Assembly: GCA_964016885.1 (NCBI GenBank)
Contig: OZ024758.1
Coordinates: 23,622,001-23,686,000 of the forward strand
Reading direction: 5' to 3'
Length of the DNA: 64,000 bases
Origin: Eledone cirrhosa
Lineage: Eukaryota
The translations under genes and the position numbers were made by a program. The notes beneath the pieces are model-generated. The model saw nothing but the letters and a program-made list of their open reading frames with translations, made no database searches and was not told the DNA's origin. Positions within the stretch are counted from its first letter, which is position 1; each line of letters starts with the position of its first letter. This document shows positions 1 to 64,000 of the stretch, piece by piece.

Positions 1-164
1 TGACACCTACACGATCTCATTTGTTTCGGCCTGGATGGCGCGGCACCAACATAACTTTACATAGAACGGGGTGGTGTGGATGGGGTGGGGGTGGTGGTGG
101 TGGGACGGGGTGTATTTTGTTAGAGATGCCTACTGGCTGGAGTAGGTTTTACTATATATAATAA

Positions 165-354
165 GAATGTTTCTACTTTTGGCACAAGGCCAGCAATTAT
201 CCCAGTGAATTACTGGTACTTTATTTTATCTAGCTTGTAAGGATGAAAGGCAAAGTTAACCTCGGTGGGATTTGAACTCAGAACGCAAAGCGCGGTAACT
301 CCATGTTGCAAAGCATGGTGTCCAACCCTCTACCGATTCTGCCAATTCACCGCC
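165..354 (-). mobile_element. tRNA-derived SINE family A; over 20 full or partial copies, e.g. 6975-7192, 18517-18745, 30780-30995, 38863-39055, 43155-43442, 54168-54388
   Basis: A-box-like TGGCAGTATCGG, B-box-like GAGTTCAAATCC, body gccgaggttaactttgcctttcatccttacggggtcgataaaataaagtaccag, tail agtagaaacaattat; dispersed on both strands. Confidence 0.9.
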
Positions 355-508
355 TATATATAATAATATTACAGGCAAACTTGACATGATTGTGCTGGTA
401 AGGTGGAGCCTAAAGTAGGTGACTAAGAAATGCTGGAGTCAGTCATTATCGTTAGATATTAGGAGACTAGTACTTCAAATTAGTAATTAATGACTGTCTT
501 TTAATATA

Positions 509-705
509 CGAGGATTGGCTGAAAAGTTCATTGGCCGACTAAGAGACTCTCATGGAATGACCAAATGAGGTTTATTTTTCAACATAGTCCCTGGAAAGAA
601 ACAATTCAGTTATTAATAAGAAGAGTTGAAATTAATGCATGCAAGATTTCACAGCTCTAGCATCACTCCTTCATAGTCACCCTATGAACCTTTCAGCTGA
701 TTTTG
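509..705. mobile_element. Mariner-type MITE (partial second copy ~12390-12490)
   Basis: TA|CGAGGATTGGCTGAAAAGTTCAT ... ATGAACCTTTCAGCTGATTTTG|TA imperfect TIRs. Confidence 0.6.
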
Positions 706-865
706 TATTTTTGTGGTTAAGGGCGATGGGCTGGCAGAATTGGGAGACAACCATCAACTTGCAGCTGTTCAAGAAGGGCATGAACTGCATGAATATCACA
801 TGTCTCAGAAAATTTGGGTCCAGACAAACCGCTAGGAAGGGAAAAGAAGGGTTCTCCACCATATA

Positions 866-1158
866 GTCTAAGTCTAAAGTCTGTCTTAAGCCAGAAGGCT
901 CATTTGGCTGGTGCTTATCCCGGTTTCATGGCGTGAAGCGACTGAGAGTACAAGACTCCCCCCCTGGACAGGACGCCAGTCAATCGCAGGGTTAATCCTC
1001 CAGCTATTGCTGGTACTCATTTTCAGCTGAGTAAACTGGAGCAACGTGAAATAAAGTGTCTTGCTCAAGGAAACAACACATCACCCGGTCCAAGAATTGA
1101 ACTCACAACCTTACGATTGCAAGCCCAATGCTCTCATCACTAAGCCATGCGCCTTCAC
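866..1158 (-). mobile_element. Family B SINE head and core with an alternative 3' tail; copies 24880-25240 (+), 22780-22910 (- partial)
   Basis: Same head and core as 1390-1737, but the tail is gctggaggattaaccctgcgattgactggcgtcctgtccagggg...ttagactt. Confidence 0.8.
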
Positions 1159-1389
1159 CCACCATATAGTAAAATATCTATTGAAATGATGAGAATGGAA
1201 ATGGTTTTCATCTAACTGAAGAATAAGCATCTCTTCTTCACACACTTATTCCTGAGCGGGTTGTGGGCGCAGACCTCAACAGAGTCCTCAGTCCTTCCAA
1301 CAGGTCCTGTCAGAAGCAACCATTAAAAGCTTTGTAACTGACACTTGTAGATATGACAAGAAGAAAGAATATTACGTGAGATATTACAT

Positions 1390-1737
1390 GGAGGCACATG
1401 GCTGAGTGGTTAGAGCATTGGCCTTGCAATCGAAAGGTTGTGAGTTCAATTCTCAGACCGGGTGATGTGTTGTTTCCTTGAGCAAGACACTTTATTTCAC
1501 ATTGCTCCAGTTTACTCAGCTGTAGAAATGAGATGATAGGGACTGGGGTCCCTATCATTCCACTGCAAAGTGGTTGTGGAGGTGCCACGGCAAAAAAGCA
1601 CCCAGCACTCACTGTAAATGAGGTTGGTGTTAGGAAGGGCATCCAGCTGTAGAAATCAAGCCAGAATCAGTTCCCGTCCCACCCTTGTAAGCAGGGGAAA
1701 AGCGGACGTAAAATGATGATGATGATGAAATGATGAT
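1390..1737 (+). mobile_element. tRNA-derived CORE-like SINE family B with RTE-type (ATG)n tail; copies 15683-16023 (+), 11270-11622 (-)
   Basis: A box TGGCTGAGTGG, B box GAGTTCAATTC; central tgttgtttccttgagcaagacactttatt...cagtttactcagctgtagaaatg resembles the recalled CORE-SINE (MIR) core. Confidence 0.85.
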
Positions 1738-2020
1738 AATTACTATTAAAATACAATAGTATATATAGAGTAATGTAAATAGTAAAGGGTTAATCCCCAG
1801 TGATAATTTACGTCATTCTCAAAGCTCAGGTTGGAAAGGTGAACATGCCCAAGGCTAAAAACTATTGTAAATTATATTTTGATTTAGTCATTGACCAAAG
1901 TATGAAGGGTGTTTCCTGTTTATCTGTTAGTATCACAGAAGCAAATACTGTTACTAATGGAAAGATAGTAACTAGAGCTTATTGCCAAGTCACGGTAATC
2001 AGTTGATTGTCATGTCTCTT

Positions 2021-2803
2021 TTAACCCTTTAGCATTCACTTTACTCTATATATACTGTTATATTTTCATGGTAAAGGCTTTACCTCGCATAATTATCTCA
2101 CATAACATTCACATTACTCTATATATACTATTTTATTTTCATGGTAAAGGCTTTACCTCACATAATATCTCACAACATTCACATTACTCTATATATACTA
2201 TTATATTTTCATGGTAAAGGCTTTACCTCACATAATATCTCACATAACATTCACATTACTCTATATATACTATTATATTTTCATGGTAAAGGCTTTACCT
2301 CACATAATATCTCACAACATTCACATTACTCTATATATACTATTATATTTTCATGGTAAAGGCTTTACCTCACATAATATCTCACAACATTCACATTACT
2401 CTATATATACTATTATATTTTCATGGTAAAGGCTTTACCTCACATAATATCTCACAACATTCACATTACTCTATATATACTATTATATTTTCATGGTAAA
2501 GGCTTTACCTCACATAATATCTCACAACATTCACATTACTCTATATATACTATTATATTTTCATGGTAAAGGCTTTACCTCACATAATATCTCACAACAT
2601 TCACATTACTCTATATATACTATTATATTTTCATGGTAAAGGCTTTACCTCGCATAATTATCTCACATAATATCGAATCTATGAAATTTTGAAAGTATTT
2701 ATTTTGAGAACAATACCTTAACATCAGTTTGAGTGGCCAGTTACAGCCAGTTTCAACAGAAAGAGGTAGAGAATTCTGGCTGGTTTGAACATTAAAGGGT
2801 TAA
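2021..2803 (+). mobile_element. TTAA-flanked piggyBac-type MITE (family P1) with an internal ~69-70 bp unit amplified about 9 times
   Basis: Ends TTAA|CCCTTTAGCATT ... ATTAAAGGG|TTAA; unamplified ~220-bp copies at 12531-12748, 18944-19171 (-), 19975-20190, 20820-21047, 29146-29361, 32413-32563. Confidence 0.88.
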
Positions 2804-5449
2804 ATGTTCTCTGAATTACAAGTTATATAATTTTTGTCTCTCAAATTGTTTTCTCTTTTTATCATAACTAGATGAGGGCAGCATCTTCTCTCTCCCTCTC
2901 TCTCTTCCTCTCTTTCTTTGCCTCTGTCCCTCTCTCTCTTCCTCTCTTTCTTTGCCTCTGTCCCTCTCTCTCTCTCTCTCTCTCAACAAATGATGTTCTT
3001 TTTCTCTATTTATGCACATCTCTTTCGCTTGGTGCTCTCCTTCTCTCTATGTAGATGAGGGCAACGTCATAACTTTCTGTCACCTCTAAACCACACAGTG
3101 TTCTCTTTTCTCTCTCTAACTATGTATGGATCTCTTGCTTGGTGCTACCCCTTCTCTATATAGATGAGGGCAACGTCATAACTTTCTATCTATCTACCAC
3201 TTTCTGTCACCTCAAAAACCTTGTTCTCTCTCTATCTATGTACATATCTCTTGCTTGGTGCTACCCCCTCTCTATATAAAGTGAACGTGACAGATGGAGG
3301 AACAGACACAGATGCAGGCAGGCAGGCAAGCAGATAGGCAGCGCTCTTATAATTTACAGCCCTTTATGGTCTGAGTTCATATCCCGTCGGGGTTAACTTT
3401 GCCTTTCATTCTTACAAGGTCGATAAAATAAAGTACCAGTAATGCACTGGGTAATTGCTGGCCTTGTGCCAAAAGTGGAAACAATTATAATATAGATTAT
3501 TCTACTTTCTCATTTTCCAGTTTATGGTAACTTATTCTATAAAATATAAAACTTAAGAGTTTGTATGGGGGGACATACAAACAAACATTGTGTCCACTGG
3601 CAGTATCAGTAGGGCATCAGACACCATGATTTGCAGCGTAGAGTTATGGCCCTTTACGTTCTAAGTTCAAATCCCGCCAACGTTAACTTTGCCTTTCATT
3701 CTTACGGGGTTGATAAAATGAAGTACCAGTAATGCACTGGGGGTCGATTTTAATCGACTTACCCCTCTCCCAAATTTGTTGGCTATAACCTAAACCAGAA
3801 AGCATATCTACGGTATATAACCAAATTAGTAATATATAATAGTTACCTATTGTTATTTTAGTGCCAAAACAAAACCACCAAACGTCGTTACACACTGAAT
3901 GTTTTAAAATATTGAATTTATGAGGTTTTGATATTTTTTTATTTTTTGAGAACAATACCATGCTTTGCAGCATAGAGTTAAGGCCCTTTACGTTACATTC
4001 TAAGTTCAAATCCTGCCGAGGTTAACTTTGCCTTTCGTCCTTACGGGGGTCGATAAAATAAAGTACCAGTAATGCTGCACTGGGGGTAATTGCTGGCCTT
4101 GTGCCAAAAGTAGAAACATTTGTGTCCACCAGTGGCCAGGGTTGTCATTCAACATACACTACCCGACCCCCATTTCTTCTCTCTCTTGCAATCTGCATGG
4201 TTTGCAGAGGTATTTATATTAAATCTTTAATTATGACCTAGTTTCACCACTTCACACTATATTTATTTAACCAGAACACCAACTGTCGTAGAAATACTGT
4301 CTCTAACCGCAAATATGTATTATTTAGGGTTAATCTTTCCACATAAATACTTTCAACCTTAATCCTCTTACTTACATGTTACATTAGAGTTCAGTGTCTG
4401 TTTGTTTGTGTTTTTTACTTGCTATTTAGTTTTTTGTTTTTGTTTTGCTTCTGCTTGTGTGTTTATTTGGTGTTTAATTTTTTGTTTTTGCTCTCTCTCT
4501 CTCTCTCGTTACTAATGTTTCTTAATTAGGTATGTTGCCTTAGGCAGGTACATTGAGGTTTCTTGTTCAGTAATAAGCTGTGTGTTTGTACTGGAATGTC
4601 ATCTTGTCCAGTTGTTAAGAATCAATCTAAATGAATTAACAATGTCACTCTATTAACTGTAATAGGAGAGATTGGTAAGCTGCACCAGATAGTGAATGGA
4701 TCTCGTGTGTTGAACATCTGTCTTGTTTTATGAGCAGCTTATTTTTTGAGAGACAGAATTGATCATCATCATCATCATCATCATCGTTTAATATCTATCT
4801 TCCACGTATGGGTTAGACGGGTTTGTCCCAATTTGAGGCAAGTTGTGTTGGGTGACCGTGTCTCACTCATATAGGACTGTTTTAGACTGGTTTTCTACAG
4901 CTGGATGACCTTCCTAATGCCAACCACATTTACAATCTGTGCTGGATGCTTTTTACTGTGACCCCTACACTACCACTTTACAGTGTGGGCTGGGTGCTTT
5001 TTGTTGTGACCCCTACACTACCACTTTACAGTGTGGGCTGGGTGCTTTTTGTTGTGACGCCTACATGACCACTTTACAGTGTGGACTGGGTGCTTTTTTG
5101 TCATGACACCTGCATGACCACTTTACAGTGTGGGCTGGATGTTTTGTGGTACCAACCTAACTTTACAGAGTAATGGTGAGGGAAGCAGGATGGAGGTGTA
5201 GGCGGTGTGGGGGGTGTATATTGGATTAAGAGGTGACTACTGAGTGTAGGTTTAAGTCTGTGCGCAAGGGAAGGCGGGTCTTCTGTATTACTGCATGATG
5301 ATGTCAATGAAAATTGTGTACAGTACTCAGGTGCACTACAACTCATCAAAGGTGCATGAATAGTACATAGAATAATGTACAAATATCAGGAAAGTGAACA
5401 GTGTATGAGTCATGATATACACACAGATACATGCATGTATGTGTATTGA

Positions 5450-6575
5450 GGGGGAATATCAGGTGTAGTGTTGGCGAATCTCAGGAAGCATGGAGGTTTT
5501 AAAGGATGCAGTGTCTTGACAGCTAACAACTGATGCAGGTAGAATGTTCCATGGAGGTTTTAAAGGATGCAGTGTCTCGACAGCTAACAACTGATGCAGG
5601 TAGACTGTTCCATGGAGGTTTTAAAGGATGCAGTGTCTCGACAGCTAACAACTGATGCAGGTAGAATGTTCCATGGAGGTTTTAAAGGATGCAGTGTCTC
5701 GACAGCTAACAACTGATGCAGGTAGACTGTTCCATGGAGGTTTTAAAGGATGCAGTGTCTCGACAGCTAACAACTGATGCAGGTAGACTGTTCCATGGAG
5801 GTTTTAAAGGATGCAGTGTCTCGACAGCTAAATGATGCAGGTAGTCTGTTCCATGGAGGTTTTAAAGGATGCAGTGTCTCGACAGCTAACAACTGATGCA
5901 GGTAGACTGTTCCATGGAGGTTTTAAAGGATGCAGTGTCTCGACAGCTAACAACTGATGCAGGTAGACTGTTCCATGGAGGTTTTAAAGGGTGCAGTGTC
6001 TCGACAGCTAACAACTCATGCAGGTAGACTGTTCCATGGAGGTTTTAAAGGATGCAATGTCTCGACAGCTAACAACTGATGCAGGTAGACTGTTCCATGG
6101 AGGTTTTAAAGGATGCAGTGTCTCGACAGCTAACAACTGATGCAGGTAGACTGTTCCATGGAGGTTTTTAAAGGATGCAGTGTCTTGACAGCTAACAACT
6201 GATGCAGGTAGACTGTTCCATGGAGGTTTTTAAAGGATGCAGTGTCTCGACAGCTAACAACTGATGCAGGTAGACTGTTCCATGCTTCAGCAACTCTGAG
6301 CGCGAAAAAAATGTTTTCGAAAGTCATGGGAGCTGTGCTGTTTTCTGCCTTTGTAGGCATGCCCACGTGTGTTAGACACATGGAAATCAAAAAGGTGCTC
6401 AGGGTTGTTGTTGGCAAGATGGTTAATGATTTTGGGGGTCTTTACCAAGTGAGTTGCCAGATGTCAGAGCTTCAATGTATCCGTGCCCAGGGAAGCAAGA
6501 CGTTCAGAGTATGGTAGATGCCTGATGGAGGGTGTTAACTTGGTTGCACGTCTCTGAACAGTTTTCAGGAGGTTA
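5450..6575 (-). mobile_element. CR1-clade LINE 3' fragment with an internal 60-bp unit amplified about 13 times (5490-6285)
   Basis: ORF 6130..6417 contains FFALRVAEAWNSLPASVVSCRDTASFK, the CR1 ORF2 C-terminal motif (FF..RV...WN.LP..VV.......FK). Confidence 0.8.
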
Positions 6576-7274
6576 ATATTGTTGTAGTAGTGGTGGTGGT
6601 GGTAGTTTTGTTAACTTCTTTAGTACTGAATTCACCAAGGATATGGGGCAAGTTGAGAGTTTTGTGTGTGTGAGAGTGTGTGTGTTTTGAACTCAGAACA
6701 TAAATGGATGTAACTTGTTGCTGTAAAGCCTGATATCTGACACTCTATCAATACTGCCCATTCACCACTTATTGTTTCTACTTTAGGCACAAGGCCAACA
6801 ATTTGAAGGGAAGGAGGGAAAGTCGATTAAATTGACCCCAGTGCATTACTGATATTTTATTTTATCGACCTTGTAAGGATGAAGGGCAAAGCTAACCTCG
6901 GCGGGATTTGAACTCATAATGTAAAGGGCCGTAACTCTATGCCAATCCACCACCCTTTTTATATGTTTTAATCATGATTTCTGATTTAGGCACAAGGCCA
7001 GCAATTTTTTAGGGGAGGGGAAAGTCGATTAAATCGACACCAGTGCATTACTGGTACTTTATTTTATCGACCCCGTAAGGGTGAAAGGCAAAGTTAACCT
7101 CGGCGGGATTTGAACTCAGAATGGCAAGGGCCGTAACTCTGTGTCAAAGCATGGCGTCCGACCCTCTACCGATACTGCCAATCCACCGCCCTTTTATGTT
7201 TTAATAATAATAGGAAATCTATGTTTAATCAATGGCTATTGATCATGATAAAATGGCAATGGTTGTTCTGATTA

Positions 7275-7650
7275 CTAGTAAATATTGATTTCTTTATTAG
7301 CCACAAAGGCGCAACAAGAAAGGGGACAATACAAAGACATGCCGGGGATTTTACATACAGTCGTGTAAAAAATATAAAAACAAACAATTTCAACAATCGA
7401 AATCCCCAATAGGGGGGAGGCGCCACAAATGGGTTGTTTAATACCCCGTCGATAGAACAACCCTCAACTCAAGGAGCGTGTTGTGCAAGTGCTCCTTTCT
7501 TCCTTTTGCTCTCTTCCTCAACCTACAGGCTTATAAACAGAGAAGGCCCAATCACTCGGGCCATTTTCGCTTCATTCACCCACCTTTCAGTAAATTTACT
7601 GGGGTGCAGTGCCTCTCTCTCCACCCTGATTCTCCTTCTAAAGTGATACT
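7275..7650 (-). mobile_element. L1/Tx1-type LINE 3' end (short copy)
   Basis: Homologous to 51055-51433; ends gtggctaataaagaaa. Confidence 0.75.
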
Positions 7651-8289
7651 TAAAGAATGGAATCTAGTAAATATTATGAACCAACTAGGTTATTGTAACA
7701 GTTAACTTTGTGTAACATATGTTGGAAACGGAGAATCAACATATACATACATACATACATACATACATGGTGGCTGCCAACTCGTTTTCGAGTACGGCCA
7801 CTACTTTATATCCATGTAGGAGAACCCCTACCGATGCGCTGAACGAGTGTGACTTTTTAGTCCAGCCAGCGACTTGAAAACTCTGGTACAAACACTACAC
7901 TTGTGACCATTATTGACACATAGTGCAGGGCCCATGGTACCATGTGATGACAAGTGCAGAGAGATCTCCAGATATAAAGCAATGCCTGTGCCGTGAAGAT
8001 TTTATAGTGAACAAAGGCACTGCACAAAGCCAGTCCCCACTCTCTTAACCAAGATGATATTTACCAAAAAGAAGAACAAGTCAACATCATTGGATACCAT
8101 CAGGGTTGCAGGTGTTATATCAGAGTTTTCCTTCTCCTAGAATTCTGCCTTGTGTGTGTGTGTGTGTGTGTGTATCTATGTATGTGTATGTATGTATCTA
8201 TGTGTATGTATGTATGTGTATGTATGTATGTATGTATCTATATATATGTATGCATGTATCTATATGTATGTGTATGAATATGTATGTTC

Positions 8290-8830
8290 TTCTGGTTTTA
8301 TAATTTCACAAAGTTTTACTAATAGAGAATAAACATAGACACAAGACTCTCTCATTGGAATTTACACATCAACTAGGTAGATATGTATGTATGCATGCAT
8401 GTGTAGATATGGATGTTATTGTATGTGTGGATGTGTATGTTTTGAGTTGTATGTGTGCATGTGTATATGCTTTGTATCTGTACATGTGTATATGCAGTTA
8501 TTAGAGGCAAAATTTTTGGAATGTTTTACATATTTTTACTGTTCCATTAATGGATTGTACTTGTAGTTTCCTAACTAGTTGTGTTCTTTCTGTTCCTGTG
8601 AAGCTTAACTTCTCAAGATTTGTATTGAGGCAGTTACTAACATATCCCAGTGCCCCAATAATAACAGGCATAAATCTGAAGGTGTAATCAGGGTGGAGTA
8701 TCTGCAGATTTCTCATCAGTTCTGCATAAATATTCTCCTTTTCACTAATCTTTGATATTATATTGGCATCTGCTGGGCAGCTAATTTCCACTACTGTGCA
8801 TGTTTTCTTCTCCCTGTCCCATATCATTAT
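8290..8830 (-). mobile_element. RLE-type (R4/Dong or NeSL-like) non-LTR retrotransposon 3' fragment in a (CATA)n tract
   Basis: IWDREKKTCTVVEISCPAD..I..K..EK..Y...F.F.PVIIGALG matches the restriction-like endonuclease C-terminus; bounded by (TATG)n on both sides. Confidence 0.8.
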
Positions 8831-8859
8831 GTATGTATGTATGTATGTATGTATGTATG

Positions 8860-9205
8860 TCAATGTGCGTGAACGACCAAGCAAATACAAGTTGAGAGAG
8901 AAACTGTGTATAAGAGGGATAAGCTATAGTGTGCGGGAGAGAAGACTGCGTTGCTATGGACGTGATGCGCATGGAGGATGACCACTGGGTAAAGAAGTGG
9001 CAAGAAATCCCAGTGGAAGGAAGACGCAGTAGAGGAAGAGCACGAATATCATGGGCGGTGGTGGGGGAGAGCTGACCTCAGATCGCTGAATCTCACAGAG
9101 ATGACGAAGGACCATGACGAAAGGAGAGATGCTGTGCTGAATAGGTGAATAGGACCCGTCCCACCCTTGGAAGCAGGGAAAAGCGGACGTAAAATGATAA
9201 TGATG
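8860..9205 (+). mobile_element. RTE-clade LINE 3' fragment
   Basis: RERRLRCYG...WVKK..EIPVEGRRSRGR-type motifs; tail cccgtcccacccttggaagcagggaaaagcggacgtaaaatgat(gat)n. Confidence 0.8.
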
Positions 9206-9523
9206 ATATATGTATATATATATATCATCATCATCATCTTCGTTTTAACGTCTATCTTCCACGCTAGCATGGGTTAGACGGGAGTTGTCCCACTTGAGGC
9301 AAGGTTGGTCGGGTGACTGTGTCTCACTCATATAGAACTATCTGGCAGGTTTTCTATGGCTGGATACCCTTCCTAACACCAACCACATTTACAGTGTGGA
9401 ACTGGGAACTTTTTACCGTGTTACCTACACGGCCACATTACAGTGTGGACTGTGTGTTTTTTTTTGTCCTGACACCTACACGATCTCGATCTATGTATAT
9501 ATATATATATATACACACATATA

Positions 9524-10368
9524 CAAGGTGCGGACGATATTTGTTCGCAAGATTACTGTCTAGGAAAAAGTAACACAGTAGTTTTATTTTTTAAGATATA
9601 TTTATCAAACTTGGGTCAGTTTGTCTTCATGACTTGTTCTTTCGATCTCACTCGATAAACCCGCCATTGGCTTTGATTACGGCCTCAATGCGGCCTCGGA
9701 ACCGGCTACAGGCCTTCGTCACTGTCCCCCAAATTAGGCCTCTAAAGGCACTTGTGATCCTGGCCTTCAGATCGTCTTTCGTATTGCAGCTAGGGGGGGT
9801 TTCAGTCAGGCAAGACGGGAGGCCAGATGTCAGGTGAAGTGGGGTCGACGAAGTTCTCTGACAGCCAGGCTTGGGTCTTTCAGCTAGTATGGCAGGGCGC
9901 TGAGTCTTGCTGCCACACGTACAGCCTACCTGCAGCTACCTGGTCGATCCAGGGCTTTACTTTCTCACTCAGAACGCAGATGTAGCCATCGGTGTTCAGC
10001 TTGAGGCCCTCAGGGAAGAAGTGAGGTGGTATGACGTCACCTTGACTGCTGACGACACCTAAGACCAATGTTGTCGCTGGAAACTTTGCATGACTCTCGG
10101 CACATCTTTGGATGAGACAGTGAGCCACCTGTTGTTCTGGGAGTTGATCTTCTGGTCTTTATTTGTCCTCCCGGCGGGGATTCCAAGAAGAACTCCGTGC
10201 CTTTTCCACAAATTTGGAGGTTCAAAATTATTCATAATCAATTATTCTGAAAATAAAGAATGGAAATATAGTCACTGTTTCTATGAAGACAAGAGTGACA
10301 ATGGAAGTAAAAAAAATGTGCATAAAATTAGCAGTTGAAAATTGCGAACAAATATCGTCCTCAACCTG
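9524..10368 (-). mobile_element. Tc1/mariner-superfamily DNA transposon, internally deleted transposase pseudogene
   Basis: TIRs TA|CAAGGTGCGGACGATATTTGTTCGCAA / TTGCGAACAAATATCGTCCTCAACCTG|TA; peptide GVVSSQGDVIPPHFF...YVWQQDSAPCHTS (second catalytic D motif). Confidence 0.88.
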
Positions 10369-12934
10369 TATATGTATATATATACACACACACACACACA
10401 CACTCTCTCTCTAAGTGTGTTCTTGTAATGACATAGATTTGAATAAATACACCAGCTGTTTACAACTGAGAAGTCACATGGATATGAATAGGAAATGAAG
10501 AATTTGTGTGTGTTTGTGTGAGTGCGTATGCACGTATGTTTGTATGAGTGTGTGTGCATGGGCACGTATGGTTGTGTGTGTGTGTGCTTGCATACGTGTG
10601 TGTATGTGTGAGTGCGTTTATATGCTTGTTTACCAACATATTTCTTATCAATACTTACAATAGTCATGTGTGTGTGTGTATGTATGTGAGTGAGTGAGTG
10701 TGTGTGTGTGTTTCTCTCTGTGTGTGTGTATTTCTCTCTCTGTGTGTGTGTATGTAATGTATGTGTGTGTGTGTGAATATAAACATGGATGGCAACATAT
10801 TTCTTAACATCTATAACAGTATTCGTGTGTGTGTGTGTAAGTGTATTTTTTAGGGTAATAATTGTTTCTACTTTAGGTACAAGGCCAGCAATTACCCAGT
10901 GCATTACTGGTACTTTATTTTATCGACCCCGTAAGGATGAAAGGCAAAGTTAACCTCGGCAGGATTTGAACTCAGAATGGCGTCCGACCCTCTACCGATA
11001 CTGCCAACCCACCGCTCAAGTAATAATTGAGGTTAACATCATCCATAGATAAATCTTGCTGTATATACCAACAGAGATGTGAAACAGAATAAATTATATC
11101 TGTGTCATGTCTATAGATTTCTTTTATATAAATTCTCCTGTTTAGGAAATACTTCAGCCCTGAACAACTGTTATGCTTTTACAAAGCACAACTACCCTTG
11201 ATATTACCCCATAAACCTTACATTTGGAATTAACTCTTTAGTATTTATATTACCACAAAAATACAATAGTATCATCATCATTTTCATCATCATTTTATTT
11301 TATGTCCGCTTTTTCCCTGCTTGCAAGGGTGGGACGGGAACTGATTCTGGCTTGATTTCTACAGCTGTATGCCCTTCCTAACGCCAACCTCATTTACAGT
11401 GAGTGCTGGGTGCTTTTTTGCCGTGGCACCTACACAACCACTTTACAATGGAATGATAGGGACCCCAGTCCCTATCATCTCATTTCTACAGCTGAGTAAA
11501 CTGGAGCAATGTGAAATAAAGTGTCTTGCTCAAGGAAACAACACATCGCCTGGTCTGAGAATTGAACTCACAATCTTTCGATTGCAAGGCCAATGCTCTA
11601 ACCACTAAGACATGTGTCTCCATAGTATATATAGAGTAAAGGTTTTATCTTACATAATTATTTCACATAATATCAAATCTATGAAATTTTGATACCATTT
11701 ATTTTGAGAACAAAACTGTAACATTGGTATGAGTGGCCAGTTATGACCGGTTTAAACGGAAAGAGGTGAGAGAATTCTGGCCGGATATGGCCGGTTTAAA
11801 TGGTAAAGGGTTGAGTAACTTCTAAATGTTACACACACACACTTTAGATTGTACTCAAGAAAACCTACTTTTCTTGTATCATCATCATCACCACCGTTTA
11901 GCGTCCATTTTTTTCCATACTTGCATGGGTTAGACGAGTTGTCCACGCTGGGAGACAAGTCTGACCATAATTGGCCATGCTGTACCATGCTCCGATGAGG
12001 ACTGTAAATTTTGTCGGGGGGTGGGGGTTTACAGCTGGATGCCCTTCCTAACACCAACCACAGTTACAACATATAAACCAAAAAGGTTGGTTCATCACCC
12101 AAACTCTGCCTTTTCTGTTTGCTTTAATACAACAGCAGCCGTTATTCTGAACTGTAAACTTTATTTGATACTCAAATAAACCCTCTTCTTGTAACCACCT
12201 CTCTCCCTTTTGCCACCCCTTTTATCTATTGTCATTTGTTGTAGTGTCCATTTTAATTAGAATAAAAGATGTGAAAAGGTATTTAAATAATACATAACAT
12301 AATTTTAAAATTTATTTAGTATATCTAAATACAGAAAGTAATAAATTCACTGTCTGCAGAAGTTATTATTTCCTTGATAGATGGACAGGGATACTTATTA
12401 ACAAGAATTGAAATTAATGCATGCAAGATTTCACAGCTCTAGCATCACTTCTTCATCATTAGCCTATGAACATTTCAGCTCATTCTCGTATTTACAAATC
12501 TGGTAGCTATCAAGAAACTAACATTTTTCATTAACCCTTTAGCATTCACATTACTCTATGTATACTATTGTATTTTTGAGGTAAAGGCTTTACCGCACAT
12601 AATTATCTCAAATAATATCGAATCTATGAGATTTTGTAAGTATTTATTTTGAAAACAATACCTTAACATCAGTTTGAGCGACCAGTTATGGCCAGTTTCA
12701 ACAGAAAGAGGTAGAGAATTCTGGCCGGTTTGAACATTAAAGGGTTAAAGTGTTCCTTCAGCCTCTTCATCAGAACAATGTTGATGATACTTTCCGATGT
12801 TTATTCCCCAACCACGACCCTACAATAATTGAAACAATATTGATTTGATAAATTGACCCCCAGTACTGGAGAGGTACTTTTTCTTTTATCAACCTTGAAA
12901 GGGTGAAAGTGTGAATGCGTTTTTTTTTTTTGGA

Positions 12935-13125
12935 CCTGTTATTTTTCTCTAAAAACAATTTTCCAATTCCACCCTGCCCATCCCTTCAATCTTTCTAATT
13001 TCTCATTCTTTCTTCTGACGAAGGATCAGCGTCCGAAACGTTAAGACTCTCTTCCTGCTATTTCAAGTGTTAACCTAATGTATTCCTTCGATATACTGTA
13101 CCGATTGTGTTGTTATTTCTCTTTG
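12935..13125 (+). mobile_element. Hammerhead-bearing repeat, probable Penelope-like pLTR fragment (second copy ~45890-46075)
   Basis: The two copies share ccaattccaccc..tcccttcaatct...ctgtaccgattgtgttgttatttct; both end at (CA)n/(TG)n tracts. Confidence 0.6.
13011..13046 (+). ncRNA. Minimal type I hammerhead ribozyme motif
   Basis: TCTT CTGACGA A GGA tcagcg TCC GAAAC GTT AAGA: stem I TCTT/AAGA, core, 3-bp stem II, palindromic AACGTT in place of stem III. Confidence 0.7.
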
Positions 13126-13146
13126 CTTTTTACACACATACACACA

Positions 13147-13221
<75 letters not shown>

Positions 13222-13274
13222 ATGTATATATATAAAAATTGAATTTTCAAAGATTTTTCTTTAATTCTTTTCAG

Positions 13275-13361
13275 GTATTTAAACTGCAAGTAATCCATTC
13301 ACCTCATGATTCCTGGTTTGTCTTTCGTCGTTACACAGACTTTGTTCAATTATCAGATAAG
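13275..13361 (+). CDS. SNX16: Sorting nexin 16, internal coding exon (PX domain, first exon found in window)
   Basis: Flanks tttcag|GTATTT...GATAAG|gtaaga; 87 nt; translates VFKLQVIHSPHDSWFVFRRYTDFVQLSDK, containing the PX RRY motif and matching recalled SNX16 VYKILV..SWVVFRRYTDFSRLNDK. No upstream exons found in 1-13274. Confidence 0.93.
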
Positions 13362-13927
13362 GTAAGATTTGATGACCCAATTCACAAAACTCATTAAGCT
13401 AAACATGTAAATACCTTTAAACAACTAAGAATCTTTAACATTAATAATCTCTAACATCTGTAAACATTTAGATTTTCTTAATATTTAAATTTTATTCGCT
13501 TTTAAAAAAAAAATTTTTTTTTTTAATACTCAAATAATACCAAATTAGGTTTTGTTAATTTTATTCTTTATTCATTTTATCAAATTATTACATTTTTCTT
13601 TATTCTTTTATTTCATACTTTCAAATTTATTAACAGTTTAAAGATGTAGCTATATTCTGAAAATATTCTTTAAATATAATTTCACCACATTTCAAAAGTA
13701 AATATATCTCTGCTACTCAATGTGATAGGGCCCCACATCCCCCAATGTTTGCTCTACAAAAATGTTTTCTATTTATGTTATAAATAACAACAACAACAAC
13801 AACGTAAAAAACTCTTCAGACCAAAACGATCGTTATACACAGACAGAGAAGGCTGGGAACCTAAATAATAATATGAACTACTTGTACAGAATGTGTATAT
13901 AAACCATGAATCTTCTGAACCAACTAT

Positions 13928-13958
<31 letters not shown>

Positions 13959-14108
13959 GTGTGTGTATATATATATGTGGATGTATGTGTATGTATGTAT
14001 GTATGTGTATGTATATATATATGTATGTGGATGTATGTATATATATATGTAGATGTATATATATATGTGGATATATACATATATATATGTATATATATAT
14101 ATGTATAT

Positions 14109-14142
<34 letters not shown>

Positions 14143-14267
14143 GTGGATATATACATATATATATGTATATATATATATATGTAGATGTATATATATATGT
14201 AGATGTATATATATATATATATATATGTGGATATATACATATATATATGCATGTATATATGTATGTG

Positions 14268-14299
<32 letters not shown>

Positions 14300-14427
14300 T
14301 ATATGTGGATATATACATATATATATGTATGTATATATATATATATATATGTATGTATATATATATATATATATGTGGATATATACATATATATATGTAT
14401 GTATATATATATATATGTATGTATATG
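13928..14427. repeat. (TA)/(TG) compound microsatellite; similar tracts at 15036-15425 and 28410-28800
   Basis: Seen directly. Confidence 0.95.
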
Positions 14428-15035
14428 TCAGGTCCCCAGTTGGTGCTACTGGTAACATGTATCCCAGTACAACCTGTCTCATGGTCGGGTCGTTGGCGAC
14501 TAAACTGGCAACCCCACCAAGGTTGCTTGGTGAGGAGGGTGACTTTGGACATCCTGCAGGACTAAAAACAAAACCTGTCAAAGGGCAAAGGAGCTCTTAA
14601 GAGTCAATGGCCATCCAAAATCACCGGGAGAGATGACCCCTTAGCCTTTGTCAAGGCAGAATTCTAGGAGAAGGAAAACTCTGATATAACACCTGCAACT
14701 CTGATGGTATCCAATGATGTTGACTTGTTCTTCTTTTTGGTAAATATCATCTTGGTTAAGAGAGTGGGACTGGCTTTGTGCAGTGCCTTTGCTCACTATA
14801 AAAGCTTCACGGCACAGGCATTGCTTTATATCTGGAGATCTCTCTGCACTTGTCGTGACATGGTACCATGGGCCCAGCACTATGTGTCAATAATTGTCAC
14901 AAGTGTAGTGTTTGTACCCGAGTTTTCAAGTCGCTGGCTGGACTGAAAAGTCACACTCGTTTAGCGCATCAGTAGGGGTTCTCCTACATGGATATAAAGT
15001 AGTGGCCGTACTCGAAAACGAGTTGGCAGCCACCA
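14428..15035 (-). mobile_element. Non-coding ~600-bp element embedded in CATA/TA microsatellite; second, 3'-truncated copy 7769-8150 (+)
   Basis: Both copies start at cat|GGTGGCTGCCAACTCG immediately after CATA-type repeats and are highly similar over ~380 bp. Confidence 0.75.
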
Positions 15036-15219
15036 TGTATGTATATATATATATATATGTGGATATATACATATATATATGTATGTATATATATATATAT
15101 ATATGTATGTATATATATATATGTGGATATATACATATATGTATGTATATATATATATATATATGTGGATATATACATATATATATGTATGTATATATAT
15201 ATATGTATGTGTATGTATG

Positions 15220-15250
<31 letters not shown>

Positions 15251-15312
15251 ACACAATACACACACACACACACATGATTTTACATCCGCTTTTCCCTGCT
15301 TGCAAGGGTGTG

Positions 15313-15426
<114 letters not shown>

Positions 15427-17399
15427 GAAACATTTTTTAGTAAACTCGTAATGATGAAAATGATGATGATGATGTGTCCCTCTGAAGGATGTTTTACATA
15501 ACTGACGCCCTTCTCTCCAACTTACACAAGAGCTGAGAAAGAGACAGACATAGCGACACATATTTCTCTTTTGTTCTTACGTATTAAAAAATATCCTCAC
15601 GTGTTGCATTACTATAGACCTGAAGGTCTCAAAGTGGGTGCAATGCCCCCCTCCCCCCCCCCCCCCCTCCCCATATATATATGGAGGCACATGGCTTAGT
15701 GGTTAGAGCATTGGGCTTGCAATCGAAAGGTTGTGAGTTCAATTCTCAGACCGGGTGTTGTATTGTTTCCTTGAGCAAGACATTTTATTTCACATTGCTC
15801 CAGTTTACTCAGCTGTAGAAATGAGATGATAGGGACTGGGGTCCCTATCATTCCACTGCAAAGTGGCCGTGGAGGTGCCATGGCAAAAAAGCACCCAGCA
15901 CTCACTGTAAATGAGGTTGGTGTTAGGAAGGGCATCCAGCTGTAGAAATCAAGCCAGAATCAGTTCCCGTCCCACCCTTGTAAGCAGGGAAAAGCGGACG
16001 TAAAAGGATGATGATGATGATGATATATAATATATATTATATATATGTATAGTTAGTTCCACAACAAATTAGCCAACTCTACTCGAGAATGCACGTTTCA
16101 TCGAATAGATTTTCAATCTTTGTATGGCTGCAGTGAAAATCCGTTTGGTGAAACTCGTGTCCTCGAGTATGGTTTGCTAATTTGTTATGGAACTAACTAT
16201 ATACCGAACTCGTCCTTTGGACTGAGTGCTCTACTTACTACGGATATAACCTTTTGTTTTTTTACCAATATATATATACATGTATTCTATACATACATAT
16301 GTTCTATACATGTGCTCTACATACTCAACTCCGAGCTAGTCTTAATACCATATGTACCCTATGAAATCTTTAACCTCTCCCTATTTACAGATTGCTCAAC
16401 TTGAGGTAAGGTTGCCGTCCTACTTGGTTTCATTAAACTGCACCTAGTTTCTTAATGACACCTACCTACCTTTAATCATATTCAATCTTCCCCCTAGTTT
16501 CTTCATGACACCTACCTACCTTTAATCATATTCAATACAGATTTACCCAGCTTTTGACAGTTTTTTTTTTTACCCTTCTTTCATTTATCACTTTAACTTT
16601 TCACATAGTGAAGGATTTTATCTTACTAATCAGCTATTAAGTTAATATCATTCAAAGAAAAGACATTGCTTTATCATCATCACCATAATTGTCATCATCA
16701 CCATAATTGTCATCATCACCATCAGTTGTAGCAGTAGCTGTCTGATGTTCCATTCTTGCATGGGTTGGAAATGGATCATTACAGACCAAGTCGGTACTCA
16801 ATCAAAACTATTGGCCCCTTAGACTGGTTGGGGAGGAATATATCTTAGTGAGTGAGTAGAGGTTACAGTGTTGGTTGGAGGTTGGACAGAGAACTGCAGG
16901 AGGAGTGTAAAGAGAAGGAGAGTAAGAGATGGACATGGGTTGGGTGGGAGTGAATGGTAGGACTATGGTGGTTTAATAAGGGAGGATGATGGTCAGGGCA
17001 CTGAACGTGGGTAGGGCAGACACCCAGCCTTATGGTAATGTCTTCAGGTGGCAGATAGGTGATGGCTAGGGAGGTGATGATGGTCAGGGTACTGAATGTG
17101 GGTAGGGCAGACACCCAGCCTTATGGTAATGTCTTCAGGTGGCAGATAGGTGATGGCTAGAGGGGTGATGATGGTCAGGGCACTGAACATGGGTAGGGCA
17201 GACACCCAGCCTTAGGGTAATGTCTTCAGATAGGTAGTGGATATATGGTGATGATGGGAGAGCTACAATGATAATGATGATGAGAATAGTAACAAAATGA
17301 TGAAGGATCGAGTCTGGACAGTCCACATGTCACACCTTGTTACATGGTAGCAGTGTACAGAGGATACATTAGATGTGTGAGGGATGTAAGGGTGTAGAG

Positions 17400-18101
17400 C
17401 AGGCATGTCAAACTGAGGGTCCCATGAGGGCCACATTGGTCACATATGTGTTGTCTGAGGGCCACATGTGTGTTGTCTGAGGGCCACATGGGTCACATGT
17501 GTGTTGTCTGAGGGCCACATGGGTCACACACGTGTTGTCTGAGGGCCACATGGGTCACACATGTGTTGTCTGAGGGCCACATAGGTCACACATGTGTTGT
17601 CCGAGGGCCACATGGGTCACACATGTGTTGTCCGAGGGCCACATGGGTCACACGTGTTGTCTGAGGGTCACATGGGTCACACGTGTTGTCTGAGGGCCAC
17701 ATGGGTCACATGTGTTGTCTGAGGGCCACATGGGTCACACACATGTTGTCTGAGGGCCACATGGGTCACACACATGTTGTCTGAGGGCCACATGGGTCAC
17801 ACGTGTTGTCTGAGGGCCACATGGGTCACACGTGTTGTCTGAGGGCCACATGGGTCACATGTGTTGTCTGAGGGCCACACATGACAACTAATTGCACACA
17901 TTACAACTAATTTTTAAAATTTTATATTACGAAGATAAAACATGCTCGCGCTGTAAAAACCTTTGTGTGGGTCCCAGGTGTGCTTGTAAAGGGTCCCAGG
18001 TGTGCTTGTCAAGGGCTGCAGGTGTGCTTGTCAAGGGCTGCAGGTGTGCTTGTCAAGGGCTGCAGGTGTGCTTGTAAAGGGCCGCATGTTGGACACGCCT
18101 G
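17400..18101. mobile_element. hAT-type MITE with an internal 30-32 bp minisatellite
   Basis: Perfect 8-bp TSD GTGTAGAG; ends CAGGCATGTCAAAC / GTTGGACACGCCTG. Confidence 0.9.
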
Positions 18102-21100
18102 GTGTAGAGGATAGAGCAGTAGATGGAGAGGGATAGTGGAGTTATTGGGAACATATCGGGCACCTTGTTTATATTGGTTGACAAGTCATCTCTGGTATTG
18201 CATGTCGCCCACTATCGTGGTCCTTTGTCATATCTGCCATGAGGTTCAGCTTCTTGAGGTTAATTTTCATCACTTTATCCTATATCTTTCTGGGTTTACC
18301 TTTTCTATTGGTCCCATCCAATGAGGGTGTCTGACACATTATGCAGCTGTCATCTTTCATACACATTACATGTCCATACCAGCGCAATCTTCTCTCTTGC
18401 ACACTACATGTAATTCCTCCTTTTACCTTATTTTTTCTTGTTTTCCTTCAGTTCATTCATGCGTTATTGCTCATACACACTAACATTAGACATTGTTATT
18501 AGTACAGTGAAATAAAGGGTGGCAGATTGGCAGTATGTTAGACACCATACTTTGCAGCATAGAGTTATGGCCCTTTCTGTTCTGAGTTCAAATCCCGCCG
18601 AGGTTAGCTTTGCCTTTCATCCTTATGGGGTGGGTGGGGTGTGGGTGTCGATAAATAAAGTACCAGTAATGTACTGGGCTCGATTTAGTTGATTTTCCCT
18701 TCCCCTAAAAATTGTTGACCTTGTGCCTAAAGTAGAAACAATTATGAAGCGAAGGGTGGTGGATTGGTAAGTATTGGTAGGGAGTCGGACAACATGTTTT
18801 GTGGCATTTAGTTACGGTCCTTTAGGATCAGAGTTCAAATCTTGCCCAAGTGAGCTTTGTCTTTCATTCTTATGAGGTCGATAAAACAGTGAACTGGGGT
18901 CGATTTAATCAACTTTGCCCTTACCCCAAATTAAAAAAAAACATTAACCCTTTAATGTTCAAACCGGCCAAAACCAGCCAGAATTCTCTACCTTTTTCTG
19001 TTGAAACTGGCTGTAACTGGTCACTCAAACTGATGTTAAGGTATTGTTCTTAAAATAAATACTTTCAAAATCTCATAGATTCGATATTATGTGAGATAAT
19101 TATGCGAGGTAAAGCCTTTACCATGAAAATATAATAGTATATATAGAGTAATGTGAATGCTAAAGGGTTAAGCAACTATATTGAAGTTCTCTTATTGGGT
19201 TTTTATTCAGTTTATTTCTCAACCAGACTGAGCACTTGAGCTATATTTCGGTTCATATTGTAACACAACTATGTATCACAGTTTGTCTTTTGTGCATGTT
19301 TTGTTTTCTTCTGTTATTCTAAATCTTTCTTGCTTTAGACAACACTCAAGTTAGTTTGTGCTTATTTATCTATTTATATCTTTGAGGTGACTTTTTCCGG
19401 TCAATTTTATGAGCCTACATTTCCATGACATGGAAGAGAGCGTTTGTAAGTTAACACAAAAACCAGTGTTTTTATCGTGACACCATCACTAGGTGTTGAT
19501 GTCAACCAAGACTCAGAGAGACTCCACCCACCCTCATTAAGAGAGGCTATCCTATCCTGCGTCAGATCTTAACTTGGTACTTTAACCTTCGCGGTTAACT
19601 TGGTGGAGAAAAATATCTCATGTTGATGCATCGTCTAAAGATCTATTTACATATCACTTGCACACTTGACAAAATGAAAAGTATCACTCAGTTTTGTCTC
19701 ATACTTAACCATAGTCTTCTTTTGAATTTTTAAATTTACTTCCTCATTTATAATAGAATTTTATATTTCTAAAATTACAAAAATATAATTCCATAGATTT
19801 TAATTTGGCCAGAGTGGAGAAAAACAAAACAAACAAACAAAACAACAAAACAAAATAAAACAATAAAAACATGAAACAAATTTCTAAATAACCAATATAC
19901 GAACCATGGTGAAATTTCCTTTTTGAACTTCTACCATCCTATGTATTATTCACCTAAGCCTCACTTTGTCACCTTAACCCCTTAGCATTTACATTACTCT
20001 ATATATTCTATTATATTTTCATGGTAAAGGCTTTACCTCACATAATATAAAATGTATGAGATTTTGATATTATTTATTTTGAGAACAATACCATAACATC
20101 AGTATGAACAGCCAGTTACAACTGGTTTGAACAAAAAGAGGTGAGAGAATTCTGACTGGACATGGCCAGTTTATATGCTAAAGTGTTAATACATTAGTAA
20201 AGAGCAAGGGTAATGGTGGATAAAGGTATTGGATTACCAGCTCATGGCAGATTTTGTGTATGCATTTCTTTGTATCTCTAGGACAATTCTAAATGCCTCA
20301 GTGTATCTATCTAACTCTTGGATATAGCTAACTGGACTTATTATTCTGTTTATTTAGGGGTGATTGTACATTAGTGGCAGACACTGAAACTCCTCAGAGC
20401 TGGCTTCAGCAACAGACTATGTTCATCACATGTCCAAACCATGTATATAATGGCAGATACTATATGTAGGTTTGGATGGGTTGGTTGGAAATAATATTTT
20501 ACAGCCAGATAAGACCCCTTTCTTGATGCCAACCCTTTTAGTTGCTTCTTATAAAACACAATTTAATTTTGTTTTGCTGTGTAGGTGATCTTTGGATAAT
20601 GTTTTCTATGAAACTCATGATATGAAGTTTGTTGTTTTTTGCTGCTTTATAGTTTGTTGTGCTTCATTGTGAAGATATTGGTTCAACCAAGTCTTAACCC
20701 TTTAGCATTTACATTACTGTTCTGTGGGTTTATATGCCCCATTATTAGACTGATATTTAGTCAAATGTTATGGCAAAGCTTTATATTTTTATTCGAAGGT
20801 AATGATTTGTGTGTTTCTTTAACCCATTACCATTTACATTACTCTATATATACTATTGTATTCTTACAGTAAAGGCTTTACCTCACATAATTATCTCACA
20901 TAATATCAAATATATGAGATTTTGATATTATTTATTTTGAGAACAATACCTTAATATCAGTATGAGTGGCCAGTTACAACTGGTTTGAACAGAAAGTGGT
21001 GAGAGAATTCTGACTGGATATGGCCGGTTTAAATGCTAAAGGGTTAAATAAACCATAGTTGATCCTGTGTATTTGAAAACTAATGTTGCCATGTTTGGCA

Positions 21101-21402
21101 CATTGTGTGTGTTTATGTATCATTTGGATTTCTTTACTAACTCTTCTACATGTTGTAGGAGGTGTTATATAAGGTATGTAATTGCTAGTATGTTTGTCTT
21201 CTGTTTCTATGGTATGTTAATACTGTTGAGTGTGATAGTTTCATTTGCTGTCTTCTGCTGTTGCTGATAAGGAAGAATATGGTGGATTTGGTTGATGCTA
21301 TTTTAATCCTTTTCTTACCAAACTGCCTGAAAATACCCATGGTTCTATGATGAAAAACCATCAGATTTAAAGTGTTTATGTTTAAATTTAAACCCTCTAG
21401 TA

Positions 21403-21831
21403 CAGGGGTGTGCAACATATTCCATTGGCGGGCCACTTTGGAACATTGGAACAACTATTAGGGCCATTGATATTTATTAAGCACTATTCCAAAGATTCAC
21501 CACAACTTCTTTTCATAAGATGGAACTGGGAAATTATAACACACGTAACCCTATTAGTAAAGCCCTTTAGTTTAGGTCAACTGGGAAATTATAACACACG
21601 TAACCCTATTAGTGAAGCCCTTTAGTATAGGTCAACTGGGAAATTATAACACATGTAACCCTATTAGTGAAGCCCTTTAGTATAGGTCAACTAACAGAAA
21701 ATTGTATCACGGTTACGAAAATAATTCTAAATAAGGCTACAAGGTAAAAATTAAAAAACGGTCATCGCAGGCCACTCTGACTGGTCCGAGGGCTGGACTG
21801 TGGCTCATGGGCCGCCTCTTGCATGCCTCTG
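21403..21831. mobile_element. hAT-type MITE with three internal 55-bp repeats
   Basis: Perfect 8-bp TSD CTCTAGTA; CAGGGGTGTGCAA / TTGCATGCCTCTG. Confidence 0.85.
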
Positions 21832-22913
21832 CTCTAGTATGATTTTATCTAAGTACCTTCAGTTCCAAACATGCCCCAAGAAAGGTTTTATTCCCAACAC
21901 ATCAAGTCAATGCGACACATATCTTTAAACAGTGACCTTATTATTTACAGTAGCAAATTATATTTCTCTTCCATGTCAGTTATTTAAAAGCTTGCTGAAC
22001 CTGGTTATTAAGAATTCAATGTATCTGTCAGAAACACAACACAACACACCTTTCACAGGATACAAAATGTTGACATTGTGACTGACTGTCCATCATTCCA
22101 TCTTAATGTTAACCCTTTTCATATCTAACTACCCCAAACCACCCTATATTTATGTTACAAAACTGTCCATTTTAAAATCTTTATCCTTATATTGAAACCT
22201 TCCATTATAATTTTATTTTATAACATTTTTTGTTAAGTAATGTTCTAAATATCAGCTTACAGATGAAAAAACTTAGTTGTCTTGTTAAATTGTTCCAAAA
22301 TAAAACACAGTTTATTTCATTAGAAATCCAACAATGAAATGGTTGGTGGGAGTCTTTCTTGCTTATATGGGGTCATTTAGAATTCATAAGGTAATAAACT
22401 ACATTGAAAAAAAATACTGCAGTTTTGATTTGCATTGGAATTGAACTGAAGTCAGTGAATTTGAAGAAGCAGAAGTCATTGTTTGTAGTAACAATTGAAG
22501 AGGCAAAATAAGCACAGAACATTAACCCTTTAGCATTTACATTACTATATATATACTATTGTGTTTTCATGGTAAAGACTTTACCTCATAATATTGAAGC
22601 TATGAGATTTTGATATTGTTTATTTTGTGAACAATATCTTGACGTTGGTATGAGTGGCCAGTTACAGCCAGAGGTGAGAAAGAGGTAGAGAATTCTGGCC
22701 GGATATGGCTGGTTTAAATGAACCTGAAACATTTTGGGAAGAAATTGTATTGGGCAACCTTCTGAATTCTATCAGTGCCTCAAGTCTAAAGTCTGTCTCA
22801 AGCCAGGAGGTTCATCAGGCCGGAGCTTGCTGGACAGGACGCCAGTCAATTGCAGGGTTAAACTCCCAGCTATTGTTAGTACTCATTTCCAGCTGAGTAT
22901 ATTGGAGCATTAG

Positions 22914-23291
22914 AGATATGGTAACAAAAGGGTTAATAATAGATATGGGAACAAAAGGGTTAATAATAGATATAGCAACAAAAGGGTTAATAATAGATAT
23001 GGCAAAAAAAGGGTTAATAATAGATATGGCAAAAAAGGGTTAATAATAGATATGGCAAAAAAAGGGTTAATAATAGATATGGCAACAAAAGGGTTAATAA
23101 TAGATATGGCAACAACAGAGTTAATAATAGATATGGCAACAAAAGGGTTAATAATAGATATGGCAACAAAAGGGTTAATAATAGATATGGCAACAAAAGG
23201 GTTAATAATAGATATGGCAACAAAAGGGTTAATAATAGATATGGTAACAAAAGGGTTAATAATAGATATGGCAACAAAAGGGTTAATAATA
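22914..23291. repeat. 27-bp minisatellite, about 14 units
   Basis: Unit atagatatggcaacaaaagggttaata. Confidence 0.95.
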
Positions 23292-23433
23292 AGGATTTCT
23301 TGGAGTGACTGCTGAAGTCCATGTTGTGATGTTATTGGAAGGAATGGAAGGGGAATGTGAACAGCTTACTCTTAATCAATACTATTTTATAATAAATAAG
23401 CACTAAATTATATTTATTTTTAACTTTTTTCAG

Positions 23434-23582
23434 CTGAAAAATATATTTCCTACGTTTCTAATACCTCTTCCACCAAAACGCTGGTTTGGCGACAACTTTG
23501 ATCGTCACTTTCTTGAAGACAGACAACGAGGTTTACAAGATTTCATCAACAGAATTCTAAGAAATAAAATTCTTTGTGAATG
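23434..23582 (+). CDS. SNX16: SNX16 coding exon (PX domain)
   Basis: tttcag|CTGAAA...GAATG|gtaagt; 149 nt; LKNIFPTFLIPLPPKRWFGDNFDRHFLEDRQRGLQDFINRILRNKILCE; LPPKRWF and FLEDRQ.GLQ are SNX16 motifs; phase continuous with neighbouring exons. Confidence 0.95.
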
Positions 23583-24159
23583 GTAAGTGAAATATCCAAT
23601 TCCCCTATGTTATAACTAGGTTCCATGAGATCCAGAATCATTTGCTTCAGTCAAAATAAAGGAATATGGGTCTTGGTAAAAATTGGTTATAAAAATGTAT
23701 GATAAATGGTGGTGGATTGGCAGAATTGATAGTGTCGAATAAAAATGCTATTGCAGTATTTGTTTTAGCTCTTTACATTCTGTGTTCAAATCCTGCCAAG
23801 GTCAACTTTGTCTGTCATCCTTCCAGGTTCAATAGAATAAAGTACCAGTCAAATACTGGGGTTGATTTAATCAATAAAGTACCAGTCAAGCACTGGGGTT
23901 GATTCAATCAACTCTGTCCTTCCCTCAAATTTGTTTGGCTTGTGTCTAAATTAGAAATTACCGTATACACTCAAATATTAGCTGATATGAATATAAGCTG
24001 GATATTCCCCCTCTCTCATATTATGTCTGAGAAATAGGCAAAAATCCTAACCCTGTTTATAATCAACACATATTGATCTTGAATATAAACCAATCCTCCA
24101 TTTTAACATTGATTTTTTTTTGGTTATATATCCCTTGGCTTATATTTGAGTATATACAG

Positions 24160-24295
24160 TAATATTAAATTAATAAACACAGTAATATTAAATTAATAAA
24201 CACAGTAATATTAAATTAATAAACACAGTAATATTAAATTAATAAACACAGTAATATTAAATTAATAAACACAGTAATATTAAATTAATAAACAC
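24160..24295. repeat. 22-bp tandem repeat, about 6 units
   Basis: Unit cagtaatattaaattaataaac(a). Confidence 0.9.
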
Positions 24296-24400
24296 ACTCT
24301 AACATCAACAATAAGGCCAATGTTAATAGTTTAAATAATTTGTTAATTTGAATAATTTTGATAGTTATTCTAAGTAATATTGTCCTTCTATTATTTTCAG

Positions 24401-24470
24401 TTCACCAGTTAGAGAATTTTTCTGCTTTGATGACCCTCCTGGGCCACATGATAGTCTTGAAGAAAGCCGG
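24401..24470 (+). CDS. SNX16: SNX16 coding exon
   Basis: tttcag|TTCACC...AGCCGG|gtaagt; 70 nt; (C)[23 protein letters not shown], matching SNX16 [21 protein letters not shown]. Confidence 0.95.
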
Positions 24471-24698
24471 GTAAGTTAGATCTTAAGTTGTCAGTGAAAT
24501 ATCATTTAAAAAAATCTTGTGTTCAATATTTTTTAAACATATTCATCACCTGACCCAACTTGCCTCTAATGGGACAACCTGTCTAACCCATGCTAGTGTG
24601 GAAAATCGATGTTAAATAATGATAATGATAATAATGATGATGATGATGTGTGTTTGTTACCCACAAATTAGACATTTCTCTTTTCTCTCTCCTTAAAG

Positions 24699-24835
24699 GC
24701 CTTGTGCGAGTCTCTCGAAGAGCAAACATACAATCTCAAAAAAGAACTAAAAGATAAAGAACACGAGATTGATTTGTTAAAAGCCGAATTGAATTTGTGT
24801 AAATCACAAATTGGAGACTTAAAGAAATTTGAAAA
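24699..24835 (+). CDS. SNX16: SNX16 coding exon (coiled coil)
   Basis: pyrimidine tract, aaag|GCCTTG...GAAAA|gtaagt; 137 nt; ALCESLEEQTYNLKKELKDKEHEIDLLKAELNLCKSQIGDLKKFE, heptad-rich like the SNX16 coiled coil. Confidence 0.93.
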
Positions 24836-25252
24836 GTAAGTATTGGCTTTGTATTGTTATTTCTAGCAACTACCTAGGAGGAGGCATATGGCATAGTGGT
24901 GTTGGACTTATGATCATAAAGTCATGGGTTCAATTCCTGGGCTGGGTTGTGTGTTGTGTTCTTGAGCAAAACACCTCATTTCACGTTGCTCCATAATATT
25001 GTGGGTTCAATTCCTGGGCTGGGTTGTGAATTGGGTTCTTGAGCAAAAAACAGTTTATTTCACATTGCTCCAGTATACTCAGCTGAAAATGAGGACCAGC
25101 AATAGCTGGAGGCTTAACCCTGCGATGGACTGGCATCCTGTCCAGGGGTGGGTCTTGTACTCTCAGTTGCTTTACACCACGAAACTGGGATAAACACCAG
25201 TCTGTTGAGTCTTCTGACTTGAGATGGACTTTCGACTTAGGGAGCAACTGTC

Positions 25253-25826
25253 TTAACCCTTTTGTTTTACCAACCAGCTCTGGTTCTATGAGATAAAACC
25301 ACCCATTTTAAAGGTTTCCAATTTAAATTAAAATCTTCCAACATAATTTTATATGAGAACCTTACATTAAGTTACTGTCTTAGTTATAAAATAATTAATA
25401 ATTTTAGTAAATCCCTCAAAATTCTTCATTAACCCTTTAGCATTTAAACTGGCTGTATTCGGCCAGAATTCTGTCACCTCTTTTTGTTCAAACCGGCTTT
25501 AACTGACCACCCATACTGATGTTAAGGTATTGTTCTCAAAATAAATAATACCAAAAACTCATAAATTCAATATTATATGAGATAAAGCCTTTACCACAAA
25601 AATAGAATATAAATATAGTGTAATGTTAATGCTAAAGGGTTAATTAACTCTTTAGCATTTACATTACTCTCTCTATATATATACTATTGTATTTTCATGA
25701 GTGGCTTGTTACAGCTGGTTTGAACAGAAAAAGGTGACAGAATTCTGGCCGAATACAGCTGGTTTTATGCTAAAGGGTTAATAGAAATAGTGTATTTCAT
25801 TAGAAATGCAGTCATGAAAGGGTTAA
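25253..25826. mobile_element. TTAA MITE family P2 interrupted by two P1 MITEs (25429-25643 -, 25644-25781 +)
   Basis: The uninterrupted P2 copy at 35719-35958 shows the empty site ttcttcaTTAATTAATTAAaatag. Confidence 0.88.
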
Positions 25827-25878
25827 TAACATAAATGATTACTGATTGATTGTTGACATATTTTCTCTCTTGGTTTAG

Positions 25879-26020
25879 GTTACAGATAAGCAGTAAATCT
25901 AGTGACTTAGGGTTATCTCCCCCTAGCCGAAACTGCAGTGGCAGTGAGCATTTATTGAATGAATGTCCAGAAGTTGACCAGAACAATTTTGATCAGCAAG
26001 TTGAAGGAATTAGTCAATAA
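25879..26020 (+). CDS. SNX16: SNX16 last coding exon (acidic/Ser-rich tail, stop TAA 26018-26020)
   Basis: ttttctctcttggtttag|G; open in the phase required by the previous exon: (K)LQISSKSSDLGLSPPSRNCSGSEHLLNECPEVDQNNFDQQVEGISQ*; donor gtaagt at 26023. The tail is not conserved, so support is splice sites plus frame. Confidence 0.75.
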
Positions 26021-26059
26021 CTGTAAGTATTAATTTTATTAAAGCAGTCGTTTTAGTTC

Positions 26060-26705
26060 CATGACAAAAAGTGCCCAGTCCACACTGTAAAGCGGTTGTG
26101 TCAGTGCCATGATAAAAGGCACCCAGTCCACACTGTAAAGTGGTTGTGTCGGTGCTATGATAAAAAGCACCCAGTCCACAGTGTAAAGTGGTTGTGTTGG
26201 TGCGATGATAAAAGGCACCCAGTCCACACTGTAAAGTGGTTGTGTCGGTGCCATGATAAAAAGCACACAGTCCACACTGTAAAGTGGTTGTCGGTGCCAT
26301 GATAAAAGGCCCCAGTCCACACTGTAAAGTGGTTGTGTTGGTGCCATGATAAAAAGCACCCAGTTCACACAAAAAGTGGTTGTGTTGGTGCCATGATAAA
26401 AGGCACCCAGTCCACACTGTAAAGTGGTTGTGTCGGTGCCATGATAAAAAGCACCCAGTCCACACTGTAAAGTGGTTGTGTCGGTGCCATGATAAAAAGC
26501 ACCCAGTCCACACTGTAAAGTGGTTGTGTTGGTACCATGATAAAAGGCACCCAGTCCACACTGTAAAGTGGTTGTGTTGGTGCCATGATAAAAAGCACCC
26601 AGTTCGCACAGTAAAGTGGTCGTATTGGTTCCATGACAAAAAGTGCTCAGTCAACACTGTAAATGGTCATCTTGGTGCCATGATAAAAAAAACACCCAGT
26701 CCATC
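26060..26705. repeat. ~44-bp minisatellite derived from a SINE body segment (shorter reverse array 4960-5150)
   Basis: Unit ccatgataaaaagcacccagtccacactgtaaagtggttgtgtcggtg; flanked by the SINE tail gggcatccagctgtaaaa at ~26890. Confidence 0.9.
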
Positions 26706-27270
26706 CTGCAAGGTGGTCATACTCCTGCAACAACAAAAAGCACCTACCATGTAAGGTGATAGTGCTGGTTGTGCAAAACTATTACCCAAACACTTGTCTG
26801 TGGAGCAAAAAACGAACTGGTTAGAAATTTGTCAGGATTTGTTATAAAGACTTGAAATTGAGCTAAATTTCTTGGATAAAATAGTACCAGGGCATCCAGC
26901 TGTAAAAATCTTAACCAAAACACTGTTCCATCTCAGCAAGGTACGGTGTGGCCAGACTTGCCTCATGATGTGGGCAATCAATCTAACTCATGCAAGTATA
27001 GAAAAATTGATGTTAAACAGTGATGATGATATATAATATATATATATATATATCATTTTATGTCAACTTTTCTATGTTAGCATGGGTTGGAGAGAACTAT
27101 AAATAATAGTTGTAGGGCTTTCTCAAAGAAACTTAACATATTTTTTCGCACACACACACACATACATATATATTTATGTGCATCTCCACGTGTGTGTTTG
27201 TTTATGTGTATTTGTTAGCATAAAATATATTATATTTAGGTCAATAATTACATTTTTTTCTTTGTTTCAG

Positions 27271-30200
27271 GTCAACTCATTTACCTAGTGTGTGATTCCC
27301 ATTTATGGTTGTGCCAAATTTTGCAAATAAAACCCAAAGACGTTTTTTTAGTTGATTAGTGAGGTTTTCACTACCTCCCACTGATCTCATTTGCATAATT
27401 TCTTTGTTGGTGACATCACAGATTTTTTTTTTTTTTTTTTTTGTCAGTGAATAAGTCATCTTTGACTTGTAGCTGTCTCATTACTCTCGTGCCTTACATT
27501 CTTCAAACTCTCCATGAAAGCCACCACTGTTCTTCGTCATCTGCTGCCAGATAATGACTTTCGACTTTGTTGCCTTCTACAGATGCAGAGTTGCAGCTTT
27601 TTATGCTTAATATAAGGAATCTTTCCCGTTGGAATCAATATATATATATATATATATATATTCAATATAGAAATGACTAGAACTATTACTGTTTCATTCG
27701 AACGAAACAGTTCTAGTCCTGTAGAAGCCATTTCTATATTAAATATTTATACTCTGCTATATATTGAGTATCTTACTTTTGAACCCGGGATACATATATA
27801 TTGGAAAATATCTTTCGTATCGAATTAATAGTTAATATAACCTACATATAAAACCTTAACGCCTGCAGGATTTAATGAATTAACTATTATCAACCAAGAA
27901 CAAACAAACAAACAAACCGTGTGAAGTTTATCCATATTAAGCAACTTGAATATGTTTACACAACATATTGAAGAATGTTTCAGTTAAGTATCCAAGGGAG
28001 TAAACTCAGATAAGCCGTTTACCTATAAGCCTTTTTACTCAATTCTCTTCCTTCTGAAACCTGCTGTCTGAAATGCACAGTCTGAAAATTACCATATTCA
28101 AAACTGTTAGACATAAAAGAAAGAATTTTAAGTCAATTTATTTTGACACAAAATTTTCTTTGAAAAATCAAGCCAATACTTTACCCTGTAAAATGTGTCT
28201 TTCATGCAAAACAACTGTAATTGTTTTGTATATTACATCGATAATTATGTTTGCTTCTCACAGCAGTTTTGGCAATGCCAGAAACACAAAACAAAACATC
28301 TATGAAATGTTTACTTAATACAATTATGTAATATATACTTTATTTCTTTCAAAACTTCCCTAAGTGGATAATATAAAAGAAGGAAGAGATTCAAATGGGT
28401 TGAAAGAGGCAGCATATATATATATATTATATATATATAATGTATATAATATATATATATATATAATATATTATATAATGAATACAATATATTATATATT
28501 ATATAATGTATATAATATATATATTATATAATGTATATACTATATTACATAATATATATAATATTATATATATAATGTATATAATATATTATATAATATA
28601 TATTATATAATGTATATTATATATATTATGTATATTATATATATATTATATAATATAATGTATATTATATATATTATATATTTATTATATTATATAATGT
28701 ATATAATATATTTATTATATTATATAATATATTATATATTTATTATATAATGTATATAATATATATATATTATATAATGTATATATATATATATATATGT
28801 CACAAGGCACTTTATGGTAAATATTCCATATTTTCGTTAAGTTGTATATTTGAGGTTTATTCTTTTTGTTGTATAATTGACATAGACATTGTCATAGCAC
28901 CAACTATTTGTTGATTTGTTGTACACTATCAGCGATTAAATAAATACCTCACTTACATGAACCAAGATGCTACTGCATAGGTTCATATATATCTATCTAC
29001 CATACATACACACGTGTATATATGTATATATGCATACAGACACACCTGCATTAGTTTTAAACTCTGTGATATAGATTCTATTATAGTTTCCGGTAGAACT
29101 TTTAAAAGTACTCTAGAATTATTTAGTCAGCTTTTATTTTGAAAATTAACCCATTAGCATTTACATTACTCTATATTTACTATTGTATTTTCATGGTAAA
29201 CACTTTATCTCACATAATATCGAAGCTACAAGATTTTGATGTTATCTATTTTGAGAACGATACTTTAACATCAGTATGAGTGGCCGGTTATGGCTGGTTT
29301 GTACAGAAAGAGGTGAGTGAATTCTGGCCAGATACAGCCGGTTTGTATGCTAAAGGGTTAAATGGGTGAAATACTTTATAAATTCAAAAGGAAAAAGTTA
29401 TACCATACTTGGAAATTAATGGTTATTGATTTTTCCCTCCATATAAACTGTTAACAAATACCTTTATTATTATCAACTGAAAAATATTAAGTTTTATTCT
29501 GAATAATATTTCTTTTAATATATTTTAATATTATCAAATTGCTTTAAAAATGTATAAAAATGAATAATTTCCAGAACACTAGGTTTTTATGGTATTATAT
29601 ACTTCTGACATCTTAATATTGAGTGCATTTCAAGTTTATTATCTCTTTATACAGTAATGATCAGTTAACAGGAATCTAGTTTAGATCTTTGTTAAGTCAT
29701 CTGTTAACAGGAATCTAGTTTAGATCTTTATGTTAAGTCATCTGTTAACAGGAATCTAGTTTATATCTTTATGTTAAGTCATCTGTTAACAGGAATCTAG
29801 GTTAGATCTTTATGTTTAGTCATCTGTTCATAGGAATCTAGTTTAGATTTTTATGTCATCTGTTAACAGGAATCTAGTTTATATCTTTGTTAAGTCATCT
29901 GTTAATAGGAATCTAGTTTAGATTTTTATGTCATCTGTTAACAGGAATCTAGTTTATATCTTTGTTTAGTCATCTGTTAATAGGAATCTAGTTTAGATTT
30001 TTATGTCATCTGTTAACAGGAATCTAGTTTATATCTTTATGTTAAGTCATCTGTTAGTAGGAATCTAGTTTAGATTTTTATGTCATCTGTTAACAGGAAT
30101 CTAGTTTATATCTTTGTTTAGTCACCTGTTAATAGGAATCTAGTTTATATCTTTAAGTCATCTGTTAATAAGAATCTAGTTTATATCTTTGTTTAGTCAT

Positions 30201-32380
30201 CTGTTAACATAAAGATATAAACTAGATTCCTGTTAAGTCATCTGTTAACAAGAATCTAGTTTATATCTTTAAGTCATCTGTTAACAAGAATCTAGTTTAT
30301 ATCTTTATGTTAAGTCATCTGTTAACAAGAATCTAGTTTATATCTTTATGTTAAGTCATCTGTTAACAAGAATCTAGTTTATATCTTTATGTTAAGTCAT
30401 CTGTTAACAAGAATCTAGTTTATATCTTTATGTTAAGTCATGTTAACAAGAATCTAGTTTATATCTTTATGTTAAGTCATCTGTTAACAGGAATCTAGTT
30501 TAGATTTTTAAGTCATCTGCAATAAGTTAACAGGAATCTAGGTTAGATCTTTAAGTTAAGTCATCTGTTAACAGAAATCTAGTTTAGATCTTTGTGTTAT
30601 GTCATCTGTAATTTAAATGAAATACTGTTGTACTTTAGGAAGGAATATTAAGAGAATTTATATAATTATTCATAAGAAGTGTATATTGTTCGTAGTTATT
30701 TGCAATTTGTATTTCCTCCTTCAAGTAAGAAAATGATGACCTTAAGGAATATTTAGAAAATTATTATTATCATTATTATTAGGATGGTGGATTGGCAGTA
30801 TCAGTGCTGGACATGCTTTGCAGCATAGTTATAGCCCTTTACACTCTGAATTCAAATCCAGCTGAGGTTAGCTTTGCCTTTCATCCTTATGGGGTCGATA
30901 AAATAAAGTACCAGTAATGCTCTGGGGTCGATTTAATCACCCCCTCCCCCCCACACACACAAATAGCTGGCCTTGTGCCTAAATCAGAAACCATTATTAT
31001 TATTATTATGTGGTAAACCAGCATTGTAAGGGAATAGGGAACAAGTGTTGGTGATCTTAGTTTTGATTGTCAATTGGAACCCTTTCATTTACATTGCTAA
31101 TGCAGCCAGGAAAAGGCATGAAGTCACAACCTCCATTTTCTATCTTTATAAATATGAGATTTCATGCTTCATTATTATTATTGTGATTTTTATTTTTTAC
31201 AAGTCACTCTTTTTAGATGCTTTGTTTTATTAAGAAATGTAAACCATTTTAATTCCATTTTACTCAAATATAACTAAATACAACATACTTGTCTATAAGA
31301 AATGCTACCCCACAAAACCTTTTATGCCTTAAAAAATCGTATCAAGTCCTAATATTATTTTTATGTAATTCTATTTATTTATTAAAAAAACAAAAAACAA
31401 AACAAAGAAAGAAAAACTCATTTAATTTTTCAATATTTGAGATTAAAAAGTATTAATAAACAAAAAAGATATTTTTGGATAAAATATTTGTAAGACATTT
31501 GTGATCGAAAGTTTGAGGACATTTGGTGGAATTGATTTTCAAGTTGTTAAAATTTTACCAGAGTCTGAAAATGCATATGGGTGCAGCAGGTTGCTAAACT
31601 GCATTTATTCAACCTCCAGTATTTAAAGCTTGATTTCTTCTTTTTCTTTTTTTTTTTTTGCAATTTTTGACAAGAGAAAATAACAATGCCACTATGACAA
31701 CGAATGTATTTTATTGCTGTGTGACATTTTGATTACAGTTCAGACTAAAATATTCATGTTTTTCTTTGGAAGTATCTAAATGAAAGCTCAATAGAATGTC
31801 CAATAGGCATGAGATTTAAAATATTGTGCTACATGTGTTCATAAAATATTCATGTTTTTGGAATTATCTAAATGAAAGCTCAATAGAATGTCCAAATAGA
31901 CATGGGATTTAAAATATTGTGCTACATGTGAAGCACCAATAGACACGAGATTTAAAATATTGTGCTACATGTGATTCATAAAATATTCATGTTTTTGGAA
32001 TTGTCTAAATGAAAGCTCAATAGAATGTCCAATAGACATGTAATCACAAAGACTGCGGATGTGGAACATAAACTTTGCATAATATGTAATCGTAAATATT
32101 GCATAGAATATAATCTTAAAAGACTGATGACAAATGTTCTGTTAATTTGAAACCATGTTGTATACAGCTGGGAAAAAAAAAGAAACCACACACCACTGTA
32201 TATATTTTTGTTTACTTATGCCAACTGTAAATACAGGCTATTATTTTATTTTCAAGTGCCAAGTTGTAGATATAAAACAATTTTTTTTACTGCTGATGCA
32301 ACTTTACAAAATATAAAAATGGTATTATAATGTAAAAAAAAAAAAAATAAAACTATATTATAAAAGACTTTTGTGTAAAA
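27271..32380 (+). other. Putative non-coding terminal (3'-UTR) exon of SNX16; end uncertain
   Basis: Strong acceptor tttttttctttgtttcag|g ending at 27270, downstream of the unpaired donor at 26023; AU-rich sequence follows; candidate AATAAA near 32346. The 3' end is inference. Confidence 0.45.
29662..30610. repeat. 34-39 bp minisatellite with one inverted unit
   Basis: Unit gttaacaggaatctagtttatatctttatgttaagtcatct. Confidence 0.92.
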
Positions 32381-33009
32381 TGTTTTTTAATTGCTTGGTA
32401 GGTTTCGGTCTCTTAACCCTTTAGCATTTGTTACTCTATATTTACTATTGTATGTTCGCAATAAAGACTTTATCTCACATAATATCGAATCTATAGCCGG
32501 TTTGAACAGAAAAAGGTGAAAGAATTCTAGCTGGTTATGGCCAGTTTAAATACTAAAGGGTTAAACATAATGCCACAGTTCTGTATTGTTGATGTTTAGA
32601 TCTAGGTCAGCTCTGATCACACATATCAATGATCAAAAGCATTCTAGCCATGACCATTGCACCTTTTTTTATAGTTTATCAAGGATTATATCATTCATTG
32701 TTTTTTTTTTTTTTTTTTCCATAAAATTTAGCTGGCATTTCTATCTGGAGTTCTTTTGGCTCCAGACAGCAAGGAAAAGAATACTGTGTAAATTGTAGGA
32801 ATGGTAAGAGATATTGGAAAATACATAAATTTAACAACTTCCTAAATCTACATTCCTGAAGCCTTTGTATAAAAAACAAAAAATAAAAATTGTAAATTTG
32901 AAAGGAACCATGAATTCTCTTTAATCTACCTTAATTAATCTGGATTTTTATTATAATTGTTTTAAAATCTGCATTTCTACAAGGCAATAGGTTGGACAGG
33001 TCAACTGTA

Positions 33010-33390
33010 TAGCACCGTTATCCATCCTGATACTGTCTCAACTTATCTAGGAAAACAGTTTTAGATCTGACCGGAGTCTAGATATTTGGTATCCAAGTTA
33101 TTTTACACTTTATTCATAGATGTTATCCAACCATCTTGCTCAGGGTCTACTACCAGTTAGTTTTGCCCGTAAAATATGTCTAGCAATTCTTTCCTGAGAC
33201 ATTCTAACCACATGCCCATAGTATTAGAACTGTGATCTCTCAATTTGGAGAAGTAGCTGCTCTGCCTGGAAGGACTCTCTGATCTCCGAGTTATGTTATT
33301 CCAAAGACCCTTTGGAGGAATCCCATTTTGGCTGCTTATCTCTACTAATACTATTCATCCATTTACATGTCCAAAGTCATGTCTCTATAG
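33010..33390 (-). mobile_element. Degenerate RTE LINE 3' fragment between SNX16 and NDUFA5
   Basis: Minus strand encodes YYGHVVRMSQERIARHILRAKLTG..RWLDNI-like residues with disruptions. Confidence 0.65.
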
Positions 33391-33682
33391 ATCAGTCTTT
33401 TATATATGTTAACATTATTCAAAGTATCATAGTGTATATTTAAAGTGAGAAAATAGCTAGAATCATCATTACCACGATGGCAACTTCCAATAGTTTTACT
33501 GATATCATCATCATCATTTAATGTACATTTCTCCATGCTAGCATGGGTTTAACAAGTTCTGTTGTGGGCAATGCCAGGTCAGGTGACCATGTCTTGTTCA
33601 TAAAGAACTGATTTTGGCTTTGTTTCTGTATGAGCAAGAAAAACAAATAGAAAGAAAAGACAAAACAAACGATTCTATTTTT

Positions 33683-33688
33683 TTTATT
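33683..33688 (-). terminator. Putative polyadenylation signal of NDUFA5
   Basis: AATAAA on the - strand about 70 nt after the stop, followed by U/GU-rich sequence. Confidence 0.6.
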
Positions 33689-33756
33689 TAGCAAATTCCT
33701 TCTAATCACTTAATTTAGATATAAACTAAAAATAATTACATTTCAGACTAATACAC

Positions 33757-33858
33757 TTATAGTGGCCATTTCCATTGAGTTGGAGGTGCTTCAGCTACTA
33801 AAGGTTCCCAGGGTCGCCATTCCAACATCTTTCTGGATAGAGACAATTCTCGATGAGC
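33757..33858 (-). CDS. NDUFA5: NDUFA5 exon 5 (C-terminus, stop TAA)
   Basis: gacag|GCTCAT...; [33 protein letters not shown]; the five exons sum to 116 aa, the length of human NDUFA5. Confidence 0.97.
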
Positions 33859-35194
33859 CTGTCAGGAAAGTGAAGTGATAAGTATATAAAATCATTAATA
33901 TATTAGAACATAATTGTTTCTACATTTGGCACAAGGCCAGCAATTACCCAGTACATTACTGGTACTTTATCGACCCCCGTAAGGATGAAAGGCAAAGTTA
34001 ACCTCGGCGGGATTTGAACTCAGAATGGAAAGGGACGTAACTATGCTGGAAAGCATGGCGTCCGACCCTCTAATATATTAGAACATAGAAGTAATTAATA
34101 AATCATCAGTTTTACGTCTGCATGGTTGGATAGGTCCTCTTCAGCACAACTTCCTTCCTGAGGTTCAGCAGTCACTCCGAATAAATAAGACTGCACAGGG
34201 TATATGAGGACCCTGTAGACCATAGAGAAGGCAGTCCATCAAGGAGAGTGGTTACTCAGAATTAAAACTAATACAAAGTAGAGAGAACTTTTAAATCCTG
34301 ATAGACAGACCTCTCTAGTGCTGGAGGTACAATAAGATGCATGCATTCCATGCTGTAAAGTGGTTGGTAACAAGAAGGGTATTCAGCAAGAAAATTTCTG
34401 CCAAAATACAATGACATAACAAGCAATAGATTTGCATGTATGGTCAATCATGACAGCTTATCTCCTCAACCAAGTAAATTCTGCAGAATTCGAAAAAAGA
34501 TAAGGTGGTCATCAAAATTGCTACAGTAAAGCAAGCATGCCTTTTGGTATTCTACAATGGCAGCTGTCTATCATTTTTAATCCTTAAACTGCATTAGCTT
34601 TTAACATCCTGTAATGATTTAGTAGAAAATATCTAAAAAATGGGTTTGTTGATTCAAATATTTGTAGTATCTTTACTAGATCCTTGTGAAAACTGGCACT
34701 ATTAGATTAAAGTAAAGACTTCAGTTTTTAAAGTGATGCAGTCACAATGCTGTTTTGTATTTTGTACTTTCCAAGAAAGTGTTAATGCGGTTCAGAACAT
34801 TGAGTTAATAATATGGTAACCAATGGCGGCGAGTTGTTAGAACGTAAGATAGAATGCTTTGTGGTATTTGTTTTGGCTCTCTGAGTTCAAATCCTGCCGA
34901 GGTCGATAAAAAAAGTAGCAGTCTAATACGGGGGCCGATTCTTTCTCAATTCCATTCTTTCACTCTTTATACTTCTTTGGAAGAAATCTGCCTAGAGAGG
35001 AGATGGGCTCTGCCATGTTTAAACAAGCCCTAGAAATGCTGTATGTCAATATGGTGCCCCTAAAACTCCCTCAGGAGTTATGGTACCATGCATGCATACA
35101 AACAATATGGCAGTCATTAGTTAAACATTTTATACTGTAAGGAAAATAGGTGAAGATGATAAAAGATGTAGAAATACATCGATATTTCACTGAC

Positions 35195-35260
35195 CTGGAG
35201 TACCATTTCTTCAACTTGACCAGACTTGGCAATATTCTCTAGTTTGGTAACATCAGGTTC
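35195..35260 (-). CDS. NDUFA5: NDUFA5 exon 4
   Basis: ttttag|GAACCT...CTCCAG|gtcagt; 66 nt; EPDVTKLENIAKSGQVEEMVLQ. Confidence 0.95.
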
Positions 35261-35532
35261 CTAAAACAGAATTCATAAACACTTTCAAAAGTTTTTCAAT
35301 AATAAATATAACCCAATACTATTTTAAGTTAGGTAGGTGATGAGGATGTTTAATCCTTTTGATGCCAAACAACTGGCAGCAGTCATTCCTCTTGATTTAT
35401 TAGATACCCTGAGACTAGAGAGGAAATGGATTTTGTAGTTATATGAGTGTTTTATGATGATTAGTATGGATTCTGGTGAAGACTACATCACTTCTTGAGA
35501 GTAGACAACGATATATTACAAACATAACTCAC

Positions 35533-35649
35533 CATATTTATAATGGTTAGCCGCTCTTTGACAATCATTTCTGTGTTTTTACGATAGGCAGCTTCTTCAG
35601 GCATCTTTGCCAAAGTGCGAAGAATTTTTGCATACAGAACCTTCAAGGT
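35533..35649 (-). CDS. NDUFA5: NDUFA5 exon 3
   Basis: tgcag|ACCTTG...AATATG|gtgagt; 117 nt; TLKVLYAKILRTLAKMPEEAAYRKNTEMIVKERLTIINM (AAYRK.TE motif; visible in ORF 35488..35688). Confidence 0.97.
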
Positions 35650-35718
35650 CTGCAAAAGGAAGAAGAGAAATGTTTTGGAGGGAAACAAAGCAGAAAATGT
35701 TAATAGGAAAGACTTGGC

Positions 35719-35958
35719 TTAACCCTTCAGTTACCAATCCGGCCAAAACTGGTTCTGGTTCTATGAAATAAAACCACCCTTTTTAAAGATTTCCAATTTA
35801 AATTAAAATCTTCCAACATAATTTTATATAAGAACCTTGCATTAAGTTACTATTTTAGTAATGAAATAACTAATAATTTTAGTAAATCCCTCAAAATTCT
35901 TCATTAATTAATTAAAATAGGGTGTATTTCATTAGAAATGTGGTCATGAAAGGGTTAA
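35719..35958. mobile_element. TTAA MITE family P2, intact, in NDUFA5 intron 2
   Basis: TTAA|CCCTTC ... GAAAGGG|TTAA. Confidence 0.85.
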
Positions 35959-36271
35959 AAAATAAAAAAATAGCATAATTTTAATTTGTTGTACTTTTTA
36001 TTACCTTCATTTTGAACACTTATAAATATAATAAAAAAATCAATCATTTGTACCAAAAATAGTATTGCCTGATCACTTAGTAGAGTGCAGGAATGTATGT
36101 AAGCAAGATGGAGTTCCCTGACCCATTTGAGGGGCCCGGTAGCTCCACTTGAGTACTGATGTAGTCTTTGACAAACTAGCCAACCCTTGCTAGTAGCATG
36201 ATGATGATGTTCGTGTTCCCTGTTCTTAATTTACTGAATTTATTAAAGTTACATGAATGTATTATACTTAC

Positions 36272-36316
36272 ACGATGAGGATGTTTAGCAACAGGCAGGC
36301 CTGTTAGACCAGTGGT
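36272..36316 (-). CDS. NDUFA5: NDUFA5 exon 2
   Basis: acag|ACCACT...CATCGT|gtaagt; 45 nt; TTGLTGLPVAKHPHR (TTGL.GL.V motif). Confidence 0.95.
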
Positions 36317-36439
36317 CTGTTAAATAAAGGAAATAAAGTCAATATATTGTCTCAGTAAAAAAATGTTATATGAAAATTTATTTTTAAAACAGAAACATAC
36401 ATCAAGAAACACTGAAGTTGATTACACATATATATATAT

Positions 36440-36621
36440 AACGAAGGAAATGTGGTAAGGAACCAGGTGGACCATAACGCACCAAAGTACTCAATACTTA
36501 GGGTAGTAGAGTGGGTAATAGGAACCAGTAAGACCCCGACGGCTGAGCTCAAGCCGAATTAGTCCAGAATTAGCCGTCGAAACGGCTTGAGCTCAGCCGT
36601 CGGGGTCTTACTGGTTCCTAT
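36440..36621. mobile_element. Fold-back insert between (TA)n tracts in NDUFA5 intron 1
   Basis: 39-bp perfect inverted arms 36518-36556 / 36583-36621; same family as 49982-50330. Confidence 0.75.
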
Positions 36622-37827
36622 ATATATATATATTAATTGTTCTGATCAATCGTATTGTCTGGCAAATGCAGAGGTCGACAAATATTTTTCTGTTGCACGA
36701 GTCGACAATTTTACGTGGTGTGAAACGACAGTTGATCTAAGAAATGATGAGGTATAAAAATGTTTGTTTGATCTTGTCTCTTCCATTTTCTCCTTTCTTC
36801 CTATCACTTTTTCAGGTCAACACACTTCAAGCCACTTATTTCTCCCACCAATCTCAGAGACCCTGAAAAGCATCATGGGTTCTGCTTGTCCTCCTCAAAC
36901 TAAACCATTAACAAACACACGACACACACAGAAAGTACAGAAACACAGTGGTAGTCACAACATTGTATACATTCAACAATGGGTTCTTTATGTCACTGCT
37001 CGACTTGCTAGAGATCGCAGGCAAATTTCCCCACAAATGACACCCTATCGTCTTAAAAAAATAAAGGATATATTGGATAATGTTGTCGTGTATATACAAT
37101 GAGAAAAATGACGACTGGAACAGCTTTGATCCTAAGTCTGCTTAGTCGGGACGGACACAGTGTTAAACAACAACAAAAGGAATATAAGCACACTTTTATA
37201 AATACTGTCCCGTATATTAGACCATCTTTAGATATAGAATAACGATATAAAACTATATACATATGATGGTACGGGTTTGAAGTTGTGCCGATTCCTGCTT
37301 GGGATATATTTTGTTTTATTTATTTATTTATTAACGTCAATAATACAGGGGAAAAGCATAAGCACCACAAATTCTCATGACTATCTAAAACCAAACCATA
37401 TAAACAAGAAATGAACGATCGGACGAGGGAATCGCGATGCGGTTGCTCGACCTGTTTGAAATAACAGTCGAATCTCCTTCAAATCACATTTTAAATATAC
37501 AAGGTACAACATATTAGATAAACTACATCTAAAAAAAAGAACAACAAAAACTGACGGGATTGTCACGGCTAGAACCCTTTTTATACGTCTCTTCATTTAC
37601 AGGTGCATGGAGGTAAACAAGAAATGTATTCTTCAATGAAGGCTGTTTCAAGGGCACGACTCTCTTTCACAGTAAAAGGTAGAAATTAGTATTAGTAACA
37701 GCAACAACACGTCTGAAAATCCACAGGAGATATCTAGCGTTAGTTTAGAAGTTGCCACGCTAGGATTGATAGCTTTAGACATTGTTAGAATTTAGTAAAT
37801 AAACAAAGAACCAACAAGGTTACTTAC

Positions 37828-37848
37828 AAGTTTCACGACACCTGCCAT
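37828..37848 (-). CDS. NDUFA5: NDUFA5 (complex I subunit B13) exon 1
   Basis: aagATGGCAGGTGTCGTGAAACTT|gtaagt = MAGVVKL; good Kozak context; resembles human MAGVLKK. Confidence 0.9.
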
Positions 37849-37862
37849 CTTGAACGGAAGTG
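37842..37862 (-). promoter_or_regulatory. NDUFA5 promoter-proximal motifs: YY1-like AAGATGGC over the ATG and ETS/GABP-like CGGAAGTG
   Basis: Motifs read directly (cctgccatctt / aacggaagtg); function inferred from vertebrate housekeeping and mitochondrial gene promoters. Confidence 0.45.
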
Positions 37863-38031
37863 TACACCAATATCTGATACGTGTTCGTTAATGCGTTATT
37901 CCGTAACTGGTGTTTGCCTAGTAGCGAATAGCAGAATAAGCATTTAGATAATTATAGAAGAGAATAAACGAACGTAGTTACTTCGACATGAATCTTGCTG
38001 AAATAAATATATAAACACAGGCTTATATATA

Positions 38032-38087
<56 letters not shown>

Positions 38088-38103
38088 CACAGGCTGATAT
38101 ATA

Positions 38104-38148
<45 letters not shown>

Positions 38149-41100
38149 ACACAGGCTGATATCTTTTTAAAATAAAATGCTAGGACACTAGAGCCCTTGT
38201 CTTTCCTTTCTTTTCCCGTTTTTATATTTTCTTATTTGACAATCCATTCTTTCTTCTCAATCTATTTTTTTCTTTTGTATAGACTTTGTTACAAGAAAAT
38301 AAGGAAAACTTAATGAAAAAAAAAAATAAAAGTACAGTGGAAAGACAGTTTAATGAATAAAATAAAATATCATTTAAGTTTAATGAATAAAATAAAATAA
38401 CATTTAATAAAAAAAATAAAAGCAAAGAAGAAAGTGAAATAATTATAAAATAAAACAATCAAAGAAAATTAGTTTGAAATCAGATTTTTTGGTGGAAAGA
38501 GAGAGAAATAAGAATTCGTGGCGCCCCATGGCGATCATAATATCGTTAGTTCGGTTCCTGGACAGGGTGCTGTGTTGTGTCCTTGAGTAAAACATTTTAT
38601 TTCACGTTGACCATATGTTAGTAAGGTCATGTTTTTAATTTCTTTCTTAGTCTCGCATTGAAAAGGTTGAGCTAATAATTGTTTCTACTTTAGGCACAAG
38701 GCCAGCAATTTTGGGGGATCGGAAAGTCGATTAAATCGACCCTAGTACGTTACTGTTACTTTATTTTATTAACTCCGTAAGGATGAAAGGCAAAGCTAAC
38801 CTCGACGGGATTTGAACTTGAGCAATATCTTATAAAAACAAAACACACTATTAAAAGAAACATGGTGAGTGGATTGGCAGTATCGGTAGAGGGTCGGACG
38901 CCATGCTTTGACGCATAGAGTTACGGCCCTTGCCATTCTGAGTTCAAATCCCGCGGAGGTTAACTTTGCCTTTCATCCTTACGGGATCGATAAAATAAAG
39001 TACCAATAATGTACTGGGTAATTGCTGGCCTTGTGCCAAAAGTAGAAACAACTATTAAAAGGAACAAAAAAAAAAAAAGGAAGATTAAAAAGGAAATGAA
39101 ACGAAATAGAAAACAAAGAAAAAGCGGATCAAGCAACGAAAAAGAAGGGTGTGTGTGTGTGTATATTAGCAGACGACATTTGTAAAGCTAGAGGTAAACT
39201 TTTGCTGAACAGGCTTTGCCATTTGATTTTTTTTTTACCCGAAACCACATTACTTATGTTGTTGATACCTTTAGTAAAGGCATTTATACTTCTTAAACTT
39301 TTTTTTATCGAAAATGTTGACTGTCTCACGTTCCTCCCCTAACCTCCAAGATATTCTTTTATTAGTGTCATGTTTGTTTTTGTAAGTAATCCCTTTTACT
39401 TTTTAATTCGTTCCAAGTTCATTCTTCCGAAACCACAAGAACTATTCACCTTTGTTTGGTCGATGCACCCACCCCTTCAGTTCCATATCAGCCAACTACG
39501 GTAGTAAATATGTGAGACAACTAAGTGAGTGACTGAAGCAATCTTCCTTCGAATGTCTCTTCATATATGTTTTATTCACAGTTGTAGAAAAAATATAATA
39601 ATGCAATGCTTACAGAACGAAAGCACAAACAAATATAATATATACAAAGGAAAGGGAAAGGAAGAGAAAAACTCCCATACATAAGCAGGTAATTCACACA
39701 TCTAGGACCAACGACCCGTTATCAGAGCAAAAGATAACAATATCGCGAGGAGCACTGGGACTACTCTCTATATCTCACACAACGAAAGTCTATACTCTCC
39801 CCCAAATTTTCAAACAAAGAACACAGCTAACACCATTTAGAGTAAGTCCCCATTGCTACTGAATTAGAGGATTTTATCCCAAACCACATTTCTAGACTAC
39901 TTAAAAAAAAAAAAAAATCACATCTTACAAGCTTTTGTGTTCCCCAAATAACAAAAGACCCTTTTGTTTCTTATCAGTAAAATATTTACAAATTGTGAAC
40001 CATTCCGAACTCTCTAGAATCTGAAGTCGTCTTATTGTGGGTCGAATGGTGGCACAAATGGTTGTGTTGAGTGTGGATTGCTGAGTGGTGTGGTCACTGT
40101 TATGGCCAATTTGACAGTATAAGATAATGCAAAAGGAACTCTATTGGAAAGAATATCAAATTGCTGCTACAGGCTAACTGTTGGGAGTTCTACCAATTTC
40201 TTGTTGACTAACTCTAACAGCAAATGCGTTCCATCTCCAATTTATTTGAAACAGCTATGTAAGTGGCAGAAGCCATCCATCAAAGTATGTTCAACCACAT
40301 TCATCCCATAACCGAATCACATAACCTATTATCATCCTCTAGTTCACTCGCAGTTTTATATTTCAATAGTACAGACGTTAAACACTGTCTACAATACTTG
40401 GAGGAAACAACCCCTCCCCACCACAACTTAATGGCGTTTACTCTCTAATACAAAACCTAAATAATAACCAAATGATATTTTCGTACATTGCACACAACCC
40501 ACAAGCTCTTCGCTCTCAGAAATTGCTAACAGGGATCTCACAAACTTTACAGAATCTTCTTATCTCATCACTCTAGAACTAACATTTAAGTTCCGCTCAA
40601 AAGGCTACGATATTTGCTGTCAACTTTTCTTCCTATGTATCTTTTCATACATTCACAAAACACACACAATCCCTTCCCAAAATGTCATTATCCACTCCAT
40701 CTGTCTCGATATTACGTACACTCACAGTCACCAAGTTTGAACACATTTCCATATACTTGACTTTAACCAGGCGACCAAACTCAACAGTATCATATCCCAT
40801 TTGTCTCAAACAACGAACGAATTCTTGAGCCAGATTCTATCTTTGTGAAACATTTTGCTATTACTCTCTATGTCTATGGAAACACTACAGAAGGACAGCG
40901 CTGGATTTTTACCTCCGAGGCCTAAAGCTGTATGAAATTTGAGGACCTTCTCTAAAAGAATTTAGGTAAAAAAAATTAAAAATAATCATACATTATTATT
41001 TATTAATCCCGCTGAGGTTGACTTTGCCTTTCATCCTTACGGGGTCGATAAAATAAAGTACCAGTAATGCACTGGGTAATTGCTGGCCTTGTGCCTAAAG

Positions 41101-41879
41101 TAGAAACAATTATTTATTAATGATTGTAAAATTGAATTAGTTTCAAAATGTTCCTTTTAATTAATTAATTGATATATTTCGTTTGCCGCATATAAAAAAA
41201 GATATTTTTTTAAATGAGGCCCCCGAGGGTGTGTGGTCCCACGTTACAGCACTGGCGAAGAAGGGTAACTACGTAGATCATGCAAACCATCTAACTATCG
41301 CTCACACCCATATCTGAAAGGTAAATGAAATGATCACAAACCAAGCCTTCAGGCGCTAAGGGAAACTTGTTGAATAATCTTAGTTTTGTTAGTTAAAAAA
41401 TTATATCAGCAATGATTTAAAATAATTTGTTTCAATATACCTGTTCTTTGGTTTTTACTATATTGATTTTCTATTGATTTTAGATATGTTAATATGATCA
41501 TGGTTTTAATTTCTTTCTTACTCTCGTATTGGTGATAAAAAAGCGTGAGATAATAATTGTTTCTATTTTAGGCACAAGGCCAGCAATTACCCAGTACATT
41601 ACTGGTACTTAATACACAGATACAGTATATATACATAAGACCCTCCTGTCCCGAAACTCTGCAACTAATACACCTGTACAGTATATACATACTTAAGCCC
41701 TCCCCTCAATTCCAAAACTGTAACGGAAGCTCTGCAAACGACCATATCTTTTATCAGTTTGTCTCTCTCTTCTCGTTAAATGACCACCAATACATTTTTT
41801 ATAGTCATTTCTACACCATTCACTAATAACCTTTTGCTTTTGAGAACTTTGAAAGTTTTTTTCGTTCGATCACTTCATT

Positions 41880-42180
41880 GCAATGTGCTCCCGTCTCACT
41901 AGAAACTCTGGGGTACTTCAGAGTTCGGTTATGTCCCTTATATTTTCTTTCTCTATATCAATGATACACACTCCTACGACAAATGAAGGTATTCTTCTCA
42001 TTTCTTTACTCTTTCATACACAACCGTTATTTTCACGACGTAGGCACTTCCATGTAGAGCGATCTTGAAATTACTATACACAAGGAAATTGTTTTCTACC
42101 ATATCTCCTCTACACACGAATATCACTTAGAGCTGCCACAAATGCTCGGATTCATGTTTTTTTAAAATGAGTTTTGACAA
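41880..42180 (+). pseudogene. Highly degenerate non-LTR reverse transcriptase remnant
   Basis: SGVLQSSVMSLIF...(Y)IND resembles GVPQGSVLSP.LF.LYIND with frameshifts. Confidence 0.5.
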
Positions 42181-42962
42181 ATTCTGCTACATAACATTAT
42201 CAAACAGCCCTGAATTAATCCAAGCATGTGCTTAGGGTCTCAAGTAAAGAGGAGCCCCCATATTTTTTTTCCAGGTCCAGCTCTACAATGGACCATGGTG
42301 CAATGTTGCAGCTGAACCAGGGCTCAAAAGAGGGGGGGGGGGGGTCTCATAATTTTTTTTCACTGCTTCGGGCTTCAAAAGGATTAATCCGGCCATGTTA
42401 CTAAACTAGATTAAAAAAAAAACAGGCTTCCTGTCCAGGGCCAGAAAACACTCTATTCTTTCTTCTTCTTTATCTTTAGAAGAAATCGGTTGTGTTACGA
42501 CCTGGAGAAGGATGCGCTTCATCAAGTTTTTTTAAATGTCCAAGATACGCTGTGTGTCATGACGGCGTCTCTACGACTTCGTCTAATGTTAAGGGCTAAA
42601 AAGAAAGAAAAAGATTAAACGGTCTGTGGGAATCGAACTCAGAATATAAAGAGACTCAACTCAATACAAGTTTGTGTTTGGTACTTTCCATATTTTATCA
42701 AAACTAAAAGCTGCGAGGAAATGTTGAAAAATAGCAAGAAAAGAAAACAAGTGTTTTTATAAAATATAGAAAACATTGTTCCTAACAAAATAATAAAATA
42801 AATGCCATAGCTAAAAACAAGGGAAACAACTCTCGAACGTTAAAAACTTAACCGAGACTACGACACGATATTGATTTAACACGACACTGATATTTCTAGA
42901 GTTGCTATAAACTCACACAATTAAGACACACAGACACACACACACACTCACACAAATACACA

Positions 42963-43001
<39 letters not shown>

Positions 43002-43452
43002 ACACTCACACACACTCTCACACACACACACACACACACTCACACACACACTCACACACACACTCACACACACACTCACACACACACTCACACACACACA
43101 CTCACACACACACAGACACTCTCACACACACACAGACACACACAGTAAGGATGATCATTTGCCTTTTATCCTTACGGGGTCGATAAAATAAAGTACCAGT
43201 AATGCACTGGGTAATTGCTGGCCTTGTGCCTAAAGTAGAAACAATTATAATATCTATTGGCAGTATCGGTAGAGGGTCGGACGCCATGCTTTGCAGCAAA
43301 GAGTTACGGCCCTTTATGGTCTGAGTTCAAATCCCGCCGAGGTTAACTTTGCCTTTCATCCTTACGGGGGGTCGATAAAATAAAGTACCAGTAATACACT
43401 GGGGTAATTGCTGGCCTTGTGCCCAAAGTAGAAACAATTATATTATCTACAC

Positions 43453-44724
43453 CAGGTATGGGCAACCTTTTGGGAGCAGTGTGCCGTATAGGACGTGGCA
43501 CATCATAAGGTAGGCCGCATAGGACGTGGCACATCATAAGGTAGGCCGCATAGGACGTGGCTCATCATAAGGTAGGCCGCATAGGACGTGGCACATCATA
43601 AGGTAGGCGCGCATAGGACGTGGCACATCATAAGGTAGGCCGCATAGGACGTGGCTCATAAGGTAGGCCGTATAGGACGTGGCTCATCATAAGGTAGACC
43701 GTATAGGACGTGGCACATCATAAGGTAGGCCGCATAGGACGTGGCACATCATAAGGTAGCCGCGCATAGGACGTGGCACATCATAAGGTAGGCCGCATAG
43801 GACGTGACTCATCATAAGGTAGGCCGCATAGGACGTGGCTCATAAGGTAGGCCGTATAGGACGTGGCTCATAAGGTAGGCCGTATAGGACGTGGCTCATA
43901 AGGTAGGCCGTATAGGACGTGGCTCATCATAAGGTAGGCCGTATAGGACGTGGCTCATAAGGTAGGCCGTATAGGACGTGGCTCATCATAAGGTAGGCCG
44001 TATAGGACGTGGCTCATCATAAGGTAGGCCGTATAGGACGTGGCACATCATAAGGTAGGCCGCATAGGACGTGACTCATCATAAGGTAGGCCGCATAGGA
44101 CGTGGCTCATAAGGTAGGCCGTATAGGACGTGGCTCATAAGGTAGGCCGTATAGGACGTGGCTCATCATAAGGTAGGCCGTATAGGACGTGGCTCATAAG
44201 GTAGGCCGTATAGGACGTGGCTCATCATAAGGTAGGCCGTATAGGACGTGGCTCATAAGGTAGGCCGTATAGGACGTGGCTCATCATAAGGTAGGCCGTA
44301 TAGGACGTGGCTCATAAGGTAGGCCGTATAGGACGTGGCTCATCATAAGGTAGGCCGTATAGGACGTGGCTCATAAGGTAGGCCGTATAGGACGTGGCTC
44401 ATCATAAGGTAGGCCGTATAGGACGTGGCTCATCATAAGGTAGACCGTATAGGACGTGGCTCATCATAAGGTGGCGCGCATAGGACGTGGCTCATCATAA
44501 GGTAGGCCGTATAGGACGTGGCACATCATAATGTAGGCCGTATAGGACGTGGCTCATCATAAGGTAGGCCGTATAGGACGTGGCTCATCATAAGGTAGAC
44601 CGTATAGGACGTGGCTCATAAGGTAGGCCGTATAGGACGTGGCTCATCATAAGCTGGGCCGCACTACTAAAAAATTCAAGGCCTTTCAGAAATCCAAACG
44701 GGCCGCAGTTTGGGCCCACGACTG
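43453..44724. mobile_element. hAT-type MITE with a 33/36-bp minisatellite (about 33 units, 43485-44665)
   Basis: CAGGTATGGGCAAC ... GCCCACGACTG; degenerate TSD ATCTACAC/ATTTACAT; unit gccgtataggacgtggct(cat)cataaggtag. Confidence 0.75.
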
Positions 44725-44957
44725 ATTTACATTCTACTTTCATAAGTAGAAAATACTAAGTTAAATAATTGTTTCTACTTTTGGCAATTATCCCAGTGTA
44801 TTACTGGTACTTTATTTTATCGACCCCGTAAGTTCAATAATGGTCTTATTGGTCTTAACTAGTAACCTACCCACCCTCTCTTTGTGATATAGAATGGTTT
44901 TCTGTAGAGGAATAGAAAGGGACCACAGATAAATAAAGTACTATATACCTATACACC

Positions 44958-45212
44958 AGAGGAGACTGAGGTTAGCTGGACATGCTCACCGACATCCAGA
45001 GTTGACATTGCACTCAGTGCTCCTTTGGGAGCCCCTACATGGACACACTAGAAGAGGAAGACCAAGGTTAACGTATGTTGATGCCCTAAGGACAGACACT
45101 GGTCTATTGGAGACGCAGGACATGGCAGCGATAATGAGGGACAGAGACCGCTGGAGAGAACTCGTCCATGGATCTCGGGAATTTTACCCGCCTTAGAATA
45201 GAATAGAATAGA
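44958..45212 (+). mobile_element. RTE LINE 3' fragment with (TAGAA)n tail
   Basis: RLRLAGHAHRHPE...LLWEPLHGHTRRGRPRLTYVDALRTDTGL. Confidence 0.8.
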
Positions 45213-46597
45213 ATATATACACACATACACGCACACACGCACACACACACTCATACACATACACACTCATACACATACACACTCACATACACATACATAC
45301 ACACACTCACACATACCACACTCACCGCACACACACGCACCAAACACTCACACATATACTCTCACACACACCAAACACTCACACATATACACTCACACAC
45401 ACATACACAAACTCACCACACACATATTCACATACATACATATACAGGGTCTCCCAAACAATGTATGCACAGTTTGATTACCTGTACAGACAATTTTTAT
45501 TAAAATGCTGTTGAAGTGTGTATACATTTTTTGGGGACACCCTGTTTATTTTGTTATTTCTGTTTACCTTTTAAATACATTGATATATATATATATATAT
45601 ATGGTGAAGGCGTGTGGCTGAGTGGTTAGAGAATTGGATTCGCAATCGTAAGGTTGTGAGTTCGATTCCTGGACCAGGCGATGCGTTATGTCCTTGAGCA
45701 AGACACTTTATTTCACGTTGCACCTTCTACCTGGAGTTGCGACCGATAGATAGTATTAGCAATTGGAAAGACCAACGGAAACATTGTTCCCTCGGTCCGA
45801 TTTGACGAAAGTCGATCGTTCCTATATATATAAAAATCATACACAAAACGCCAACATCAACAGTTTCCCAAGAGATGTCAACATGAATGGACCTACTATT
45901 TTTATCTAAAAACATTTTCTCCAATTCCACCCCGCCCGTCCCTTCAATCTATTTTATTTCTCGTTCTTTCTTCTGAAGGACTAGCGTCCGAAACGTAGAG
46001 ATCCTCTTCCTGCTATTTCAAGCGTTAACCTAATATATTCCTTCCATATACTGTACCGATTGTGTTGTTATTTCTGTTCACCTTTTACATACATCATACA
46101 CACACACACACACACGCGCACTAAAATTAGGTAAGTTCATTCCTGCACACGTAATAGGATCACTTAAGGGGATTCGTCTGGTATTTCCATCACAGACTTG
46201 TTGGTGATCTCTAGTAATCTCTTTTGTAATGACAATCTCTGTCGTATGTAATTTTACAGACGACATCTTGAGACCGTAATTACGTAGATTACGTTATCAG
46301 AGTTGCCGCTGGAAATTTCTTTTGCTCTGCTTCCACCTGATTGAAGGAGCATAGTTCAAGTTTGAAGATGGACAAAACTTGATAGTAAAAGAATATTTTA
46401 CCTGAAACTCTGAGAAGCTAATCTATGTGACAACATGCTGTGGATGTCTGCAGAATTACACAAGACCAGACGGGATAGTCATTAATGTAAAATAATGATG
46501 ATACGAGACCTCCAACAAATTTGTAATCAACATACCAGACATACCCCCTTAAGTAGTCACATTTTCTAAACGACACGCACGCGCACACATACACACA

Positions 46598-47004
46598 CAG
46601 GGTGTCCCCCCCCCCCCAAAAAAAAAATGTATACACACTTCAAAAGCATTCTAATAAATATGTGTATCAGATTTGTCAATTCTCCCCGACCGACAGGGGA
46701 GATCTCTCACCCACCTTGAGGTGGGTGAGAGATGTCTTCTCTTGTGAAAATGTGTATAGCTTTCATTATGTAAATTAAATCCCGCCGAGGTTGACTTTGC
46801 CTTTCATCCTTACGGGGTCGATAAAATAAAGTACCAGTAATGCACTGGGTAATTGTTGGCCTTGTGCCAAAAGTAGAAACAATTATGTAAAATTCCCCCA
46901 TTTTTCATCATTTCTCCCCGTTTTGCGACACTTTTTTCATGGTACTCTCCTTTGGAGTCTTTAGGGGTTGGCAGGTCTGGTGTATACATCTTTTGAACAC
47001 TCTG
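46598..47004. mobile_element. Tc1/mariner-type MITE containing a SINE fragment; short relative at 45446-45544
   Basis: CAGGGTGTCCCC..AAAAATGTATACAC / GTGTATACATCTTTTGAACACTCTG|TA. Confidence 0.6.
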
Positions 47005-47020
47005 TATATATATATATATA

Positions 47021-47194
47021 TTATTATTATGTAATAAACAACATAAGGCAATTATTCCATTTACCAGTGGTTTCTTAAAAGCAAAAGGTTTTGCTTTCAA
47101 TCCTTTTGGGAGGATTGAAAGCAAAACCTTTTGCTTTTAAGAAACCACTGGTAAATGGAATAATTGCCTTATGTTGTTTATTACATAATAATAA
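47021..47194. repeat. Perfect palindrome with 84-bp arms and a 6-nt loop, next to (TA)n
   Basis: 47021-47104 is the reverse complement of 47111-47194. Confidence 0.92.
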
Positions 47195-47500
47195 TAATTA
47201 AGCTCTGTTGCTTACATAGAGCACTCTTTTTTCCTGGACTTTTCCGATGGAATTACTTCATATATATATATATATATATATATGATTTTGTCATTTATTT
47301 TGTTTGACCTGTTTAGCTTGACTTGTTTTTTGGCTTAGGTGGTTAATGCCTTCTTGACCACTTTTTCAGTTTGTATGGCGTTTTAACATATGTTTAGCTC
47401 TGGTATTTTAACTATTGAGCGCTTGCCAGCATAACTCTCATTTTGCGTTTCGTTTCGCTTTTTCTACCCGCCGAAATGCGATTTTCGCTGAATTTATATT

Positions 47501-47552
<52 letters not shown>

Positions 47553-47553
<1 letters not shown>

Positions 47554-47846
47554 AGGAGGTGAGTTTTATTCTAGTACAATAAAGCAATGCAGATATCGGA
47601 TAAGTAGCACTCTACAGTTTGTAGGACTGGAGTATAAATAATATATAAGATCAAAAGATGGTTAAAAGAGTTCCATGTATTTTATTATGCGCATTTCAAA
47701 AACAAATATCATCATGCGATGACATTTGCGTTTTCGTCAGATAAAATAGGGAGACAATGTCATCGCATGATGATATTTGTTTTTGAAATGCGCATAATAA
47801 AATACATGGAACTCTTTTAACCATCTTTTGATCTTATATTATTTAT
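47553..47846 (-). mobile_element. Fold-back insert with ~93-bp inverted arms, carrying the complete hammerhead
   Basis: Arms 47633-47726 / 47755-47846; (TA)n on both sides. Confidence 0.8.
47678..47748 (-). ncRNA. Type I hammerhead ribozyme, complete core (Penelope-type short stem III)
   Basis: Minus strand reads TATTTTAT CTGACGA AAACGCAAATGTCATC gcat GATGATATTTGTTTTT GAAA TGCGCA TA ATAAAATA. This gives a perfect 8-bp stem I, a CUGAcGA core, a 16-position stem II (2 GU, 1 mismatch), GAAA, a palindromic short stem III and an AUA cleavage triplet. Confidence 0.85.
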
Positions 47847-48178
47847 ATATATATATATATATATGTTGTTCCAAAAAATGAATACACCAAACCTGCAAAC
47901 CTCTAAAAACCCAAACGGGGAGTAACATATATAAGGATCTGTTTCAGGTAATAGCCATATGTTTAATAATTGTCGTCATCCAGACTCAATGTAAACACCT
48001 GACACCAGGAGGTATACATCCACTTCCACTTCATGAGACCTTCGGGTCACCTTTTAAGGGGAACATGATAAACTTATCTCTTTCAACAGTCCAATAAATA
48101 CCCAATCACTTCACATATCAAGGAAACAGTCTTGTACCCTACATTTACTAGCCATGAACAATACACAATTAAAACCCT

Positions 48179-48694
48179 TCACTATATATATAAAACCGAG
48201 GATGTCTGTCTGTCTGTGTGTGTGTGAGTTTGAATCCCTAAAACTCGAGAAGCACCCAACCGACTGTTTTCAAAATTTACACATGTAATACTTATGTTTC
48301 AGGGAGTGTTCTGAGAAAATTTCAAATTTTCAATGCCCTAGGGACCGCATTAGGCGATTTAGCGATCTCTCTCTATAATTCTTAGTCTTTCTCTTTTTAG
48401 ATAGATACATACATATAACGTCGCGCCCTTATAATATCTGTCTGTATGTCTGGCTGTCTGCTGCCTCCGCTAATTTTGCCACCCTTGCTCAAGACAAATC
48501 TCACACTCATTCCCCAAACATTTGGTAAGTGCACACAACTTCTTCCTCGCATTTTAAGCCACAGTGTTGCTTACTTACGTACCACCAGACCCTTACTTCT
48601 TTGCCAGCCGTGGTAGTGGCAATACTAAGCTTAGCTAAGGCGGTTATATATTTCACAATACCTTATCCCGTGCAACGCCGGGTACCACTGCTAG
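48179..48694 (+). mobile_element. Non-autonomous Helitron-like element
   Basis: 5' TC-actatatatataaaa, then (GTCT)n; 3' GC hairpin CCCGTGCAACGCCGGG about 8 nt before terminal CTAG followed by T; no TIR or TSD seen. Confidence 0.7.
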
Positions 48695-49031
48695 TTAGTA
48701 ATAAATATTATAAATATCTCTTAATATCTGATGATCTCTCATGGTAACCTAACATTGTTAAAATTGCTCCAATAAAGACTAGAAAGCTTCTGTAGAGTTA
48801 GGAAATACCTTAAGCTCTAAACAGTTACTAAACCAGCACCAAAGCACAGACATCCTATACCTCATTCAAAAGGTCATTCGACTAATTGTAAAATATTTAA
48901 TCTCCAATACATTTCAACTACAAGTTCACGTATATGTTGTTTCTTATCTCTGTCTTTTCTGTCATACAATCATGGCCTCTGCTCCTCAAATATCTATTGG
49001 AATACTCTTTCCAACCATAACCACTACCACT

Positions 49032-49742
49032 CACTGCTCGTACCTTCTGCTATTTGTATCATTGTAGAGTCTCCTCTCATGCCACACACTGCTCGTACCT
49101 TCTGCTACTTGTATCATTGTAGAGTCTCCTCTCATGCCACACACTGCTCGTACCTTCTGCTATTTGTATCATTGTAGAGTCTCCTCTCATGCCACACACT
49201 GCTCGTACCTTCTGCTACTTGTATCATTGTAGAGTCTCCTCTCATGCCACACACTGCTCGTACCTTCTGCTACTTGTATCATTGTAGAGTCTCCTCTCAT
49301 GCCACACACTGCTCGTACCTTCTGCTATTTGTATCATTGTAGAGTCTCCTCTCATGCCACACACTGCTCGTACCTTCTGCTACTTGTATCATTGTAGAGT
49401 CTCCTCTCATGCCACACACTGCTCGTACCTTCTGCTATTTGTATCATTGTAGAGTCTCCTCTCATGCCACACACTGCTCGTACCTTCTGCTACTTGTATC
49501 ATTGTAGAGTCTCCTCTCATGCCACACACTGCTCGTACCTTCTGCTATTTGTATCATTGTAGAGTCTCCTCTCATGCCACACACTGCTCGTACCTTCTGC
49601 TACTTGTATCATTGTAGAGTCTCCTCTCATGCCACACACTGCTCGTACCTTCTGCTATTTGTATCATTGTAGAGTCTCCTCTCATGCCACACACTGCTCG
49701 TACCTTCTGCTATTTGTATCATTGTAGAGTCTCCTCTCATGC
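49032..49742. repeat. 57-bp minisatellite, about 12.5 near-identical units
   Basis: Unit cactgctcgtaccttctgcta(t/c)ttgtatcattgtagagtctcctctcatgccaca. Confidence 0.95.
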
Positions 49743-49929
49743 TAGACATAATATCAAATACTTAAAACAATCCTTTCCTATCTAGAATTACAACCATATA
49801 GATTTCCTTCCTCGCTTACGTTTTTCATACAAGCAGCGACTTGGCAAATAAATAAATAGCACGGAATACTTGATAGGTAACTTAGATAGATAAACAGACA
49901 GGTAAGGAAGGAGATCAATTAATCTATTA

Positions 49930-49981
<52 letters not shown>

Positions 49982-49986
<5 letters not shown>

Positions 49987-50330
49987 AACGAGTAGGACCC
50001 CGACGCCTGAGCTCAAGCCGTCGAAACGGCTTGAGCTCAGGCGTCGGGGTCCTACTCGTTCCTATTACCCACTCTACTACCCTAAGTATTGAGTACTTTG
50101 GTGCGTTATGGTCCATCTGGTTCCTTACCACAATTCCTTCGTTATATATATATATATAACGAAGGAAGTGTGGTAAGGAACCAGATGGACAATAACGCAC
50201 CAGAGTACTCAATACTTAGGGTAGTAGAGTGGGTAATAGGAAAATGTTTCGACGGCTATTTCTGGACTGCAGTCCAGAAATAGCCGTCAAAAGGGCTTGA
50301 GCTCTGCCGTCGGGGTTAAACATTTTCCTA
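49982..50330. mobile_element. Two fold-back inserts tail-to-tail around a (TA)n tract
   Basis: Nested palindromes: 49982-50065, 50060-50242 centred on (TA)n at ~50143-50158, and a hairpin at 50250-50288. Confidence 0.78.
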
Positions 50331-50677
50331 TACATATATATATATATATATATATATAGTGTGTGTGTGTGTGTGTACAAACTACGGTTGTCACTCGCAA
50401 ATAAGGATAACTTGGTAGCATGTAGCAGAGACAAATACATTTGACATCCATTCCTTGTTTCAAGGAATATGTGGCTGCAACAGGGGTTAAGATTGCAATA
50501 GCACTAGGCTGGTACTTTCTTTATCGACCCCAAAAGACTGTAAGGTGGGATTTGAACACACAGCGCAGAGTGTCGGAACAAACCCTACAACTTCTTCTAT
50601 TCGACAGTCTGACAATTCAGCCAATCTTCTATCCATCTGTATATCTGTCACTCTGTCTGTCTATTTATCTATCTAAA

Positions 50678-51433
50678 GGTCCCTGGCCTGGCAGTGCTAC
50701 CGAGGAGCTCTACCAGTTCGTGACAAGCTCTACAGACATGGGCGCCCGGGAAGGGACCCTGCAAAAAAGATCTGTTCGAGGTGCGTGCGAGACGAAGAAA
50801 CCGTCGCGCACGCATTCATACACTGCCCGAGCGTCACTGACCTGTGGGGCTATGTGGAACGACTATTGTCGCGGGTGGGACCAATCCAGTTGACCACCGA
50901 GTCCATTGTCATGATCAAACCGCCACCCTCCTTCAAAAACGAAGGAGAGGCGGTTTTCCTTTGTGTGATAGCTATGGCGAAGAGGTTGTATGGTGGACAA
51001 GGTTGAAATGGCTGAGGTCAGACACTTTTCTCTCCGGCCAACAACTGATTCTTTTTTTCAAATACCACTTTGGAAGAAGAATCAGGATGGAGAGAGAGGT
51101 TCTGTACCCCAGCAAGTTTTATGAAAGGTGGGTGAAAGTGGCGAGAATGGCCCGAGTGAATGGGCCTTCTCTCTACATCAGCCTATAGGTTGAGGAGGAG
51201 AGGAAAGGAGTACAAACTCTTGGTACTCCTGGAGATGAGGGTTGCACATTTTTTTTCGGGGGTATGTGTTACCCATACGTAATGTCTCCCCCTACGTAAT
51301 GTCTCTCCCTATTGGGGAAAATCGACTAATTTTTAAATTGCATTTGTGATAATATTTTACACGTTTTCATTGTATGTAAACTTCCCCCTTTGTATTTGTC
51401 CCCTTCTTTTGTGCCCTTGTGGCTAATAAAGAA
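50678..51433 (+). mobile_element. L1/Tx1-type LINE 3' fragment, frameshifted
   Basis: CSRC..DEETVAHAFIHCP is a CCHC zinc knuckle (zf-RVT-like); frameshifted ORFs 50785..51006 and 50844..51188; AATAAA at the end; 5' flank is a (TATC)n-like tract. Confidence 0.8.
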
Positions 51434-52230
51434 ACATATCTATCTTAGATAGATAGCGAGGCAGGTGAGAGAGAGAGAAATGTCACTACAGTAATTTCAA
51501 TAATATTCTATTTTACGACTAATAAAAACACCGCCTTTGAAAGGAGAAATCAAATACTGGACATTTATTATTGAGCCTCTATTGAACTGTCTTTCCTTAT
51601 TACATTCAATACTAAATATCTATTGAGTGTTTACAGAGTGGAATTATCCGGAAAACAACGTTGTTATTATTCGGTCGTCAAGTATGAAATTTGTAGAAAT
51701 ATGTAGAAAAAACAAAAACAAACAAATTTCTACAAATTTCATACTTGACGGCCCAATATTATCGTTATTATATGTTGTCACGAAATTTGACTGATTTATA
51801 GAAATATTTGGCCCAGAGGTCAGTGATTCTTTTTTTTTTTTTTTTGTCCCTTATTTGATTATTGAACAGCTTGTATGACTGGCCATAATTATCTCTGGAA
51901 TTAATGGTTGCATATGAAGTGTAAAGATAAAGAAAGTACAAAGAACAGACGATAGATGTATATCTTGCAACACGCATCAATCATTTAATTCCAATAAGCA
52001 AACATCTCTACTATCAAACAATTAATCTGTAATTTCCTTATGTGTTCAGTCAGTTCCATCAATATTGACTTAGTATTAGTGTAACTCAATTCAAACCAAT
52101 AAAGCTACTAATTTGAGCTCTAAATTGACAATAATACTACAGTGAATATATTTTATTTGCTGTATATTTAATTTACTTTCAAGGCATTTATTACTATTAC
52201 TATATCGTATGCTTTTTTCCCCATATCGTT

Positions 52231-52266
<36 letters not shown>

Positions 52267-52479
52267 TATATATATATATATATATATATTGATAAGCACA
52301 AAAATCTAACATATTTTATGTTTTAATTCCTTACATTTGTATGTGTGTGAATATATATATATATATATATTATATATATTATATTATATAGAGAGAGAAA
52401 TTACTATGTTTTAATTCTTTCAATTCAATCTAATTTAAATCAAAACAAGTTTCCTATCATTTGAAGGCTAACATCTTTG

Positions 52480-52920
52480 ATACTTACATCCTACCAGTTG
52501 TGTTATATGGTCTTGACTGTTAATTAGACGACAAAGTCACTTCAAAAGCTCTCTACATTCCAGAACCACATCATGAGTCTTATGACTGGCAAGCGGCTCA
52601 GCAACCGTATCTGTATCAGTGAGCTGCTCAACATTACCAAACTTAGACCAATTATATCAATTGTCAAGTCAAGAGTACTCAAACTATACGGCCATATAAA
52701 AAGATCAACTCGTGGTGTGAGTAGTTTATGCCTGGAAGGAAGGTTGGCTGGTAAGAGAAGCAGAGGCCGGCGGCCAAAACGATGGCTTGATAATGTCAAT
52801 TTATGGACTGGACTTGATCTTTGCTCTTTGAACTCTGCTGATGGTGATCGAGCTTTGTGGAGGGAGATATCACATGTTAATGCGCAGTCTGCAAATGGCG
52901 GAGTTTAGCGTCACAAGAGA
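52480..52920 (+). mobile_element. RTE LINE 3' fragment
   Basis: LKLYGHIKRS...LEGRLAGKRSRGRRPKRWLDNV (ORF 52573..52908). Confidence 0.82.
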
Positions 52921-53920
52921 ATTCAAATCAGTTGTGTGTACGTATGTATAAGCATGGCTGGCTGAAGCTAAATAAGGCCTTCCACCATCTCACTCTAGTA
53001 TACACAGAAAAATAAGGTTAGGACTAATGGAATAAAATTTGGTTTCGTAATGGCAGCACTTCGGTAAATTCATATTTTTTGGGTGACAGAGATATATTTT
53101 TTTTTGCTATTAAAACATCTCCATTATTACAACAAAGACAGCAAAATTGCTTGTCTCTCTCTCTGTATTTATTTATCTATCTTTCTTTCTGTCTCTCAGT
53201 CTGTCTTTCTCACTTTAATCCTTTCTCTCTCTCTGCATACCATTCTGATTACCTTTGTTTGATTCGGCCATTTTTCTATTAAGCAGACGATAGTTTTGAA
53301 CAGGCCTAGCATTACATATAATACTGTGGTGCAAGCTTAAAAAAAATACATTTCTAGAAACATGTATTTATTGAATGTACTCATACCTCAATACTGAAGC
53401 AACCAATTACATGTTTTCTCCTTACCACGATTTATTCGATTTTCGGATTATACATGAAGTTATGCCAAATAACCGCCAGGCAATGTTCTGTCAAATCAAT
53501 GCTATACTAACACGTTACCCATATTTTATTATCTGGAGACATAGACTAGTAGTAAATAAAGATAGATAGATGGACAGAATTGTAATGGCTGCAATGAGGA
53601 ATACAGCTCAGGAAAGAATATATATCTATTATTAGAACAATTCTTTACAGCTAAATGCAGAGATCTATATATGTATTTCTAGTCGTAGATACATATTGTA
53701 GTGATACATGTAAAATGAGGCTTTAAAAATGTCTGCTAATACAGTTAGTTATCAATATTTGTTACGACATGTCTCTTTAGCAATATAATGTGTTTACATG
53801 TATTTTAATATTTGTATTTCAGTTTATGTTGATATCGTTATCATTCTTTAACTCAAAGTCTGCTCTGCTGAAGCAGATCTCGGATGAAAGGTAGAAGTGC
53901 ACTGGGCAGTAGATAGTAGA

Positions 53921-54089
53921 CAGGGCCTATAAAAGGAGAGGGTTGCCCAGCCGGTACTTTGTCCTGGGGTCCAAGAGCTAAGAAGGCTCCACAGCAACCA
54001 TGCAACATTCGTTTTGAAAAAAATCTTTGCCTGCCTCGGGCCCCAAAGGGGTCTTGTACCGCCTTGCAAAATTTCTCTTTGAGGCCCTG
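53921..54089. mobile_element. Short hAT-type MITE
   Basis: CAGGGCCT / AGGCCCTG ends; TSD ATAGTAGA/ATAGTAGG. Confidence 0.75.
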
Positions 54090-54792
54090 ATAGTAGGTGA
54101 CTGGGACAATATAAAAATACATGCACCTGTTGGGTGTCTCTTCGGTTTTAGTATTAGTCAGGTAACTAGGGCGGTGGATTGGCAGTATTGGTAGAGCGTC
54201 GGACACCCGGCTTCGCGACATAGTTACGGCCCTTTACGTTCTGGGTTCAAATCCCGCCGAGGTTAACTTTGTCTTTCATCCTTACTGGGTCGATAAAATA
54301 AAGTACCAGTAATGCACTGAGGTCGATTTAGTCGACATTCCACACCCCAAAATTGCTGACCTTGTGCCTCAACCAGAAACCATTATTAGTCCCTCGGTTA
54401 GTTCGTTTTATTTGCTCCATCGTGTATTCTAAACGAAGAGGAGACACAGAGCATCAAAAATAATCATTGAGAAGGTCACAGAATATGACGAAAGAGCGTT
54501 GACAATTAAATACCCACTCGGTTACTAAACTGGCCGAGAAATAGATTAGTTACCTGACCAATAAGAAAACTGAAGTGAAACTCAACTGGTGTGTGTGTTT
54601 CGAGGTTGACTTTGCCTTTCATCCTTACGGGGTCGATAAAATAAAGTACCAGTAATGCACTAGGTAATTGCTGGCCTTGTGCCTAAAAGTAGAAACAATT
54701 ATTTGTTTTAACATACGAAATGAAGTCTTCATGCGCTGAAATTACAAGGACCTCCAGAGGTTTACTGATTAGAAGGGACTGTCTTGTGTTAC

Positions 54793-54912
<120 letters not shown>

Positions 54913-55369
54913 GAGAGAGAGAGAGAGAGAGACATTACATTCCAAAATACAGATGTCATGTTTTATCAACTATTTAGTGTATATCATTCATTTTTATTTC
55001 TACAGGAGAGAACACGGATACATGACAAAATCCATAAATTTATGAACTACATATTATATCTTTAGTATCTTTTGTCGAACAGATAACATTTTTCCCTCTG
55101 AAGATGTATCGGATTATTTCATATTTCAAAAGTAAGCCTCGGCTCGGATGGCGATGTTTCTGACCATACTGGAGCATCACTGCAGTTGAATGGTTATATA
55201 ACTAAATCAAATACAGTATAGATAACATTTACAAGAGAATGTTTGTGGTTGCTAAAGAGTATTAGGTAGATAGTATTAGATTTCTGGTGGAAACAACGGT
55301 CTGTTAGGAATTATGTTCATGATATGGAGAACTGTGGAGGATATTTACGACAAACGAATTATCGTGATC

Positions 55370-58240
55370 AATGGAGAAGAATAGAGAGACAAAGAATAAC
55401 AACTAGAAAGAGAGAGTGTGGGGGATAGGGAAAGGTGCATAATAGGAGAGGAAAAGCGTGAGAGTGGCAGAGGGGGAGAATAAAGAGAGAAGAGAAAGAA
55501 TGATGGAAAATAACAACCAGAGACAGACAGATAGATAGAGAGAGGGAGCAGGAGGGAGAGAGAGAGAGAGATAGAAAGGATGGGAGGAGAGAGAACGAGT
55601 CAGTGTATAATACAGGAAGAGATTGAATGAGAGGGGCAGAGCGAGAGAAAAGATACAGAAGAGAGAGAAAGAAGGGGAGAGAGACGAGGGAGAGCGAGAG
55701 AGAGAGGAGGTAAGAGGTAGAGAGAGAGAGAGGTGTAAGAGAGAGAGAGAGGGTAGAGGGAGAGAGAGAGGAGGTAAGAGGTAGAGAGAGAGGTGTAAGA
55801 GGTAGAGAGAGAGAGAGGTGGTAAGAGGTAGAGAGAGAGAGAGAGAGAGAGAGAGGGTAGAGGTAGAGAGAGGTGTAACAGGTAGAGAGAGAGAGAGAGG
55901 TAAGAGGTAGAGAGAGAGAGAGAGAGGTGTAAGAGGTAGAGAGAGAGAGAGTGTAAGAGGTAGAGGGAGAGGTAAGAGGTAGAGAGAGAGAGAGAGAGAG
56001 GTGTAACAGGTAGAGAGAGAGAGAGAGGTAAGAGGTAGAGAGAGAGGTGTAAGAGGTAGAGAGAGAGAGAGAGAGGTGTAACAGGTAGAGAGAGAGAGAG
56101 AGGTAAGAGGTAGAGAGAGAGAGAGGAGGTAAGAGGTAGAGAGAGAGAGATGTCTTTTCTGTGCTAGATCTGTATGATAGTTGAAAAGACCAATCTCTGA
56201 ATAAAGACATTTGCCAAGGGAACATAAGATAATACTGGAATAAAGTGTGTGGCAGCACAGCAGGTACATAGATACACACATACATACACACATACATACA
56301 CACATACATACAGCAGGTACATAGATACACACATACATACACACATACATACAGCAGGTACATAGATACACACATACATACACACATACATACACACATA
56401 CATACAGCAGGTACATAGATGGCAATACATACATACACACATACATACATACAGTAGGTAGATAGATGGCAATACATACAGCAGGTACATAGATACACAC
56501 ATACATACATACATACATACATGGGAATACATACATACACACAGCAGGTACATAGATGGCAATACATACATACACACATACATACATACAGTAGGTACAT
56601 AGATGGCAATACATACAGCAGGTACATAGATACACACATACATACATACATACATACATGGGAATACATACATACACACAGCAGGTACATAGATGGCAAT
56701 ACATACATACATACATACATACATACAGCAGGTACATAGATGGCATACATACATACATACATACAGCAGGTACATACACATACATACATACACACAGCAG
56801 GTACATAGATGGCAATACATACATACATACATACATACATACATACATGGGAATACATACACACATACATACATGGGAATACATACATACACACATACAT
56901 ACACACACATACATACATGGGAATACATACATACATACAGCAGGTACATAGATGGCAATACATACATACACACATACATACATATACATAGATGGCAATA
57001 CATACATGCATACAGCAGGTACATACATACACATACATACATACACACAGCAGGTACATAGATGGGAATACATACATACATACATACATACACACACATA
57101 ATACATGGGAATACATACATACAGCAGGTACATAGATGGCAATACATACACACATACACACATGGGAATACATACATACATACATACATACATACATACA
57201 TACAGCAGGTACATAGATGGCAATACATACATACACACATACATACACACACATACATACATGGGAATACATGCATACATAGATGGGAATACATACATAC
57301 ACACATACATACACACATACATACATGGGAATACATACATACATAGATGGGAATACATACATACACACATACATACATAGATGGGAATACATACATACAC
57401 ACATATACATACACATACATACATACATGGGAATACATACATAGATGGGAATACATACATACACATACATACATACATGGGAATACATACATACACACAT
57501 ACATACACATACATTCATACATGGGAATATATACATACATACATGGGAATACATACATACACATACATACATACATGGGAATACATACATACACACATAC
57601 ATACACATACATTCATACATGGGAATATATACATACATACATGGGAATATATACATACATACATGGGAATACATACATACACACATACATACACATACAT
57701 ACATACATGGGAATACATACACATACATATACATACATATACATACATACATACATACATACATACATGTGAGTACACGCACCATTGTAAACACATCTCT
57801 AACTCGCCTCACGAAATATGACATTTGTGAAGAAAGGAGTATTGTGTGTGTGTGTGTGTGAGTGTTTGTATGTGTGAGTGAGTGTCTGTGTGTGTGTGTG
57901 TGTGTGTCTGTGTGTGTGTGAGTGTTTGTCTGTGTGAGTGAGTGTCTGTGTGTGTGTCTGTGTGAGTGTGTGTGAATGTTTGTGTGAGTGTGTGTGTGTG
58001 TGTCTGTGAGTGTGTGTGAGTGTTTGTCTGTGTGAGTGAGTGTCTGTGTGTGTGTGTGTGTCTGTGTGAGTGTGTGTGAATGTTTGTGTGTGTGTGAGTG
58101 TGAGTGTGAGTGTCTGTGTGAGTGTTTGTCTGTGTGTGTGTGTGTGTGAGTGTGTGTGAATGTTTGTGTGTGTGTGAGTGTGAGTGTGAGTGTCTGTGTG
58201 AGTGTTTGTCTGTGTGTGTGTGTGTGTGTCTGTGTGTGAG

Positions 58241-58271
<31 letters not shown>

Positions 58272-58312
58272 CTGTGTGTGTGTGTGTGTGTCTGTGTGTG
58301 TGTGTGTGTGTA
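55370..58312. repeat. Low-complexity block: (GA)n-rich, then (CATA)n with higher-order units, then (TG)n
   Basis: Seen directly; source of the spurious 818/703/482-aa ORFs. Confidence 0.95.
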
Positions 58313-58686
58313 TATAATCTCTTTAAATCTCATTTCCAAAGTAAATCTCTACAAAGACGATGTTTTCCATTCCATAATATTCCTATTCCAAACAGAACAT
58401 CTCTGCGAGAAGTCAACAAACCCTATTAAGTTACAAAAAAAACCAAACCAGACAAAAATAAAACTGGATGGTCACGACTAGAAAGCCTTTCATCATATGT
58501 CTGCACAATAGAACTCTGGTCAGATTCTTCAGGACAATAATTATTGTTTGTGCTACCAGTATACATTTTAAAAACCAATTTTGTTGACCACACAAGACTT
58601 CCTCCAGATCTTTTATTCTAGTCTAGGAATAAAATTGCCATATTTTCCTCGAAGCAGAGCGAACAACGGAATGAAATATTCTAAGG

Positions 58687-59490
58687 CAGTCATGTCAAAC
58701 TGAGGGTTGACCGAGGGCCACGTGGGTCACACATGTGTTGTCTGAGGGCCACGTGGGTCACACATGTGTTGTCTGAGGGCCACGTGGGTCACATGTGTTG
58801 TCTGAGGGCCACGTGGGTCACATATGTGTTGTTTGAGGGCCACGTGGGTCACATGTGTTGTCTGAGGGCCACGTGGGTCACACATGTGTTGTCTGAGGGC
58901 CACGTGGATCACATGTGTTGTCTGAGGGCCACGTGGGTCACACATGTGTTGTCTGAGGGCCACATGGGTCGCATATGTGTTGTCTGAGGGTCACATATGT
59001 GTTGTTTGAGGGTCGCACATGTGTTGTCTGAGGGTCACATGGGTCACATGTGTTGTCTGAGGGCCACATGGGTCACATATGTGTTGTTTGAGGGCCACAT
59101 GGGTCACATAAGTGTTGTCTGAGGGCCACGTGGGTCTCACATGTGTTGTCTGAGGCTCACATGGGTCACATATGTGTTGTCTGAGGGCCATATGGGTCAC
59201 ATATGTGTTGTCTGAGGGCCACATGGGTCACATATGTGTTGTTTGAGGGCCACATGGGTCACATATGTGTTGTCTGAGGACCACATGGGTCACATATGTG
59301 TTGTCTGAGGACCACATGGGTCACATATGTGTTGTCTGAGGGCCATATGGGTCACATATGTGTTGTCTGAGGGCCACACACAACAACTAGTTGCGTACAT
59401 TACAACTAATTCTTTATATTTTATATTACGGAGATAAAACACGCTCGTGCTGTAAAAACCTTTGTGCGGGCCGCACGGTGGACATGCTTG
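58687..59490. mobile_element. Same hAT MITE family, with a longer 30-32 bp array
   Basis: TSD TTCTAAGG/TTCTAAAG; unit gtgttgtctgagggccac(a/g)tgggtcaca(ca)t. Confidence 0.88.
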
Positions 59491-59589
59491 TTCTAAAGGG
59501 GTTTACTGAAATCTGAGGGTTTTCATACATCTGTGTACTTGCTAGCCAGGTGTTGGGTATGATTCTAACGCCATTTCTATTTTCCATAC

Positions 59590-60018
59590 AGTGTCATTCA
59601 TGTCAAATGAGTAAGACCACCATTAACAGCACCACCGGCAATACTAGTCCATCTCATACCTGTGTGGATATTAATAGTGTCATTCATGTCAAATGAGTAA
59701 GACCACCATTAACAGCACCACTGGCAATACTAGTCCATCTCATACCTGTGTGGATATTAATAGTGTCATTCATGTCAAATGAGTAAGACCACCATTAACA
59801 GCACCACTGGCAATACTAGTCCATCTCATACCTGTGTGGATATTAATAGTGTCATTCATGTCAAATGAGTAAGACCACCATTAACAGCACCACCGGCAAT
59901 ACTAGTCCATCTCATACTTGGGTGGATATTAATAGTGTCATTCATGTCAAATGAGTAAGACCACCATTAACAGCACCACCGGCAATACTAGTCCATCTCA
60001 TACTTGGGTGGATATTAA
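59590..60018. repeat. 86-bp tandem repeat, 5 units
   Basis: Unit agtgtcattcatgtcaaatgagtaagaccaccattaacagc...ggatattaat. Confidence 0.95.
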
Positions 60019-60134
60019 TTTATTTTCACTTCCAGCGCTGGTCAAAGGGTTTTGTGGAAGACCAGCAGTTGTCCAGCATGTAAGCCTCCACCCACCGACG
60101 TCGTCCAACTGAAAGACAAAAACCAATTCAGCCT

Positions 60135-60501
60135 TTGTATGTGCGTGTGCGTGTGTGTGTGTGTGCGCCTTGGTATGTGTGTGTGTATGTATATATATGT
60201 GTGTGTGTGTGTGTGCGCCTTGGTATGTGTGTGTGTATGTATATATATATGTGTGTGTGTGTGCCTGTGTATGTATGTGTCTGTGTGTGTGTGTGCCTTT
60301 GTATGTATGTGTCTGTGTGTGTGTATGTGCCTTGGAATGTGTGTGTGTATGTATGTGTGTGTGTGCCTTTGTATGTATGTCTGTGTGTGTGTATGTGCCT
60401 TGGTATGTGTGTATGTGTATATATATATATGTGTGTGTGTGTGTGTGCTTTTGTATGTATGTGTCTGTGTGTGTATATGTGCCTTGGTATGTGTGTGTAT
60501 G

Positions 60502-60535
<34 letters not shown>

Positions 60536-61537
60536 CCTGTGTGTGTGTGTGTGTGTATGTATGTGTCTGTGTGTGTGCCTTTGTATGTATGTATGTATGT
60601 GTCTTGTTGATGAGATGGTGAGTAGAACTCTCGGACCTCTCAGTTACACCCCTTGTTACGTCAGGTTTCTTAAACGGGTGAACACATACACAGGTGCATA
60701 CATACAGTCACACACACAGACAGACACAGTCACACACATACATAGACAGACAAACACACGCACATCTGGCACACACACACACACACACACACACATACAT
60801 ACACACACATACAAAGGCACACACACACACACATATATACATACACACACACATACAAAGGCACACACACACACACACACATATATACATACACACACAC
60901 ATACAAAGGCACACACACACACACACACACATATATACATACACACACACATACAAAGGCACACACACACATACAAAGGCACACACACATATATACATAC
61001 ACACACACATACAAAGGCACACACACACACACACACATATATACATACACACACACATACAAAGGCACACACACACATACAAAGGCACACACACATATAT
61101 ACATACACACACACATACAAAGGCACACACACACACACACACATATATACATACACACACACATACAAAGGCACACACACACATACAAAGGCACACACAC
61201 ATATATACATACACACACACATACAAAGGCACACACACACACACATATATACATACACACACACATACAAAGGCACACACACACATACAAAGGCACACAC
61301 ACACACATATATACATACACACACACATACAAAGGCACACATACAAAGGCACACACACACACACACACATATATACATACACACACACATACAAAGGCAC
61401 ACACACACACACATATATACATACACACACACATACAAAGGCACACACACACATACAAAGGCACACACACACACATATATACATACACACACACATACAA
61501 AGGCACACACGCACACGCACACACGCACGCGCGCGCG
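60135..61537. repeat. (TG)n then (CA)n compound microsatellites in opposite orientation
   Basis: gtgtgcctttgtatgt-type units followed by acatacaaaggcacac units. Confidence 0.92.
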
Positions 61538-61582
61538 TAGTGACTCCAGCTCATTTATGTTACTTGGCTTTAACATTATTTT

Positions 61583-62735
61583 TGCAGTATCGGTAGAGGG
61601 TCAGACGCCATGCTTTCCAGCATAGTTACGTCCCTTTACGATCTGAGTTCAAATCCCGCCGAGGTTAACTTTGCCTTTCATCCTTACGGGGATCGATAAA
61701 ATCAAGTACCAGTAATGCGCACTGGGTAACTGCTGGCCTTGTGCCAAACCAAAAGTAGAAACAATTATATTTTGATTGGCAGTATCGGTAGAGGGTCAGA
61801 CACCATGCTTTCCAGCATAGTTACGTCCCTTTACGATCTGAGTTCAAATCCCGCCGAGGTTAACTTTGCCTTTCATCCTTACGGGGATCGATAAAATCAA
61901 GTACCAGTAATGCGCACTGGGTAACTGCTGGCCTTGTGCCAAACCAAAAGTAGAAACAATTATATTTTGATTGGCAGTATCGGTAGAGGGTCAGACACCA
62001 TGCTTTCCAGCATAGTTACGTCCCTTTACGATCTGAGTTCAAATCCCGCCGAGGTTAACTTTGCCTTTCATCCTTACGGGGATCGATAAAATCAAGTACC
62101 AGTAATGCGCACTGGGTAACTGCTGGCCTTGTGCCAAACCAAAAGTAGAAACAATTATATTTTGATTGGCAGTATCGGTAGAGGGTCAGACACCATGCTT
62201 TCCAGCATAGTTACGTCCCTTTACGATCTGAGTTCAAATCCCGCCGAGGTTAACTTTGCCTTTCATCCTTACGGGGATCGATAAAATCAAGTACCAGTAA
62301 TGCGCACTGGGTAACTGCTGGCCTTGTGCCAAACCAAAAGTAGAAACAATTATATTTTGATTGGCAGTATCGGTAGAGGGTCAGACACCATGCTTTCCAG
62401 CATAGTTACGTCCCTTTACGATCTGAGTTCAAATCCCGCCGAGGTTAACTTTGCCTTTCATCCTTACGGGGATCGATAAAATCAAGTACCAGTAATGCGC
62501 ACTGGGTAACTGCTGGCCTTGTGCCAAACCAAAAGTAGAAACAATTATATTTTGATTGGCAGTATCGGTAGAGGGTCGGACGCCATGCTTTCCAGCATAG
62601 TTACGTCCCTTTACGATCTGAGTTCAAATCCCGCCGAGGTTGACTTTGCCTTTCATCCTTACGGGGTCGATAAAATAAAGTACCAGTAATGCACTGGGTA
62701 ATTGCTGGCCTTGTGCCAAAAGTAGAAACAATTAT
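61583..62735 (+). repeat. Head-to-tail array of six family A SINE units, period 195 bp
   Basis: ttggcagtatcgg recurs at 61776, 61971, 62166, 62361 and 62556; first unit at ~61583. Confidence 0.95.
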
Positions 62736-63099
62736 TTTTAACAACATTTAGTAAACGTACAAGTTAGAATAGAAGCATTTAACAGAAGAATTTAAGCAAC
62801 TAACTACAACCAAAGAAATGTGCATACACTCGCTGTGATTACTCGATATCTGGTTATTGTATAAATATCAACTCACTTATTTGTCCTTATCGGTAGAATG
62901 TTCTAAAACAAAGCAGCCATCCAAGGATTTAGGGGATTGATAACTCATCAGAACTATTTTTAACCCGTTGACGTACACTCAACTGAAACAGAAGCCAATT
63001 TTTACAAATGATTTCCAACAGTTTATTTAGATATTCTTAGATCTGTCGGATCTGTTGGTTATCTTACACGACCTATACGGTATAATAACAGGTATATAA

Positions 63100-63476
63100 A
63101 ATATAATTGTTTCTACTTTAGGCACAAGGCCAGCAATTACCCAGTGCATTACTGGTACTTTATTTTATCGACCCCCGTAAGGATGAAAGGCAAAGTCAAC
63201 CTCGGCGGGATTTGAACTCAAACCGTAAAGGGACGTAACTATGCTGGAAAGCATGGCGTCCGACCCTCTACCGATACTGCCAATCAAAATATAATTGTTT
63301 CTACTTTTGGTTTGGCACAAGGCCAGCAGTTACCCAGTGCGCATTACTGGTACTTGATTTTATCGATCCCCGTAAGGATGAAAGGCAAAGTTAACCTCGG
63401 CGGGATTTGAACTCAGAATGGCAAGGGTCGTAACTCTATGCGTCAAAGCATGGCGTCCGACCCTCTACCGATACTG
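63100..63476 (-). mobile_element. Inverted family A SINE dimer; further + strand copies at 63497-63680 and 63817-64000
   Basis: Reverse complement of the last two array units, including the spacer acaattatattttgattggc. Confidence 0.9.
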
Positions 63477-64000
63477 TCATTATAATGTTATTTCGACGGA
63501 TTGGCAGTATCGGTAGAGGGTCGGACGCCATGCGTTCCAGCATAGTTACGTCCCTTTACGATCTGAGTTCAAATCCCGCCGAGGTTGACTTTGACTTTCA
63601 TCCTTACGAGGTCGATAAAATAAAGTACCAGTAATGCACTGGGTAATTGCTGGCCTTGTGCCTAAAGTAGAAACAGTTATTTCGACAACTAGGAATTGTT
63701 TATAAAAGGAAGAAAAAAAATGATTTTATTAACATAATCGTGATCTGTAACTTCTTTGCATAATTTTATCGAAAACATGCATTAATAAGCTTTTGAGGAA
63801 ACAGTCACAGAAGATATTGGCAGTATCGGTAGAGGGTCAGACGTCATGCTTTGCAGCATAGTTACGTCCCTTTACGATCTGAGTTCAAATCCCGCCGAGG
63901 TTGACTTTGCCTTTCAACCTTACGGGGTCGATAAAATAAAGTACCAGTAATGCACTGGGATAATTGTTAGCCTTGTGCCAAAAGTAGAAACAATTATTTC

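Follow-up and report, generated by a model that had tools for sequence, protein, structure and literature searches.

Penelope-like elements (PLEs) carry hammerhead ribozymes at their ends, and inverted truncated copies, an optional tail and a bias towards (TA)n targets have all been published for them (PMC8557442, PMC3846280). The PLE hammerheads described in PMC4209133 show no activity as monomers and low activity as dimers. The hammerhead of a PLE from Anolis required protein for cleavage, and insertion in vitro did not depend on the hammerhead; two reverse transcription start sites explain the tail of this element, and both strands are nicked and extended (PMC11167929). A published search for PLE cores used a spacer of 7–17 nt, and eight Naiads were marked with a second half of the core 35–50 nt away (PMC8557442). 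A specialist would thus expect PLE-end hammerheads, inverted truncated copies, tails and (TA)n targets to occur together at a locus. Here, we describe such a locus in a 64-kb window (the whole stretch of DNA analysed, 64,000 nt). It is probably a fold-back copy, inserted in (TA)n, of a highly abundant repeat that has a conserved hammerhead with a 16-bp stem II at its 3′ end. The repeat itself is likely to be a PLE or a non-autonomous derivative of one, and cleavage by its ribozyme is predicted to require a dimer or the help of a protein. The 16-bp stem II and an 82-nt tail are new features of the known PLE arrangement.

The hammerhead motif spans 71 nt on the minus strand (47678–47748), where sequence, a descriptor match and folding identify every element of a type I ribozyme, as an earlier sequence-only reading of the window had claimed. 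Stem I is open-ended and consists of eight Watson–Crick pairs between its 5′ strand (47741–47748) and its 3′ strand (47678–47685), which agrees with the perfect 8-bp stem of that reading. The CUGANGA core, here CUGACGA (N7 = C), is read from 47740 to 47734 and leads into the long stem II (47698–47733), a 36-nt stem-loop with the GCAU loop recognized earlier (47717–47714) and 16 positions, of which 15 are paired (two of them as G-U) and one is a C×U mismatch. The remaining segment (47686–47697) comprises GAA (47697–47695), the 8-nt palindrome AUGCGCAU (47694–47687) and A17 (47686). The palindrome gives a stem III of 2 bp in a monomer and 8 bp in a dimer, completing the three-helix layout; the A15.1-U16.1 pair is present and position 17 is not G. 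From this layout, cleavage is predicted between 47686 and 47685, the same position as had been proposed before. The description of the ribozyme as apparently intact holds in that all elements are there, but the pair at the base of stem II in the window copy is A-U instead of G10.1-C11.1, which is usual although not absolute.

A custom descriptor that allowed spacers of 6–60 nt, written after the motif had been seen, singled out 47678–47748 as its sole match in the window. Among 300 block-wise dinucleotide shuffles of the window, a descriptor match with a stem I of at least 4 bp occurred in 45, with at least 6 bp in 8 and with at least 8 bp in none. The bare core pattern alone is not enriched in the window (6 matches, 3.51 expected), and the folding z-score of the 71-mer is modest (−1.78). 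The Rfam covariance-model search, which had been suggested along with the descriptor search, reported no hammerhead family at the gathering score or at E ≤ 10, and only hairpin-like families below threshold. Rfam likewise missed a minimal PLE-type hammerhead elsewhere in the window (13011–13048, plus strand; at 13015 in that search), which has CUGACGA, one extra A, a 3-bp stem II, GAA, a 4-nt palindrome and a short stem I, followed by a 3′ end on (CA)n; a relative at 45920–46094, 87% alike, shows a gap of 3 nt within the core. Exact-pattern scans returned no match in metagenome contigs and none in prokaryote genomes. Their one match among viral contigs was rejected as chance, since stems I and II are absent. 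The literature searched gave no earlier description of the repeat family, which may already be catalogued as a repeat, and no hammerheads with an elongated stem II in genomes, of which 2016 work on PLE hammerhead dimers may already list variants.

The spacer within the motif, at 36 nt, falls in the 35–50-nt range of the Naiad half-cores. The family could accordingly be a Naiad, a PLE with an N-terminal endonuclease, and represent the full form of the ‘half-core’ motifs marked in eight Naiads; Naiads, too, insert preferentially at (TA)n, leave inverted copies and have tails (PMC8557442). We consider this quite unlikely. To the eye, the 3′ ends of three Octopus Naiad consensus sequences are unlike the family, and Naiads are reported without canonical hammerheads in the available text of PMC8557442. 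Motif searches of the Naiad supplement to that paper, as of the supplement to PMC13282606, gave nothing relevant in text whose line wrapping may hide matches and outside which the O. vulgaris repeat library lies.

Sequencing runs place the motif in a large repeat family. A run search listed 23 runs, 3 of which held at least half of the query words, and four runs were compared with 47546–48000 at 80% likeness: X1 (organism A; 4379 matching contigs), X5 (organism B; 34 contigs), X7 (organism D; 7 contigs) and X21 (organism A, RAD reads; 6163 reads), where the counts for X1 and X21 also take in a second repeat at 47882–47930. That stretch is a piece of another high-copy repeat, related to 46939–46995. 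The family is found under three organism labels (A, B and D), and none of the 23 runs listed is an RNA run with the family. Depth in X1 over the core is roughly 2.4–2.9 × 10^5, against 6.2 in the unique right flank (a single contig), a ratio of about 4 × 10^4 that is a rough guide and not a copy number. X1 may be the sample from which the window derives, and should not be counted as independent evidence of the locus as such. The hammerhead-bearing repeat is very abundant.

The family has two 3′ ends, 82 nt apart at 47551 and 47633, each followed by a TA run. Among the loose ends listed, copies ending into TA at 47551 and 47633 number 20 and 53 contigs in X1 and 1704 and 272 reads in X21, respectively. 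The two ends define an optional 82-nt 3′ tail (47551–47632, minus strand), which is present in the long arm only and holds AATAAA at 47570–47565; the predicted cut lies some 50 nt from one family end and about 135 nt from the other. Inside the tail is the 3′ end of the element proper, a pLTR-like part (47633–47756, minus strand). Other copies continue past 47756, and the window copy is therefore 5′-truncated there. Behind this position the other copies share a different sequence, of which 30 nt was seen (20 contigs in X1, 3 in X5 and 452 reads in X21). Folded X1 depth is 0.91 × 10^6 across the tail and 2.0 × 10^6 just inside it, and falls over stem II (0.76 × 10^6) and the core (0.32 × 10^6). 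At the predicted cut X1 has no depth step (2.0 × 10^6 below, 1.8 × 10^6 above; edge effects and divergence confound the comparison), and therefore gives no sign of cleaved RNA as a template. No open frame runs across the element, and Pfam found no family in 4 of the 43 window ORFs listed.

Facing the long arm is an inverted copy of the element's 3′ end with a deeper truncation (47756–47847, plus strand), delineated by self-comparison and by similar joints in X1. This arm starts inside stem II, has neither CUGANGA nor the tail and runs into (TA)n. It is the inverted plus-strand arm noticed beside the hammerhead in the sequence-only reading, and it is real: the two arms are identical except for a 2-nt gap (47756–47849 in an ungapped comparison), and the same gap occurs as a family variant. 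The head-to-head junction of the two copies overlaps by 1 nt. To the left lies a microsatellite of (TA)n and then short (TG)n (47503–47550), to the right one of (TA)n (47844–47864); family ends adjoin (TA)n, within which a target-site duplication is not distinguishable. The locus is a 5′-truncated copy joined head-to-head to an inverted tail-less copy and inserted in (TA)n. X1 contains 11 more fold-back-like joints with other breakpoints, each in one contig and each weak singly, as the sides of most fall short of 30 nt and, in 7 joints, are separated by unknown letters.

The end of the element thus shows a hammerhead in the 3′ end or pLTR, 5′ truncation with a head-to-head inverted copy, an optional tail and an AT-rich or (TA)n target, all features of PLE ends. 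From this end anatomy we infer PLE membership, and any clade would likewise be an inference; no RT/GIY-YIG ORF was linked to the family in the window copy or in the 30 nt of 5′ continuation seen. The earlier reading had left the choice between a Penelope-like and a retrozyme-like terminus with a long stem II. Its high copy number, the (TA)n at both 3′ ends, the truncated 5′ side, the inverted head-to-head copy and tolerated variation speak for the former; a tandem retrozyme is not supported. A non-LTR retrozyme, in which tandem repeats of 150–450 bp are cut to circularising monomers, would share with the family a type I hammerhead, high copy number and low GC, and retrozymes have been proposed as PLE derivatives (bioRxiv 10.64898/2026.07.22.740005). 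It is nevertheless very unlikely here: the best-supported of the loose ends listed are (TA)n and not a next monomer, the window has no direct-repeat copy that would make a head-to-tail unit with the hammerhead, and the helices differ in size from the canonical 6 and 4 bp of retrozymes. No partial direct tandem (pLTR) is present in the window or among the loose ends listed.

For a PLE, the fold-back could have arisen as follows. The GIY-YIG/RT protein of the element would nick both strands of the TA run, and reverse transcription would be primed twice on one RNA, from the start sites 47551 and 47633. One cDNA would stop 8 nt past stem I and the other inside stem II, and the two would then be joined. 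We favour two priming events because the short arm ends at the other family 3′ end and because both strands are nicked and extended by the Anolis protein, which uses two start sites (PMC11167929). As a tentative alternative, of real but lesser probability, the inverted arm of the same element may come from a cDNA that folded back and primed itself on stem II, without a second priming on RNA. Such self-priming has been proposed before for inverted PLE junctions (PMC3846280), and it fits both the identity of the arms outside the 2-nt gap and the inner ends of the inverted arms, which lie within stem II in 7 of the 11 other X1 joints, although these joints are detectable only for mirror positions of about 47650–47726 and most of their sides are shorter than 30 nt. 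Yet the inverted arm ends exactly at the second family 3′ end (the mirror of 47633), which is unexpected for a run-off copy, and a junction overlap of just 1 nt also argues against self-priming. With two 3′ ends and identical arms, the locus is a clean case for separating twin priming from fold-back synthesis.

Another fold-back, at 47019–47196, has 86-nt arms and a 6-nt spacer. Each arm contains the 3′ portion of a distinct hammerhead, comprising an 11-bp stem II, GAA and, as in Hydra-clade motifs, a 4-bp stem III with a 1-nt loop, and breaks off within the CUGANGA core. Further inverted-repeat elements lie at 63103–63680 and 1016–1532 (arms of 183 and 144 nt), and a nested palindromic repeat in (TA)n at 49955–50358 has a second copy 13 kb away (36428–36622); no hammerhead half was found in this repeat. 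The window also contains a minisatellite of mixed 28/31-nt units (44000–44680), a 55-nt tandem array with inner copies 98–99% alike (48862–49876), a weak tRNA match of 31.2 bits that is possibly a SINE head (15692–15749, plus strand) and an inverted 41-nt match between 44792–44832 and 46809–46849, which may be part of an abundant cephalopod SINE. From a SINE-like repeat and the microsatellite load, the host may be a cephalopod. An open frame at 8501–8923 (minus strand), in which Pfam found no family, resembles the end of an R2/R4/CRE-type LINE that encodes a restriction-like endonuclease.

Variation across copies bears on whether the hammerhead is maintained. Variants were counted at a frequency of at least 4%; the places beyond those listed number 4 of 33 in X1, 4 of 21 in X5, 1 of 15 in X7 and most of 69 in X21. 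Every listed motif variant at this frequency is of a tolerated kind, falling at N7 or in loop II or keeping a pair (11 of 11 rows in X1, 9 of 9 in X5 and 7 of 7 in X7). At N7, the only core position among the listed variants, U accounts for 59% of the depth in X1 and for 100% in X5 and X7. All C>N places in X1 are listed, which means that G5, G8 and G12 vary at less than 4%, even though G8 sits in a CpG with the variable N7. In stem I, 47747 A→G gives a G-U pair in X5 and X7; in stem II, pairing survives in all seven X1 variants listed at 4% or more (P = 0.0096, where 17 transitions would keep a pair and 13 would break one). Avoidance of constrained sites in X1 has P = 0.0008 on the listed rows, or 0.09 if the remaining four places all hit constrained sites. 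One X7 contig spans the motif with seven differing letters, assigned by depth to the seven X7 rows, and keeps 23 of 24 pairs (P = 0.0025). X1, X5 and X7 share the same subfamily differences and are not independent tests. On the listed variants, the hammerhead core is conserved and the stems are maintained across copies. With regard to covariation, which the earlier reading had proposed to look for in genomic copies, the listed changes keep pairs in stems I and II, but they are one-sided only, and no two-sided compensatory change was seen among the listed variants.

At the base of stem II, U11.1→C (47698) has a frequency of 1.6% in X1 and is carried by 174 of the 620 minus mates of X21. Without a linked A10.1→G (47733; 27% of X1) it disrupts the closing pair; together, the two changes would restore the canonical G-C. 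These unphased data allow for a G10.1-C11.1 subfamily, the one candidate for two-sided covariation. Among X21 plus mates, 1184 of 1988 carry a change at 47692 that breaks the palindrome, alongside 1142 molecules that end at 47695; this is probably one RAD locus. Six stem variants within 47707–47747 are A/G opposite U on the RNA strand. Editing of the hairpin from A to I before reverse transcription would give the same pattern, and the keeping of pairs may not all be due to selection; transition bias is the simpler cause of these six variants.

These data also bear on another reading, a MITE or fold-back DNA transposon whose hammerhead-like motif is dead or due to chance. The long terminal inverted arms and TA flanks could suggest it, and the modest folding z-score and the lack of an Rfam hammerhead match would agree with it. 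Variable inner breakpoints, the one-sided tail, the 5′ continuation in other copies and depth falling towards the 5′ side all fit retrotransposition instead, and variation that avoids the hammerhead core argues against a chance or dead motif. The transposon reading is largely refuted, and we regard it as extremely improbable.

Returning to the hammerhead at 47678–47748, we modelled its folding as a monomer and as a dimer. Stem III has a pairing probability of 0.002 in the monomer (71-mer model), and the palindrome duplex is modelled at −10.5 kcal/mol. Two 71-mers cofolded without constraint exchange their stems I and share an 8-bp stem III (−44.9), compared with −42.3 for the full double-hammerhead fold and −31.6 for two monomers. 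In these folding models the palindrome favours the dimer, as any palindrome does in such cofolding, and in the models the dimerisation need that the sequence-only reading had assigned to the short palindromic stem III is supported (−44.9 versus −31.6). This preference agrees with the activity of PLE hammerheads (PMC4209133) and with the protein-assisted Anolis case (PMC11167929). The ribozyme would likely work in transcripts of full-length or tandem master copies, in which two 8-nt palindromes could form the shared stem III.

In the window copy the prediction differs. A read-through minus-strand transcript is modelled as a hairpin of about 92 bp (−144.3 kcal/mol, versus −80.9 kcal/mol with the hammerhead forced), in which stems I and II have pairing probabilities of 0.0; without the inverted arm, stem I has about 0.3. 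The plus-strand transcript is also modelled as a closed hairpin (−153.2). The inverted arm lies on the opposite strand and is therefore antisense to the ribozyme within one transcript. The fold-back hairpin is thus predicted to lock the ribozyme of this copy in cis and keep it inactive. The suggestion that the arm supplies a useful second GAAA–stem III–cleavage half does not stand for a single transcript, where the arm is modelled as the lock; it could act as a partner only in trans, from a separate plus-strand transcript.

An abundant family with a 16-bp stem II that lies outside both Rfam and a search with 7–17-nt spacers implies that PLE hammerheads may be undercounted, and the family offers a natural panel of variants for dimer and protein-assisted models. 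On a broader and unlikely view, a class of long-stem-II hammerheads missed by Rfam and the usual descriptors might exist in the ‘ribozyme-free’ half-core Naiads or in an undescribed PLE clade, with the long helix acting as a stall or priming point that would turn tens of thousands of insertions into fold-backs, and hence put long dsRNA into host transcripts. A second fold-back family lies 500 nt away. Its own hammerhead has an 11-bp stem II and is interrupted within the core, a hint that this genome may have such a habit.

Compared with known systems, the family most closely follows the build of an EN+ PLE end, with a 3′ hammerhead, 5′ truncation, an inverted copy, a tail and (TA)n (PMC8557442, PMC3846280, PMC8969392). 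Like the metazoan PLE pLTR hammerheads of PMC4209133 (min-HHR, small-palindrome), the motif is of type I with a palindromic 15.2-16.2/loop 3 region, and those hammerheads are likewise mostly single motifs in truncated copies, with opposite-strand pairs and predicted dimers. In contrast to them, it has 16 positions in helix II, where 7–8 bp was termed ‘larger than usual’, 8 bp in helix I, where they have 4–5, no extra base between 9 and 10.1, and A-U in place of G10.1-C11.1 in the window copy (PMC4209133). The family resembles Hydra-clade PLEs in the hammerhead near the 3′ end, the 4-bp stem III with a tiny or no loop, the (TA)n targets, one listed inverted 5′-truncated copy and a cephalopod member, and resembles some of them in a stem II based on A-U or G-U (PMC8557442). 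It departs from that clade in that the tabulated Hydra-clade stems II have 3–7 bp (PMC8557442 File S2) and most stems III carry an odd loop of 1–3 nt, unlike the palindrome here; no sequence match to the family was found in the available part of that source, and the family is known here without an ORF (PMC8557442). Non-LTR retrozymes also form an abundant type I hammerhead repeat in animal genomes (PMC7229834), but the family differs from them in its ends on (TA)n, its inverted truncated insertions and its non-canonical helices, and no tandem array was seen. With Poseidon PAc of Anolis, the family shares two 3′ ends that define a tail, AT-rich targets and a hammerhead upstream of the ends, while its tail is 82 nt long in place of 30–40 and no open frame passes through its hammerhead and tail (PMC11167929).
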